Below the pieces are notes generated by a model. That model made no database searches. It saw only the letters and a program-made list of their open reading frames with translations, and was not told where the DNA came from. A stretch of DNA of 64,000 bases from NCBI GenBank assembly GCA_964534625.1, contig CAZHRF010000004.1, positions 52,841 to 116,840 on the forward strand. The letters are read 5' to 3'. This document shows positions 1-64,000 of this stretch, piece after piece; the stretch's first letter is position 1; each line of letters opens with the position of its first letter. The translations under genes were made by a program, and so were the position numbers. The stretch is from an uncultured archaeon. Its GTDB lineage: Archaea > Asgardarchaeota > Heimdallarchaeia > Heimdallarchaeales > Heimdallarchaeaceae.

Positions 1-2757
1 TTAGGACAATGGATGGATTGGGGAAACGATTATTTCACATACGATGATACAAACATTGAACATATCTGGTTTTTCTTGAAAAAATGTCATGAGAATGGTT
101 GGTTATACCAAGGAGAACGAGTTATGCAATGGTGTCCTCGTTGTGAGACTTCTTTATCAGCACATGAAATGGCTGATAGCTATAAACAGCTGACCCATAC
201 AGCAGTATTTCTGAAATTGCCGGTAAAGGGAGAAGAAAACACCTATTTTATTGTGTGGACAACAACTCCTTGGACGTTAACTGCTAATACAGCTTTAGCA
301 GTTCATGCTGATCTTACCTATTTACTAGTAGAAGAAAATAGTACTCGATATTACCTTGCTGAAGGTACTGAACATCATCTAAAGGGTGATTGGGAAGAAA
401 TAAAGCAAATATCTGGTAAAGACCTCATAGGGAAAGAATTCACTGGACCTTTTGAAGACTTACCCGTTCAAAAAAATCTAGAAAAACGACCGGTAATCAA
501 ATGGGATGAAGTTTCGAATGATGAAGGCTCAGGAATCGTCCATATTGCTCCTGGGTGTGGTGTCGAAGACTATGAATTAGGAGAGATTCATGATCTTCAA
601 GTAATTTCCCCTATTGATGAAACAGGACGATTTTTAGAAGATTATAAGTATCTTGCTGGCATTACAACCAAAGAAGCTGTAGATGTTATAATTAATAATT
701 TGCAGGAGAAAGGACTTCTATACAAATATGAAAATTATACGCACCGTTACCCTGTTTGTTGGCGCTGTAAAACCGAATTGGTATTTAAATTGGAACATGA
801 ATGGTTTATTGACTGCGATGAAATTCGTCCTTTACTGAAAGAAACAGCAGAAAAAGTTCTTTGGGAACCACCATATCTTGCAAAGGATATGCAAAACTGG
901 CTAAATAATATGGATGATTGGTGTATTAGTAGGAAAAGATATTGGGGTCTACCTTTACCATTTTATAAATGTAAGAATTGTGACCAGCTCACAGTAGTTG
1001 GTACAACAAAAGAATTAGCTGAACTAGCCATTGATAAGGATGCCCTTGAATCATTACCCGAATTACATAAACCTTGGATTGATGATATAACCATTGAATG
1101 TCCAAATTGTGGTGAGGAAGTAGAAAGAATTCCAGCGGTAGGTGATTGTTGGCTTGATGCAGGTATTGTTCCTTTTTCAACCTTGCATTATTTAGAAGAT
1201 GAAGCTCATGAGTACTGGAAAAAATGGTTTCCAGCTGAGCTCATTGTGGAAATGAAAGAACAGATTAGACTTTGGTTTTATTCACAATTGTTTATGTCTG
1301 TTACTATAATTGGTGATACGCCCTATAAACGTGTAATTGCGTTTGAAGAGGTGCGAGATGAAAAAGGTGAAAGAATGTCTAAGACAGCCGCTAATGCCAT
1401 TACTTTCGATGTAGCAGCTGAAAAAATGGGTGCTGACATTATGAGATGGATGTATTCATCAGCAAATCTCAAAAACCAACTTAATTTTGGATTCAATCTT
1501 GGTAAAGAAGTCAAAAGAAAAATGTTAGGGTTATGGAATGTTGCATATTTTCTATTATCATCTGCTCAAGCTGATGAATACACAATGAATAAAATTAAAC
1601 CTTATCAAGAGCGAGAAAAACAAAAAATTATTGATAAATGGTTGTTGGCCGAGGTACAAAAATCACTTGAAATTATCAGACACAGCTATGATGATCTAAA
1701 CATTCAAAAAGTAACAGAGGAAGTTGAAGACTTCATTGAATTAATATCAAATTGGTATGTACGAATGAATAGAAGGCGTTTCTGGAAAAATACCAATGAT
1801 GATGACAAGAAAGAAGCCTATGGAACCTTATACGAAGCCTTGATCGTACTTATAAAAGCGATAGCTCCTATTGTTCCATTTATTACCGAAACATTATATC
1901 AAAATCTTGCAACAGAAGACGAATATGTTACTAAACCAAGTGTTCATTTATGCTCATTTCCAGAAGTAAATGAGAAACTTAAGAACCCAAAATTGATCAA
2001 ACAATTTGATTATGTTGCCAAAGTTATCTCTATGGCGTTGAAACTACGAAATAACTCTCAATTGCGGATTAGATTACCCCTGTCGTCTCTTGACATTTAT
2101 TCAATTCATCCTGAAGTTAGAGAAGCTATTGAATTATTCAGCAAACAGATTAAGTCAGAATTAAATGTGAAAAAGATTGAATTCAATGAAGATTTAACGG
2201 AATCAATTGTTTTTGAAATTCAACCCAATTATTCGGTTGTAGGACCAAAATTCAAAGAACAACTCAAATATATTGAAGAAAAATTGACCGAAATGTCACA
2301 AGAGAAACTAAATAATTTGTTCCAAAACCCAACAGCCGTAAAACTAGACATTAAAGGCGATTCGGTTGTTCTCAGTGAGGAAGATTATGATATTCACATT
2401 AAGGATAAAGAAGGCCATGCTACCATGTTTGAATCTGATATCATGGTGTCATTAGACCTTGAATTGAATCCTGAATTAAAAGCTGAAGGCTATGCAAGAG
2501 ATATCGTTAGATATATCCAGAATATGCGACGAGAAATTGATCTTGAAATTACTGAAGAAATTAATCTGGCAATAATAATAAAAGAAATGCCTTCTGAACT
2601 TGTCGATATAGTTAAGGAGTTCATTGATTATATAGCTTCTGAAACATTGGCTGCTAACGTAAAATTCAATGAAACGCTTGAAGAAGTTCAGAAAGAAACA
2701 GAAATGAAGGTAGATGATGTAGCTATAGATTTACAAATATGTCCTGTAAACTCTTAA
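1..2757 (+). CDS. ileS: Isoleucine--tRNA ligase (5' end outside window)
   Basis: Frame open from base 1. WTTTPWTL editing motif, GSGIVHIAPG, DWCISRKRYWG, RMSKT (KMSKS variant), C-terminal EGYARDIVRYIQNMR of archaeal/eukaryal-type IleRS. Confidence 0.96.
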   Translation, partial: LGQWMDWGNDYFTYDDTNIEHIWFFLKKCHENGWLYQGERVMQWCPRCETSLSAHEMADSYKQLTHTAVFLKLPVKGEENTYFIVWTTTPWTLTANTALAVHADLTYLLVEENSTRYYLAEGTEHHLKGDWEEIKQISGKDLIGKEFTGPFEDLPVQKNLEKRPVIKWDEVSNDEGSGIVHIAPGCGVEDYELGEIHDLQVISPIDETGRFLEDYKYLAGITTKEAVDVIINNLQEKGLLYKYENYTHRYPVCWRCKTELVFKLEHEWFIDCDEIRPLLKETAEKVLWEPPYLAKDMQNWLNNMDDWCISRKRYWGLPLPFYKCKNCDQLTVVGTTKELAELAIDKDALESLPELHKPWIDDITIECPNCGEEVERIPAVGDCWLDAGIVPFSTLHYLEDEAHEYWKKWFPAELIVEMKEQIRLWFYSQLFMSVTIIGDTPYKRVIAFEEVRDEKGERMSKTAANAITFDVAAEKMGADIMRWMYSSANLKNQLNFGFNLGKEVKRKMLGLWNVAYFLLSSAQADEYTMNKIKPYQEREKQKIIDKWLLAEVQKSLEIIRHSYDDLNIQKVTEEVEDFIELISNWYVRMNRRRFWKNTNDDDKKEAYGTLYEALIVLIKAIAPIVPFITETLYQNLATEDEYVTKPSVHLCSFPEVNEKLKNPKLIKQFDYVAKVISMALKLRNNSQLRIRLPLSSLDIYSIHPEVREAIELFSKQIKSELNVKKIEFNEDLTESIVFEIQPNYSVVGPKFKEQLKYIEEKLTEMSQEKLNNLFQNPTAVKLDIKGDSVVLSEEDYDIHIKDKEGHATMFESDIMVSLDLELNPELKAEGYARDIVRYIQNMRREIDLEITEEINLAIIIKEMPSELVDIVKEFIDYIASETLAANVKFNETLEEVQKETEMKVDDVAIDLQICPVNS

Positions 2758-2890
2758 CAAATTCCTTCAATAGTTTTTATTTTTCATTTCTATTTTATTT
2801 TACTTTCTACTTTTTTTAGGTGTACTTACTCCTTTATATACCCTCTCAAAATAACGTGAAAAGAGAAGCAGCAAAGACAAAAAACAGGGT

Positions 2891-2917
2891 TGTGGGAGAA
2901 AAAATCACAATGGTTGG
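2891..2917 (+). repeat. Dispersed intergenic motif, copy 1 (TGTGGGAGAAAAAATCACAATGG); copy 2 at 51812-51833
   Basis: Near-identical TGTGGGA-A(n)-CACAATGGTTG in two intergenic regions; TGTG/CACA can pair. Confidence 0.5.
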
Positions 2918-3014
2918 AAATAATAAAAAAGTAAATCTAAAAAGTAGCTATTCATTTCATACAAGACGATAAATAAGTTATCTAACATAGGGATAATGAG
3001 TGTAAGGGGAAATA

Positions 3015-3166
3015 ATGATCTTGACACTTATCGCTCCCAGGTGTAACAACACTGGATACCTTGGTATTCTTGTGTTGTTCTCCTTTTATCACGTGTCCAG
3101 TTGGGTGAGGTGATACACTGGCGGGTGTATTGGGTTACGTACCCAGTTGTACCCAAAAGAACTCAT
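3015..3166 (-). mobile_element. Putative non-autonomous element or recombination site truncating the DUF1624-like gene
   Basis: GC-richer ~150 bp with several hairpins. Reverse complement of 3131-3166 matches 58490-58525 at 32/36. Confidence 0.5.
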
Positions 3167-3503
3167 GATAACCTGTAATACTTTCAGTTAAATATGCAAT
3201 TATAAGTAAAAGGAAACCAACGATTAATTGCTTCTTTAAGACTCTACTAACAGCTAAACCTTTTTTAAGATTATTTTGCATGGAAATAGAATTACATATA
3301 GTTGAAATGAGCAAGAAAAAACCGGCCCAACCACCAAGAAAAGCAATCACTATTAATATTCATGTACTAAAAATAGGTCTTTGTTCAATCGAAGACCAAG
3401 AATCAGTCCAGCTACGATCATAGACACGCATAACAGTATGTAATATTAACATAATCCATATGGCGATTCCACGGAGGAAATCAAGAGAAGCATAACGTTT
3501 CAA
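3135..3503 (-). pseudogene. DUF1624 / heparan-alpha-glucosaminide N-acetyltransferase-like membrane protein, disrupted
   Basis: TTG at 3503 gives MKRYASLDFLRGIAIWIML (R-x2-SLD-x-LRG-x-AI signature). In-frame TGA at 3362-3360, frame continues into the 3135-3350 ORF, and protein-like sequence ends after GYH at the repeat element. Confidence 0.75.
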
Positions 3504-3647
3504 TTTAGGTACCTATCAATTGCCAGCAAAACTATTATTTAATATTTATCCTAAGTATCGAACTAAGAGATATAAAAAAAATCCAAGCATAAGGAAAAAT
3601 ATCATTAAACTTCCAAATCTTCCTAAAAAAACTCATAACAACATTTT

Positions 3648-4343
3648 TTAATCAAAAAAATCAAAATCTTTTAGTTTATTTGAGTCTTCAACGGACAAAG
3701 GAATAATAAGCTGTTTTCTCTGGGGATGTTTTTGCTCTTTGTATCTATATAATGGAATTGTCAATGTCAAACAAAAGGTCAATAAAGCTAGTCCTTTATC
3801 TGATAGAAAGTTAAATACGAAGACATAGGTAGGTAAGGCTAAAATAACTAATTTAAAGACCCATTTGAATACCGAAAATAATTTTATATTTTTAAATTGT
3901 TTAAATTCGGAAAGTACGGGCATACTATTGAGAAATACAATAAATCCAAGTATTTGAATAGCTAATGAAAGCCAAATATTGTATGTACTAATGTATCTTC
4001 CTAAGATCATTAACCCTCCTCCTATTATAGAGAGGAGGAACAAGACGCCTGTGATATTTGCTGTAATCAAACAATCAAAATCTTTTATTTCGCTAGGTAT
4101 TTGAAATTCCAGCTCGTCCTCGTTTTCATGCTCTATAGGGACTGAATAGATCCAAAAAAAGAATTTACGGATAGGATAGCGGATCATTGTGAAAGTCAAC
4201 CTGAATCCTTTAAGAAATTTTTTTGGGATAAGTAGCAGGAACAGGCGGAGCGAAAGAGAATAGAGCCAGAATCTCAAATAGAATAGCAGAACCTCTAATA
4301 GAACGACCAATGAGTCATTTATTAGATAGGATAGATTTGTCAT
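3648..4343 (-). CDS. Hypothetical integral membrane protein, possible degenerate paralog of the 38629-39387 M50-like protein
   Basis: 240-aa ORF with several hydrophobic helices; ATG at 4343 is the likelier start. Confidence 0.65.
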   Translation of the reverse strand: MTNLSYLINDSLVVLLEVLLFYLRFWLYSLSLRLFLLLIPKKFLKGFRLTFTMIRYPIRKFFFWIYSVPIEHENEDELEFQIPSEIKDFDCLITANITGVLFLLSIIGGGLMILGRYISTYNIWLSLAIQILGFIVFLNSMPVLSEFKQFKNIKLFSVFKWVFKLVILALPTYVFVFNFLSDKGLALLTFCLTLTIPLYRYKEQKHPQRKQLIIPLSVEDSNKLKDFDFFD

Positions 4344-4408
4344 GTCTGTCTGCACCTTAATAGTGTACAAATGAATATATAAAGTTGAATGAGAGAATAA
4401 ACACTCTA

Positions 4409-6313
4409 CTATACCTCTAATATATAGTGGTGACTAGATGCCACAGATTTAGTAGAAACTGAGTCTTTTTTCTTTTTTAGAATAACCCGAGGAAGAATTA
4501 TTAAAACAATCCATATGGCGATTATTGCTCCTCCTTGAATTATTTGCTGCTGGTTATTGACTATTTGAGCAAGGATTGTATCTGCAGATAAATCATCAAA
4601 CCCCCTACTTATTATGGATAAGTCATAGACAAAAGAAGTAAGTAGTAGATGGCTTCCTTCTCCCTGAAAAGTTAGCTTGAACAACAATTCAGCTAATCCT
4701 TGAGGAATTATGAAATTAAAACTGAACTGGAAAGGATCTATTGTCTTAGTTTTATCTGATATAATAGTGTTATCGAGGTATATAGCTAAGGAAACTTTAT
4801 CTACTGGGATGGCATTTATTTCTGTCCATACCATATTCACTGTCAATGAGTAATCTTCGCCTGGATTAGCAATTTCAAGAACATCATATAATTCAACGGT
4901 TTTAAATTTTATAGTTGAAGAGACCTGCACTTCTTCTGGGGTACCTATTAATTCTTTGGAAACAGTTGTAGATAACGTCTCTATTTTCTTCGCTTCTAAT
5001 CTAAGATCATTATAGATATAGAAATGTCCTTTTCCAAATGATTCTCCTTGAAGAATCAGAAAGATTGGAGCTGTAAATTTCAAAGAATATCCCTCTATAA
5101 TCAGTTTATTCTTATTTGTTGATTGTTCAGAATACACTATTTGTGATTTAGCAATATATGCTGAATTTTGTTCGATATACACATCTATACCCGCATAAAA
5201 GCGAGAGCCTTCACAGCTATAATTGAATGATAAGCGGAAAACTGAATTTTCATAGATATATGAAGGTTTATAGTCTGTAATGTCTATTTTAGCACTCAAT
5301 TGTTTATCCCATTCTATTTTGGATATATAGTCCTCAATAGGATCAGGATCAGGTTCAGGTTCGGGATCAGGGGGGTTTTCACTATCATCTGGTATCTCTT
5401 TATCTACTTTCTCATAATTCACAATAAGATCAAAGTTTTCAATTGTTAGCACTGTTTTGAGAAAGCTTATTTTGAAAGAAAATTCTATGATATTAAGACC
5501 AGTTGAAAGGTTCCCTTGAAATTCCCAGTTAGTTATAGTATTGTAATTAGTTTGAGAACCATATTTTGTATCATTAATTTTTAGTGTAAGTGTACTAGAA
5601 AAAGCATCAAAATCATTACTATCAAGAGTTAACAAAATATTTGTTTCAACAGTTTCAATATCTTTTGATGCAGATGATTTAATAATAATACCTGAACTAA
5701 TGGTAAAACTGATTGAACTATAAGGTGCAGATTCAGTATAATATGTAGGGGGGGTCACTACAAGCTGTTGTGTAAAGTTTTCTTTTGTAGCTACAGTAGG
5801 GATATTTAATTTTTCGAATCCACTTGTATTATAAAGCGTAAGTGATCCTGTTTGACCTATAGCAGATTTTCCTTCAGCAGTTATTACTATACTAGCTAAA
5901 CCATTAAAAGGCATATCCAAAAGAAGAGAGAAAGAAAGGCTATGATTCAAAGTATCTTGCAGTGTAGAGAGTATCTTGCAGGATAGAGACTTATTTAAGG
6001 TAAGAATATTTAACTCTACTTTAATACCAGCCATTGAAGAAGGGTCACCTGACGAAGAAAAGTGAAAAGTAAAATAATTAAGGTAAGAAAGGTCTAGAAA
6101 GATCTCAAAAAAGTATTCCTGAGACTTGCCTGAACTGTTATACACATAGTTAATAGATGAACCAATAGTATTGATTGGGGTTGTATCTATCGATCTAGAA
6201 GTACGAGGGGTGATTTCCTTAGTTGTTGCATTAACTACTAAGGGTGAAATAATTAAACTATATATTAGTATAGTATACACTATCGTGTATACTCTAATTT
6301 GTCTGCCTATCAT
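4409..6313 (-). CDS. Secreted, C-terminally anchored beta-rich surface protein; paralog of 28362-30407
   Basis: Signal peptide, PDPEPEPDPDP linker, C-terminal TM followed by KKKK; collinear motif matches to 28362-30407. Confidence 0.8.
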   Translation of the reverse strand: MIGRQIRVYTIVYTILIYSLIISPLVVNATTKEITPRTSRSIDTTPINTIGSSINYVYNSSGKSQEYFFEIFLDLSYLNYFTFHFSSSGDPSSMAGIKVELNILTLNKSLSCKILSTLQDTLNHSLSFSLLLDMPFNGLASIVITAEGKSAIGQTGSLTLYNTSGFEKLNIPTVATKENFTQQLVVTPPTYYTESAPYSSISFTISSGIIIKSSASKDIETVETNILLTLDSNDFDAFSSTLTLKINDTKYGSQTNYNTITNWEFQGNLSTGLNIIEFSFKISFLKTVLTIENFDLIVNYEKVDKEIPDDSENPPDPEPEPDPDPIEDYISKIEWDKQLSAKIDITDYKPSYIYENSVFRLSFNYSCEGSRFYAGIDVYIEQNSAYIAKSQIVYSEQSTNKNKLIIEGYSLKFTAPIFLILQGESFGKGHFYIYNDLRLEAKKIETLSTTVSKELIGTPEEVQVSSTIKFKTVELYDVLEIANPGEDYSLTVNMVWTEINAIPVDKVSLAIYLDNTIISDKTKTIDPFQFSFNFIIPQGLAELLFKLTFQGEGSHLLLTSFVYDLSIISRGFDDLSADTILAQIVNNQQQIIQGGAIIAIWIVLIILPRVILKKKKDSVSTKSVASSHHYILEV

Positions 6314-6511
6314 TGTCTGTCAACTAATAAATGTCTCATTTCGTTTATAAAGCGGATAAAAGCGGTCTTATGATATTATAGGCATACACACAACTAAACA
6401 AAGTTGTGTAAAACTTAATGATTAAAATTGACAATAAACACGCATGTGACGATCCACATAGTACAGAATAAGTTTTTTATTGATAAAAAATGAAACAGTA
6501 AATAGAAGGCT

Positions 6512-7882
6512 TTAGTCTAATTCTTCACGGACGATATTTTCAGTTTCTTCTGTCTTTGTTTCTTCTTGAATTGAATCTTTTATTTGGGCTATTTTTTCTT
6601 TTCCTACAATAGGCATCAAATAAATCAATGGTGAGATCCCAATAAAGTAAATGATTGCTGTGACCATGAAAGCCAGACTAAAGTTATCATCACCAATTAA
6701 AAAGCCTCCAAGAACCGCGCTGATATTCCAAAATAACCCAAAGCTAATTGTTTTGATGGCATTAAGTTTTCCTCTATGTCTTTTAGGAATCACATCCATC
6801 AGAATGCTTCTGCTTAAAGGTTCAGAAGCGTTCATAAGTGATCCCCTTGCTATGAAAAGGAAATAGAGTAACCAAACAGGAGGATAAAAAATCAACGCGA
6901 CTAAACACAGTGTGGCACTAAGCTGAGTTATAAAAATCAACTGCACACGTCCTCTTTCTAGTGAAAATTGTTGGCTAATAATTCCGGAAACTCCTGTAAA
7001 AACACTAGTTAATCCTAGTATTAGCTGTACGTCAATGGGGGTAAGACCATAAATATCTTTTAGGAAAATTGGGAAGAACTTGACTGTCATACCAGCTCCC
7101 ATTCCTATAATAATTGAGCTACTGACTAATAAAATAGGTATAAGTTTAGCTGTTTTCGAATAAGAAATATCAGCATACACTGCACTTAGTTCTTTACTTT
7201 CTTGAATCTTTACCGTCTCTTCAAGTATTTCTTCACTTTCTTCACCCAATGAACGCTTGTCCTTAAAGAAAACCATAACAATTAATGAGAGAAAAGAAGC
7301 CAATATACCAATGGTCATCACTTGCTTGAGAATAGATATTTGCCATTCATTTCCAAAAATTAAAAACAAAAAAATGGTAGTTATGGGACCAGAAGCTTGT
7401 GCTACTTGTCTGGCAAAGTGTAACCATGAGAAAATTCTTGATCTTGTCCCAGACTCGATAGAATCTGCTAATATTGATTCTAAACTAGGTCGAGTTAACG
7501 CTTGAAATAGCCCCCAAAGGAATAAAGTAACGAAAATGGCAGGTATTGTATCATATATTAGTATTACTAAAAGACTCGCAACACCAACTATAGCTGCTGT
7601 TCTAAGAACGGTATCTCGCCCTATCTTATCGGCAATATATCCTGAAGGAAATACAAATAAGGTTAATGTTAAGCCTGTAGCCCCACTAGTAAGCCCCAAA
7701 AGTTCATTAGGTGTAAAACCATAAGAGTTTTCAGAGATCTCGGCAATAATTACGATATAATTAGATAGCACAGAGCCCATCCAAATACCTCTTCCAAATG
7801 ATTGTAAAATGGAGAATAAAAAGACTAGTTTCACATTATAATTCATAGAACGTAATGTAGTTTTAATACTTGAAGAACTCAT
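6512..7882 (-). CDS. MFS transporter
   Basis: About 12 TM helices; GYIADKIGRD motif A. Confidence 0.92.
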   Translation of the reverse strand: MSSSSIKTTLRSMNYNVKLVFLFSILQSFGRGIWMGSVLSNYIVIIAEISENSYGFTPNELLGLTSGATGLTLTLFVFPSGYIADKIGRDTVLRTAAIVGVASLLVILIYDTIPAIFVTLFLWGLFQALTRPSLESILADSIESGTRSRIFSWLHFARQVAQASGPITTIFLFLIFGNEWQISILKQVMTIGILASFLSLIVMVFFKDKRSLGEESEEILEETVKIQESKELSAVYADISYSKTAKLIPILLVSSSIIIGMGAGMTVKFFPIFLKDIYGLTPIDVQLILGLTSVFTGVSGIISQQFSLERGRVQLIFITQLSATLCLVALIFYPPVWLLYFLFIARGSLMNASEPLSRSILMDVIPKRHRGKLNAIKTISFGLFWNISAVLGGFLIGDDNFSLAFMVTAIIYFIGISPLIYLMPIVGKEKIAQIKDSIQEETKTEETENIVREELD

Positions 7883-8308
7883 ATTCTTTCCTCACTTTCT
7901 GAGAGATAAACTCAAATCTCTATTAAAAATATTGTTAAACGACAAATAAAGATAATAAACAGTCAACAAAAAATAATCTGATCAATGCAAATTTTCTAGT
8001 CTTCTCTTCTCTCTCTCTAGGAGCATTTGAGCTATTTCATGATCTGAAAAAATGAGTTTGGTATTTATAGCACCATTTAATCTGACCGACGATTTTAAGT
8101 TCAGCTATTAGAGAGTAAAATTCATTCAATGGTTAAAAATAACATAGTTGAAGGATCTATCACTAATATTGAAAAATTATTTACCGACTCTTTTAATATC
8201 ATGAAACAAAACACTTAGCATGAAAAGATTCTTGCAAAAAATCCGAATAAATCTGGAATATGACATAAACATTAAAATTTAAAAAAAAGGAAATGAGAAC
8301 TTCTGAGT

Positions 8309-9898
8309 CTATATTGTATAACTACTCGAAGTTTCTATATTTTGTGATGAATCGTATATCCAATCCGTTTTAACAATATCTTCAACAGTTACTGTATGTG
8401 TACCTGTCTCACAATATTCTTGTTTGAAGTAAGCAATACCATTACTATCTGTAAGCGCGGTCATTGTTGTACTAGTACCATCAGGAAAAGTCCAAGTTAT
8501 TGTTACTTCAGCATTAGCTACAACATTACCATCTCCATCAACTACCAAGATGAATGCCTCTAAAATTCTGTTTGGATATCTACCGCGTTTGTAGGTATAC
8601 TCCCAATCAATAGATTGAACATGCATTGTATTACTTAATTCACCTTCACTGTTTTCTACTGTGATCGATATTTGATCTGAATTTGTATTTCCTGAAGTAT
8701 CATAAGCAATAGCTTTTATGATGTAACTACCGTTCTCTACCGTTGTTGAATCCCAAGAGATACTATAAGGCTCTGATGTGTCAGTGCCTATCAAAGTATT
8801 ATCTACATAAAATTCGACTTTAGAAACGCCTACATCATCACTGGCATCAGCACTTATTGTCACAATACCAGATACAGTAGCACCATCAGCAGGATCAGTT
8901 ATGGTAACTGTTGGCGGAGTTGTATCATCACTACCCCCACCTGAACCTATACCTGAATTAAGACCAGCATGATAAATTATTTTACCTAAAGAGGTTGACG
9001 CGAGTTTTAATTGGTCTACATTCCAATAATAAAGTTGGTCTGTTGTTCCTTCAATTTCAACTCCATGGTGAACTGTGACTATTTTATTATCAAATCCATA
9101 AACTATTTCTTCAAGAAAGGCTTGGTAATAATCACCAACATCTTGCCCTTCATAACCAGTAGTTCTTCCTTCTCTATCTGGACCCATATTTGAGTATTGT
9201 GCAACCCATAATGCTTCATCATGCGCAGTATCATTATGCAAAGATAATGTAATATCTGGTCGTATTGAATCAAATTCGATTTCATATGCATCTAACGCTC
9301 GATCCGTAGCTTTTTCATGGCAAGAATGATAAGACATACGGTACATGTAATCGCCTATCCGTCCAGAATAATCTTCGTGCTCTTTTCCATTTTCAGTAGC
9401 GTCATCGTCAGTATGCATAGGATTACCCAAATCCCCAAGGTAATGAGCAAGAAGTCCTAAAGATTTTCTAGCATCAGACGTATAAACAGAATCTGAAGGC
9501 TGTCCCTCATTAACCCATAAGGTAAGATTTCCTACAACCCAATCATATGTCCATTGTACAGCGTCAGGTGCACCCCGATCAGGAGGACCTCCACAATAAC
9601 CATAATCACCAAAATCATAATTGTGGTTAGTCCAATCTTGATATACCATGTCAGGTACCTCTGTCCAATAAAAGAATTCAGATATGTCTTCTTCGATCCA
9701 AGCAGTTAATTCAGGATAATTCTCTTTTACGTACAACATCCCATATTTTGCTATTTGATCATGTGTTCCATAATCTGGATTGCTCTCCGATGTGGATTTC
9801 CCTCCATTTGACCAAGCGTAAGCTTGATAGCATATAGAGGATATAAAAAGAAATCCAAATAGGATAGTTACAAAAGTTATTTTTGTTTTTTTTTCCAT
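8309..9898 (-). CDS. Secreted zinc-dependent phospholipase C / S1-P1 nuclease family protein with Ig-like domains
   Basis: Signal peptide ending AYA|WSNGG (mature N-terminal Trp), YGTHD, HYLGDLGNPMH, HSCHE; DTTPPTVTITDPADGATVSG Ig-like domain. Confidence 0.85.
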   Translation of the reverse strand: MEKKTKITFVTILFGFLFISSICYQAYAWSNGGKSTSESNPDYGTHDQIAKYGMLYVKENYPELTAWIEEDISEFFYWTEVPDMVYQDWTNHNYDFGDYGYCGGPPDRGAPDAVQWTYDWVVGNLTLWVNEGQPSDSVYTSDARKSLGLLAHYLGDLGNPMHTDDDATENGKEHEDYSGRIGDYMYRMSYHSCHEKATDRALDAYEIEFDSIRPDITLSLHNDTAHDEALWVAQYSNMGPDREGRTTGYEGQDVGDYYQAFLEEIVYGFDNKIVTVHHGVEIEGTTDQLYYWNVDQLKLASTSLGKIIYHAGLNSGIGSGGGSDDTTPPTVTITDPADGATVSGIVTISADASDDVGVSKVEFYVDNTLIGTDTSEPYSISWDSTTVENGSYIIKAIAYDTSGNTNSDQISITVENSEGELSNTMHVQSIDWEYTYKRGRYPNRILEAFILVVDGDGNVVANAEVTITWTFPDGTSTTMTALTDSNGIAYFKQEYCETGTHTVTVEDIVKTDWIYDSSQNIETSSSYTI

Positions 9899-10204
9899 TA
9901 TAACACCAAAGCAATAGCTTTGAATGCTAGAAGACTAGCTTAATTATAATTATTGTCTACAGAAATTTGGTAAAAAAACTAAATTTGTTTTTTGGTATTT
10001 TTTTGTCGGAACTTTAATAGGAATCCCTACAATTTTTGTCTTAACTGCAATAAACGATAAATTACTCTTAGACGCTGTCAATTTTTATTATTTTTTGCAT
10101 TACATATTGGATATTATTTGTTGAAAAATATACATATCCTGCCTGACATTTCTGAAATAATCTATTTTATTTTAATAATTACTCTACAGAGTAAATGTTC
10201 ATGC

Positions 10205-10894
10205 CTATATTTGGGTTGATAAATAGTTCAGTATAATTGTTAGTGGCATTTCATAACTATGAGCATCTACATTTGTTGTTTCAAAAAATACTATTTTTCT
10301 GTCTAGTACAGATGAAAGTACTATTCTTTCTGCTATATCCTTTCCCAAATATACTCCTTTTGATTTTAAATCAGCTTTATTGACAAAAACTATAACAGGA
10401 ATTTCAATATTCTTTCTTTGTTCTTCAACTTGAACCATATTGACATAGTGAACAATTTTTTCCAAGCTAGAAATATTCGTTCCATCCGCCATAATAATAA
10501 CTAGATTAGCTCCCTTGATGGCAATATCTTGCATGAAATCAAAACGATCTTGTCCTGCAGGATCATTAAAAATTACTTGATACGCTTCATCAATACTTTC
10601 AAGATCAATAGTTTCAAAATCACTAAATTTCTTGATGATTATTTTATTATATGTTGTTCTAACTAGAATTGAATTAATCACATTAAGCGAGATAGTTGTA
10701 GTTGAGCTGGTAAAATTTGCATATTTAAGGGGAGTAAAATCCAAGTTCGCACTGACTTCTTTAAATACTTCTCTTACAACATCATTTTTTTCAAAAGACC
10801 CAAACAAAGTTTCTAAAAATGTTGTCTTTCCACTTCCTGTTGTTCCTAGTATTGTAATCTTTTTTTTAATTAAGGGTTCTAAAGAAGAAGTCAT
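10205..10894 (-). CDS. Small GTPase, MglA/CvnD (ATP_bind_1)-like or Ras-like
   Basis: GTTGSGKT (G1), STTTISLN (G2), DPAGQDRFDFM (G3), NKAD (G4). Likely start MTSSLEP at 10894; ORF extends to 10951. Confidence 0.85.
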   Translation of the reverse strand: MTSSLEPLIKKKITILGTTGSGKTTFLETLFGSFEKNDVVREVFKEVSANLDFTPLKYANFTSSTTTISLNVINSILVRTTYNKIIIKKFSDFETIDLESIDEAYQVIFNDPAGQDRFDFMQDIAIKGANLVIIMADGTNISSLEKIVHYVNMVQVEEQRKNIEIPVIVFVNKADLKSKGVYLGKDIAERIVLSSVLDRKIVFFETTNVDAHSYEMPLTIILNYLSTQI

Positions 10895-11159
10895 TATAAT
10901 ATCTAAAAAACAGTACATACATATCATTGATAAACGTTTGTAGAAAGGCAATCATCAACTACCACTGAAAAATAGCAAAACTAATTAATTCTTTGACGAA
11001 AATTTTGGAACTTTAATTTTTATAAAGTAGTAGTAAAATGGAAAATATTCAAATATGGTGTCTCTCAACTGTTATCATTATTCATCAAATATTCTACTTA
11101 GATTTATATTCTAAAATATCCGCTATATATTTGATGATAATCTCACAGGATGTTTATAC

Positions 11160-13100
11160 ATGAACATGAAAAACCACCCATCAGCAAAAACTATCGTTAA
11201 ACAGATTCTTGATAACACTCAAAGCAAAGACCAGTTTCGTTCATATATTAAACAGTTAAACATTAAATTAATAACAGAGTTGTATACTATAGAAATTTCT
11301 ACATTTGAGAAATTAATTGATATGGCTACCACGTTTGATGATTGGAAATCTATTATCGATTTAAAATTTTATCTTGTATTTAAATATATAAGAACAGTTG
11401 GTTTCAAGTATCCTGAAAAATTAAAATCATTAAGATTAGATATTAAAAAAGAATCAATTAAGAATGATTACAAAAAAGGATTGGCACTAAATAAATATCT
11501 CATCTGGCAATTAAGCTATTATAGTGAGGACACTCAAAAAGAAAATCAAGGAGATATTGACGCAGTTGCGGAAGCATTGAAGATTTATGAAGAAAATAAA
11601 ATAGACAAAGATGTGCATTATTATACAATTCTTTATAGTGCCATTACAGTTTTATGGTTTTTTAAAAATAAAGATTCTAAGTATTTGGAGTACCTAGAAG
11701 AGTGTCGAGAATTTTATGAAAAGATAGATGCGAGAAATAATATTATTAGAACAAACTATATCCTTGCATTAATGTATACTTATTTAAATCTTCCAAATGA
11801 TGAAACAATTCGCAGAATAAAACAAATCTTAAAAAGAAAAGATCTGGAAAAAACATCCCGTATAATTGGTTTCCATTCTCTTGCCCATCTCAAAATAATC
11901 CAACTAAATTTTAATGAAGTTGAATTCTATTGTACAAAACTTATTGAAGAAACGGAAGATATAACGGAAAATATTTTTGCTTCAATCTATAGCAGATTAT
12001 ATGGTTTGTTATATTTAAGCCAGGTTTATCTTATGAAAACAGATTTTAGTAAAACACTAAAAACGCTTAAAGAGATACAAAAGACTCTGAACGATAAACA
12101 AGTATCAAACTTTTTACCTAAAGGATTCAAAAAAAGATATATCTATATAGCACAATTAATTTTATTTAATATCAATGATTTAATGGATAAAAACATTTCA
12201 CATGTATCCAAAGAATTGTTTAGAGAAAATTTAGAAACTATTCTACAAGTAACTGGTCACACATGGATTACAGAAAGAATTTCGATTAAAATCTTAACCA
12301 ATTACCTTTCACAGAATTATGAAGAGAATGAAATAAAAAATAAAGAAATAGAAAATAGAGAAAAATTTCAAGATAAATCAACGGAGAGAAATGAAACAAA
12401 AACTGATTCAAATGGGTGGTTATCTGATGATAAACTGCATTTACTAAAAAAACTATTGAATGATTTAGCTTTATCACCATCGGAAAATAAATTAATTAGA
12501 GTTAGAGAAGAGATACTCTTATTAAATAAAAAAAAGATAAACAATAATGACCCTTCGCTACATATTAATATTAATCAGATGTTGATATATGTTATAAAAA
12601 CATATTTATCGCTTGGATTGTTTGATGAGTTCAAAGTTTTGTTAGAACTAATATCAGATATAGAAAATACAAACAAAGATTTACACCAAGATTTTTGGTT
12701 ATGGCTCCGAACTTTTAGATTAATCGAGGACTATTTAGAAAATACTAAAAATAGTGAAAAAATAGTTAATAAGCTAGAGAAAGTTATGAATGAAGCAGAA
12801 GAATTAGAATTATTCAAAATAAAAAATGAGATAGATATATATAAACAGCTGATCATGCAAAGAAGTGTGAGAGAAGAGTTCTCAGATGTTTTTGAACAAG
12901 AAAGATTTCTGATTCACTATTCTAAACTAGTGGAACAAAAGACAAAAGACTATTTACAAAAAAAAAAAATAGAACAAAAGCATTGCACTCTTAATGTTCT
13001 ATTCTATTCTATTCTATTCTATTCTATTCTTGGTTTATTGAGAAGAAATAATAAAATACTTAATTATTCTCCTTTATATACCATTTTCATCATTTCTTAA
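11160..13100 (+). CDS. Hypothetical alpha-helical (TPR-like) protein; true stop may be at ~12972
   Basis: 646-aa ORF with helical-repeat character. The tail follows an A12 run and crosses a microsatellite. Confidence 0.7.
   Translation: MNMKNHPSAKTIVKQILDNTQSKDQFRSYIKQLNIKLITELYTIEISTFEKLIDMATTFDDWKSIIDLKFYLVFKYIRTVGFKYPEKLKSLRLDIKKESIKNDYKKGLALNKYLIWQLSYYSEDTQKENQGDIDAVAEALKIYEENKIDKDVHYYTILYSAITVLWFFKNKDSKYLEYLEECREFYEKIDARNNIIRTNYILALMYTYLNLPNDETIRRIKQILKRKDLEKTSRIIGFHSLAHLKIIQLNFNEVEFYCTKLIEETEDITENIFASIYSRLYGLLYLSQVYLMKTDFSKTLKTLKEIQKTLNDKQVSNFLPKGFKKRYIYIAQLILFNINDLMDKNISHVSKELFRENLETILQVTGHTWITERISIKILTNYLSQNYEENEIKNKEIENREKFQDKSTERNETKTDSNGWLSDDKLHLLKKLLNDLALSPSENKLIRVREEILLLNKKKINNNDPSLHININQMLIYVIKTYLSLGLFDEFKVLLELISDIENTNKDLHQDFWLWLRTFRLIEDYLENTKNSEKIVNKLEKVMNEAEELELFKIKNEIDIYKQLIMQRSVREEFSDVFEQERFLIHYSKLVEQKTKDYLQKKKIEQKHCTLNVLFYSILFYSILGLLRRNNKILNYSPLYTIFIIS
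12997..13030. repeat. (TTCTA)n microsatellite, ~7 copies
   Basis: Read directly: ttct attct attct attct attct attct attct. Confidence 0.95.
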
Positions 13101-13115
13101 TTGGTGACAATAGAC

Positions 13116-14270
13116 ATGGCATCAAACACTAATTCAAAACATGAAGTGAAAATTAATCCAAACAAATTTATCTCAGAGATAATAAATATAGCTATCGATC
13201 CAGAGTTGGGATCTCCTTATATGATACAACAAGCTAAAGAAAAACAAATTAAAAGAGGAGACATTAACTCATGGAATGATTTACGAACACATTTTGATCC
13301 CGTATCACCTGATATATTTAAAGAAAAACCCACGATGTTTAACACAACTAAATGGGCACTGAAAAGAGCTCAAACTAAACCTGGCTATGAATTGATGATG
13401 GGTGAAACAGGTGGTACAACAGGAGCACCAAAAAAGACGACATTTTCTGTTAATATGCTTAAAAATATCGACGATATACTCGCTCAAGATGAATACGATA
13501 TTCATACAGGAACATTTAACGCCATCCATAAAGAATTTGTATTGTTAGCAGATAAATTTGGTGTTAAAACAAATCTAAATTGGTTAGCGATGTTACCAAC
13601 AGGCCCTCATCCGGTGGGAAAATGGGCTACAACATATTGGGAACCTTATTTTGCTAATTTAGTGTGGCATATAGATTTAGATCCAAGATTTATAAAAAAG
13701 GCTATGGTGGCTGATCCTAAGATTGGCGGAATGTATCTCAAACATTTACAAGACCAAGCACAAAATCTTATCAAACAAGAGTTTCCACTAATTAACGGGA
13801 TTTTTACAACCAGCATAATTATAGAAAAAATGTTCCCCATTGTTAAAAAGATGCGAGAAGAAGGTAATTTACAAGCAATTGTACACGGAGGAGCACCTAT
13901 GAGTGAAGAGACTCATCGAATATTAATTGAAGACCTTAAAATACCTGTTATTGGTGTTTATGGACAATCTTTATTTGGTGTTCTCTGGCAATCTCCTATT
14001 TTAGATGGAACGCATATTGACTATTTCCCATATAGTCGTATGAACTGTTATGTAACAGGTGATGTATCTAATCCTGCAGAAAATATTGTAGAATATGGCG
14101 AGATAGGTACAGTTGTGAGCCAACGAGTTAGTCCTGAATGCGTGATCCCTCATATGATTCAAGATGGGGATCTAGGTACCAGAATTAAACCTAAAGGATC
14201 ATTTGAAAAAGATGGTGTAAGAGATCCACATAGAGAACTCAAACAAGGACAACAAATGGGGGTATACTAG
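13116..14270 (+). CDS. GriC/EhpF-like adenylate-forming enzyme (PaaK/LuxE-related)
   Basis: GETGGTTGAPK AMP-binding loop, NWLAMLPTGPH, IDLDPRFIKK, VEYGEIGTV, GVRDPH. GGTGA SD before ATG 13116. Confidence 0.8.
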   Translation: MASNTNSKHEVKINPNKFISEIINIAIDPELGSPYMIQQAKEKQIKRGDINSWNDLRTHFDPVSPDIFKEKPTMFNTTKWALKRAQTKPGYELMMGETGGTTGAPKKTTFSVNMLKNIDDILAQDEYDIHTGTFNAIHKEFVLLADKFGVKTNLNWLAMLPTGPHPVGKWATTYWEPYFANLVWHIDLDPRFIKKAMVADPKIGGMYLKHLQDQAQNLIKQEFPLINGIFTTSIIIEKMFPIVKKMREEGNLQAIVHGGAPMSEETHRILIEDLKIPVIGVYGQSLFGVLWQSPILDGTHIDYFPYSRMNCYVTGDVSNPAENIVEYGEIGTVVSQRVSPECVIPHMIQDGDLGTRIKPKGSFEKDGVRDPHRELKQGQQMGVY

Positions 14271-14455
14271 TAATAATTCACCCTCTTTTTTCTTTAGTAT
14301 ATAGTTCAATCTTGTTCCATCTCTCTATTTTTCGAAAAAACCTTTTTTGTAACACTGTTTTTTGTCGGAGATTTATTCTTATTTACGTTAAAATGGCTTT
14401 CTATGAAATAACTTTAAATAATAACCTCTCTTATTTTTTATTGGTTTGAGAACTG

Positions 14456-15301
14456 ATGACAGAAGACGAATTAACTTTCGAAGTAAAAGACTTTCCGAGC
14501 AATAGAATAGATGTATTAGCTATACATAGTCAAAAAGGCGGTCCAGGAAAAAGCACCCTTAGCTGTAATATTGCTTATGATTTAGCAGAACGAGGACATA
14601 AAACTCTTCTTGTGGATTTAGATGTAGCTCAGCCAAGTATTAATTATCTATTCAATATTGATCAAGCTGACATAACATGCACAATAAATGATATACTATT
14701 AGGAAAAAAGTCAATGACAAGACATTCTCCTGTGAAGACCGCTCATCCTAATTTAGATATTTTTCCAGCTGACTTAAAAGTAGATATAGGAAAAGGACTG
14801 CTCAAGCTCCTAGAATCCATTCAAAACAAATCTTTCTTCTATCTACACCAATTAATTAGCAAAGCACTCAAGATTGGTTACAGATTTTTAATTTTCGATT
14901 GTGCCCCTGGTTATAAACTCGAATCGGTTACAGCAGCAGGTCTTAGCGATACCCGTCTTTTTGTTATTAAACCTTCCACTTTTTCTTTTGGGGGGGCGAA
15001 AGAAATGTTGAAAACCATCTATACAAGCTTAGATGTGGACGCTACAACATTTTTTTTGTTTAATCAAGTACCTCCGAATCTTGATGAAAAAGAGACAAAC
15101 TTGCTCTTGGGATGGGTAGATGAATTAAAGAGCAATTATAAAGGTAGATTGGAATTTTTGGGAAATTTCCCTCTAGATTTTGGCATAATAAAAAATGGCA
15201 TTGTTGGTAAATATATTATCTCTAAAGATTCTGGTGTCTATCCATTATTAAAATCGATAGTTGACCGTATTATTCAAGACCTAGATGAGAGAAAAAAATA
15301 A
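14456..15301 (+). CDS. MinD/ParA family ATPase
   Basis: Deviant Walker A KGGPGKST, LLVDLD, IFDCAPG. Confidence 0.9.
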   Translation: MTEDELTFEVKDFPSNRIDVLAIHSQKGGPGKSTLSCNIAYDLAERGHKTLLVDLDVAQPSINYLFNIDQADITCTINDILLGKKSMTRHSPVKTAHPNLDIFPADLKVDIGKGLLKLLESIQNKSFFYLHQLISKALKIGYRFLIFDCAPGYKLESVTAAGLSDTRLFVIKPSTFSFGGAKEMLKTIYTSLDVDATTFFLFNQVPPNLDEKETNLLLGWVDELKSNYKGRLEFLGNFPLDFGIIKNGIVGKYIISKDSGVYPLLKSIVDRIIQDLDERKK

Positions 15302-15479
15302 GATTTTCTCATCTCACTGATCCGAACTCCATATTCTAAATTAGTACAACAGCAGACAAAAATGCATATTTGATGTGTGTATATTATCATTGAATTATTG
15401 TTGACAACAAATTTATTGGAACTTTCTTTTAATAATATGCATAAAAAAAACATTTATTTGAGACACATCCTCAATCACT

Positions 15480-16094
15480 GTGAATAAAAAAAAAGGTCAA
15501 ATTATGAATAACACTCCTCTCTCATTAAGTTATTTAACAATTATTCAATCTACTGGTGTACCATTGTATAGTAGTTCCTTTAATTTTATTGATGATGAAA
15601 ACTGTAGGAACTTTAATGGAAGATTGGAACTCACTAATCATAATCTGCTTTTTGGTGGAATATTTTCTGCCATTTGTAATTTAAGTGCAGAAATAATGAA
15701 GGATGAATTAGAGAATATTAATATTCATCTGTCTTCTTATGATCTTTTCTGCTTAACAAAAAATAATCTTTTGTTTATAGGTGTTTTCGAAAGGGTAAGC
15801 AATCAGGGAAATGATCAAGAAATTAGTAAAATAATACTTGATACTATGTCTACTATAGCAAAGTGTTTCTTTAAGACTTACCCACAAGAAGAAATTATGC
15901 AAAACGATTTCACAATTAATCGATTTAACGGATTTAATGAACATCTCACGAAAATGAACCTTTCTATTTCAAATTGTAGAAATTGCCTAAAAAAGTGTTC
16001 AGATAAGTTTCAATGCTGTATACCCCATCAAATTTATTTTGAGAAAACCCTAAATAAAGATAAAAACACAAATAAAGAAGAAAGTGAAAAGTGA
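15480..16094 (+). CDS. Longin/roadblock-like protein with Cys-rich C-terminus
   Basis: IIQSTGVPLYS...LFGGIFSAICNLSAEIM pattern typical of Asgard longin-like domains; CRNCLKKC...CCIPH. Confidence 0.65.
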   Translation: MNKKKGQIMNNTPLSLSYLTIIQSTGVPLYSSSFNFIDDENCRNFNGRLELTNHNLLFGGIFSAICNLSAEIMKDELENINIHLSSYDLFCLTKNNLLFIGVFERVSNQGNDQEISKIILDTMSTIAKCFFKTYPQEEIMQNDFTINRFNGFNEHLTKMNLSISNCRNCLKKCSDKFQCCIPHQIYFEKTLNKDKNTNKEESEK

Positions 16095-16176
16095 ATAATC
16101 AGCACTATAGTTTCACATATGCATTCAAAATCTACATATTTTATTAATTGTGTTTAAAGATAGACTAATCTATTAC

Positions 16177-16422
16177 TTAAGAACAAATTGCTCTTGAACT
16201 TATGTATACGTTATCATAACCTAATGCGCGTACAACTTTTAATAGCTTCCTTGAATTGGTAATAGTATCATCTAAAACGAGTGTGGCTTTTTTTTCTTTT
16301 TCATTGATTTCTGATTTCTGAACGCCAGCTAAATATTTGAAAGTTACTTTTAATGTATGGTACTCTGTCTCGTTTTCAAGTGTATCAATATTTAGTTCGA
16401 CTTCTTCTGTCATCCTTTTCAC
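16177..16422 (-). CDS. Heavy-metal-associated (HMA)-fold small protein lacking CxxC
   Basis: LAGVQKSEIN...KATLV...LLKVVRALGY matches the CopZ-type fold pattern; no Cys in the metal loop. Confidence 0.6.
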   Translation of the reverse strand: MKRMTEEVELNIDTLENETEYHTLKVTFKYLAGVQKSEINEKEKKATLVLDDTITNSRKLLKVVRALGYDNVYISSRAICS

Positions 16423-16660
16423 TTCTTTCTAAGTAGCTTTATATACTTCACCTATTTAAATCTCACTAATGCTCCACTTTTAAAACGCATTCTTATGTTG
16501 TTTGTAAAGCATCATCATGAAATAAATTTTTTTTTTAACCAAATAAGAACTATTTAGTTCTCATGAAATTAAAGTAAAAAGTGAAAGATAGTAAAAATAG
16601 AGAGACAAAGTTTAAATGTTTATTAGTAATTTTGTTGAATTTTTTCTTATTCACAACATA

Positions 16661-16828
16661 TTAGTCGTCATAAGGTTCAAATTCTTCTTTGCCAACACCA
16701 CATTCGGGACAGATCCAATCATCTGGTAAATCTTCGAATGTTGTTCCAGGTTCGACGCCTGCAGCTGGATCACCTAGCTCTGGGTCGTATATATATCCAC
16801 ACATAGTACAAATCCATTTTCCACTCAT
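16661..16828 (-). CDS. Rubredoxin (55 aa, not in ORF track)
   Basis: Translates to [55 protein letters not shown], with two CxxC motifs. Confidence 0.97.
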
Positions 16829-17044
16829 ATTTTACACCTTAGTTAAATTTCTGCAATTTTAAAAGAAAATAATCCTTATTAAAACTTTCTTATTTAACTA
16901 TTAATTAACAGACAATTTAACAATAGTAAAAGTGGAGATACTGTTGGGTGGAAAGGGAGTATGTATTCATAATACTTTTAAGTACAAGCTATTGTACCTA
17001 CTAAATCAAATGTTCGAAGTTTAGTATTACATTTGATATTTGAG

Positions 17045-17530
17045 ATGAAAAAGATGGCAAATAAAGTTACAAAAGATAGCATTGTTAAAGTGCATTATAT
17101 AGGAACATTTCCTAAAACTGATGATATTTTCGATACTAGTAGAAAAGAAATAGCCAAAGATAAGGGAATCTATACGGAAAAAAGAGATTATGCCCCGTTA
17201 GAAGTAAAAATGGGCGAGAAACAAGTAATTGTAGGATTTGAAAATGCTTTATTAGATATGAAGGAAGGAGAACGAAAAAAAGTTACTATACCCCCAGAGC
17301 AAGCGTATGGTCAACCAACTGAACAAAGAATTGTTGACGTTCCATCTACGAATTTTGATCAAGCTGACGTTAAACCAGAAAAAGGGATGTTAATTCAAAC
17401 GCAACAAGGTATAGCTGCAATAGTTGATATTGATGAAGATCAGCAAACAATTAAACTTGATTTTAATCATCCTTTAGCCGGTAAAACATTAGAATTCGAT
17501 CTTGAAGTAGTTGAGGTCAAACAAGAATAA
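17045..17530 (+). CDS. slyD: FKBP-type peptidyl-prolyl cis-trans isomerase (SlyD-like)
   Basis: VKVHYIG, FDTS, GFENAL, IPPEQAYG, DFNHPLAGKTLEF. Confidence 0.93.
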   Translation: MKKMANKVTKDSIVKVHYIGTFPKTDDIFDTSRKEIAKDKGIYTEKRDYAPLEVKMGEKQVIVGFENALLDMKEGERKKVTIPPEQAYGQPTEQRIVDVPSTNFDQADVKPEKGMLIQTQQGIAAIVDIDEDQQTIKLDFNHPLAGKTLEFDLEVVEVKQE

Positions 17531-17549
17531 GATTGAAATCTACACCGAC

Positions 17550-18338
17550 TTAAATATACCATAAAACGTCTACTATTTCACTTCTCTGTTCTTTTTTTGT
17601 ATATATGTATAACAAATCTTTAGCAATTAGGGCATCAATATGTTTGTAAATTTCTTTTTGTGGAAGTGTCAAAGTATTTTTTAGCATATTGATTGAAACT
17701 CCTCCAAGTCTATGATACTTAAGCACCATTAACAGCATTTCTCGTTTAACATCATCTAATGATAATAATTTCTGTATTTCGAAATATTCTGGAACTAGAT
17801 ATTCTAAGACCATTTTTTCTATTTTTCTTGCAAGTATTTCAAATATGCGTTTATAAGAATCGAGATGATGCTCACAGCTATCAAACCATGTAATAAATCG
17901 CTCCAATAAAACAATTAATTCTTCGTTCATTTGTAAATATTGCAGAAATATCTCATCTTTTACAAGTATGAAAATAATAGTGGGGACGAGGTTAATACCT
18001 GTATCAAAAACCATCCCGATAGGGATTGCTTTATGGCCATTTATTTGTAGTGGATTGTCAAAAAAATTGAATCTGTTAGAAGAATCTGCAAAACTATCAA
18101 CAAATAATTGACAACCTTCAATATTTACCCAACGAGCAAGAGAGAGTTCAGCTAAGGGATCATTATGAAACGTATAAAATGGTGCAAAATCTGAGGATGG
18201 AGTTATTTTCATATAAACAAAAAGATTGAATTTTATTGAAGAATCAGAGAAAGCAAAATGAATTTCTTCATCTGTTTCTGTATGTATATCATGTTCAAAA
18301 TTTAAAGGATCTCTTTTTTTCTGTTCGTTTTTCATCAT
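17550..18338 (-). CDS. Hypothetical protein with possible C-terminal winged helix
   Basis: 262-aa ORF 7 nt downstream of the helicase; GVSINMLKNTLTLPQKEIYKHIDALIAKDLL resembles a wHTH. Confidence 0.65.
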   Translation of the reverse strand: MMKNEQKKRDPLNFEHDIHTETDEEIHFAFSDSSIKFNLFVYMKITPSSDFAPFYTFHNDPLAELSLARWVNIEGCQLFVDSFADSSNRFNFFDNPLQINGHKAIPIGMVFDTGINLVPTIIFILVKDEIFLQYLQMNEELIVLLERFITWFDSCEHHLDSYKRIFEILARKIEKMVLEYLVPEYFEIQKLLSLDDVKREMLLMVLKYHRLGGVSINMLKNTLTLPQKEIYKHIDALIAKDLLYIYTKKEQRSEIVDVLWYI

Positions 18339-18345
18339 TTTTCGC

Positions 18346-20136
18346 TCACTTATTTAAGAATAGGTGTATAGATTTTGCCATCATTTTTGCGTTATAATAG
18401 CGTTGGAAATGAAAATCTTTATTGAACCGGGTTCCACGAGGATCTAACAAAACATGAACAGCTTTATCATTTCCAGATCGTATGGCTCTTCCAAAAGATT
18501 GAGCTAAACGTTGAGCTGTTGGAATTGAAATGGTAAAATCTCTGGCTAATTTACTACCGAATTTTTGTTTCAATTCATCAAAAATAAACTCTTTTTCGAT
18601 ACTAGGCGGAGGATAGGGTAGAGTACAAACAACAACAGCTTCAATCAGACTCTTACCATTAGACGTAAATTCGATTCCCTCACTAATTTTGCCCCCTATA
18701 ACACACCCTACAAGTTTATGTGAAGAATTGAGAAGAATAGTTTTGAAAAAACTAATATCGATTTTTGGTTCTTCAACAATATCAAAATCAACCTTAGTCA
18801 AGGTCTGTAAATTATGTAAATAATTATAGCTACTAGCAAAAACCAGCATATGACCAGGAACAGCTTGATGAATGGTTCGAATAGCTTTGCAAATATCAAT
18901 ATAATAAGTCTCTGTTCTATTTAGATACTTTCCCATGAAACGCTTGTTCATAAGTATATAGGCACGACTTTGTTCCTCATCTTTAGAAGGAAAAATCCTT
19001 AAACAGTTTGAATGAGGGAGAGCATAGAGTTTTTGAAAAGCAGTGACAGGTTCAAAAGATCCTGACATTAAAATAATCCTTGCTGCCCCCCATATTTTTG
19101 ACAATACATCAGAAGGGAGAGGATTCACTAGAGTAAGTTTTTTGGTATCACTAATCACTGTTTTACCTTGAGCTTGAAGAAGGAAATAATAAGCCAAATA
19201 AGCATTAACCTTAGGTATAGTATCAGAGCTGATGTGAGATTTAATTTGAGGGAGCAAAATAGACCCTAGATCCTTTAGTTCTTGAGAGAGAATAGCCAAT
19301 TCTACTAGTTGTTCATCTTTTCCTATATTTAGCAATGTTTGAAATGAATTATGCGGTAGTTCAGTATTGGCTTTTTTGACTATATTTAGGCTGATTTCGG
19401 GATTCAATGGGGCATATAAGTTATGTGCTTCATCAATAGCAATAAGTAGATCACTAAGATCACAACCAAGTCGGTATAGAAACGTTTTAAACAGAATTAA
19501 ATTCTCCAAGAACGGATAAGAGGCTATTAAAATATCTGCTTTTGAAACTAATATATGACTAAAAAAATAAGGACATAAATTTCCATCAGTAAAAAAATTA
19601 TAGATATCGTCAGGAACAAGCATATTAGGAAAGATTTGAAAACAATTCTGGATAAGCACCCGTATCTGATTATCTTCTAACCGTTTAGTTTTGTTTTTAA
19701 GAGGACAACTAGTGAATTCACATATGTGGCTGTAAATTTCGCTGGGCAAAGAATTTCTTTTTTTAAGACAAAGCTCGTTTTTTCCTAAAACGGGGAGAAT
19801 AAACGGAAAATGCTCAAAATGCTCCTCCACTTGTTTCCAATTTTTTAAAACCTGTCTATAAATAAGTGCTAATTCTCTTAAAAAAACATTTATTTGTGCT
19901 TTTGTTCTCACAAAAATAACAATTTTCTGGTGAGGTTTTTTAAGCGCCATGAGTGAGGTTAATAAAGCAGCTGATTTTCCCACACCGGTCTTAGTAGAGA
20001 AAAACAATGTTTGATTTGATGTTAAGACTTCCTGAATAAACTGTTTTTGTGTTAGTTTTATTCTTGGATATGGCCAAATATATTTAATTGTGTTTAAACG
20101 ATCTTGAGCGATAATTGAACCCTTTAGTGTTTTCAT
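18346..20136 (-). CDS. XPD/Rad3/DinG-family Fe-S DNA helicase
   Basis: TKTGVGKS, GKNELC...C...CPL...CPYF, IDEAHNL, GKISEGIEF, QSFGRAIRS. Confidence 0.92.
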   Translation of the reverse strand: MKTLKGSIIAQDRLNTIKYIWPYPRIKLTQKQFIQEVLTSNQTLFFSTKTGVGKSAALLTSLMALKKPHQKIVIFVRTKAQINVFLRELALIYRQVLKNWKQVEEHFEHFPFILPVLGKNELCLKKRNSLPSEIYSHICEFTSCPLKNKTKRLEDNQIRVLIQNCFQIFPNMLVPDDIYNFFTDGNLCPYFFSHILVSKADILIASYPFLENLILFKTFLYRLGCDLSDLLIAIDEAHNLYAPLNPEISLNIVKKANTELPHNSFQTLLNIGKDEQLVELAILSQELKDLGSILLPQIKSHISSDTIPKVNAYLAYYFLLQAQGKTVISDTKKLTLVNPLPSDVLSKIWGAARIILMSGSFEPVTAFQKLYALPHSNCLRIFPSKDEEQSRAYILMNKRFMGKYLNRTETYYIDICKAIRTIHQAVPGHMLVFASSYNYLHNLQTLTKVDFDIVEEPKIDISFFKTILLNSSHKLVGCVIGGKISEGIEFTSNGKSLIEAVVVCTLPYPPPSIEKEFIFDELKQKFGSKLARDFTISIPTAQRLAQSFGRAIRSGNDKAVHVLLDPRGTRFNKDFHFQRYYNAKMMAKSIHLFLNK

Positions 20137-20393
20137 GAATTTGCCATATCCTTTCTATTCCGTCAAAATAATAATGAGTGGATTTATTTTTAAGGGAGAG
20201 AAAATACTTAGGTAATACATTTTAAAGTAATATTGCTTTATAAAGTGGTATAATAGGGAATTATCAAACTCAATTCCAACCCCTCCTAGATAGAAAAAAT
20301 AAAAACTCTTTTCCTAAATTAAGAGAAAATAAAAAAACAAAAAAGTGCGGATGAAATTTAGTCAAATATAACAAAAAAAGAGTGAAAAAAAGA

Positions 20394-23300
20394 TTAAATT
20401 CTTCTTTTGAACTTCTTTCTAATAATAACCAAAGTAGCAAAAGAACACGACATGATCAGAGTTAACCATAACGAAGATACTCCTCCTTTATCTGTTAATT
20501 CACTAGCTAATTCTGGGTCCCAACTGATTACAATGTGATGAATGCTATGTTCGTATTCAAAGTATAAAGCTATGTTAGTTTCATTTGAAGAAGAAATGTA
20601 ATCTATTTCCGATCCATCTATTTCAACAACAAAAGAGTCGGTGGGAACATTGAAAATACCATCCCTTGGAACAGTAAAATTGCAAAAACCAGTGGTACCT
20701 GACGCACCAGAAACATAAAATTCTACATGGTCATCAGCATAGTCGAAATTAGATAGATGGGACGGTGTCTCAATTTGGACATTATAGACTTGATCACCGA
20801 TATTAAGTGTTTCTTGTTGCAAAAGAGGGTAACTAAGGTCATTAAGAGGATCAGACCCAAAAGAAAGTTCTTGTCCATCGTTATAACCATCGCCATCAGT
20901 ATCGTCTAAAGTACAAAGTGTATGATTCAAAATATGCTCAAAGTTACCATAACTTGTAATAGAATCATCTTGTAAAGACATACTATAACCAGGTACAACG
21001 GTATTTATTTCATACCAATCAGATAGGCCATCACTGTCGTAATCAGTCTGTTTACCATCTAAAACACCGTCAGAATCTTGATCAGAAATAAAAGGATGAG
21101 TACCAACTGGATACCAACTCCAACGAACATTATGATAATCAAAAACCTCTAATCGATCAAAGATACCATCATTATCACTATCGAAATCTAAGATGTTGGG
21201 TAAGTTGTCAGAATCAGCATCACCCATAGGGCCATAATTAGGGTTTCCAGTCTCAAATTCGAGTTGTTCATATATAAGTACTTCTTCAAAGTCATTCAAG
21301 CCATCTCCATCCGTATCTTTATTCAAGGGGTCAAGAGTGAGAATTTTACCAGTACTAGGATCAGTAGTTCGATAAACAAAAAACTCTGTATAGTCGTCCA
21401 AACCATCTCCATCTGTGTCATTTGAGAGAGGATTAAAACCATTTATTGTTTCAATATAATCATTGATACCATCACCATCTGTATCAAACGCTAATGGATC
21501 TGTATATCGCTTATATTCATCAGTAGCATTCAAGGAAAGGTCTAAACCATCTTCGAGTGTTATATTGTCATATGTATGACTGAAATAGGAAACAGGCATC
21601 TTGAGTTCTTGCCAGTCATCTAGACCATCTCCATCCGTATCTTGACTAAGCATATCGGTACCATTAAGAAATTCTTCTAGATCGTCTAGACCATCTCCAT
21701 CATAATCTAAATAATGCCAAATATCAGCTACGTTTCTCCAACTTTTACCTTCACGTCCAGTAATATAGTCAATCTCATCAAAATCTAGCCAATCATCTCC
21801 ATCTGTATCAGCGGTTACAGGAGAGAGAACCATTAATTTTTCAAGACCATCAATTAAACCATCCGAATCGGTGTCAGCTTCCATAGGATGTGTTTGGAAT
21901 CTAGACCGATAAGGATCAGGTGCGTCGTGAAAGATAACTAAAAGAGCAGTATCGCCTTCAGGTAAATATGGTTCATTGATCACAGTTAAACCAGGATCAA
22001 CAGTGCGATTAAGGGCCCAATTCCATCCATAATATTCTTCACCATCAGTGAGCATATCATCATCACTGTCAGGATCATTAGGGTCAGTTTCGTAAATCAC
22101 TTCACCTATGTTCTGAATATATAGCGATTGAGGAACAATCTCGAAATCGTCGGATAAACCATCATTATCTGTATCTTGCCGTCGCGGGTCAGTATTATAA
22201 ACATGAACCTCAAGCCCATCTAAAATAGAATCGCCATCAGAATCTGGAAGCAATGGATTTGTGCCCATTTCGATTTCATCTCCATCTCTAAGCCCATCTC
22301 CATCCGTATCATTGTTTAATGGGTCTGTACCTATTAGCAACTCTTGACCATCTTTCAATCCATCATTATCAATATCATCATTAGTTAAATAACAACCTTC
22401 TGCAATGGTTTCATTGCTTATTAGTCTCGTGACATTGAAATAATACCATTCTTCTCCATCTAGTAATCCGTCATCGTCTGAATCTGGATCACCACAATCT
22501 GTTCCAAAGTCAGAATACTCTTGCTGATCAGGTAAGCCATCTCCATCAGAATCTCCCTCTATGGGTATGGTACCAGCTTTCCATTCCTCAACATCACTTA
22601 TACCATCATTGTCAGTATCTGCTTTTAGTGGATTCGTTGGTGTAGGATTGGGCGGAGGACAATCAGTAAGCCCCCAAGGATGATCTTGCCAAGTATTACC
22701 CATAATCTCGCCATAATCAGTAAAATCGCCTATTCCAGCTTCAGAGTGATTTGCATTTTCTAATTCTGAAGGATCAATGATACCGTTTCCATTTAAATCA
22801 AAATCGCCATCTGTATCAATATCAGTAGGATCAGTTCGATACATACGCTCTTGCCCATCATCCAAGCCATCTCCATCAGAATCTTGAGTTAATATATTAG
22901 TTACTGGAAAAGGTATGCCATACTCATTTTTGAAATATTCCCACTCTTGGAAATCATTTAAACCATCTTCATCACTATCCCATTTTCTAGGATCTGGATG
23001 GTCTGATTCATATGCTTGACCAGCTATTTCCCATTCTTCCAAATCAGTAAAACCATCATAATCGGTATCTATTTGGGAAGGATTGGTTTTTATTACTTCG
23101 TTCCAGTAGGCACTATAGAACCCTTTTATTTCAAACTTATCGTCAAGTCCGTCATTATCACTATCTGGATCCATAATACAAGGTAGACCGTCTTTGTCAT
23201 AATCAGCTAAGGGATCTAATCCCATCATGTAAAACAATGCAATTTCTTCTCCATCTAGTAATCCGTCGCCATCCGTGTCATTCTTCTTCGGATCAGTAAA

Positions 23301-25136
23301 GAAATTTTTTAGTTCTGAACCGTCTGAGAGCCCATCATTATCCGTGTCTGGATTAGTAGGATCTAATCCCATTCTAATTTCTTGTAGATCATTAATTCCA
23401 TCTCCATCCAGATCTAGTAACGTGTTATTATTTTCAGGTGGAGCACTGCCTGTTCCAGGTATTTTAGGTAAGGTAAAAAGAATGTCATCATCCCATTTTT
23501 TCGTTGTTGAGAACTTAAATACCCAAAAAATAGAAGCCCAGAATTTAAACAGGAACTTATAGAATAAACCTACTTGAAAAACCAATCCTAAATGACTAAA
23601 ACTCGTTTTAACTACAACACCTGCAATAGCTTTTAGCTTGGCACCCAATTTGATTATATCAACAGGAACACTAATACCTATCGCATCTTTGATCATCTTT
23701 TTCGGGCTTGGCAGTTTAAATTCAATATCTAGTCCAAAGCCAGCTTTCAGAGTTACATCTTGGACAGATGCATCAGTTGTACTATTATAGTTGAGTCCAA
23801 AAGCAAATGATAAGAAATTTACAAGATTAAGTTTGATATTCAGAAGTTTCAACACTGTTCCAATAGCTTGACCTGTACCAGGTATAACATAATCTAAGAA
23901 TTTTGAAATAGGTATACCAAATTCAAAGTCAAGTTTGATTGAAAAAGCTCCCGCTAGAAACGAAAAAGGGTTAGCTGTCACATCCGCACTTGCATTTTCC
24001 ATAGCATCTATATAATTTCCTAAACGAATTGTCCCAGATAATTTAGGTGATAGATCTAATTTTATTTCATATCCCGACGCAGCGATAATTTCTTTTAAAC
24101 CGGGTACATTTGTTAAATCCAGTTTTCCTCCTTTAGGGGCTATACTCATGGATATATCAACATATTCTGGCATGTACCACGGTCCTGAACCTACTCTAGG
24201 GTCAATAGTAATATCAAGAGGGATATCAAAGGGAAATTCTCCAGTAGCTGAATTTCCCTCTCCCATATCTTTTAATTCAACACTACCCCCACCTTTTGAA
24301 CCACTATTGATTTTGGCATCATCAAATATTAAAGTATCCGGATTTCCACCTGAGCCTGATGTTTTTGAATACCATTGGTCACTTGCATCATTAAGATTGC
24401 CTAGCATTAATAAAGTTGTGATAAGTTCTACTAGCCAACCATAGGATCCTCTAACACGAGTATTGACTTCACTAAATTCTATTTCAGTTAAAGGTTCAAT
24501 AGGCATCATGCTTCTTTTTAATATGTTATCTAAATTCACAACAAAATATTCAGCGAGTACAGCCAGAATATTATTATGTAATTGCCTAACTTTGGTGTCA
24601 TACTGTGTTAAATCGTGAAGTTTACATAATGTGTGAAGTAAGGCAAGGTGAGAATCAACATCATTTTTTAGTCCAAAAATGCTTTTTCCTTGAACAAGGG
24701 TTTCTAAAATGGATGAATAACATACTTCAAAAATATGATTTTCCACCGAAGACTGCTCAATAAGACTAGTAATAACAGACCACTTGATTAAATCTTGATT
24801 GATTAGAAGACCAGCGGGTTTTCCATGGAAAACATAAATATTGAGCCATGAATCCTCCTCAGAGGTTTTTAATTCATTAATAGAACCAATTTTATGTAAT
24901 CGGGGATTCAAACCCGTTTTTAAAAGTGTAAGAAAGAGTTGATTTGCAGCTTTTGAAGTAATTCTATTGCTACTATCATAAAAAATAACCACTGATTGTT
25001 CATTCGTGGAATTTGCACCTAAACTTTTTCTAAAATAATCTTTTTGGTCAAACCCCATATACAAACTCTTAAGCGGAATACTTCCAGTAAATAAGAGTAT
25101 AAAAAATACTGACAAAATTTTTTTTCTAATTGTCAT
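20394..25136 (-). CDS. Large secreted membrane-anchored protein with many Ca-binding DxDxDG (TSP3-like) repeats
   Basis: Signal peptide, >20 repeats of the TDP...DTDGDGLxDxxE type, C-terminal TM followed by RKKFKRR. Confidence 0.88.
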   Translation of the reverse strand: MTIRKKILSVFFILLFTGSIPLKSLYMGFDQKDYFRKSLGANSTNEQSVVIFYDSSNRITSKAANQLFLTLLKTGLNPRLHKIGSINELKTSEEDSWLNIYVFHGKPAGLLINQDLIKWSVITSLIEQSSVENHIFEVCYSSILETLVQGKSIFGLKNDVDSHLALLHTLCKLHDLTQYDTKVRQLHNNILAVLAEYFVVNLDNILKRSMMPIEPLTEIEFSEVNTRVRGSYGWLVELITTLLMLGNLNDASDQWYSKTSGSGGNPDTLIFDDAKINSGSKGGGSVELKDMGEGNSATGEFPFDIPLDITIDPRVGSGPWYMPEYVDISMSIAPKGGKLDLTNVPGLKEIIAASGYEIKLDLSPKLSGTIRLGNYIDAMENASADVTANPFSFLAGAFSIKLDFEFGIPISKFLDYVIPGTGQAIGTVLKLLNIKLNLVNFLSFAFGLNYNSTTDASVQDVTLKAGFGLDIEFKLPSPKKMIKDAIGISVPVDIIKLGAKLKAIAGVVVKTSFSHLGLVFQVGLFYKFLFKFWASIFWVFKFSTTKKWDDDILFTLPKIPGTGSAPPENNNTLLDLDGDGINDLQEIRMGLDPTNPDTDNDGLSDGSELKNFFTDPKKNDTDGDGLLDGEEIALFYMMGLDPLADYDKDGLPCIMDPDSDNDGLDDKFEIKGFYSAYWNEVIKTNPSQIDTDYDGFTDLEEWEIAGQAYESDHPDPRKWDSDEDGLNDFQEWEYFKNEYGIPFPVTNILTQDSDGDGLDDGQERMYRTDPTDIDTDGDFDLNGNGIIDPSELENANHSEAGIGDFTDYGEIMGNTWQDHPWGLTDCPPPNPTPTNPLKADTDNDGISDVEEWKAGTIPIEGDSDGDGLPDQQEYSDFGTDCGDPDSDDDGLLDGEEWYYFNVTRLISNETIAEGCYLTNDDIDNDGLKDGQELLIGTDPLNNDTDGDGLRDGDEIEMGTNPLLPDSDGDSILDGLEVHVYNTDPRRQDTDNDGLSDDFEIVPQSLYIQNIGEVIYETDPNDPDSDDDMLTDGEEYYGWNWALNRTVDPGLTVINEPYLPEGDTALLVIFHDAPDPYRSRFQTHPMEADTDSDGLIDGLEKLMVLSPVTADTDGDDWLDFDEIDYITGREGKSWRNVADIWHYLDYDGDGLDDLEEFLNGTDMLSQDTDGDGLDDWQELKMPVSYFSHTYDNITLEDGLDLSLNATDEYKRYTDPLAFDTDGDGINDYIETINGFNPLSNDTDGDGLDDYTEFFVYRTTDPSTGKILTLDPLNKDTDGDGLNDFEEVLIYEQLEFETGNPNYGPMGDADSDNLPNILDFDSDNDGIFDRLEVFDYHNVRWSWYPVGTHPFISDQDSDGVLDGKQTDYDSDGLSDWYEINTVVPGYSMSLQDDSITSYGNFEHILNHTLCTLDDTDGDGYNDGQELSFGSDPLNDLSYPLLQQETLNIGDQVYNVQIETPSHLSNFDYADDHVEFYVSGASGTTGFCNFTVPRDGIFNVPTDSFVVEIDGSEIDYISSSNETNIALYFEYEHSIHHIVISWDPELASELTDKGGVSSLWLTLIMSCSFATLVIIRKKFKRRI

Positions 25137-25300
25137 AACTCAATGTTTACTATTTATTTTTAAGTATTAAAATGTTATTCACCATATTGAGTGATTGTTC
25201 ACTAAACCAACATCTTTTATGTCAAATGAAACAAAGAAAGATTCTTAATTTTATGTTATAAAAAACAAATAGCTAAATAAGGAAAGAAATTGAAACAGTA

Positions 25301-25429
25301 CTAGCTTACTGTGGTGGCTTTAGCACATTTCTCAGCTGGTTGTTGAAATAAAAATACTTTAGTATGGTATTTGTATGAATTATTTAAGATTATACCTGAT
25401 TCGAGATCGTTTCTTGCTTCTTCAAACCG
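25301..25429 (-). pseudogene. HEPN-domain gene fragment
   Basis: EEARNDLESGIIL...VFLFQQPAEKCAKA matches the HEPN N-terminal EAxxDL...FxxQQAAEKxLKA pattern; both ends missing. Confidence 0.6.
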
Positions 25430-25430
25430 G

Positions 25431-25610
25431 AGCGATTGGAGCGGTACAGGATCATATCTTATCGATGGTTTCGCTGAATCAGAAGACATATATCCCTTAA
25501 ATAACAAATATGGAAATGAAAATAGTACACGTGTTATTTGTTCATTATTTTATGTTACCTTAATCAGTGGGTTTGCTTTCATCTTGTACAAAAGTAAAAA
25601 GAAAAATTAG
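25431..25610 (+). pseudogene. 3' fragment of a NosD/CASH-type surface protein
   Basis: SDWSGTGSYLIDGFAESEDIYPL, then a TM segment and KSKKKN; resembles the NYWSD...DxYPL tail of archaeal NosD proteins. Confidence 0.55.
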
Positions 25611-25642
25611 TTGGATCATAGAAAAAACAAGCCCTTATCCTC

Positions 25643-27082
25643 CTAAGGGCGGATATTTGTGGCTTTTGTTTGATATAAGAAATCGCCTAAGAACCCTTCA
25701 TGAGGGGCAGCTATATCGTGTGTAAAGGTTATTTCATTTAAGAAAACTTTTTGTATTGTAGGTTCCACCAATAATTTCTTTGCTTTTTCAACTCTATCAG
25801 TTAGATAGGCAACAGATAAGGAGTTACTTGCTGCTTCATGCACCAAGCTATCTTCTGGTTGAATGATAGTACCAAAAGGCCAAGGATATTCGTCGGTTAC
25901 CATTTTGTGATCCTCAGGCATTTCTAAAAGAGTGGGAAGGAAATAAGTTAAGTTATTTTTCTCTATCATCCAGTTAATATCACCTCTGCACTTGGCTGTT
26001 AGATCTAAGACATTATAATCCATGCGTGATTCTACATAAGAATGTAATTTTTTTGCAGTTTCTTTTTTCATTGCGGGTAAGACAGCTCTTGGATCAAGTA
26101 TATTTAAAGGTTTAATTTTTGCTAATTGTTCAGCTAATCTAGTTTTAAATTCATCATAGCGTTCATTACCCATGAATATAATACCAGAAGCATTGATACA
26201 TCCTCTGCCGCCGTCTATAGTAATAGAATTATATGCAACATCAAGAGCCATATCCATGTGAAACTCGCTCATCTGATCAAAATCGATAACAACTTTAGAT
26301 TGACCAGGACCATACGCTTTAATTGAATTATTGTCGCCATATTGTTTAAGCGTCCAATCACTTCCAAAGATAATTCCTAGGTCTGATTGTCTGACAATAG
26401 TATCAACTGCGCTATGATCTGTAACAAAGTGGAATAGCGTTTCATATGGTAATCCAGCTTGCCACAAAGATTTACAGAGTTTATAACTGGTAAAAGGCTC
26501 TTGGCTAGACGCACGAATAATAGTAGGAACTTTCATAAGAGGACTCAATACACCCATCAGACTAACAGCTGGATGATTACTAGGCAATGCTACTCCCACA
26601 TTGCGACCTCTTGGGCTCCAACCAAATACTGTCCCGCGTATACCTATATTTTCGTCATAAATATCTAACTCACCTGTTGGAGAGTTTGCTTTTAGAAAGC
26701 GTATTAAATGCTCTTTACTCAGAAACTCTTTAATCATTTCAAAGGTGTTCCGTACATATGTTATCGGCATACCAGTAGACAAAGTAATCAGCTCCGTCCA
26801 TTCATTGTTGCTTAGATATAGTCCTTTGATTTCTAAATCTTTTGCGAAAATTTTCCCTGCTTCAGCGTAAATTGTAATTAATTCTTCAATACTCATCTCT
26901 TGTAGTTTGTTAAAACCAGCCAGTTTATTCATAGGCATAGCCATTTGAACATGTATATCAGAAGAGACGCTTATATCTAACAATTTTTGCCCTTGTATAG
27001 ATTCAAGAGCCTTAGTTGATCTTGAAATATATTCTTCACCATTGCGCAAAATTGGTAAATTGAGATTTTTTGTTATTGCCAT
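25643..27082 (-). CDS. GriD/LuxC-like aldehyde dehydrogenase-fold reductase
   Basis: LPILRNGEEY, VALPSNHP, GIIFGS, YGPGQSK, GGRGCINAS (catalytic Cys), EYPWPF, PHEGFLGDFLY. GGTGA SD before ATG 27082. Confidence 0.82.
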   Translation of the reverse strand: MAITKNLNLPILRNGEEYISRSTKALESIQGQKLLDISVSSDIHVQMAMPMNKLAGFNKLQEMSIEELITIYAEAGKIFAKDLEIKGLYLSNNEWTELITLSTGMPITYVRNTFEMIKEFLSKEHLIRFLKANSPTGELDIYDENIGIRGTVFGWSPRGRNVGVALPSNHPAVSLMGVLSPLMKVPTIIRASSQEPFTSYKLCKSLWQAGLPYETLFHFVTDHSAVDTIVRQSDLGIIFGSDWTLKQYGDNNSIKAYGPGQSKVVIDFDQMSEFHMDMALDVAYNSITIDGGRGCINASGIIFMGNERYDEFKTRLAEQLAKIKPLNILDPRAVLPAMKKETAKKLHSYVESRMDYNVLDLTAKCRGDINWMIEKNNLTYFLPTLLEMPEDHKMVTDEYPWPFGTIIQPEDSLVHEAASNSLSVAYLTDRVEKAKKLLVEPTIQKVFLNEITFTHDIAAPHEGFLGDFLYQTKATNIRP

Positions 27083-27318
27083 GTCTGTTTTCACCAAATT
27101 CAATTTCTTGTCATGTCTACTAGTAAAATATTGAAATTCATTTATAAACTAGGTAAAACCCTCGTATCAAGAAAGCTGTAGAAAGGATTGAATTTAAACA
27201 TAATTCAGATATACTTTCAGGTATTCTAACAAAATCATTTGAAAAACTGGTATGTATTTACATTTCTATTGACATAAAGAAAAACAATAAATACTCGTAT
27301 AATATAATAATATTTGTT

Positions 27319-28260
27319 GTGAATGATATGTCGATGGATAAAGAAGCAATTCCCGTAACTATTGTAGGTTTGGAAAATGCAGGTAAAACCACACTCATTG
27401 AACGCCTTAAACATGATGAATTTGTTGAAGATACAACTCCCACAATTGGTGTCAGTTTTGAAATTTTCGATGTTGATAACACACGTTTCAAAATCTTCGA
27501 TTTAGGTGGGCAATTAGTTTTCAGGGAGCAATTTTGGATTAAATATGCTAGTTACTCATATGGAATTATATTTGTTTTTGACGCTGCTGATCGCCAAAAA
27601 CTTGCTGATGCTAAAAAATGGTATTGGAAGCTTATAAATGAACTTGAAGTGGAAGATAGAATAGCTATTGCATTCTTAGCTAACAAAGCTGATTTAGATG
27701 GGTGTATGAGCCTTCAAGAGATTATAGACGAATTGGAATTAACCAAAATGAGTGAGTCCCCATCTATTAGTTTTCAAATATTTAAAACAAGTAATAAAAC
27801 CGCTGAAAACATTCAACAGTTTATGCAATGGTTTGAGCGTAAAATAGATAGTATTTCTAGCTCTAGATCAACTTCTCCTAAAGGCTTGATTCTTTCTACC
27901 ATCTACGGTAGAATCCAGTTAGTCTTAGATTTCTCTGATTTATCTGATCAGATAGGCTTAGTACGTGAATTATTAATGAACCTTTATTCAGAGCAGAAAG
28001 ATATTTTAAAGACTTTTAAGTTAACTTCAATGATTTATAAAGATGTTAAATTAGTGTGCAATGAAAAAGCCGATATGATTCTCTCTTTAATCACACACCC
28101 TACCGATTCAGATGTGGAAACTCAACGTTATATTGACATCATTTATGCATTTATTAGCGAAAAAAAAGCCCAAACAAAAGATGAACTAACCACATTCATT
28201 TTCGATCTGTTCAATGTTCCAGAAAATAAACGAAAAGAGATTAATGGATTAAGTTTCTAA
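27319..28260 (+). CDS. Arf/Arl-family small GTPase with C-terminal longin/roadblock-like extension
   Basis: GLENAGKTT, PTIG, DLGGQ, FVFDAAD, NKAD; ~130-aa C-terminal domain. Confidence 0.9.
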   Translation: MNDMSMDKEAIPVTIVGLENAGKTTLIERLKHDEFVEDTTPTIGVSFEIFDVDNTRFKIFDLGGQLVFREQFWIKYASYSYGIIFVFDAADRQKLADAKKWYWKLINELEVEDRIAIAFLANKADLDGCMSLQEIIDELELTKMSESPSISFQIFKTSNKTAENIQQFMQWFERKIDSISSSRSTSPKGLILSTIYGRIQLVLDFSDLSDQIGLVRELLMNLYSEQKDILKTFKLTSMIYKDVKLVCNEKADMILSLITHPTDSDVETQRYIDIIYAFISEKKAQTKDELTTFIFDLFNVPENKRKEINGLSF

Positions 28261-28361
28261 ATTATCTTTACAATATACTTTGATACCAAACAACCACAAA
28301 GAGTATATGCAAAAAAGGTAAAGGAGAGATTCAAATAAGTTAAAGTGACCAATTTATTTGT

Positions 28362-30407
28362 TTAGAATAGATCATCATCATCGTCGACATGGTGATGAAA
28401 GTCAATAACTAGTTCATATTCTTCATTTTCAAGATTATCGGTTTTTTTTGAATATTTCTTGTTTCTAAATTTATAAATTGCCATAAATCCCCCTACAAAT
28501 AACCATGAATTTGCCAAAGCTATGATGCCAATTATTTTTCTGTAAGGAGGTTTATAGATGGGTATATTTATTTTTCGATTAGTATCTGTGATATTTCCAT
28601 CTTCTTCATTAATAGCACCTATAGATAATCGTATATTTTCAATAATTATTAGCCCACTTGTTTCTTGTCCATAAAATAATAAAGACAAAACTATCTCTTG
28701 ATAGCCTTGGTAGAGATTCATTGTCTCATCAATTGTATGAAGTCCTTTCTGATTTAATGTTCTTGTCATCGTCTGGTTGGATCCCACATCAAGAGTTAAT
28801 ATAACTGTTTTTAAAACTGAATCTGCTAATATATTCATTGTTAGACTAACTTCATATTGTTCAGTAAATAGATCGTCTATCTCTATCAATTCTTGTAGTT
28901 TGATAGTTTTTGTTTGATATACCTTCATATTAATGAAAACTGTATCTGCTAAAGTTTGATTAATCTGTGATTTTTTTTGATTAATAACAGTAGGAGGATA
29001 ATATTCTAACCTAGTATCATTATGTAGAAAAAACAAGCCCTTACCCTCACACTGCCCTTCTAAACTTATATACACATCTTCTATATTCTTGAATTGGTAA
29101 GTAAAGGTTATGAGTGATAGATCCTGTTTAAAGGATGTCAGTTGTTGATTCGGAATAAACGCTTTTTGTTTTTCATTCATTACTCCTCCCATCTTTGTTT
29201 GAATTTTTATGTTTAAACCATCAACCAGCGGGTCACCTTTATAACTGTATGTGATAAACACTTTTAAGCTTTGTATATTATCTCTATCTTTTCTTCTTTC
29301 AGGAAGCATGTCTTTTAATGAAATATCAAAACTAAACGGTTTCTCTTCCCATTTAACATATGTATAGATGTCCCTTTGATCTATTTCATCACCAGATTCA
29401 TCTATATCGTTTATAAGTGATAGTTTTAGCTCCAGTTCAGAAATTTCTAAGGTATTTCCAGAGTTTTTAATTATAAAAGAAATATTGAGAATATTTAATC
29501 CTTGTTTACTAAAATTTAAAGAATAGAGAAGTAAATTTCTTTGATTTGTGTTAAAAACTTTTTTTCCAGTACTTTCATTATTTAGACACAATTCCACTTC
29601 TTTGCTCAATGCAGACAATTCATTGCTAACAAATGTTAAAGTTACATTCAAATTCGATTGTTGATGATTTTCGATGAAAAAGGCGGAATTTGTCAATCCT
29701 ACAGCTGTTCCAATCATTTTTCCTGGAACAATTAATTCATTAGGTATTAGATTTAACGTTATTTCTTTTTTTTCTTCTAAGAAAGGAGTTTCAACAATAT
29801 GAAAGGAAGTATCACTTAAAATAGTTATATTAGCTTCTTGATTAAAGGATGTTTGCCCTGCTACACTAACTGTTATATTTGTTTTTTCGTATCCTTTTAT
29901 CTCTTGACTATTCAGATGTCTGAAATAATATGCTTTTTTTACTTCCTTTTTCTTACCTATTTCTTGCAGATCTCTGGAGATAAGGGCATAAGAAATTACC
30001 TCTGCATGATCAGTAGTATTAATTCCTATATTTATTTCTAAATTAGAAATCTTATTTCCATTTATCACATAAATTAAGTTTAACGCATTCGATGCGCCTA
30101 AGTTGAATGTTTGGTTTAGACAGATATTTCCATTATACACTGAATAAGTGTCGTTAAAATAAAAAGTCATATTTTGACCTATGATATTTTTCGTTTCAAC
30201 ATCATTATTTATATTAGGAATTTCTTCATTTTGATTCACAAAAAAAGGATGAGTAGATGGAGGAGGAGGAGGAGGAGAGATTTTCTGAGAAGAAACATTA
30301 TTTTCTATTCCTCTATAGGCTATAACTTTGGGTGTATTTAAAAGTAGTAGTAAAGCAATAGCCAACACAATAGACATGACGCTCTTATGTTTTATCCGTG
30401 AATCCAT
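28362..30407 (-). CDS. Secreted, C-terminally anchored surface protein; paralog of 4409-6313
   Basis: Signal peptide, poly-Pro, C-terminal TM, acidic tail; GQCEGKGLFFLHNDTRLE vs GESFGKGHFYIYNDLRLE in the paralog. Confidence 0.8.
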   Translation of the reverse strand: MDSRIKHKSVMSIVLAIALLLLLNTPKVIAYRGIENNVSSQKISPPPPPPSTHPFFVNQNEEIPNINNDVETKNIIGQNMTFYFNDTYSVYNGNICLNQTFNLGASNALNLIYVINGNKISNLEINIGINTTDHAEVISYALISRDLQEIGKKKEVKKAYYFRHLNSQEIKGYEKTNITVSVAGQTSFNQEANITILSDTSFHIVETPFLEEKKEITLNLIPNELIVPGKMIGTAVGLTNSAFFIENHQQSNLNVTLTFVSNELSALSKEVELCLNNESTGKKVFNTNQRNLLLYSLNFSKQGLNILNISFIIKNSGNTLEISELELKLSLINDIDESGDEIDQRDIYTYVKWEEKPFSFDISLKDMLPERRKDRDNIQSLKVFITYSYKGDPLVDGLNIKIQTKMGGVMNEKQKAFIPNQQLTSFKQDLSLITFTYQFKNIEDVYISLEGQCEGKGLFFLHNDTRLEYYPPTVINQKKSQINQTLADTVFINMKVYQTKTIKLQELIEIDDLFTEQYEVSLTMNILADSVLKTVILTLDVGSNQTMTRTLNQKGLHTIDETMNLYQGYQEIVLSLLFYGQETSGLIIIENIRLSIGAINEEDGNITDTNRKINIPIYKPPYRKIIGIIALANSWLFVGGFMAIYKFRNKKYSKKTDNLENEEYELVIDFHHHVDDDDDLF

Positions 30408-30514
30408 TCTACTCTATCCAAATTAATAATGTCGCAAATGATTTTTAAAGAAGAAAAAAAATGATAAAAGAAAAACCTAGAAGTAAATGAAAAAAAATGT
30501 AGAAGTAAAAAAGA

Positions 30515-33500
30515 TTATTGTTTGAAGAATCGCATTTTTTTCATTAAATCTGCTCCTTTATTTAAAGCCATTATTTGTCTCACACCTAAGGCTATACCAA
30601 GAGCAGCTGAACTAACAATAGGCGCAAGTAAATTAATTAAGTTATCATTTTTATGTATCATAATTTGCTCATATTCATATTCAATAGAGCAAGCTGCTCC
30701 TTTATGATTTTTATCCCCAGTAAATATTACAGCTATCTGTTTTACATCATGCATTTCTAATTTGCTTAGATCAAGAAATACTTGTCCATCTTGGTCTGTA
30801 GATAAAAAGAATTCATATATTATTGAATTATTCTCACTTTTTAACATAATTGTGATTAGCTGATCGTCCAAAGACTCATTGTATGCATCAGTTAAAGAAA
30901 TATATGCTTTAGTTTCAACTATTTCAATACTTAATGCTGTATCTAAAGGTTTTATTTCTAGAATGAAAACCAAATAAGCTGGATTATAGAATTGATTACC
31001 TGAAAAATTAGCTGAAATGGAATAATTGCCCCCTTCGAATTCTGCTAAATCAATATTTATTGAGCCATTTATTGAGTAACTAACCTCGTCGATAATTAGA
31101 TTAAAAGAAACATTGGCTAAGTAAAACGAGTTATTCGAATAAAGCATAATAGTGAGTTGTTGATCTTGTTTATATTTAGCACTTTCAAGGTTATGATAAA
31201 ACCAAGTAGCATCTTTTTCAAAATTAAAGGCATATTCAAAAGATATTTCTTGGTATAAATCTGTTGCTTCACCTTTGATAGATAGAATAGGCTCCATTAG
31301 AGTGATATTCCAAGAGAAAAATAGTTTTCCTTCTTGATCTGTTGTTAGATAATATTGATCATCCCCAATAGTGAGCTCTATCGTATAATCTACTAAAGAG
31401 TTAGACATTGTATCTTTCAGAGTTATTTCTATTTCTAATATGTCTTTATAGTTAGTTCCATTAAGATGTAAAAATTCTATAATTATGTCTCCTTTTACAA
31501 TCGTTAGGTCATAGGTTTGTTTAATGCTATCTAAGTTTTTATTGTTGCTTGTTACTATTAAAGTTAAATTATATGTTTCAGGTTCATAATCCATAAGAAA
31601 CGAGGAAGGTATGATAAAATAGCCAGAAGCATCTGTCTTGACTATTCCTATCAATTCGTCTTCTATATAAATTGTCACCTTACTATCAGTTAAATTCAAT
31701 GTTAAGAAACTGAAAGTTCCGTTCAAAGGCACAATATTATTGTATTGTTGTTCAGTTATATCTAAATGTAATGCTGGCGTTCCTAAGTCTCGTTCATACT
31801 CTGTTATTGTACTATAAGCCAATAGTAATTCTGTTTGATCAACAGTTATGGTAATTTCATAATAGCCTGCTTCTAAATACTGATCTAAAGTTAATATGAA
31901 CCTACTCATAGAAGTAGTAACAATATAACTTGTTTCATTGATCCTAATGTTTACTGCTACTTCTGGTAAAAGCCCATCGAATGAATTAAATTGACCTTCT
32001 ATGCTAAAATCTTCTCCGTAAGTCCTTCCATTTATATCTAAACTTTCAAATTCTAATGAATAATACACACTAAGATTTATTTCATATGTGCTTTGTGAAT
32101 GGCTTACATTTCCTTGATAAAAACAAGTTATGAGATAGTTTCCGCCTATTAGTTCCTCAGCTGTTAGGGTTAATGTTCCTATACCATTACTGTCCGTTGT
32201 GATTGTCTTATAATACACGCCATTTATCTTGATTAGCAGGTCTGTTTCTGTTAAATTATTTCCATTTATATCACTTAAATGAAGCTGAGTAACTATGTCT
32301 TCCCCATAGGTGTTATTGATTGATGAAACTTCACTTGTCAAACTAGTTATTATCTTATAGATATCTACTGTCAATTGTTCAACTGAAGCAAGGAAATAAG
32401 TATTTCCCGCAAATATCACCTCTAGGGTATATATTCCTTCGGATAAAATTATATTCGTTGAAAAATACCCATTACTGTCTGTCAAAACAGTATCATAGAA
32501 AGTATCATTAGCATAAATGGAAATAGTTATATTTTCAAGTAAAACCTCACTCACTATTTGTCCATTGAGTAATGGTAAATTGCTTACGTAACTAAATTCT
32601 AAGAAAATGAATGTTTCAGCTTTTTTCACAGTAAATTGTCCTTCTAAACTGTTTTGTGAATATTCATCATCACCCGCAAAATATATAGTATAATCATATT
32701 TCCCCGGTGTTAAGTATATATCTAAATTAAACTTCGCTATTCCAGATGCATTAGTAAGAGCGAAATATACTTGTTCGCCTACCATTAATTCAATTTGTTT
32801 ATTGGCTATCGGATCATTGAAGGAAGTTAGAGTTGTATAAAAAATGGTGGGTTCTGTAACGTACGTACCTTCGTTTATAGTTGTTTTTAGTTCTGTCGGA
32901 AATTTATCTTGCTCGCCAGACATAGTTATCGATGAATCTTCATAAATAGTAGTTTCTTCAAAAATAATAGTGAATATATAATAACCTGGGGCTAAATCAT
33001 GTGTGAAAATTGCCATACCTGAAGCATTCGTTAAGGCGTCAAGAATCCATGTGTTGTTAATATATAATTTTAATAGTTCATCAGCAATCGGAGATGATGA
33101 AGCATCCGTGAGTGTTGCAGCTATTTCAATCGTATCATTAATGAAGGTGAATGTTCCATTAATGGCCGTTTGGATCTTGTAAATAGTTATTGTTTTTGTA
33201 TTTTGTATATATTTGTAAGTAGAAGTTTCTTCTACGTAAACTTTTATCTCATATGCACCAGGTAGAATATCATTTACATGAAACTCATAATAGCCATTAC
33301 TAGCTGTTTGGGATGTTTCAATTTGTGTTCCATTAATTAATAAATAAATAGTAACATTTTCTACTGGCTGTAAATGTTGATCTTTTAAATATCCTGAAAC
33401 GAGTATCTCCGATCCATAAACACCGTCATTTACAGTGAGAGTTAAGGTGAAGGTTTGTTTTTGTACTATCAGATTGATTTGTAAGGTTGCGTCTAGTATG

Positions 33501-36500
33501 GTTTCTGATCCTTCATAGACAATACTAAGCACATGTGTACCCACATCAAAATCATTACCTAAATTCGTGGTTAAATATCCACTTGAGTTAGTTGTTGAAC
33601 TAATCAATAATATATCATTAGCATAAATATTGATTTCTCCATCAGCTACAACGCCAAGGGATGAATAGACAAATATTTCAACATAAGCGTCATCACCATA
33701 TACAACTATTACATCTTCAGCTTCAATTATTGAAGGCAATTTAAATACTTCAAACGAAGTTGCATTTTGTGAGACTTCATATAACTCATTTTCAACTAAT
33801 TTAGCTTCAATAATATAGTTTCCAGGTAATAATTCTTCTTGAAATACTAAGAGATAGGATCCATTTACGTCTGTTATAACTTGATCCCAAAATATTCCAT
33901 TCAGATAGAGATCGACTAACATTTCACTAATTGTTTGATTATTCTCATCTGTTACTGATATTTCTGCTGTTATACTTTCTGTATAGTTGTATTCTTGACT
34001 GTCAGTGCTAATAACAAGGGATGTATCGATCTTTGAAATAGTTATTGTTGCAGAAACTTCCACATAGTGATAATTAGCTGATTCAGGTACATACACGACA
34101 CATTCATAGCTACCAGGTAATAACTCGATTATAAATTCATAATAACCAGTTTCATTAATTGTATACACATCTGTTTCGGTTCCATTAATTTGAAGATAAA
34201 TAGCAATCCCGTCTATGGAATATGAAGAATCGCTGTGTAAATACCCAGAAATGATTGATGTCTCATTGTATACTGCGTCATTAGCTTCAATTGATAAAGA
34301 TAGACTTGCTTTTGTAACAGTCACAGTTATTGATGCAGTAGAAGATAAGAAATAGTCTGAACCTTCATAAACCAAGACTAACGTATACACACCTACTTCT
34401 AAATTCAAATTTATAATATCTATTATTGCATATCCACTAGTATTTGTTAAACAATTGACTAAAGCAATATCGTCCTCCGTTATTGTAATTTCAGCATTTT
34501 CAATTGGACCTAAAGCAGAATATAAGTATGAAATTAATTCATATGATTCACCATAAACTACGGTGATGTCAGAAGCATCGATGAAAGAAGCGTGTTTTTT
34601 TACAGTAATAATTTGCTCTGTTTCTGATGAAAGATAATAATCATCTTCGAGAATTACTAGTCTAAAAGTATATACGCTAGGATCAAAGTCAAATACTATT
34701 GAATAATGATAGTATCCGTTTTCATCTGTTAATATCTGGTCATAAAGGCTGTCATTTACATAAAGGTTAACAGAAATAGAAATATTAGCGTTGAATTCAT
34801 CGTACGTGTAAATTTCTAAATCAATCGTATCTGTATAGTTATATTCAAACTCTGTTGAGAGAATTATATTTGTTGAGATTTTTGTTACCGTTATACTTGC
34901 TGAATTTTCTGCATAAAGATAATTTTCAGATTCCTCTACGTAAACTTTTATTTCATATGTTCCCGGTAAAAGATCATCTATGTGAAACTCGTAATACCCT
35001 TGTTCATCTGTTAAACAAGATTTAATCTCGTTATCGATTTCAAGATAAATTGTATAATTGTGCAATGATACAGATTCAGCTGTTTTAAGATAACCTGATA
35101 TAGTATTAACTTCTGAATACGTACTGTTATCAGCTTGTATTGATAAAACAAGGCTTTCCTTTTTAACAGTTAAGGTAATTATCTCTGAAGAACCCAGATA
35201 GCCTTCTGTTTCTTCAAAAGAGATCGTTAACAAATATGTTCCAACATCATAAGTGCCATCAATAATGAAAACAGCCCAACCTGAAGAATTTGTAAAAATC
35301 GTCCCAATTAGTGCATCAGTCTCGTATATCTTAATTGTAGCCTCTGATATGCTACCAAACGAAGAATAAAGATAGATTGGCAATTCACATGCTTGACCAT
35401 ATAGAACAGTTAAATCATTAACATCTAGTTGAGATGTGGTCTTGGTTATACTAAATTCTAGCGATTGTTCTGATGGGAAATAAATTGAAGTATCTTCGAT
35501 AACAGCTGTTAAGATATAATAATTGGGAAATAAATCATCAGAAATAGAATACAAATAGTATCCGTTTGTATCTGTGGTTATTTGATCCAACTCTGTACCA
35601 TTTATATATATTGTTACCAGAACTGAGATGGTTTGATTATTCTCGTCATATGTATAGATTTCGAACATAATATTTTCTGTATAGTTGTATTCTTGTTTAT
35701 TAGAAGCAAGATTAATGGAAGTATAATAACCAATTTGTAAATTTCTCTCTTTGACATCACCAATCCAGTTATCATCGTCTATAATTTTTGCTCTCCATTG
35801 ATATTCGCCACGTTCTAAAGAACAAACTATCTTCAAAACAGCATAACCCGTTTCATTTGTTTGCTTGTTGGATAAATGCTGCCATGTCTCACCATTATGC
35901 CAATAAAATTGTACAGTTATTCCTGTAGGATAGGTACCCAATGATGAATTAACCCTAACAGTGAGAGTAAGGAGCTCGTCAGTCACTCCTTGTGCATCAT
36001 CCATTTCTATTGAAACATCAATAGGTGAAGAATAAATATAGGTATGATCTTCTATATACTCATAATTTGTGTTATTGAACGAATAATTAATCGTTAATGT
36101 TGTTCCTTTATAAACTAGATATGTTAAATTGAATATTCCTTCTGAATCAGTTAAGAGTTCAAATATTTCTCCATCAATTTCAATAGTCACTATTTCATTT
36201 TCTAGGGGAGTTGAAGCGTCCGAATAAAGTTTTCCCGTAATAAAGATTGTTTCTTGATTAGTTGTATTATAATCTTGCAAGTCTTTGAAAATCGCACTTC
36301 CTTGAATACATGTAAAAGTAGTAAAATGACAGTCAGATTGACTATAAAGGGTCGTACCATCTTCCTCATAAGGACGAGAGAATATAGTCACTTTAATTTG
36401 ATCATCAATTTCAAGATCAAAATTAAGAGTAAAGGTTACATAGCCCGAAGAATTAGTTACTTTAATATATGAGTGTTCAACGATTTGTAAATTATTTACA

Positions 36501-38629
36501 TAACTGAGCTGAAGCATCACTTCAATTCCGCTTAATGAATTCATGTACTTATCTGTAACAAGTATTGTTACAACTATAGTATCATTATAGAGATAGTTTT
36601 CAGCTGAGTCAAGTTGTGGGTCTAAATGAATATATGCCTCACCAGGGTTTACAATGAGTGTAACATCTTGTTCAAAATATTCATAATTATCATCAAACAC
36701 TTTGAATCGCAAGGTATACTCATCAGACATTAACAGATTTTCACTAAACGAAACAGTAAAAACGCCATTAGAATTAGTATAATAGCTACCTAAATTCATA
36801 TGGACATCATTAGAATCAATCAATTCAAGTTCATATTCTACTCCTCCTATGGAATCATTTTGATAATCACCAAAATGCCCAGAAAAATTAAAGGCTGTGT
36901 TGAAAGCGAAATGATATGTATCCGATTCACTTGAAAATATAATTGTACTAGGTTTTATCTTAATATCGCCATAAGTATTTATTTTGTAGTCATATAAGTC
37001 GTCATTGAGATCTATATGCAGCCAATAAGCATTGATATAAGTTCCAGCATCCCAGTTAACATACTGATTATTAATTTCTGCATATCCTGAACCATTAGTA
37101 AAAGTGTATATGCCCATTTTCCCTTCTATATAGAAGTATACCATGAGATTAACAAAAGGCTCCCCATCATTATCTGTTACTTGTGTTATTAAAGGGATCC
37201 TCGTTTCTGTACTTGAACTTGTTTTTGAACCATAGGTAGCATTAGCAATAGGAGCCCATACAATCACTTTTTCTTTTGTTCTATTAGTTGATGAATAATC
37301 TACTAACATCTTATGTACTGCTTTAAAATAAATCACCCCTATATCTTCAATAGCATAATTGATAGAAGCAATACCAAAGGCATCAGTTGTAGCAATACCT
37401 AATGAATACCACGCTGATTGGTCTTCTGAGTAAGCAAAAGAAACATTATACCCACTTAAAGGAGCATTATCAATATTTTCTAACTTGGCAGAAAGAGTAA
37501 TCTGATCTGAATATTCAGCTTTAGCAGGACTAGTTAAAGTAAGATAATATGCTTCTAACGAATCAGTGACTAGTGCATCAACAAAATCGCTTGACATATC
37601 TAATAAATATTCTTCGTCATAATATAATCCTAAAAATCTGTGATCTGCAAATATACTATTTGAAGAGTCATACATAAATGATGTGGCACCATCACTTGTT
37701 TCAGACATATAAATTGGTTCAGCATTATTTGATGTATAAATTGTGCATTGGAGATCAATTCCTAATTGTTCTGTCCAACCAATAGAAGAATCATAACTAT
37801 AAACAGTATTTTCATCAACGCCATTTGTATCATTACTTGTTTGTAACACAAGCCCCGAAGAAGAATGAATCACAATATAATAAGACGTTTCAGCAGAGAG
37901 AGTATTGTCAAAACTATCAGATCCTGGAAAATTATATGTTGCAAAAACAAGAGGTGAATCACTAGTATCTTTTTGAGTTGAAATATAATGTTGTGTGATC
38001 ATCCCCTTATATTGATAATTCGATAGATAATTCTCTAAATCTGTTGTCAAATATACATTAACATAATCTTCAGATATTGTAGAAGCTATCGTACTATAGT
38101 TAAGGCTCAAAGCTGCAAAAGTACTATCAAAGGGAAATGAAAATTTTACTGCAATAATCTCGCTTGATATAGTAGAAGAAACAGGATCAGAATCAGTTGT
38201 TAAGGTGTAAAGATCGTACCAATAAACTGATCCTTGAGAGACAGGCTGTAAACCTATTATTTCCCATTCTGTATAAGAACTTAATTCTATAGTTTCTCCT
38301 TTAGTGATAATCTCTTGGTCAGCTGTGACTGAAGTATATGACTTGTATGTTCCTAATGAATGCTTAGGTTGCATAACACGCAAGTCATCTTGTTCTTCTA
38401 TTTCTTGCTTTTCTTTACTATTATCACTATTTGTATCATGAGGGGGGGAAAAGTTAAGTCCCCCTGTTTTGGGTGAAATATTCTCATCATGATTGGTCGT
38501 GCTTAGTTTTGCAAAAAAGTTGTTCAAAATATTTTCACTAAAAGTGCTACTGGTAGCGGGAATCAGCAAAAGGATCACAATTAGCGTCAAAGCTTTTTTA
38601 AAAATAATTTTTAATTTGTTTTTTTTCAT
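30515..38629 (-). CDS. Giant (2704 aa) Ig-like repeat surface protein / adhesin
   Basis: Signal peptide, many ~90-95-aa repeats (TxxxG-Y...LxPGxYxIxxxY/FxGxxxY), many N-x-S/T sequons, C-terminal TM. Confidence 0.88.
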   Translation of the reverse strand: MKKNKLKIIFKKALTLIVILLLIPATSSTFSENILNNFFAKLSTTNHDENISPKTGGLNFSPPHDTNSDNSKEKQEIEEQDDLRVMQPKHSLGTYKSYTSVTADQEIITKGETIELSSYTEWEIIGLQPVSQGSVYWYDLYTLTTDSDPVSSTISSEIIAVKFSFPFDSTFAALSLNYSTIASTISEDYVNVYLTTDLENYLSNYQYKGMITQHYISTQKDTSDSPLVFATYNFPGSDSFDNTLSAETSYYIVIHSSSGLVLQTSNDTNGVDENTVYSYDSSIGWTEQLGIDLQCTIYTSNNAEPIYMSETSDGATSFMYDSSNSIFADHRFLGLYYDEEYLLDMSSDFVDALVTDSLEAYYLTLTSPAKAEYSDQITLSAKLENIDNAPLSGYNVSFAYSEDQSAWYSLGIATTDAFGIASINYAIEDIGVIYFKAVHKMLVDYSSTNRTKEKVIVWAPIANATYGSKTSSSTETRIPLITQVTDNDGEPFVNLMVYFYIEGKMGIYTFTNGSGYAEINNQYVNWDAGTYINAYWLHIDLNDDLYDYKINTYGDIKIKPSTIIFSSESDTYHFAFNTAFNFSGHFGDYQNDSIGGVEYELELIDSNDVHMNLGSYYTNSNGVFTVSFSENLLMSDEYTLRFKVFDDNYEYFEQDVTLIVNPGEAYIHLDPQLDSAENYLYNDTIVVTILVTDKYMNSLSGIEVMLQLSYVNNLQIVEHSYIKVTNSSGYVTFTLNFDLEIDDQIKVTIFSRPYEEDGTTLYSQSDCHFTTFTCIQGSAIFKDLQDYNTTNQETIFITGKLYSDASTPLENEIVTIEIDGEIFELLTDSEGIFNLTYLVYKGTTLTINYSFNNTNYEYIEDHTYIYSSPIDVSIEMDDAQGVTDELLTLTVRVNSSLGTYPTGITVQFYWHNGETWQHLSNKQTNETGYAVLKIVCSLERGEYQWRAKIIDDDNWIGDVKERNLQIGYYTSINLASNKQEYNYTENIMFEIYTYDENNQTISVLVTIYINGTELDQITTDTNGYYLYSISDDLFPNYYILTAVIEDTSIYFPSEQSLEFSITKTTSQLDVNDLTVLYGQACELPIYLYSSFGSISEATIKIYETDALIGTIFTNSSGWAVFIIDGTYDVGTYLLTISFEETEGYLGSSEIITLTVKKESLVLSIQADNSTYSEVNTISGYLKTAESVSLHNYTIYLEIDNEIKSCLTDEQGYYEFHIDDLLPGTYEIKVYVEESENYLYAENSASITVTKISTNIILSTEFEYNYTDTIDLEIYTYDEFNANISISVNLYVNDSLYDQILTDENGYYHYSIVFDFDPSVYTFRLVILEDDYYLSSETEQIITVKKHASFIDASDITVVYGESYELISYLYSALGPIENAEITITEDDIALVNCLTNTSGYAIIDIINLNLEVGVYTLVLVYEGSDYFLSSTASITVTVTKASLSLSIEANDAVYNETSIISGYLHSDSSYSIDGIAIYLQINGTETDVYTINETGYYEFIIELLPGSYECVVYVPESANYHYVEVSATITISKIDTSLVISTDSQEYNYTESITAEISVTDENNQTISEMLVDLYLNGIFWDQVITDVNGSYLLVFQEELLPGNYIIEAKLVENELYEVSQNATSFEVFKLPSIIEAEDVIVVYGDDAYVEIFVYSSLGVVADGEINIYANDILLISSTTNSSGYLTTNLGNDFDVGTHVLSIVYEGSETILDATLQINLIVQKQTFTLTLTVNDGVYGSEILVSGYLKDQHLQPVENVTIYLLINGTQIETSQTASNGYYEFHVNDILPGAYEIKVYVEETSTYKYIQNTKTITIYKIQTAINGTFTFINDTIEIAATLTDASSSPIADELLKLYINNTWILDALTNASGMAIFTHDLAPGYYIFTIIFEETTIYEDSSITMSGEQDKFPTELKTTINEGTYVTEPTIFYTTLTSFNDPIANKQIELMVGEQVYFALTNASGIAKFNLDIYLTPGKYDYTIYFAGDDEYSQNSLEGQFTVKKAETFIFLEFSYVSNLPLLNGQIVSEVLLENITISIYANDTFYDTVLTDSNGYFSTNIILSEGIYTLEVIFAGNTYFLASVEQLTVDIYKIITSLTSEVSSINNTYGEDIVTQLHLSDINGNNLTETDLLIKINGVYYKTITTDSNGIGTLTLTAEELIGGNYLITCFYQGNVSHSQSTYEINLSVYYSLEFESLDINGRTYGEDFSIEGQFNSFDGLLPEVAVNIRINETSYIVTTSMSRFILTLDQYLEAGYYEITITVDQTELLLAYSTITEYERDLGTPALHLDITEQQYNNIVPLNGTFSFLTLNLTDSKVTIYIEDELIGIVKTDASGYFIIPSSFLMDYEPETYNLTLIVTSNNKNLDSIKQTYDLTIVKGDIIIEFLHLNGTNYKDILEIEITLKDTMSNSLVDYTIELTIGDDQYYLTTDQEGKLFFSWNITLMEPILSIKGEATDLYQEISFEYAFNFEKDATWFYHNLESAKYKQDQQLTIMLYSNNSFYLANVSFNLIIDEVSYSINGSINIDLAEFEGGNYSISANFSGNQFYNPAYLVFILEIKPLDTALSIEIVETKAYISLTDAYNESLDDQLITIMLKSENNSIIYEFFLSTDQDGQVFLDLSKLEMHDVKQIAVIFTGDKNHKGAACSIEYEYEQIMIHKNDNLINLLAPIVSSAALGIALGVRQIMALNKGADLMKKMRFFKQ

Positions 38630-39387
38630 TATATATCAACTCCTGGTGAATCATTATCTGTTCTCGACTGACCTTCACGGTCAGCATTAAAATTGTGAAA
38701 GACTGAATGTGTTTCAGCTGCGAAATAATTTTGGCTTGCTAACCATATGATAAACATTAAATAAAGAGCGAAATTTATTAGCGGGATTAAATAGCCCCAG
38801 ACCGATATACCTACAATTAAAAAGAATACTCCAAAGAAAAGCAAAATGGAAAATTCACCATGGTGGGCTGTAATAGTAGCGAATGGAAGTGTTTGATCAC
38901 CATAATCAGGTAAACCAAAGAATATTAATGCTATAAGCAAATAAATGTTAACCCAAATACCATTATTAATGCCTATCAAATAATAGAAGTAAAGAATTTG
39001 GTTGTTATTTGTAATAAGTAAAACAACTAATAGAAAATTTAGTAAGGGAGCATACCCAATTAAAAACGCATGCCAGACATTTTTTAATTCTCCTCGAAGT
39101 CTTTGAGCTGAATAGTCGCCTTTAACTAAGTTCATACTATATACAACGCTTACATCATAGCCTAAAATTCTAATAGCTAAGGAATGAAATAATTGATGGA
39201 AAAAAGAGCCAGGTAAAAAGAACACATTAAGGTACTTGACTAAATCCCCAAAAAGCCAATCTCTAAGCATGTCAAACAATAATTTTAAACCAAATATGCA
39301 CACAATAACGAGAAAACTAAACCCAGTCGTAAAAGTGAATATACCTACAATAAACTCGTAAAGATTTTTTACATTTTCCGTGAACAC
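38629..39387 (-). CDS. M50/DUF3267-like membrane metalloprotease homolog with HQxxH
   Basis: PGSFFHQLFH, IGYAP and LPDYGD correspond to the PGxxxHExxH...AP...PSxxD pattern. Stop overlaps the adhesin ATG. Confidence 0.7.
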   Translation of the reverse strand: MFTENVKNLYEFIVGIFTFTTGFSFLVIVCIFGLKLLFDMLRDWLFGDLVKYLNVFFLPGSFFHQLFHSLAIRILGYDVSVVYSMNLVKGDYSAQRLRGELKNVWHAFLIGYAPLLNFLLVVLLITNNNQILYFYYLIGINNGIWVNIYLLIALIFFGLPDYGDQTLPFATITAHHGEFSILLFFGVFFLIVGISVWGYLIPLINFALYLMFIIWLASQNYFAAETHSVFHNFNADREGQSRTDNDSPGVDI

Positions 39388-39388
39388 T

Positions 39389-41077
39389 TTAGCCCCCCCT
39401 ATTTTCCTGTAAGTGATAAATGGTTAGCAACAGATTTTTCTCTATGGCTTCTTTTCTTATCCTATGCCTGAAATTGTATATTGAACGCTTTATTTTCTTA
39501 TATTCATAATCACTATTAGACTTGAGATATTGCCAGAATTTTTTCATTTTCTTTCCTCGCTTGAAATAATAACGTAATAAAGAAAATACCATTATTGTCG
39601 CTGCTTTCTTATTCTGTGTTCGAGAGAGTAACTGGCAATCAGCTAAGCTGAATGCTTTTTCTTCTATTTTTTCCAAGCGTTTCTGATACTCAGGAAAAAC
39701 TGCTTGCAGTTGTGTGACTATTTCTGTAATTTCTTCTTTGAGTGATTTGACATTATTTTCTCTTCTTTTTCTTTGGATAACACTGTTGACAAGGAGCGCT
39801 TCTTGAACTTTCAATAAACTAGTTCGATTCCAATGGGGATGCTGTTTATTGATTTTATTGCTAATCCTTATAATATCCTGATCGGTTATTTCTAATCCAA
39901 CAAGGCTGAATTGATAGTCTAAGATGGCCATGAATTTATATATAGCTTTAGAAGCGCGAATGAACGCAATATGGGAATTATCTTTAGCTAAGAATGATTC
40001 AAGATTGTTTTGAAAAATATCTACAGCTTTGTTCAATGTTTCAGGACGAATGCCTTTAATTTCTTTGGTATAATATTGTACAATACAAGCAACATCTTCA
40101 AGTATATCGCCTATTATATCTGTGCCTGGACATTTTTCATCCTTCGTTTTAGCTATTACAAAGTTAGCTTTAGATGTAAGTTGTGTTCTTTTTTGTTGGT
40201 TGTAAGTTAGCTCAAGATCAATACCTTTTTCCTTTAAAAGAGATCTAAACTTATACATTCCTTTCTTGAATGCATCAAAATCAAAATCAAATTTATCTGA
40301 ATTTTCAATAAATTCAAAGACTGTTTGACGACAATTAAAGTCGGGAATAAACTCTTGAAAATGAGCAGCTATAAGTGTGGCTGCTGATCTATCAACGTTG
40401 ACATTTGGATAAACTTTTGATTCTATTAGAGCATTAACATTATTCTCTATCGCTCGTAAAGAGTTTCTCAATTGTTCAAAGTGGTGTATAAGTTCATTTA
40501 TGGCATAATTAACTTTTGAGCGTAAAAGATGCGAGAAAACAAATTTAGTAGGGTTGCGTTTGAGAAGTCCCCATTTATATAATTGTATTTGGGCCTTTTT
40601 CATATTAAATATAGTGCAAACATTTTTTGTGAGCCCAGGTAATTCTAAGAGCGTATCAAAATGTGATGGGCTAATCTTTGCATATACAGTATTTAGCCTG
40701 TGATTCAATAGCCCCATATAAAATAGAACTATCGTATTTTTGGTTATATAAACCTCTTCCCCTAAATTCTTAATAATTTGATCAATCAATTGTTCGAACA
40801 AGAATAATGAATCATCAAGCATACTACTTGGGAATTGATCATAAAATAAATGCTTTACATTCTTTTTTATATAGTCCACAGCGTTAATTTTTCTTTCTTC
40901 CGCTGCGTCTCTAAAATATGAGCTGATTAATGAGGACGTTCTGACACCCTTTGAAAGGATCTTATATGCATCTAGCTTCTTTATGTAGCCTCCTAATTCT
41001 AGATCTTGGATGTCAGATCCATCGTATTCTGATGTACCATACTCTATTGTTCTTTTTACTTGTGTTACCAACGCCAT
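39389..41077 (-). CDS. Hypothetical cytoplasmic helical protein, possible divergent TFIIB/cyclin-like repeats
   Basis: 562-aa ORF with GGAGG SD; weak TFIIB-like helix motifs (DRSAATLIAA, RTQNKKAATIMVFSLLRY). Confidence 0.65.
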   Translation of the reverse strand: MALVTQVKRTIEYGTSEYDGSDIQDLELGGYIKKLDAYKILSKGVRTSSLISSYFRDAAEERKINAVDYIKKNVKHLFYDQFPSSMLDDSLFLFEQLIDQIIKNLGEEVYITKNTIVLFYMGLLNHRLNTVYAKISPSHFDTLLELPGLTKNVCTIFNMKKAQIQLYKWGLLKRNPTKFVFSHLLRSKVNYAINELIHHFEQLRNSLRAIENNVNALIESKVYPNVNVDRSAATLIAAHFQEFIPDFNCRQTVFEFIENSDKFDFDFDAFKKGMYKFRSLLKEKGIDLELTYNQQKRTQLTSKANFVIAKTKDEKCPGTDIIGDILEDVACIVQYYTKEIKGIRPETLNKAVDIFQNNLESFLAKDNSHIAFIRASKAIYKFMAILDYQFSLVGLEITDQDIIRISNKINKQHPHWNRTSLLKVQEALLVNSVIQRKRRENNVKSLKEEITEIVTQLQAVFPEYQKRLEKIEEKAFSLADCQLLSRTQNKKAATIMVFSLLRYYFKRGKKMKKFWQYLKSNSDYEYKKIKRSIYNFRHRIRKEAIEKNLLLTIYHLQENRGG

Positions 41078-41643
41078 GGATGTAGCCTCCTTGTCTTTTT
41101 TTGATGTAGCCAGTCTGTAAAAGACAATGGATTTTGTCTGTTAATATACTCTAATAGAAATTCCTACTTTTATTTGGCGCTTAGTAATTACAATCTCACT
41201 ACAATTCTCCTTAAATTTGCTCAATTTGAACTTGGTACCATTCAATACCCGTTTTGTGTCTTTTCCTTAACTATTTCCTTAACAAATAAACTTATAAAGA
41301 GAATACTTGCTTTTTTGCTTCCGTGATGAAAAAAGCAATAGTAACAGGATCTGGCGTTAAAGTCTTTTTGAGTAGACAATAAAGGTTTGTTTCAGGCTTT
41401 GAAACACTTGTTATTGGAGAAATTTCTGCTTGATCAAATAAAAAGTATAGAATTCACAGATAAAACTGGTTAGAACTAATCTATTGTTTCACTTATTTTA
41501 AATAAAATTTAAGAAGTAAAGCTTACTTAACAATAGATCAAAAAGGAAAAAGTTATACGAAAGATAATATCAAAAAAAAAGAAATACACCTTATTTGGGT
41601 GTTAAGTTTTTGTTTTTATTATTTATTATCGACACTTTAGGTT

Positions 41644-42300
41644 TTAGACTGTAATGCTCCTTTCTTTTTGAGTTGGTGTAAGTTCTGGTTGTTTCATCAT
41701 TTTATGTGCAAAGATAGCAGGATTCCACATCCATTTACTCATTATCCATAAAGCAATGAATATACCTATACCTGCAATTACAAAAGCAATAGCAAACGCC
41801 ATCGCATAAATTTGTAACCATCTTACAAACCACCCAGGTTGAAGTCCATCAAGAGCTACAGTAAGAAAAGCTCTTATACCCCCAATCAAGGCACACATCC
41901 ACGTGTCAGCGATCAAAAAGAACGCCCAAAAACGAGGATTCTTTATCATGCTTGATATAGGTTCACCTTTACGTGATCTTCCTATAAAATCATATCCACT
42001 GATTCTTCCAGCTATTTTTGCTAATCCAGGCCATCGACCAAATTCGTTAAAACTGAAAAAACCCACACAAAAAGCAATAGGCATGACTATACCAACATTT
42101 TGCAGAAATTTTACAAGTACTTGGTTTGGATACAATGCAACTGCCATTATTATTGCCATTGGTAATGATATATAAATTGACATTTGCACTGACATTCCTA
42201 ATGCCCTGTGTCTTGGATTCAATTTGTCTGTCAAACCTCCTGGTGTTGGAGGTAATTGTTCCTTTAGGAATAAGCTTTTAGGTAATTGTTGTTGTGACAT
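41644..42300 (-). CDS. DUF2798-like membrane protein
   Basis: Two repeated hydrophobic hairpins; PGWFVRWLQIYAMAFAIAF. Confidence 0.65.
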   Translation of the reverse strand: MSQQQLPKSLFLKEQLPPTPGGLTDKLNPRHRALGMSVQMSIYISLPMAIIMAVALYPNQVLVKFLQNVGIVMPIAFCVGFFSFNEFGRWPGLAKIAGRISGYDFIGRSRKGEPISSMIKNPRFWAFFLIADTWMCALIGGIRAFLTVALDGLQPGWFVRWLQIYAMAFAIAFVIAGIGIFIALWIMSKWMWNPAIFAHKMMKQPELTPTQKERSITV

Positions 42301-42570
42301 TTTTTGTTTAACCTCTTTTTTATTCTGTATGTCATGTGTTCTAAAAAGAAAATTATTAGAACAGTATATAAAGGAGGAAAATTATTTCCCTTAATTTTAT
42401 GTTTTTGTAACATTATCACTATACACTATTCTATTACCATTTTAAGGTAAAAAAGTGTAGAACTAAGTAATAAGACCAACCTATAAAAAGAAAAACACAT
42501 CTTTTTTGAAGGAACCAACAAATAATAGCAAAAGGAAAATGTATTTATTTTTCATATTGCTTTTTTTTCT

Positions 42571-43656
42571 ATGAAAAATTTCATTTCAGGTTTAAAACTT
42601 TCTGAGAAAACCTATGAAACAGTTATTAACCCCATTTTACATGAAAACTATCCCACTTTACTCTATTCGGCAGCTAGATTGGGCAAAGGTTCAGAAATCT
42701 TAGGCTTTGATGATCAGATGTCTATGGATCATGATTGGGGAGTAAAACTACAACTTTTTTTACGCCCCGAGGATACACACTTAAAAGATGAACTCTGTGA
42801 GTTATTTTCAATAGTTTTGCCTGATAAGATAGAGGGTATTCTAACGAATTTCAGTGAACAAGGTAAAGATGGTTCTTCTGTACTAAAAAAGAGGGATAAA
42901 AATGAAATGATCAATCATGGTATTGAAATTACAACTATCCAAGAGTATTACAAAGATTTTCTTGGTATTGATCCCTATAAGAATCTTTCAAGTATTGATT
43001 GGTTGGTAATCCCTGAACACAGACTTTTATCAGTAACCTCTGGAAAAGTTTTCCATGATCAATTGGATCTCATTGATATAAGGAATAAATTCTCTTATTA
43101 TCCCCACGATGTCTGGTTATTTATTCTCATGTCTCAATTCAAATTGATAGCAGAAGAAGAACCTTTTGTTGGTAGAACGGGTTATATTAGCGATGATATC
43201 GGTTCACGACTAATTGCATCAAGACAAGTCGAAAGAATGATGCAATTAGTATTCTATCTTGAAAAAAAATACACCCCCTACTCCAAATGGTTTGGTAAAG
43301 CATTCACCCAACTACAATTGTCTTCTAAGTTATTACCTATTTTACAGAATGTACTTGAATCTAAAGACTGGAAGACAAGAGAAAAATATCTTTCTCAATC
43401 GTACGAAATGGTAATTGAAGAATTTAATAAATTGAAGTTAACTAGATATTTTGAACCTAAAGTGAAAAAATTCTGGTCTAGGCCTTTCGATGTTATAGAT
43501 GCCCACGAAATTTCTAATGCATTGAAAGAGACAATTCAAGATAAACAACTACTACAAATTGGGAGAATGATCGGAAAAATCGATCAAATCACCAACAGTG
43601 TTGATGTTTTGGATTACAAGGACACTTTTTCCCGATTTAGAAGCATATACACATAA
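42571..43656 (+). CDS. DUF4037 domain-containing nucleotidyltransferase-fold protein
   Basis: LGKGSEILGFDDQMSMDHDWG, LLSVTSGKVFHD, YTPYSKWFG. Confidence 0.88.
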   Translation: MKNFISGLKLSEKTYETVINPILHENYPTLLYSAARLGKGSEILGFDDQMSMDHDWGVKLQLFLRPEDTHLKDELCELFSIVLPDKIEGILTNFSEQGKDGSSVLKKRDKNEMINHGIEITTIQEYYKDFLGIDPYKNLSSIDWLVIPEHRLLSVTSGKVFHDQLDLIDIRNKFSYYPHDVWLFILMSQFKLIAEEEPFVGRTGYISDDIGSRLIASRQVERMMQLVFYLEKKYTPYSKWFGKAFTQLQLSSKLLPILQNVLESKDWKTREKYLSQSYEMVIEEFNKLKLTRYFEPKVKKFWSRPFDVIDAHEISNALKETIQDKQLLQIGRMIGKIDQITNSVDVLDYKDTFSRFRSIYT

Positions 43657-44019
43657 TGAAAAAATATCTAAAGGTCACAATTGCACTTGTACTGACTTAA
43701 CCCCTTATCTTTATTCACCTCGTACAGGTATCTGTGGGGTCTAAAAGAGTAAAACGCGATCTATCTTATTATCTTATTTTATAAAACCCTAGATAGAATT
43801 AATTTAACTTTTCATTATATTCAATTAACCTAATAGTACGCCCAAATAGGATACAACGATATCCACATCGCTAGTAGAATGAACTTATGTCATAGAAATA
43901 AAGTTTACCAAAAAGATAATAAATATACCTAATCAGAAATGTTTTAATAAAACAAGGAGAAACTGAGTTAAACAAAAGTATTTCGCTTCCTTATAAATGG
44001 AATGAGAAATATTTTTGTC

Positions 44020-44100
44020 GGGTAGTAGAAAGACAAGTCAAAATTGTCTGTCTGTCTGTCAACTGTCAAGTTCAGTTTTCGACTTGTCTTCTTTACACCC
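44020..44100. promoter_or_regulatory. Imperfect inverted repeat enclosing a (TGTC)n tract upstream of the Hef-like operon
   Basis: AAGACAAGTC (44030-44039) / GACTTGTCTT (44081-44090), extendable with mismatches; further AGACTTGTCT at 44188-44197. Confidence 0.45.
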
Positions 44101-44240
44101 AATAAAATATAACTGTTTTTAGTATATAAAGCGATAACAATTAAGAATAGATGAGAATAGACACGAGTGTAATATTACTATAAACTAGACTTGTCTCACA
44201 AATTTTTTCCTCTTTATAACGCCATTGACTCATTTTTATA

Positions 44241-45869
44241 TTGGATATGAAAGATTCATCAGTTGCTAGTACTCAAAATCATACTTTATTAGAACAACTA
44301 TTTTTATCAAGTGTCGCTCAAGAAAATACTTTATTTATTCTTCCTCCAAATTTTGATTATAGGGGTTTAATTTGTTATTTTGCTGAATATTTCTTTGATA
44401 AATTTCCTTCACAAAAGATAGTTTTACTTCTTTCTGATGTTTCTTATTACAATTTTTTCAAGACAATAGAATCATATTCTTGGCGTCAAGATCCTTCGTT
44501 TGGTTTTCCCAAATCCGATATTCCCATATCCGAGCGATCACTTTTATATCAATCAAAATTTTTGATTACTACTGGAGCTCTTTTTTACAATGATCTTCTC
44601 AGGCAATTTATCTCGCCATCAGATATATCACTGGTCATTTACGAATCAGCTCATTTAGCGAAAAATGGCCATGTATTCTGTAAAATTGCGGATATTTTTT
44701 ATTCTACAGATACTTTTCCACGCATCATAGGTTTCTCTTCTTATAATTTCTCTTCTTATGATAGTCTAAAAAAAACTCTAGAAGCGCTTTTTATTAGTAA
44801 AATAGAATTTCGTAGTTCAGCTGATTCTTTAATTTTGCAAGAGTCTCCTCATTCAAATGTATCGATTATCGTACCTGTAAATCAACAAATTAACGATCTT
44901 TGTGTATTCATTCGTAACCACATATATGAAATTGTAGCTTTTTTTGAGAAGCAGGGTATAGATCAGCCCCTATTTATAAGAAAAAGCTTCTCTGCCTTTA
45001 CTGAATCTATTGCTTCTTCTCCCTACGCGTCAGATCTAATCCACCAAGCACTCATTTTGTCTCATCTTCAAAATCTTCATGATACATTAGAATCTGAAGG
45101 ACCATCTGTTACTTACGCTCTTCTCTCGACTATTGAAGAAAATGAAAATCGCTCTGATTCGAAGAAGTCCAATCTTGCTCCTCATAATTTTTCTTCATCA
45201 ACGCTTTTTGATGATATCAATACAGAGCTCAAGACTTTAATTGAACAAAAAATTGGTCATCCCAAAAAATATCGTCTGTTGCAGTTCTTACGCGAAAACC
45301 AAGTTCTTGAAAAGAATCATTCTCTCATCATTAATTGTCGTTCTAAAACTTGTGTGACTGCGCTTGAATCGTTTCTTCAAAAAAACAATATTCCTTGTCG
45401 CGGTATAACAAATCTTCGTCTTAAGTCCCAACGCGAAGCTGTAGATTCCTTTTCAAAAGGCTTTTTACGTGTTCTGATTACCACTAAAAATCTTTCTCTC
45501 TCCTCTGATTTACGATTATTCTACTCTATCCCCGTTCATTTTCGTACATTCCTTGAACGATATGTAACCTCCCAGAGACTTTTTTTCTTAATTACTCACC
45601 ATAGTCATGAAGAACGAGTTTATCATAAATTTCTTAATAGAGAAAAACAAACGGAAGAGATTATTCATGATTCTATTATCAAATTAACCTTAATCAGAAT
45701 ACAAAAAAAGAACTTTGATCGCCGATTAGATAAACAGATTGATCCGCGAACGAAAACTATGCTTTCAATAGTAAAACAGTTTAACAAGAACCGGACCAGC
45801 TCTTCTTCACTTCCATCTTCTAAATCAGTAATTAATGCACAGTTAAAGGAGAAAAGGGACAATGAATGA
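44241..45869 (+). CDS. Hef/FANCM-like SF2 helicase homolog with degenerate catalytic motifs
   Basis: NTLFILP, NDLL...ISLVIYESAH and HPK align with Hef; Walker A is LPPNFDY and DEAH is ESAH. Confidence 0.75.
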   Translation: MDMKDSSVASTQNHTLLEQLFLSSVAQENTLFILPPNFDYRGLICYFAEYFFDKFPSQKIVLLLSDVSYYNFFKTIESYSWRQDPSFGFPKSDIPISERSLLYQSKFLITTGALFYNDLLRQFISPSDISLVIYESAHLAKNGHVFCKIADIFYSTDTFPRIIGFSSYNFSSYDSLKKTLEALFISKIEFRSSADSLILQESPHSNVSIIVPVNQQINDLCVFIRNHIYEIVAFFEKQGIDQPLFIRKSFSAFTESIASSPYASDLIHQALILSHLQNLHDTLESEGPSVTYALLSTIEENENRSDSKKSNLAPHNFSSSTLFDDINTELKTLIEQKIGHPKKYRLLQFLRENQVLEKNHSLIINCRSKTCVTALESFLQKNNIPCRGITNLRLKSQREAVDSFSKGFLRVLITTKNLSLSSDLRLFYSIPVHFRTFLERYVTSQRLFFLITHHSHEERVYHKFLNREKQTEEIIHDSIIKLTLIRIQKKNFDRRLDKQIDPRTKTMLSIVKQFNKNRTSSSSLPSSKSVINAQLKEKRDNE

Positions 45870-46893
45870 ATCTGATCTGAATCAAAAAATCGATTCTTTT
45901 GTAAGAAAAGTAGAACAAGACTTAGCTAAGCTTGAACGTACTCTTTCTTATCCTGAGACAAATGTGTCGATAACTGGTTCTTCTAACTCCCCTATTGATG
46001 ATAGACATCCTCTTCCTAGTGCTAAAGAATTTCAGGCGTATTTTGATGATAAAGACCCCTTTATACATTCTTTCGAATCTCATGTAGATAAAAATCAATC
46101 TGTAGTGAAAATTGATAATTCATCTGTTGAACATGAGCATATTTCCAAACATTCTCTCTTTTCTTCTCCAGCGCATGATAAATCAACTCTCATTCACAAA
46201 ATTAATGAAAAACACCCCAATAATCCTGTGTCAATTAATGATCCTATTAATTCGTTTGTTGATGATACACTAGAAGACTTTCATTTAGAAATTCCTAAGA
46301 AGTCTGATGTAATACTAATCAGTGGTCCGCCAATGACTGGAAAAACTTCCTTAGCCATCCAAATGGCGATAGAGATTTGCCCCAAAAATTCATTCATTCT
46401 TACCAATCTAGCTGATAATGTTTCAAATAAGTTCAATACAATGGTTAATCATTCACGATGGGCAGACTTTTTACCCATACGCAGCAATATTACTATCCAA
46501 TATGTAAGTACACTAAACGAAGTAATGGAAAAGTTATACCAAGTACACCATGTTAAAGATAAATCAAGTGCTGCTTACCGATTACTGGTTATTGATAATC
46601 TTGATTCACTTTTTGCTTCTTGTCAGAACCAAAATCTTCGCTCTCATTTAGATGCGTTCTTAGATGAATTACAAACACTTCTCGATAATAAAAACATCAA
46701 ACTTGTTCTGATTTATGACTCTTATGTATCAAATGAAAATGATTTTCTGGACAAATTAATTGATTTCTCTAACTTGAAAATAACTGCCACTAAAACTGAT
46801 CATGTTTTGTATTCAATTCATGATAAGGATCCAGTTGAAGTAAAACTTGATGAGGCTGGATTAATCAATGTCTTTACTTATACCTATTTTTAG
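45862..46893 (+). CDS. RecA/RadB-like ATPase with long low-complexity N-terminus
   Basis: ISGPPMTGKTSLAIQ, LLVIDNL; overlaps the upstream gene by 8 nt. Confidence 0.75.
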   Translation: MNESDLNQKIDSFVRKVEQDLAKLERTLSYPETNVSITGSSNSPIDDRHPLPSAKEFQAYFDDKDPFIHSFESHVDKNQSVVKIDNSSVEHEHISKHSLFSSPAHDKSTLIHKINEKHPNNPVSINDPINSFVDDTLEDFHLEIPKKSDVILISGPPMTGKTSLAIQMAIEICPKNSFILTNLADNVSNKFNTMVNHSRWADFLPIRSNITIQYVSTLNEVMEKLYQVHHVKDKSSAAYRLLVIDNLDSLFASCQNQNLRSHLDAFLDELQTLLDNKNIKLVLIYDSYVSNENDFLDKLIDFSNLKITATKTDHVLYSIHDKDPVEVKLDEAGLINVFTYTYF

Positions 46894-47201
46894 AAACGTG
46901 TTCAGGTCACTTTCGTAGTTTCTGGATTTATGTATATGTATATGTATATTTAACAAAATAAACAAAAAAAATTTTTTAGCTTCTATTTTCTTACCACCAA
47001 TTTAATACATCTTCTGCAAATCCTAACATTGTATTTATTTTTATTTCATTTCCATTATCAAGAATAATTCTACCAGTATAGTATCCAAATACTTGAATGG
47101 ATTTTAAAACTAATAAGTTAAATGTACTATTTTATCCTCTATCATGACATTTATCAAAAAGAAAAGGAAATAGACCGGATAGATTCCAGTTTGTAATCTG
47201 A

Positions 47202-49304
47202 TTACCTTCTGCTCCTTCCTACCATAAGAGCATTAAAAATAACCAATAATGAAGCTCCCATGTCGCCAAATAATACCGCCATCCACAGTATAGCTATACC
47301 AAAAAACACCAGTACAAAGAATAGCATCTTAATAAATAACGAAAGAAAGATATTAATTTTGATAATCTTTTTTGTTTGGCTACTCAAATAAAACATATAA
47401 GGAATGTTAGCCAAGTTATCATTAGCTAACACAATATCAGCTGTTTCAATAGATATCGTTGTTCCTTTTACTCCCATTGAGATACTCAAGTCAGCTACTG
47501 CCAATGCTGGAGCATCATTGATCCCATCACCAATCATTGCCACTTTACCATATTTCTTTTGAAGTAGGGCTATAGCTTGAGATTTTTCTTCGGGTAATAA
47601 CTCAGCTTGAAATGCAATATTTATTTCCCCAGCAATTTTTTCAGCTATATCATAATTATCACCTGTTAACATTATTATATGCTTAATTCCAGTCTGTTTC
47701 AATTGCTTTATGACTTTAGGAACTTCAGGTCTTAATGGATCTGCCATGTGAATATGCCCAATTACTTTGTTGTTTTTAGATACATAGGCGACCATTGACT
47801 CTGTTTCATCGCAATATAAGCCGTCTATTTCTTGTTCTTTTCCGTTCTCACAAACTAAAGAACGATTACCAATAATATATGTATCATCACCAATTACTCC
47901 AATGATTCCTTGTCCTGGGAGAATGTCAATTTTATCAAATTTTAAAGGTTTAATATTTCTTTTTTTGCTATATTCAATAATAGCATGAGCAATCAAATGT
48001 TCTGAATGCTGTTCCAGACCATACGCATACCCTAAAAGATCTTTTTCTGTATACTTTTCACTGAGAGATTCAACCAAATATACTTTGATTGCTCCTGTTG
48101 TTAATGTACCAGTTTTATCAATAGCCAAAGTTTTTACATCAGCTAGACTTTCTATATATTTCCCTCCTTTAATCAATATACCCTTTTTTAGAGCACGGGT
48201 TAGTGCAGATACAACAGTAATAGGGGCGCTTAACACTAAAGCGCAAGGACACGATATAACTAATATGACCAAACTTCTGTAAAACCATTCATTAAAAACA
48301 CTGAACCCATATAATGAAACAGGTACTACAGTAACTAATATCGCGATGCTAACCATCACAGGAGTATAATATTTAGCGAACTTTTGAACAAACTTTTCTG
48401 TCTTTGATTTCTTTTTTTCTGCTTCTTCAATGATTCGAGTTATTTTTGCTATAGTTGTTTCTGAAGGCATAACGGTAGTTCTAACATCAATTGTGCCATC
48501 TAGATTAATAGAACCGCCATAAACTTTAGAGCCTTTAATCTTATTTTCAGGAAGCGATTCCCCTGTAATCAAACTTTGGTCAACAGTTGTTCTTCCCCAT
48601 TCAACTTTGCCATCAATTGGTATCCTCTCTCCAGGTTTAATTCTTATCAAATCTCCCACCACTAATTGCTCAATCAGTACTTCTTCTACATCCCCTTCTT
48701 CTGTTATTTTCAATGCTTTCGCTGGTTGTAATTTCATCAACTGATGAATTGATTTTCTTGCTTTATCCATTGAATAAGCCTCTAAAAGTTCTGCGAATGA
48801 AAATAATATAACGATCATAGATGCTTCTAGCCATTCACCGATAAATACAGCTCCTACAATTGCCATAACCATTAAAAGATCAATATCAATAGTTAATGCG
48901 CGTAAAGAGTTATATGCTCCTCTAAAAACAGGGAATCCACCAATACCAATAGTTATACCATAACTAATTTTACTAACAACTGAGTAGGCTAAAACTAGGT
49001 CAAAAACAACTGCAACAACTAACGCAACTAGTCCAATTATACCATAAATTAGTTCTTTGTTGTATTTTAAACTAAAGAACGAGCGCTGTTCATATGCGTA
49101 TTCAAAACCATATCCTAAGCTTTCAATTTTTTTGATTATTTCGTCATTACTTGTTTTTTCATCATTATAATCTGCTTCAACAGTTGAAGCTACTAGGCTA
49201 ATATTGACTTCTTTAACTCCTTCCATTGTTTTCAAAGACTTATCAATCTTAGCTACACACGAAGCACAATCCATTCCTTTAATTTGTCCTCTTAATTTAG
49301 CCAT
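47202..49304 (-). CDS. cadA: Heavy-metal-translocating P1B-type ATPase (ZntA/CadA-like)
   Basis: GMDCASC, TGES, CPC, DKTGT, SEH, GDGINDAP, and Asp in the last TM (GDMG), indicating the Zn/Cd subclass. Confidence 0.9.
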   Translation of the reverse strand: MAKLRGQIKGMDCASCVAKIDKSLKTMEGVKEVNISLVASTVEADYNDEKTSNDEIIKKIESLGYGFEYAYEQRSFFSLKYNKELIYGIIGLVALVVAVVFDLVLAYSVVSKISYGITIGIGGFPVFRGAYNSLRALTIDIDLLMVMAIVGAVFIGEWLEASMIVILFSFAELLEAYSMDKARKSIHQLMKLQPAKALKITEEGDVEEVLIEQLVVGDLIRIKPGERIPIDGKVEWGRTTVDQSLITGESLPENKIKGSKVYGGSINLDGTIDVRTTVMPSETTIAKITRIIEEAEKKKSKTEKFVQKFAKYYTPVMVSIAILVTVVPVSLYGFSVFNEWFYRSLVILVISCPCALVLSAPITVVSALTRALKKGILIKGGKYIESLADVKTLAIDKTGTLTTGAIKVYLVESLSEKYTEKDLLGYAYGLEQHSEHLIAHAIIEYSKKRNIKPLKFDKIDILPGQGIIGVIGDDTYIIGNRSLVCENGKEQEIDGLYCDETESMVAYVSKNNKVIGHIHMADPLRPEVPKVIKQLKQTGIKHIIMLTGDNYDIAEKIAGEINIAFQAELLPEEKSQAIALLQKKYGKVAMIGDGINDAPALAVADLSISMGVKGTTISIETADIVLANDNLANIPYMFYLSSQTKKIIKINIFLSLFIKMLFFVLVFFGIAILWMAVLFGDMGASLLVIFNALMVGRSRR

Positions 49305-49447
49305 TTTTCAAGCGAATCTACACTTGTTTGTTAATTAAGTTTACTAAATACCAACTTATAATAAATTAGATTAACCATAGCACTCATACTGATATTTTCT
49401 CGTGGTTTCCCAATAAAAGTTAAATATTTCCATTTTATTTTTCCTCT

Positions 49448-50332
49448 ATGACATTTTCTATTGTTGCTGTAGATAAAAAAAATGGTGAAATAGGGTTTGC
49501 AGGTGCTTCTTGTATCTATAACGCTGGACGTATTGGTTTTGTTCAAGCTGAGCTTGGAGCCATAGCCACGCAATCCTTAGTTAATTTTAGCTTAGGACCT
49601 CTCTTTTTAGAAAAACTCCAAGAAGGACTTTCTCTTGAAGCGATTATGGAGCATTTTCGAGAAGTTGATGAAGGTATTGAACTCCGCCAGATTGGTATGG
49701 CAACCTACGCTGGTGATGTTCTTTCTTTTACTGGTAATAAATGTTTAGAGTGGGCAGGTCATAGAGAAGGAAAAAATTACTGCTGCCAAGGAAATATTTT
49801 AGTTGGACCTGAAATTATTGAAAACATGGGAAAAGCATTTGAAAATGCATCAGGTCCTCTCTCTTCCAAATTATTTGCTGCTTTACAAGCTGCTGATAAT
49901 TCTGGTGGTGATGCTCGTGGTAAACAGAGTGCTAGAATTATTGTTGAGAAAAAAGGTGCTGGTTTTTTAGATGGCGATAGACTAATTGATATCAATGTCG
50001 AAGATCATGATGAACCTGTTCAAGAACTAGGGCGTATCTTGAGTGTTTTCCAGTTTTATCAACATATCAATGCTATTTATGCAAAATATGAAGATAATCC
50101 TGATAAGGCTATCAATGAGATGGAAAAGTATATGCTGGGACGAGAAGAACGTCATGAAAAAGACGGATGGGCTATGCTAGGTTATATGTACTATCAAAAG
50201 AATAAGAAAGATAAAGCCATTAAACATTATAAACACGCGCTAAAAATTGCTCCTAAATTCAAGAATATATTGGACAAATATCCTCAATTAGGGCGATTGG
50301 ATCAAGATTTTGTTGATAAAATACTTCAATAA
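49448..50332 (+). CDS. DUF1028 Ntn-hydrolase family protein with C-terminal TPR
   Basis: MTFSIVAVD, GAIATQS, QGNILVG, GGDARGKQSA; TPR-like tail. Confidence 0.9.
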   Translation: MTFSIVAVDKKNGEIGFAGASCIYNAGRIGFVQAELGAIATQSLVNFSLGPLFLEKLQEGLSLEAIMEHFREVDEGIELRQIGMATYAGDVLSFTGNKCLEWAGHREGKNYCCQGNILVGPEIIENMGKAFENASGPLSSKLFAALQAADNSGGDARGKQSARIIVEKKGAGFLDGDRLIDINVEDHDEPVQELGRILSVFQFYQHINAIYAKYEDNPDKAINEMEKYMLGREERHEKDGWAMLGYMYYQKNKKDKAIKHYKHALKIAPKFKNILDKYPQLGRLDQDFVDKILQ

Positions 50333-50508
50333 CGTAGTGGAAACCTTCCCTTTCCTTTCCTTTCCTTTTTTTATGATAGTATGATTTGGTCATCTAAAAC
50401 CAGTTGAACACATGTAACTTTTTAGCTGGGAAAATGAAGAAAAACAATTTTAGTTTAATTCTATTGATCCCCGTACTAAGATCGTTAGCTGGTCTCACCT
50501 AGGTTCTT

Positions 50509-51693
50509 TTATCCCCATAACTCTGTAGTTGTGAATCCTGAGCCTGTTCCAAATAGCACTATTTGTTCCTCTTTGTCTATTTCATCTTTTTCTTTAAGTA
50601 CCTTAAGAGTAGCCATTGTTGCAGCTGCTTCAGGGGCTAACAATATTCCTTCTTTAGTTGCCATGTCTTTCATTGATACAATGATTTCGTTATCATCTAC
50701 ACTTAATGCTGTTCCTTGCGACTCCTTTAGTATGTTTAAGATTAAATAATCACCAATTGCAGCTGGAACTCGTAATCCAGCAGCTATTGTGTTGGGATTT
50801 TCAAAAAACTCTGCATGTTTGGTTTTTTCCTTAAATGCTTTGACTATAGGACAGCAACCTGAAGATTGAACTGAGATCATCCTAGGACGTGAACTATCAA
50901 TAAATCCTAAAGTTTCCAATTCATTGAATGCCTTCCACATGCCTATAATACCCGTTCCACCACCTGTTGGGTAAACTATGACATCAGGTAAATTCCAGTT
51001 TAATTGTTCAGCGAGCTCTAAACCCATAGTTTTTTTACCTTCAGCTCGATAAGGCTCTTTTAGAGTTGATACATCAAACCAATTATTTTTTTGTGCTTGT
51101 TCTTTAGCTATTTTTCCTGCATCTGTAATCAAACCATCCACTAAATGCAAATCTGCGCCAAACATATTCACTTCTTTTTTCATTAATTCTGGTGCATCAG
51201 CAGGCATAAAAACATGAGCTTTTTTCCCAGCTCTCGCCACATAAGCTGAAAGAGCGCATCCAGCGTTTCCAGCTGTAGGAATAACAAATTCTTCAACACC
51301 TAGCTCAATAGCTTTAGAAACAGCAGTAACTAACCCCCTACTCTTAAAGGTTAAAGTGGGATTTAGTCCTTCATCTTTTATGAATAGATGAGGTAAGTCA
51401 TAAGTATCTCCAATATGAGGTAAGTGTAAAAGGGGGGTCCATCCTTCTCCCAAGGTTAATTGATTTCTTTTATTTTTAACAGGCATGATTTCACTCATAC
51501 GCCAGATGTTATAGGGTCGAGAGGAATGTTTTATAGAATCTTTAGTTAAAGTTTCTTTTGCTTGCTCGACATCGTATTTTGCGAATAAAACTTTTCCACA
51601 TTCTGTACAAGTAGTGTGAAGTTTTTCAGTAGAATATTTGGCAGAACAATATGTGCATTCGAGTTCATTAAGAGTAGATGAAGTATCAAACAT
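50509..51693 (-). CDS. thrC: Threonine synthase
   Basis: TLGEGWTPL, KDEGLNPTLTFKSRG, PTAGNAG, EGKKTMG, PTGGGTG; N-terminal CxxC...CxxC. Confidence 0.92.
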   Translation of the reverse strand: MFDTSSTLNELECTYCSAKYSTEKLHTTCTECGKVLFAKYDVEQAKETLTKDSIKHSSRPYNIWRMSEIMPVKNKRNQLTLGEGWTPLLHLPHIGDTYDLPHLFIKDEGLNPTLTFKSRGLVTAVSKAIELGVEEFVIPTAGNAGCALSAYVARAGKKAHVFMPADAPELMKKEVNMFGADLHLVDGLITDAGKIAKEQAQKNNWFDVSTLKEPYRAEGKKTMGLELAEQLNWNLPDVIVYPTGGGTGIIGMWKAFNELETLGFIDSSRPRMISVQSSGCCPIVKAFKEKTKHAEFFENPNTIAAGLRVPAAIGDYLILNILKESQGTALSVDDNEIIVSMKDMATKEGILLAPEAAATMATLKVLKEKDEIDKEEQIVLFGTGSGFTTTELWG

Positions 51694-51811
51694 GATAATT
51701 CAAGTAAAAGTATGTAATTTTAAATATTTTTAGCTCGTAACACAAATAACTTCTTTTTACACCTTTTTATATCTCCTGCATTTTTGACGAGAAAGGTGGT
51801 TCAAAAAAGAG

Positions 51812-51833
51812 TGTGGGAAAAACACAATGGTTG
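51812..51833 (+). repeat. Dispersed intergenic motif, copy 2
   Basis: TGTGGGAAAAACACAATGGTTG, matching 2891-2917. Confidence 0.5.
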
Positions 51834-52014
51834 AACTCCATTAAAGGTGATTTTAAAGAGTAAATAGCGCAATATGATTGTTTTTTTCTAAAGTGAATAG
51901 GGCTATAGTCCCTTCCCATAGCTCTTTCAACTATTTCTATCTCAACCTACCATTTAAGTTACCTTTATTTATTTTATGAATTGTATTTATTTTCTCATTT
52001 AGTTTCTCTATTCT

Positions 52015-53262
52015 CTATTTTTTAAATAATACAATTCGATTGGTATTGGTTCCAAAAGAATTATTGTCCACACCCCAAATATTAGCAGTTTTTGTGAATT
52101 TTTGTAAATTTATTATAATGCTTATAATATCAAATCCCGCATCTAATCCCAATGGAACTACATGTTCATCTAGTTTTATCTTTCCTTTTCTTACCTCGCC
52201 AACTTCAAATGCTACATATCCACCCTTACTGATTAATCTGTAAAATTCTTTAAATGCTTCGCCCATTATCTTCTTCCATTCATCTAGTTTTTTGGGTGTA
52301 GTTATTTTTTCTTCCACTTTTTTGATATCTATATTATTGAACCAGCACCTTAACCAGTTATCTTTAGAATACTGAACTACATCTAAGAAAGGAGGAGAAG
52401 TTACTAATAAGTCAACACTCTCGCTTTTGATTTTATCTTTAGTATAACGTGCATCTTTTGTTAGAAAAATTGATTTCTTACCAGCTTCCCGTAAATTGTT
52501 TTTCTTGGATCTTGTTACATCTCGCATTAGACTTTTAGATTTCTTAATTATTCTAGGTTTTATCTCTCTATATTCTGGTTTTTGCCCTCTTTTTTCATTT
52601 AATTTGTTCTGACGCTTTTGGGATACAGCTTGATTTGGAGGTAAAGTATAGACAGAAAAGAAACCCTTTGAATGTCCTGTTAGTCTATTGGTAGTCACCA
52701 TTCTAATCCATTTATCTATATAATCCTCTTCATTATTTTCTAAAGATGAGATGAGATACTTTTTCAAAGAAACTATTTCAGCTTCAGTTTTGGGATGATA
52801 GAACATAGATAGATCGATATTTGCTCGTTCTGAATAGTCAAAAGATATTTTGTTAAGTCTTCTCTTAATATCATCTAAATCTGGGCAAAAAAACCTAGGA
52901 TATGCTAGGATCTCACTTAAAGGGTTAATATCATTAGAAATAACATTACGACCTAGTAATCCCGCCTCAACAACGCTTGTCCCCCTTCCGCTAAATGGAT
53001 CATATACAACATCATCCTTATTTGTTAGTAATTTTATGAAAAAACGAGGCAATTCAGCTTTAAAACAAGCCCTATATGAAATTTCATGTATTGAGTTTGA
53101 TTGTCTTTGTTTGGATGTCCAATATTCATTAATAAACCGTTTGATTTCTTTGCCATCAATATTTATCGTATCCACTTTCGTAGGATTTTGCTGGTCAGTA
53201 CTAAAAAAGTGATCTAAATTAGTTTTAAGTGTATAATTTTTTAGATCATCATTATTTTTCAT
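52015..53262 (-). CDS. Orphan amino (N4-C/N6-A) DNA methyltransferase
   Basis: Motif I DPFSGRGT, motif IV TSPPF; no adjacent endonuclease. Confidence 0.88.
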   Translation of the reverse strand: MKNNDDLKNYTLKTNLDHFFSTDQQNPTKVDTINIDGKEIKRFINEYWTSKQRQSNSIHEISYRACFKAELPRFFIKLLTNKDDVVYDPFSGRGTSVVEAGLLGRNVISNDINPLSEILAYPRFFCPDLDDIKRRLNKISFDYSERANIDLSMFYHPKTEAEIVSLKKYLISSLENNEEDYIDKWIRMVTTNRLTGHSKGFFSVYTLPPNQAVSQKRQNKLNEKRGQKPEYREIKPRIIKKSKSLMRDVTRSKKNNLREAGKKSIFLTKDARYTKDKIKSESVDLLVTSPPFLDVVQYSKDNWLRCWFNNIDIKKVEEKITTPKKLDEWKKIMGEAFKEFYRLISKGGYVAFEVGEVRKGKIKLDEHVVPLGLDAGFDIISIIINLQKFTKTANIWGVDNNSFGTNTNRIVLFKK

Positions 53263-53338
53263 AAATACTTATCATCTCTTTCCCACTTCATGGTGATATA
53301 AGAATACTACAGACTGATATCTAATAAGTACTATTCAC

Positions 53339-55300
53339 TTACCCTAAATATTTTTTGATGAATTCATCCCAGCTTAGGATCTCAACCCCGATTTTTCTTG
53401 CTTTCTCAAGTTTAGTTTTTCCAGGGTTCTCTCCATAAACTAGCAGATCTAACTTAGAACTGACCGATTGTTTCCACTCAAATCCTTGATTGACGCAAAA
53501 TTCTTCAACCTCTGTTTTAGTTTTACCTTCAATTTTCCCTGTAACATAAAGCGAAAGACCTTTGTTACTTTGCACTATTTCTTCAATTTCGGTTTCCTCT
53601 TTTTGAATACCTAAAAAGACATCTAAAGTTTTTTTTCTTTGCTTGATTTTCTGTTTGGAAGATTTTTCTGTTGGATAAAGTATTTTTCCTCCTTTTTCTA
53701 AGAAAGCTTCGATTTTTTCATTATGATTTATACCCCTTAAGATCTTTTCAGCAGTTATCTCAGATATGCCTTCGATTTTGCACAATTGCTCAATTGTCGT
53801 ATTCCGTAATTTCTCAATTGAGGAATAATGTTTTGCTAATGTTCGTCCCATCACTTTGCCTAACGATTCTACTCCCAAACCTGCCAAGAAAAGGTGAAAA
53901 GGTAATTCTTTTTTTTCTTGAATATTCGTATATATTTTTTGACCATTTTTACCCAGTAAATCTACGAGCTGATCCTTCTTTAATATATAAAGATCTGTAA
54001 AATCTTCTATCAATCCTTTTTCATATAATTTATCGATATTACGGTTTCCTAGACCGTCAATTTTGATTGTTTTAACAAAATAGTCTAATTCTGCTTTATC
54101 TCTTGCAGGACAAACTTCTCCCGTACAATAAGCATTTACCTCTCCTTTTTGTTTACGTACCTCACTTCCACAACTTGGGCATGTATCCGGGATAGGTGCA
54201 GTTCCTTTAGTCTGCTTATTCACCACTTCTTCTACTTTAGGGATAACATCACCTGATCTCACTACGTAAACCTCATCCCCAATATTCAAGTTTAATTCTT
54301 GTAAGAACTCTGCGTTGTGTAAAGTCACTCTGCTTATTTTTGCTCCAGATATAATAACTGGTTCGAGTTCAGCTACTGGTGTTAGAACAGATGTTCTTCC
54401 CACTTGCCATACAATATCCTTTATTGTGGTTATCTTCCCTTGACTCTCGAATTTCAAAGCTATTTGCCATTTTGGATGATGAGAAGTAACTCCGGCTGAA
54501 TTTCTATCTTCTACTCGGTTATATTTAAACACTAATCCGTCAATCTCAAAATCTAAAGTTGCCCTTTTCTTTTTAATGTCTTCGAATTTTTCCCTTATGA
54601 TTCTTTCTTCAGGATTCTCTATTAACTCAAAATCGGAAGTTTGAAAGCCCCATTCTTGTAATAAGTTGATTTTTTCCATTCCTGAAAGATTATCTCGCAT
54701 AAGATCCCATGCATATAACTTTAATTCTCGTTCTTCTAGCAATCGTGGGTCTTTTTGTTTAAGCGTTCCTACAGCTAGATTTCTAGGGTTACTATATTTT
54801 TCCTCTTCTTCTAATTCTTGATTTAATCTCTCAAATTCAGAAATCGTCATATATAGTTCTCCTCTTACTTCTTCTTCTGTTTCTTTTTCAGGTATATATT
54901 TAGGGATGTGTTGTATTTTCATTACATTAAGAGTAACATCTTCACCACTTCTTCCATTACCTCTAGTGGCAGCCAAATTTAACTTCCCATTTTTGTAAAC
55001 TAGTTTTAGAGACAAACCATCAACCTTATACCCCATGGTTAACTCTTTGTTATCTGCCCAAGAAATAACCTCAGTCACATCTTGAGCTTTTCTACAAGAC
55101 AACATAGGAGGATAATGCGGAACATCACCTTGTTCTCTTTTGCCTACAACATCTAATACCGGGTTATCAGGATCTAATCCTTTTAATTCCTCTTCTAAAT
55201 TATCATAGGCTTGATCTGATATTTCAGGATCACCATCGTAATATTTTTTCTTGTGATAAAGCAACAAACCTTCGAGTTCTTTAATTCTATCCATGGACAC
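53339..55300 (-). CDS. ligA: NAD+-dependent DNA ligase
   Basis: YYDGDPEISDQAYD, KVDG, ATRGNG, EVRGE, DGLVFK, RSGDVIP, Zn finger, HhH, BRCT. Confidence 0.96.
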   Translation of the reverse strand: MSMDRIKELEGLLLYHKKKYYDGDPEISDQAYDNLEEELKGLDPDNPVLDVVGKREQGDVPHYPPMLSCRKAQDVTEVISWADNKELTMGYKVDGLSLKLVYKNGKLNLAATRGNGRSGEDVTLNVMKIQHIPKYIPEKETEEEVRGELYMTISEFERLNQELEEEEKYSNPRNLAVGTLKQKDPRLLEERELKLYAWDLMRDNLSGMEKINLLQEWGFQTSDFELIENPEERIIREKFEDIKKKRATLDFEIDGLVFKYNRVEDRNSAGVTSHHPKWQIALKFESQGKITTIKDIVWQVGRTSVLTPVAELEPVIISGAKISRVTLHNAEFLQELNLNIGDEVYVVRSGDVIPKVEEVVNKQTKGTAPIPDTCPSCGSEVRKQKGEVNAYCTGEVCPARDKAELDYFVKTIKIDGLGNRNIDKLYEKGLIEDFTDLYILKKDQLVDLLGKNGQKIYTNIQEKKELPFHLFLAGLGVESLGKVMGRTLAKHYSSIEKLRNTTIEQLCKIEGISEITAEKILRGINHNEKIEAFLEKGGKILYPTEKSSKQKIKQRKKTLDVFLGIQKEETEIEEIVQSNKGLSLYVTGKIEGKTKTEVEEFCVNQGFEWKQSVSSKLDLLVYGENPGKTKLEKARKIGVEILSWDEFIKKYLG

Positions 55301-55666
55301 ACCTACATATTACATTATATTAAGAAGAAATGACTATATAAATATATACAACATATTTTTAATCCTCATACATTACTTCTCAGGAATTTTTTTTCAAGAC
55401 CAGATACTTTCCTGAAATACTAAAAATTTAATCAGTTTAATCATGCTCTTTTTTTTGAAATCAACTACTGGAAAAGGTAATTACATACGAATATATAACA
55501 AGATGAAGCAGTTTATATCGAAGAAGCAGTAAAAAAGAAATCCAAAACAGAAAAGGAGATCATTTTTTAATTCTAGACCCTTCTATACATATTGTGTAAA
55601 TCCATTTAGATAATTTTATTTTTTTACAATAAGTTTTTTAGTAATAAAAACAAATTCATTTACATT

Positions 55667-56857
55667 ATGGAAAATACACCCTTCCCTAAACAAAAAAATG
55701 AACTAGCTATTTTAGGTTATATTGGCTGTATAATTTTAATACTTGTCAATATCTTTTACCTATTTGTTCTATCACAATTAACGCTGGAGTCAATTATGAG
55801 AATATTGAGAATAATTTCTTTATTTGGTTTAATAATGATTGTTATTTCTTTTCTCAATTATATTAAACCATTGGATTCATCAAAATCTACCCTACTCTAT
55901 GTTTTATTTGGGATACAAATCACCTATCGCATCTTAAGATTAGTCATTTTTATCCAATTAGGAAAATTAGCTCCCGTTGTTTCTGTTCTCCTTAACACTC
56001 CTTTGCTTATTCTCTTCATTTATTATTGGAACGCAGGTACAGAATCTAAAATTTTAACAATAACACAAGGAGCATACATGTTTTCTTCATTTGTGACTAG
56101 TTATGTTTATATTGCACCAATATTTATAATCTTTCTATTAACAATCTATGCAAGATATGTATTAATAATCATATGGCTATCACAAGGGATACCTTTACTA
56201 AAAGAAAGACAAGAGTGGATAGAAGAATACGGTTCACCCCACGCTTACCCCCCAGTTCAATCCGAGAAACCTATTAAAACCAACCAATCAGCTATTAACC
56301 CTCAATCTTCATATTCAGCTAGCACCACTAAAAGACGCGGTGAAAGCGATGGTATTCCTCCTTCTACAGGATGGGACCATGGTATTCCCCGTTTAAATTA
56401 CTGGTGTCCTACTTGTAATAAACAAGTTATGTACCGCATAAAGTCAACTGATGATATAGATAAAAAACATCCTTGCCCTACTTGTGAAACACCTTTACTC
56501 AGTTGGTGGGTTCTGATGACCAAAGAAGAGTATATAAGATTTGCAGCTGGGATCTCCGTTTTTGGGGCAGGATTTGCTACCATACTTATTACCACTACAT
56601 TCGGAGGGTATGGAGTTACACCTCTTACTCTCCTTATGATATTATCTCTCGCAGAAGTATTTGGAGGAGTATTCTTTGTTTGGAAAACCATGAAACAAGA
56701 AATTAGTGGTCCCCCACCCTATGCAACTAGTACACCGAGTAAAGCACCTCAAGAGACTTTCATAAAGGAAATGATGATCATTGTAATTATTGCCTTGATT
56801 GGAACACTCGTTGGTTATTTCATAAATGTTTTACTGGTTGGATTATTTTTCTTATGA
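55667..56857 (+). CDS. Multi-pass membrane protein with zinc ribbon
   Basis: N- and C-terminal TM clusters flank a disordered linker and CPTC...CPTC. Confidence 0.75.
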   Translation: MENTPFPKQKNELAILGYIGCIILILVNIFYLFVLSQLTLESIMRILRIISLFGLIMIVISFLNYIKPLDSSKSTLLYVLFGIQITYRILRLVIFIQLGKLAPVVSVLLNTPLLILFIYYWNAGTESKILTITQGAYMFSSFVTSYVYIAPIFIIFLLTIYARYVLIIIWLSQGIPLLKERQEWIEEYGSPHAYPPVQSEKPIKTNQSAINPQSSYSASTTKRRGESDGIPPSTGWDHGIPRLNYWCPTCNKQVMYRIKSTDDIDKKHPCPTCETPLLSWWVLMTKEEYIRFAAGISVFGAGFATILITTTFGGYGVTPLTLLMILSLAEVFGGVFFVWKTMKQEISGPPPYATSTPSKAPQETFIKEMMIIVIIALIGTLVGYFINVLLVGLFFL

Positions 56858-57069
56858 CCTTTTCCTTTTTTCTCTTTTTTTAAATGGTTATTTTTTATTA
56901 AATTATAATTTTTGGATATAACAATATATCCGGAATGGTAGGATTTGCAGTAACTTGATGAACTCCATATCAGTTTAGATATATCAGTACTAGACCACCT
57001 TATGGGTAATACGTTGCGAAAAAATGCGAAAAGTGAGGGGGTTAAAAAGGATCAAGCATAATACGCTAG

Positions 57070-57621
57070 ATGGAGAAAGTACCCAGAACAGAGCAGATGG
57101 AAGTGGGAGAAAACAAAGCACTCGGGAAGCTTTGCCATCGGACAAAGAATCTCTATAATAGAGCAAACTACGTCATAAAACACACATGGAAGGAGGAAGG
57201 GAAATTGGTAGGATACAACACCTTGGCGAGAGAGTTAAAGACAGAAGAGTGCTATAAAGTGCTGCCAGCGCAAACCAGCCAACAGACACTCAAACTCCTA
57301 GGGAGGAACTGGAAAAGTTTCTTTCGAGCGTTAAAAGAGTACAGAAAAGAGCCAAAAAAGTTTCTAGGATGTCCTCGTCCTCCTGCCTATAAAGCTAAGA
57401 AGGGGCAAACTGTTGCTGTTTTTACCAATCAACAGGTGAACATTCGCAATGGATGGATAGTCTTTCCCCGGAAGGCTAATTTCAAGATACAAACACGTTT
57501 ATCTCCACAAACGGATATCAGAGAAGTACGAATCATTCCCCGCGGAGTAGGGTACACGGTGGAACTAGTCTACAAGAAAACCCTGAAAAACAAGAAACGA
57601 GGTAAGAAATTATTTCACTAA
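57070..57621 (+). pseudogene. tnpB: Truncated TnpB (IS200/IS605/IS607 OrfB), N-terminal part only
   Basis: LCHRTKNLYNRANY, LPAQTSQQTL, NWKSFF, PRPPAYK, EVRIIP...ELVY; stops before the RuvC-I IDLG motif. Confidence 0.88.
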
Positions 57622-57743
57622 AAAAGAGAAAAAACTAAAAGGACCAGAGGATTTGCATCATAGAAGCTTTAAGTAAGTAAAGATATTAAGAATAAACGTG
57701 TTTATTTGTCTTCTATAAGGAGTACGTACAACAAAAATAAGAT

Positions 57744-57998
57744 TTATCTATAGACTTTTTCTCGTGAGTTTATTGTTAAGACATAGATATGCATGTTTTC
57801 TTGTTCAATTTCATAGATTATTCTATAATTTCCAACCCTTACCCTATATACTTTTTCCATTCCTCCTATTCTTTTATAAGGAATAGAAAATGGATTTATA
57901 GCAAGTTTCTGAAGGGTTTCAATAATCTTCTGTCTATATTGTACTTGAAGATTTTTGATGAATTTACTTGATTTTTTAGATAATAGTACTTTGTACAT
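57744..57998 (-). CDS. relE: RelE/ParE family toxin
   Basis: MYKVLLSKKS...YRVRVGNYRIIYEI...REKVY. Confidence 0.9.
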   Translation of the reverse strand: MYKVLLSKKSSKFIKNLQVQYRQKIIETLQKLAINPFSIPYKRIGGMEKVYRVRVGNYRIIYEIEQENMHIYVLTINSREKVYR

Positions 57999-58000
57999 TA

Positions 58001-58198
58001 CTATTCCTCAATAAAATCTTCTAAATCTACGTATTCTCCGTTTTTAATTTCTTTACGAATGGACAGAAGTTCTTTTTGCTCTTCTTCATCTAATACTTCA
58101 ATGCCCATAAAATTATCTATTTTGAGATTTAGCTGCTCAAGTAGTTTTTCTATTCTTAGAACTTTCTTGAAGAGTTGATCATTAAGATTGGTTGTCAT
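58001..58198 (-). CDS. Cognate antitoxin
   Basis: 65-aa acidic ORF 2 nt upstream of the toxin; EIKNGEYVDLED tail. Confidence 0.78.
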   Translation of the reverse strand: MTTNLNDQLFKKVLRIEKLLEQLNLKIDNFMGIEVLDEEEQKELLSIRKEIKNGEYVDLEDFIEE

Positions 58199-58489
58199 TA
58201 TTGTTAAATTAGTATCTCAATATAAAATCTTGTTGTTTGAAGAAATTTACAATATAAAGCAATTCATTCTAAATTCAAATTTGATTTTCTTCTTTTATAA
58301 TACCTTTATTTTTTTCTCCCTTCTTGTGAAATAACGATTTTGAACCCATTTGTGTGTGCTTTTAGGAGATGTGAGCCAATCCATATCTGACATTGGATCT
58401 CATTTTAGATAACAATTTTAGCTTTAAAAAGCTTTGATGTGACAAAAAGTGGATAGACTATTCTAAAGTTATTATAGATACATGTTATG

Positions 58490-58525
58490 ATGAGTTCTTT
58501 TGGGTACTTTTGGGTACGTGACCCA
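58490..58525 (+). mobile_element. 36-bp motif (copy 2) at the left inversion breakpoint
   Basis: ATGAGTTCTTTTGGGTACTTTTGGGTACGTGACCCA, 32/36 identical to the reverse complement of 3131-3166. Confidence 0.6.
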
Positions 58526-58821
58526 TCAGAAGGCAGATCTTAGAATTATTAAACAAACAGGGTGCAGTTTCGTATACCGAATTATTAGAACATACAAATT
58601 TAAATTCCGGACCTTTGTATCATCATTTAAGAAAACTTGATCCCTTTATCTTTCAAACAGATGCCAAAAAATATACCTTAAATGAACAAGGTGAAAGGGC
58701 TATAGGTATACTTCGAACTAGTGAAATGGATCGAATACCCTTACAAGAAATTGAAGAGATTACTATCTTTAGTTTATTCGGTGTTTCTCTTGTTCCTCTA
58801 ATAAAATTTTTTGGACTATAA
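58522..58821 (+). pseudogene. 3' part of a split winged-helix (ArsR-like) regulator
   Basis: PIRRQILELLNKQGAVSYTELL...SGPLYHHLRKL...YTLNEQG, preceded by in-frame TGA and lacking a proper start. Confidence 0.8.
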
Positions 58822-58883
58822 ATTCTCTTCTTAACTTTTTCCTCCTTAAATATGAAAGTGAAAATATTTATTTTTAGATAGAT

Positions 58884-60026
58884 ATGGCTTCGAAATCAAA
58901 GAAAAAGGATGAACTTGAAGATTATTTAGACTCCATCGATGATCTCTCATCGTCAATGAAGAAACGCGTTCATACTGTTTTAACTAGTCAAGGCATTATT
59001 GACCCCCGGGGTATTGAAGCTTTAACCAAAGCTGAGTTAGAAGATTTACCAGGTATTTCTGAACGTACTGCTAATTATTTGAAAGAAAGTCCAACTGATA
59101 GCTCTTCAGATTCTCTTTTTATGTCTTTAGAAGAACGCGAGGAAGCTGAAAAAGAAATAGAAAGGATACGAACTGGATCTGAAGATTTGAATGAATTATT
59201 AGGTGGGGGTGTCCCCTTGGGTACATTTGTTGAATTTTATGGTAGCCCCCAATCAGGCAAGACTCAGATGTGTTACACGTTAGCAGTCAATGCTATTTTA
59301 CCTAAGAAATATGGTGGCTTAGGGAGTGGTGTTCTATGGCTTGATACTGAGGGATCTTTTAATTCTAGACGCCTTAAAAAAGTAATGTTTTATCACCAAT
59401 ATACTAACGGTTTGACAGATGCTAATATTGATTTTTCTCTCTTTAATGTTGCAGTTGCCAGAACCATAGATAAGATAGAGATGGCTTTAAAACAAGTAGG
59501 TCCGCTTATTGTTAAAAAGAATGTCAAATTATTAATTGTCGATAGTCTCATGGATCCCTTCAGAGCTGAATATGGTGGTCTCGGTCAGCTAGCTGACAGA
59601 CAAAAACATCTTAATAGATTATTGCATTCACTTATGCGTATCGCAGAGGCGTATAATTTAGCTGTTGTCTATACCAATCAAGTTATGGCCAATCCTGATC
59701 CTTTTGCAACAGCTATGGATAAAGTTATGCCTGTGGGAGGCTTTATTCTAGGTCATGCTTCTGACATACGTGTTTGGTTAAGACGTGCTACTTCTAAAGT
59801 TAAGAAAAAGCACAACTCTGTAAGCGGTAGAAGAGCAATGGTAACTGATTGCGGTTGGTTACCACAAGAAGAATGTCATGTCTCCTTAGGCCCTTTTGGT
59901 GTTTGTAATATTGATGAAGAAGAAGAGCATTACAAATTAGAAGAAAAATTAGGACTGAGCACAAAAAGATTAACTGATGATTTAAAAGAAGAAATATTAG
60001 AAGAAGATACAGAGGAGGAGGAATGA
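58884..60026 (+). CDS. radA: RadA/Rad51-family recombinase (divergent)
   Basis: N-terminal HhH (LPGISERTA), GSPQSGKTQ, DTEGSF, IVDSL, FRAEY...LADRQ, TNQVMANPD, GGFILGHAS. Confidence 0.88.
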   Translation: MASKSKKKDELEDYLDSIDDLSSSMKKRVHTVLTSQGIIDPRGIEALTKAELEDLPGISERTANYLKESPTDSSSDSLFMSLEEREEAEKEIERIRTGSEDLNELLGGGVPLGTFVEFYGSPQSGKTQMCYTLAVNAILPKKYGGLGSGVLWLDTEGSFNSRRLKKVMFYHQYTNGLTDANIDFSLFNVAVARTIDKIEMALKQVGPLIVKKNVKLLIVDSLMDPFRAEYGGLGQLADRQKHLNRLLHSLMRIAEAYNLAVVYTNQVMANPDPFATAMDKVMPVGGFILGHASDIRVWLRRATSKVKKKHNSVSGRRAMVTDCGWLPQEECHVSLGPFGVCNIDEEEEHYKLEEKLGLSTKRLTDDLKEEILEEDTEEEE

Positions 60027-60065
60027 AAAAATAAGGAAAAAAAGCCTTGTTAAGGATCACTTTGT

Positions 60066-61586
60066 TTAATTTTCGTTATTTTCGTTATTTTTGTTATTTT
60101 CGTTATTTTTGTTATTTTCGTTATTTTTGTTATTTTTTCTTGTTTTTTCTAATGATCCCGATCCTAAATCACTCATTCTCTCTTTATAGTCGAATTGATG
60201 ATAATCTATTTTTCGTTGTTCTCTTCCTCTTGCTATATTCTGTTGAACTCGGTCTAAATTATCAAACATAGATTTCTTTTTTTTGGCTCTTTTAATATCC
60301 TTTTCTTTATCCTTTGCTCGTTCTTTAAAGCTTAGTCTCCAGCGTATATATTCTTTTACCCCCATGCCATATTCTTGCATTTTAGCTTTAAGATCTATTG
60401 TCAAGGCGACACTATAACAAATAATCCAGAGGATAAAAAGAATTATCCTAGCAATAAGGATATTTTCTATTTCAACCACTGCAAGTATAGCTGAAAAGAA
60501 AGCGAAAGCAAAGATGGCCATTATTACGGGTAAGAAGAAAAGGAAATACAGAAATTCACTTATAAAATCCGCTATCGAGAAGCCTTTCTCCAGATAATAA
60601 GAGACTACTAGAGTCACAATTATATATGTTGCAAATGCTGAAATAAAAATAATTGAAACAATTTTCATAATAAAAAGAGTCTCCTCTGGCCCATCCCCAA
60701 AGAAAGCATATAAAATGAAAGCCAGTGCTACAAGAAATATAATACCCTCTCGTAATAAACGTTCTTTTGTGAAAGAAAGTGTTCTTTTTGGTTTTTCAAG
60801 TAGTTTTAGAGCTTGTTGTTCTTTATCTATTTCTTCTGGGGATAATAAATCTAACTTCTGTGCAGTAATAGTTGATTGTTTTTGTTTAGGAAGAATTTCT
60901 TTTTCTTGATCATAGCGTACCATCCAGCTCTGTTCAATTTGATGCGGTTTAATATTACGTTTTTTTATCCATGTGCGTATTTTTAATAAATCAGTTGTAA
61001 TCTTGATGCCTACTGCAACCATCAATAGAGATTCTATGAAAGTACTCAATGAAAAAACAATTCTCATTGTTTGATAATCTTGAGCGTGAGATGCTATACC
61101 TGTAACAATACTAATAATAAGCGTATAAAATGCAAATATCCCATATATTATCCCTCCTAGTTTTAGCTTTAAGAGAAAAGCTATTTTTTCCATCAATTTT
61201 TGCAATTTAAGAAAAGCAAATATTCTTCCAAATAAGATTATCATACCTGCTACTGCAGCAATAGCTGGCCACCCCAATAGAATTAGGTTAATAAGAGTAG
61301 CCATTCCAAAAGCAATTAACCACGTTCCGCCTTCTTTTCCAGCCTTTGTGACATGTTCAATAAAATATAATTCAGTGATCGCTTTAATACCAATACCAAT
61401 GGGTATCAGACTAGCTGCTGTTAAACCAAATATTAGATAACCATAGACAGGTTGAGTATAGCTCCACCCTTTGAAATATGAATCTATAATTTTCAATATA
61501 GCAGAAACAATATACAAGCATGTTCCAATAACTATTAATGCCGTATATTCATCTATTTTCTCTCTTTCCGCTTTCATTTTATTCAT
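60066..61586 (-). CDS. Hypothetical multi-pass membrane protein
   Basis: 506 aa, two TM clusters, basic C-terminus ending in NN(K/E) repeats. Confidence 0.75.
   Translation of the reverse strand: MNKMKAEREKIDEYTALIVIGTCLYIVSAILKIIDSYFKGWSYTQPVYGYLIFGLTAASLIPIGIGIKAITELYFIEHVTKAGKEGGTWLIAFGMATLINLILLGWPAIAAVAGMIILFGRIFAFLKLQKLMEKIAFLLKLKLGGIIYGIFAFYTLIISIVTGIASHAQDYQTMRIVFSLSTFIESLLMVAVGIKITTDLLKIRTWIKKRNIKPHQIEQSWMVRYDQEKEILPKQKQSTITAQKLDLLSPEEIDKEQQALKLLEKPKRTLSFTKERLLREGIIFLVALAFILYAFFGDGPEETLFIMKIVSIIFISAFATYIIVTLVVSYYLEKGFSIADFISEFLYFLFFLPVIMAIFAFAFFSAILAVVEIENILIARIILFILWIICYSVALTIDLKAKMQEYGMGVKEYIRWRLSFKERAKDKEKDIKRAKKKKSMFDNLDRVQQNIARGREQRKIDYHQFDYKERMSDLGSGSLEKTRKNNKNNENNKNNENNKNNENNEN
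60070..60135. repeat. 9-bp tandem repeat TTTT(C/T)GTTA, ~7 copies
   Basis: Read directly; encodes NNK/NNE on the minus strand. Confidence 0.93.
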
Positions 61587-61981
61587 GGAACAAAAAATTA
61601 AGACCTTTATAAATTCATACCATTTGAACAGAAGAAAGAAAAAGGATTGAGAGAAGAATAATGGTAAAGAAATGTCTCTTGAAAATTATGTATGAATACT
61701 ATACCCGTTCTTTTCAAGACCTTTCAAGATCTTCTGTGCATTCCAATCTAATTCATTTCCTCTAATCCATACCTCTAGTTTTGGTAGCTCAAGAACCTCC
61801 GAGAGGTGATTTTGTATCGTAACCAGTTAAGCTCTCTCCCGCCCATATGTTCAGGGTAATAAATGTATAGCAACAGTAGCTGAACCATCTTTGGTATATA
61901 CAACAAGAATACGACCACATGAATTATTATTTTTGAAATTTTTTTTCTAAAAGTCTAGATAGCAAAAGTTATTAGGTTTGG

Positions 61982-62269
61982 ATGGGGGTATACAACTTGA
62001 TAACCATGACTGAAGAAATCTCCCTTTCATTGTCATTACCTAAAGATATTCACCAAATAATACGAAGTAAGAATTTATCGAAAGATATCAAACTTTTACT
62101 AGCCTTAGAGTTATATAGAGAGGAAATTATTTCATTAGGTAAGGCTGCCGAAATCGCAGGTATAACAATTCGAGATCTTATGTATGAAATGAAAAAGCGC
62201 AATATTTGTTTCACTTATGATGAGGAAAGCTTTGAAAATGATTTGAATATTATTGGTGAAATCGTTTGA
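61982..62269 (+). CDS. UPF0175 family antitoxin
   Basis: LALELYREEIISLGKAAEIAGI...DEESFENDL. Confidence 0.88.
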   Translation: MGVYNLITMTEEISLSLSLPKDIHQIIRSKNLSKDIKLLLALELYREEIISLGKAAEIAGITIRDLMYEMKKRNICFTYDEESFENDLNIIGEIV

Positions 62270-62310
62270 TAGTGATTTCTAATTCAAGTCCTATTATCAA
62301 CTTTTACAAA
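62266..62310 (+). pseudogene. 5' remnant of a DUF3368 PIN-domain toxin
   Basis: TTGA overlap with the antitoxin stop; MIVISNSSPIINF is a typical DUF3368 start, and similarity is lost after ~14 codons. Confidence 0.7.
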
Positions 62311-62346
62311 AATTGTACCTATGTTATTAAGAACAAGATGATCACC

Positions 62347-62402
62347 ATGGGATGCGCTAAAGAACTAAATACATCAGTTTTTTCAATGCTCTTATGCTCC
62401 AT
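62347..62402 (-). pseudogene. 5' part of the split winged-helix regulator
   Basis: GAGGT SD, then MEHKSIEKTDVFSSLAHP; joins 58522+ in frame at CCCAT. Confidence 0.75.
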
Positions 62403-62763
62403 CAAATAACCTCAGATAAAATCAAATTCACGGGTCTATTTGTGAATGATTAGTATGTTAAAAGAGTTTTTTGTTTATTTTAAGATTTCTAATGTACTAC
62501 TGATTCACTATTCATTAATCATGAACCTGGGAAAACAGTCGTATATTCCATGTAATCGGGTAATGCTTGCAGTACCAGCTAGTAGGGTAAATTGGTCACA
62601 TACCCTAACTATCGTTCCGTCCCGGAGGTGAAACTTGATTAAAGTATGTTTGGAAAATATTTCTTTTCGTTTCTTCTTATATTTAAAAGTATATAAAAAA
62701 TTATTGTAGCCTAGCAAACTATTTATGGTGGTATAAATAATAGTATATCGGTGATATAAACTT

Positions 62764-64000
62764 ATGAAAATCCGTGTAAAAATCTCTCTTATTTTACTAG
62801 TCATTTTATGTTTAACTAATTTATTACCGTTATATTCAGCTTTAGCATTAAAAAATTCTAACATAGGTAAAAGTGAGGAAAAAGGAGTTAGTCATAAATT
62901 TGATAAAATCAAAGAGAATAATAAATGGAAAATTAATGAGATACCAGATATAAAAGAAAATAGCGATCTAAATCAGTTTGATGAAAGAAAAGAACAAAAA
63001 ATGGAACAAATAAATAGTAAAGAACCGCATAATGGAACATCTTATGAGAAAATTGAAGGGTTAAATGAGCTAATGGATGAAGATACGTTTGAATCTACAT
63101 GGGATACAGCAAGAACGAGTAGTGGATCAAGCGGACCTAATTATATAGCATTACCCTTGCAGTCTACTGGTACTTATGATTTTACCGTTGAGTGGGGAGA
63201 TAGTACGAAAAATAAAATAACTAGTTGGGATCAACCAGAAGCTACTCATTACTATGATTCAGCGGGTATTTATACTATAACAATTACGGGAACACTTGTA
63301 GGGTGGAGGTTCGCCAATGATGGGGATAGATTAAAAATACTGGAAATAGATCAATGGGGAAATATGAATCTGGGAAATGACGGAAGCTATTTCTATGGGT
63401 GCGAAAATCTTGTCCTTAATGCTCGTGATGCACCCAATTTAAGTAGTACAACTAATCTTAGTCGTACATTTAGTTATTGTGAAAACCTAGGTGATCAAGG
63501 AGACATGAACAGTTGGGATACCAGCGAAGTAACTAATATGAGTTGGATGTTCTTTGGGGCTGAAGATTTTAACCAACCTATAGATGCATGGGACACGGGC
63601 CAAGTAACCGACATGGTGTGTATGTTAGCTGGTCCGTGGGGAATGACGTCTTCTTTTAATCAACCTATTGGAAGCTGGAATACTAGTAGCGTCAACGATA
63701 TGAACGGTATGTTCGGTCAGGCTACTTCTTTTAATCAAGCTATTGGAAGCTGGAATACAAGTAGCGTCAAAGATATGAACGGTATGTTTTTACAAGCTCA
63801 TTCCTTCAACCAACCTATAGGTGCATGGGACACGAGCCAAGTAACCAATATGAGGTCTATGTTTTTCCTAGCTTATTCCTTCAACCAACCTATAGGTACA
63901 TGGGACACGAGCCAAGTAACCGATATGCATTTTATGTTTTCTGATGCTTATTCCTTCAACCAACCTATAGGTACATGGGACACGAGCCAAGTAACCGATA
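62764..64000 (+). CDS. BspA-family / DUF285 repeat surface protein (runs off window end)
   Basis: Signal peptide [22 protein letters not shown]...[12 protein letters not shown]-like domain, 25-aa FNQPIGxWDTSQVTxMxxMF repeats; no stop before 64000. Confidence 0.93.

Follow-up and report, generated by a model that had tools for sequence, protein, structure and literature searches.

In the window (the whole 64,000-nt stretch of heimdallarchaeal DNA analysed here) a 3.8-kb segment lies inverted and two genes are halved by it (Table 1): one encodes a wHTH protein, and the other is a relic resembling clan-AA aspartic proteases. The segment carries as passengers a RadA-like gene, a gene for a membrane protein and a UPF0175 antitoxin-like gene with the beginning of its PIN-like partner, and its left end abuts a short remnant of a TnpB/omegaRNA transposable element.

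Table 1. Features of the inverted locus and related features of the window (positions are those of the window)
Feature	Positions	Strand	Remark
Inverted segment	58525..62348		3,824 bp, both AT cores included
Left crossover, AT core	58525..58526		Within CCCAT 58522-58526
Right crossover, AT core	62347..62348		Within inverted CCCAT 62347-62351; Logan contigs L187 and L188 span it unbranched
Ribosome site and codons 1-18, wHTH (DUF7347)-Yip1-like gene	62349..62413	-	Outside the inversion
Codons 19-116, wHTH-Yip1-like gene	58525..58821	+	Stops where orthologs run ~160 membrane residues further
5' part, clan-AA aspartic-protease-like relic	58444..58491	+	52-62% identity to three Asgard homologs; family lead from Atlas
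Continuation of protease-like relic	62287..62346	-	First 5 codons lengthen the homolog alignment after removal of the remnant
Right end (RE) remnant of TnpB/omegaRNA element	58492..58524	-	33 bp; two TTTTGGGTAC motifs 10 bp apart
AT core at the remnant's true right end	58490..58491		AT follows 28 of the genome's 29 right ends
Right-end fragment, same TnpB/omegaRNA family	3018..3166	+	147 bp + AT; 5'-truncated at an internal AT
RadA-like paralog	58884..60026	+	Intact; inversion passenger
506-aa membrane protein	60066..61586	-	No Pfam family; passenger
UPF0175 antitoxin-like gene	61982..62269	+	Passenger
PIN-like partner gene, first 11 codons	62266..62298	+	Remainder lost; the intact partner in genome G002 agrees at 9 of 11 residues

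The two halves of the wHTH gene lie as an earlier note on this DNA had described them: a start piece of 18 codons on the minus strand (62402-62349) behind a GAGGT ribosome site at 62413-62409, and the remainder of the wHTH domain on the plus strand from position 58522. Flipping 58525-62348 joins them into an ORF of 116 aa that aligns with its orthologs at 46.8% identity over ~109 aa (residues 8-115, E 4e-32) with no gap across the junction, and joining the halves lifts the bit score from 102 to 112; this is the contiguous alignment of the reconstructed protein that had been proposed as a check. In a chance control, one of 262,486 genomic 10-mers matched the score of the stranded N-terminal piece against the ortholog N-termini. 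The uninterrupted gene of ~116 aa expected on flipping is borne out as a reading frame, but it is truncated: the orthologs are ~278 aa long and combine the wHTH with a Yip1-like membrane domain, which the 116-aa product lacks. The missing C-terminal part was not found in the 89.8%-complete assembly, and searches for an intact form of the protein brought up nothing but the fragment in this window, a result of little weight since the longer-protein search missed even known orthologs. Judged from its sequence, the wHTH gene remains a pseudogene whether the segment is flipped or not.

Beyond the earlier account, the inversion also cuts through a second gene. Flipping the segment and removing the 33-bp insert restores the protease-like relic, whose bit score goes from 26.9 to 33.1. 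Its DTG motif is altered to DTC and an in-frame TGA stands immediately upstream, and both it and the wHTH gene are predicted to be dead whichever way the segment is turned. Since both genes rejoin, the exchange was reciprocal and exact; it took place at AT dinucleotides with zero bases gained or lost. Inverted identity between the two breakpoints amounts to exactly 5 bp, the CCCAT pentamer already recognised at both junctions from the letters, and both empty sites read CCATCA; the crossover can now be placed more finely, at the AT of each pentamer. The 5-bp match is absent from the region's longer inverted repeats. The PIN-like gene was also considered as split by the inversion, and this was rejected: rejoining across the left junction failed, and the gene has suffered a separate deletion after codon 11. 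Several further deletion scars are carried by the neighbourhood.

With a repeat beside one joint and a metagenome assembly of 120 contigs, an assembly artefact might be suspected. Separately assembled Logan contigs, however, carry both present junctions at 99.97-100% identity (their runs all belong to one study, and this DNA may have come from those runs), the sequence at the right junction is not repeated elsewhere, and de Bruijn assemblers are not led astray by matches as short as 5 bp. An artefact is largely refuted already and we give it next to no weight; the 3.8-kb inversion is real.

The repeated 36-bp motif of the earlier note, whose end was rightly placed at the left junction, consists of the last 33 bp of a TnpB/omegaRNA-family right end plus AT cores. 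An integron attC or CRISPR-type repeat was rejected as its identity, the motif being a transposon end, and an aloposon was rejected because the defining giant genes and tRNA integration (PMC8813620) are absent here. The remnant begins at a cryptic internal site resembling the left end. An identical 33-bp copy at C4:125493-125525, at a CCAT site 14 kb away, forms a clean 35-bp insert interrupting a hydrolase frame; the left junction, if flipped, would have its first bases in common with this copy. Longer copies of the right end extend into the omegaRNA region. The family has ~40 ends in the 3.37-Mb genome, including those of a 566-bp element. CCAT precedes 10 of the 11 left ends in this genome and AT lies at all 11, as it does after nearly all right ends (Table 1); the first target base is variable across the family, and six copies of a sister subfamily begin at an internal CCAT or AT. 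Empty sites are regained with a single AT, which the letters alone cannot assign to a shared core or to a 2-bp duplication. Full-length relatives have inverted ends around AT and encode a TnpB of 490-505 aa and no tnpA; the TnpB scores over the cut-off for PF07282 and below those of NCBIfam guided_TnpB and IS607_TnpB. In these copies a conserved non-coding region lies 3' of tnpB, for which Rfam gave no real match. Motifs related to the remnant's 10-bp-spaced pair recur at the left end and in relatives, and the element ends form inverted repeats, imperfect overall but close to perfect in some copies. A DNA search for the right end in 40 relatives and an end-pattern search of genome and metagenome contigs returned no match. 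The past, site-directed inversion proposed by the earlier note is upheld by the exact rejoining of two genes and by the coincidence of one breakpoint with a mobile-element end.

That note had also raised a live switch that would toggle both the regulator and radA's promoter context. The joints are exact and the reaction is in principle reversible; neither wHTH half contains a stop, and the ribosome site is undamaged. Regulated invertible switches (Hin/hix, Gin/gix, FimB-FimE/fimS, shufflons) use matched sites of 9-26 bp, a dedicated nearby recombinase and functional products. The present locus is like them in its exact reciprocal exchange and in a gene that is whole one way and split the other, but its sites match over 5 bp, no recombinase gene was recognised among the ORFs scanned at 52-62 kb, within the inverted segment or next to it, two genes are dead either way, and the restored protein is short by ~160 residues. 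Across five runs, Logan contigs read through the right junction without branching and show only the present junctions, although contigs drop rare variants; as weak evidence, the protein searches returned neither a 116-aa nor a full-length form. The flipped gene, named radA in the earlier note, scores 226.5 bits against the curated cut-off of 259 for archaeal RadA (PRK04301 equivalog), which three other genes of this genome clear at 329-448 bits, and by this measure it is a divergent paralog. Nor is the wHTH-radA adjacency conserved when gene order in relatives is compared, both genes having other neighbours there. A sigma-70 promoter scan was uninformative for an archaeon. Because both cut genes would be dead in either orientation, the event is best seen as a one-off accident, and we consider a live switch exceedingly improbable.

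A one-off conservative inversion at a transposon-end remnant, not a regulatory switch, is in our judgement the likely explanation, on the basis of a single inversion (n=1). We estimate the chance of a breakpoint falling exactly on an element end to be of the order of 1e-4 (~40 ends in 3.37 Mb), and CCAT accounts for only ~7.5% of AT sites, computed for either strand. An element of the TnpB/omegaRNA family, or its 33-bp derivative, sits in a CCAT site of the protease-like gene; the element would have been trimmed to its last 33 bp at the cryptic left-end-like site. The remnant-side junction and the CCAT in wHTH codons 18-19, 3.8 kb apart, have been swapped at AT. Insertion in the wHTH gene followed by exchange between the right end and the protease CCAT would give the identical sequence. 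AT being self-complementary, both alignments of the sites would be ligatable, one deleting the segment and the other inverting it. The event probably had no regulatory role, with the RadA-like gene a passenger.

Against this explanation, no intact cognate transposase was found, its simplest order puts the crossover at the cryptic side of the remnant, not at the true right-end core, and the 5-base microhomology could also guide host repair. The inversion would then be host-made, by template switching in replication or by microhomology-mediated repair between the CCCAT pentamers, with the remnant merely a fragile site; the inverted identity at both joints, the short hairpin held by the partly palindromic remnant, the failure to find a cognate transposase and the other deletion scars nearby are all in keeping with it. 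The hairpin, however, is no more stable than those of shuffled sequences (z -1.2 to -1.4), the joint lies exactly at the element's AT core with a consensus CCAT target as partner, and repair less often leaves joints that, like both of these, are exact to the base. We regard a host-made origin as unlikely. Much less probable is that a DDE (cut-and-paste) or Y1 transposase with a 2-bp AT duplication cut one end and that the freed flank was repaired onto the other arm via microhomology. The near-perfect inverted repeats of some copies, an AT at both junctions readable as a duplication and the abundance of DDE transposases in complete genomes G004 and G007 speak for it, but DDE_Tnp_1, DDE_Tnp_4 and Y1 have no match in this 89.8%-complete genome, the element is not duplicated, and the variable first target base together with the lack of a convincing end hairpin misfits IS200/IS605. 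G001, G005 and G007 do have Y1 transposases, which belong to other elements. An ISL2/IS5-type transposase with AT duplication was rejected, with no PF13359 or PF01609 match in the genome.

For the one-off inversion at a transposon end, the enzyme would be the transposase proper to the element, supplied in trans and probably using serine chemistry of the IS607 type; the recombinase acting in trans of the earlier note is counted as supported. No intact cognate transposase was found: the sole IS607 tnpA of this genome is broken and its left end differs, the IS607 tnpA loci of relatives have ends other than those of this element, and G004 and G007 contain 13-14 element copies and no IS607 TnpA over the cut-off. 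Candidate enzymes include IS607 TnpA and two conserved serine recombinases of 260-285 aa. The element is like the IS607 family (IS607, IS1535, ISC1926, CboIStron; PMC6188088, PMC4058570, bioRxiv 10.1101/2023.11.20.567912) in its TnpB and right-end RNA region, in a 2-bp core common to both junctions and the empty target, in a target motif of 4 bases that ends as the right end does, and in two short motifs ~10 bp apart near that end. In that family strands are exchanged across a 2-bp core common to both partners and the ends hold short phased motifs, and Chen et al. noted that IS607-type subunit rotation on a paired-end complex would invert, leaving the exchange mechanism open (PMC6188088). In contrast, the core here is the self-complementary AT and not GG, which ends most, not all, IS607-family members (PMC6188088), the ends are nearer to true inverted repeats, no copy has a tnpA and the cognate serine transposase was not found, and the product is an inversion of host DNA, not an insertion. 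IS607-family elements excise as double-stranded circles, and their serine transposase TnpA carries an N-terminal wHTH; no tnpA occurs in the full-length copies examined here.

As in IS-mediated adjacent inversions, an element end marks one breakpoint, a target-like site some kilobases distant marks the other, and host genes are split. Such inversions are made by replicative IS (IS26, IS1) or by recombination between two IS copies, whereas here there is neither element duplication nor a new target duplication, and the far joint is without a second element copy, only the 33-bp remnant being present. Like IS200/IS605, IS1341-like tnpB-only elements and PATEs, the family has copies that keep tnpB alone or no gene at all, contain an omegaRNA region and are mobilised in trans, and its right end terminates in TCAT. 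Unlike the guide-plus-hairpin ends of IS200/IS605, its ends are symmetrical with phased motifs, and it shows neither subterminal hairpins with guide tetranucleotides nor a fixed target tetranucleotide. The single-strand peel-and-paste chemistry of IS200/IS605 does not readily give a reciprocal inversion.

No account of such an inversion in nature came up in a literature search. The scar is a clean record of genome rearrangement by these elements, with exact joints, no duplication and 33 bp left behind, and it cautions that, in Asgard genomes, an inversion that splits genes close to a repair gene can have arisen by transposon accident. Our tentative suggestion is that the locus may be the natural product of a putative IS607-like serine transposase using a self-complementary AT core. 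If the cognate enzyme is found, the locus provides the substrates for a direct test. If the suggestion is true, such an enzyme, a candidate near-targetless invertase, would invert host DNA conservatively between one 33-bp end remnant and any CCAT site, and TnpB-element remnants in the Heimdall group would be a standing source of gene-order shuffling.

When the inverted segment was analyzed, the proposal of the earlier note that an inversion splits a winged-helix (wHTH) gene was confirmed: the start of the gene is stranded on the minus strand, the remaining winged-helix domain is read from the plus strand, and inversion between the two CCCAT pentamers restores a 116-aa frame. The reconstructed protein aligns unbroken to orthologs from related genomes (residues 8-115, 46.8% identity, E 4e-32), with the score rising from 102 to 112 bits once both pieces are joined. 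As a chance control, one of 262,486 genomic 10-mers equals the stranded N-terminal piece in its match to ortholog N-termini. The inverted identity shared by both joints is exactly 5 bp. After the same flip and removal of 33 bp and one AT, the flank left of the element remnant and the sequence inside the right junction form a second frame, which spans the joint in its match to three Asgard proteins (53-62% over 21-30 residues; 26.9 bits before joining and 33.1 after). Homologs of this second gene were placed by Atlas near clan-AA aspartic proteases, which we take as a lead; the gene carries an in-frame stop and DTC where DTG is expected. Since two genes rejoin across the flipped joints, we concluded that both were split by one exchange, which is reciprocal, without base loss or gain at either joint.

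Coordinates of the features in the window and elsewhere (C, contig of the source genome; G007, a complete genome of the same family)
Location	Strand	Feature
58525-62348		inverted segment, 3,824 bp; junctions at 58525-58526 and 62347-62348
58492-58524	-	remnant of an AT-core element right end
62402-62349	-	first 18 wHTH codons, ribosome site ahead
58522 onward	+	remaining winged-helix domain
58884-60026	+	RadA paralog
60060-60145		9-bp tandem repeat encoding the Asn/Lys/Glu-rich C-terminal tail of a 506-aa membrane protein; a breaking point of the Logan contigs
62529-62582		decayed omegaRNA-region piece of the AT-core family (80% over 54 bp), ~130 bp ahead of the wHTH start codon
57070-57621		5' half of another tnpB, truncated beside a RelE/ParE toxin-antitoxin pair; N-terminal sequence apparently shared with an intact 425-aa copy on C42
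53339-55300		NAD-dependent DNA ligase of bacterial type (the genome is archaeal), adjoining an N6/N4 DNA methyltransferase gene
C4:125493-125525		second, identical remnant, 8.7 kb past the window end
C49:16064-16091		28-bp remnant of an AT-core family end, flanked by TA not AT, a few codons into the apparent start of a PIN-type gene
C3:106980-107315		broken IS607 tnpA
C4:23729-24514		262-aa serine recombinase
C56:10374-11162		262-aa serine recombinase
G007:C1 near 925480		gene-less omegaRNA element ending CTCAT, directly at the start of the Y1 tnpA of another IS605-type element

The inversion is not an assembly error: Logan contigs, which were assembled separately, carry both present junctions and are 99.97-100% identical to the window. 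At the right junction they are unbranched over 60107-63829 in five runs, which all belong to a single study and may themselves have supplied the window DNA, and such contigs lose rare variants; the matching runs are microbial-mat metagenomes. The contigs break at the left junction because of a 37-bp identity with the second remnant copy.

The same note had offered, as one of two readings, a live switch of the regulator and of the promoter context of radA. At 274-304 aa, the orthologs of the wHTH protein comprise DUF7347 and, after it, a Yip1-like membrane region, whereas the rejoined protein ends at residue 116, and its missing C-terminal part was not found in the source assembly (120 contigs, 3.37 Mb in total, 89.8% complete). 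The flipped "radA" scores 226 bits, under the 259-bit cut-off, while the three other RadA-like genes of the four in the genome score 329-448; it has altered Walker A and L2-region motifs, and ~60% identity is kept across the family. The PIN-like gene next to it breaks off after 11 codons, the putative switch sites have only 5 bp in common, and no recombinase was recognised among the neighbouring ORFs scanned. Because of the truncated wHTH gene, the defective protease and PIN-like genes, the sub-cut-off "radA", the short sites and the lack of a recognisable recombinase nearby, we do not regard the segment as a switch. Nor is the wHTH-radA adjacency kept in relatives, where the RadA-like gene is not a neighbour of the wHTH gene.

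The 36-bp motif that the note described at the left junction is an element end, with a unit of 33 bp and AT on either side. Ends of this TnpB/omegaRNA family number at least 29 (right) and 11 (left) in the genome, many of them at contig edges; AT follows the right end in 28 of 29, and CCAT precedes the left end in 10 of 11. One complete copy, which is gene-less, measures 566 bp. A sister subfamily retains a 60-residue TnpB tail, and a search with this tail recovered full-length elements from 17 of 30 genomes of the same archaeal family. These elements encode a TnpB of 490-505 aa, have a non-coding region that is conserved, and are bounded by imperfect inverted ends around AT; tnpA is absent from them. 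The archaeal family includes two single-contig genomes (3.1 and 3.3 Mb). In two complete Heimdall genomes, 13-14 tnpB-only elements were counted per genome; their junctions read CAT/AT and their short inverted ends are near-perfect. The 33-bp piece, as seen within longer copies, starts at an internal CCGT-GGG, a mimic of the left-end junction CCAT-GGG, and six sister-subfamily copies have an internal CCAT or AT as their starting point. The second remnant lies at a CCAT site as a clean 35-bp insert that breaks the frame of an already fragmented alpha/beta-hydrolase-like gene. If moving by itself, the 33-bp unit would be unusually small for a mobile unit.

The inversion has an AT core at each breakpoint: the first lies on the remnant, the second in wHTH codons 18-19. 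The empty sites both read CCATCA, and CCAT on either strand is computed to occur at only about 7.5% of AT sites. We estimate the chance of a breakpoint exactly on one of ~40 element ends in 3.37 Mb to be of the order of 1e-4. Probably the two sites were exchanged over the 2-bp core by the element's own transposase, supplied in trans. AT is self-complementary and ligation is therefore possible in either alignment, with deletion of the 3.8 kb as the predicted outcome of one and inversion as that of the other. The weak point of this reading is that no cognate transposase was found for the AT-core family, and host repair over the 5-bp microhomology is a less likely but real alternative source of the inversion. 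The final sequence would be the same whether the element first inserted in the protease gene and then recombined with the wHTH site or the two loci had the opposite roles, and the protease-gene-first order fits the CCAT preference better.

Y1, DDE_Tnp_1 and DDE_Tnp_4 had no match in the source genome (89.8% complete). Its broken IS607 tnpA has a left end that resembles the IS607 elements of relatives and differs from the AT-core family. The IS607 tnpA loci examined in relatives have ends other than those of the AT-core family, and the two complete genomes with 13-14 copies have no IS607 TnpA above cut-off; the copies in both are 80-97% identical and thus not recent. Two intact, conserved serine recombinases, whose catalytic domain is N-terminal, show no tie to the AT-core element. 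Most related genomes have similar genes (240-285 aa), which lie apart from any obvious mobile element; the two are possibly host enzymes and candidates for action in trans.

The IS607 family relies on a 2-bp core that is shared, shows little specificity for its targets (PMC4058570) and has phased short motifs in its ends; in IS1535, two such motifs lie close to the right end (PMC6188088). Its target motif ends as the element's right end does, and non-matching cores are tolerated during integration (bioRxiv 10.1101/2023.11.20.567912). According to Chen et al., inversion would result from subunit rotation on a paired-end complex (PMC6188088). Judged by its junctions, the AT-core element works like IS607, and we do not class it as a family member.

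We concluded that the inversion is real, an exact fossil at a transposon-end remnant in a locus bearing several other scars. Inversions driven by IS are already known; for the variant seen here, which is conservative and involves a single remnant and an AT core, no description was found in the literature searched.
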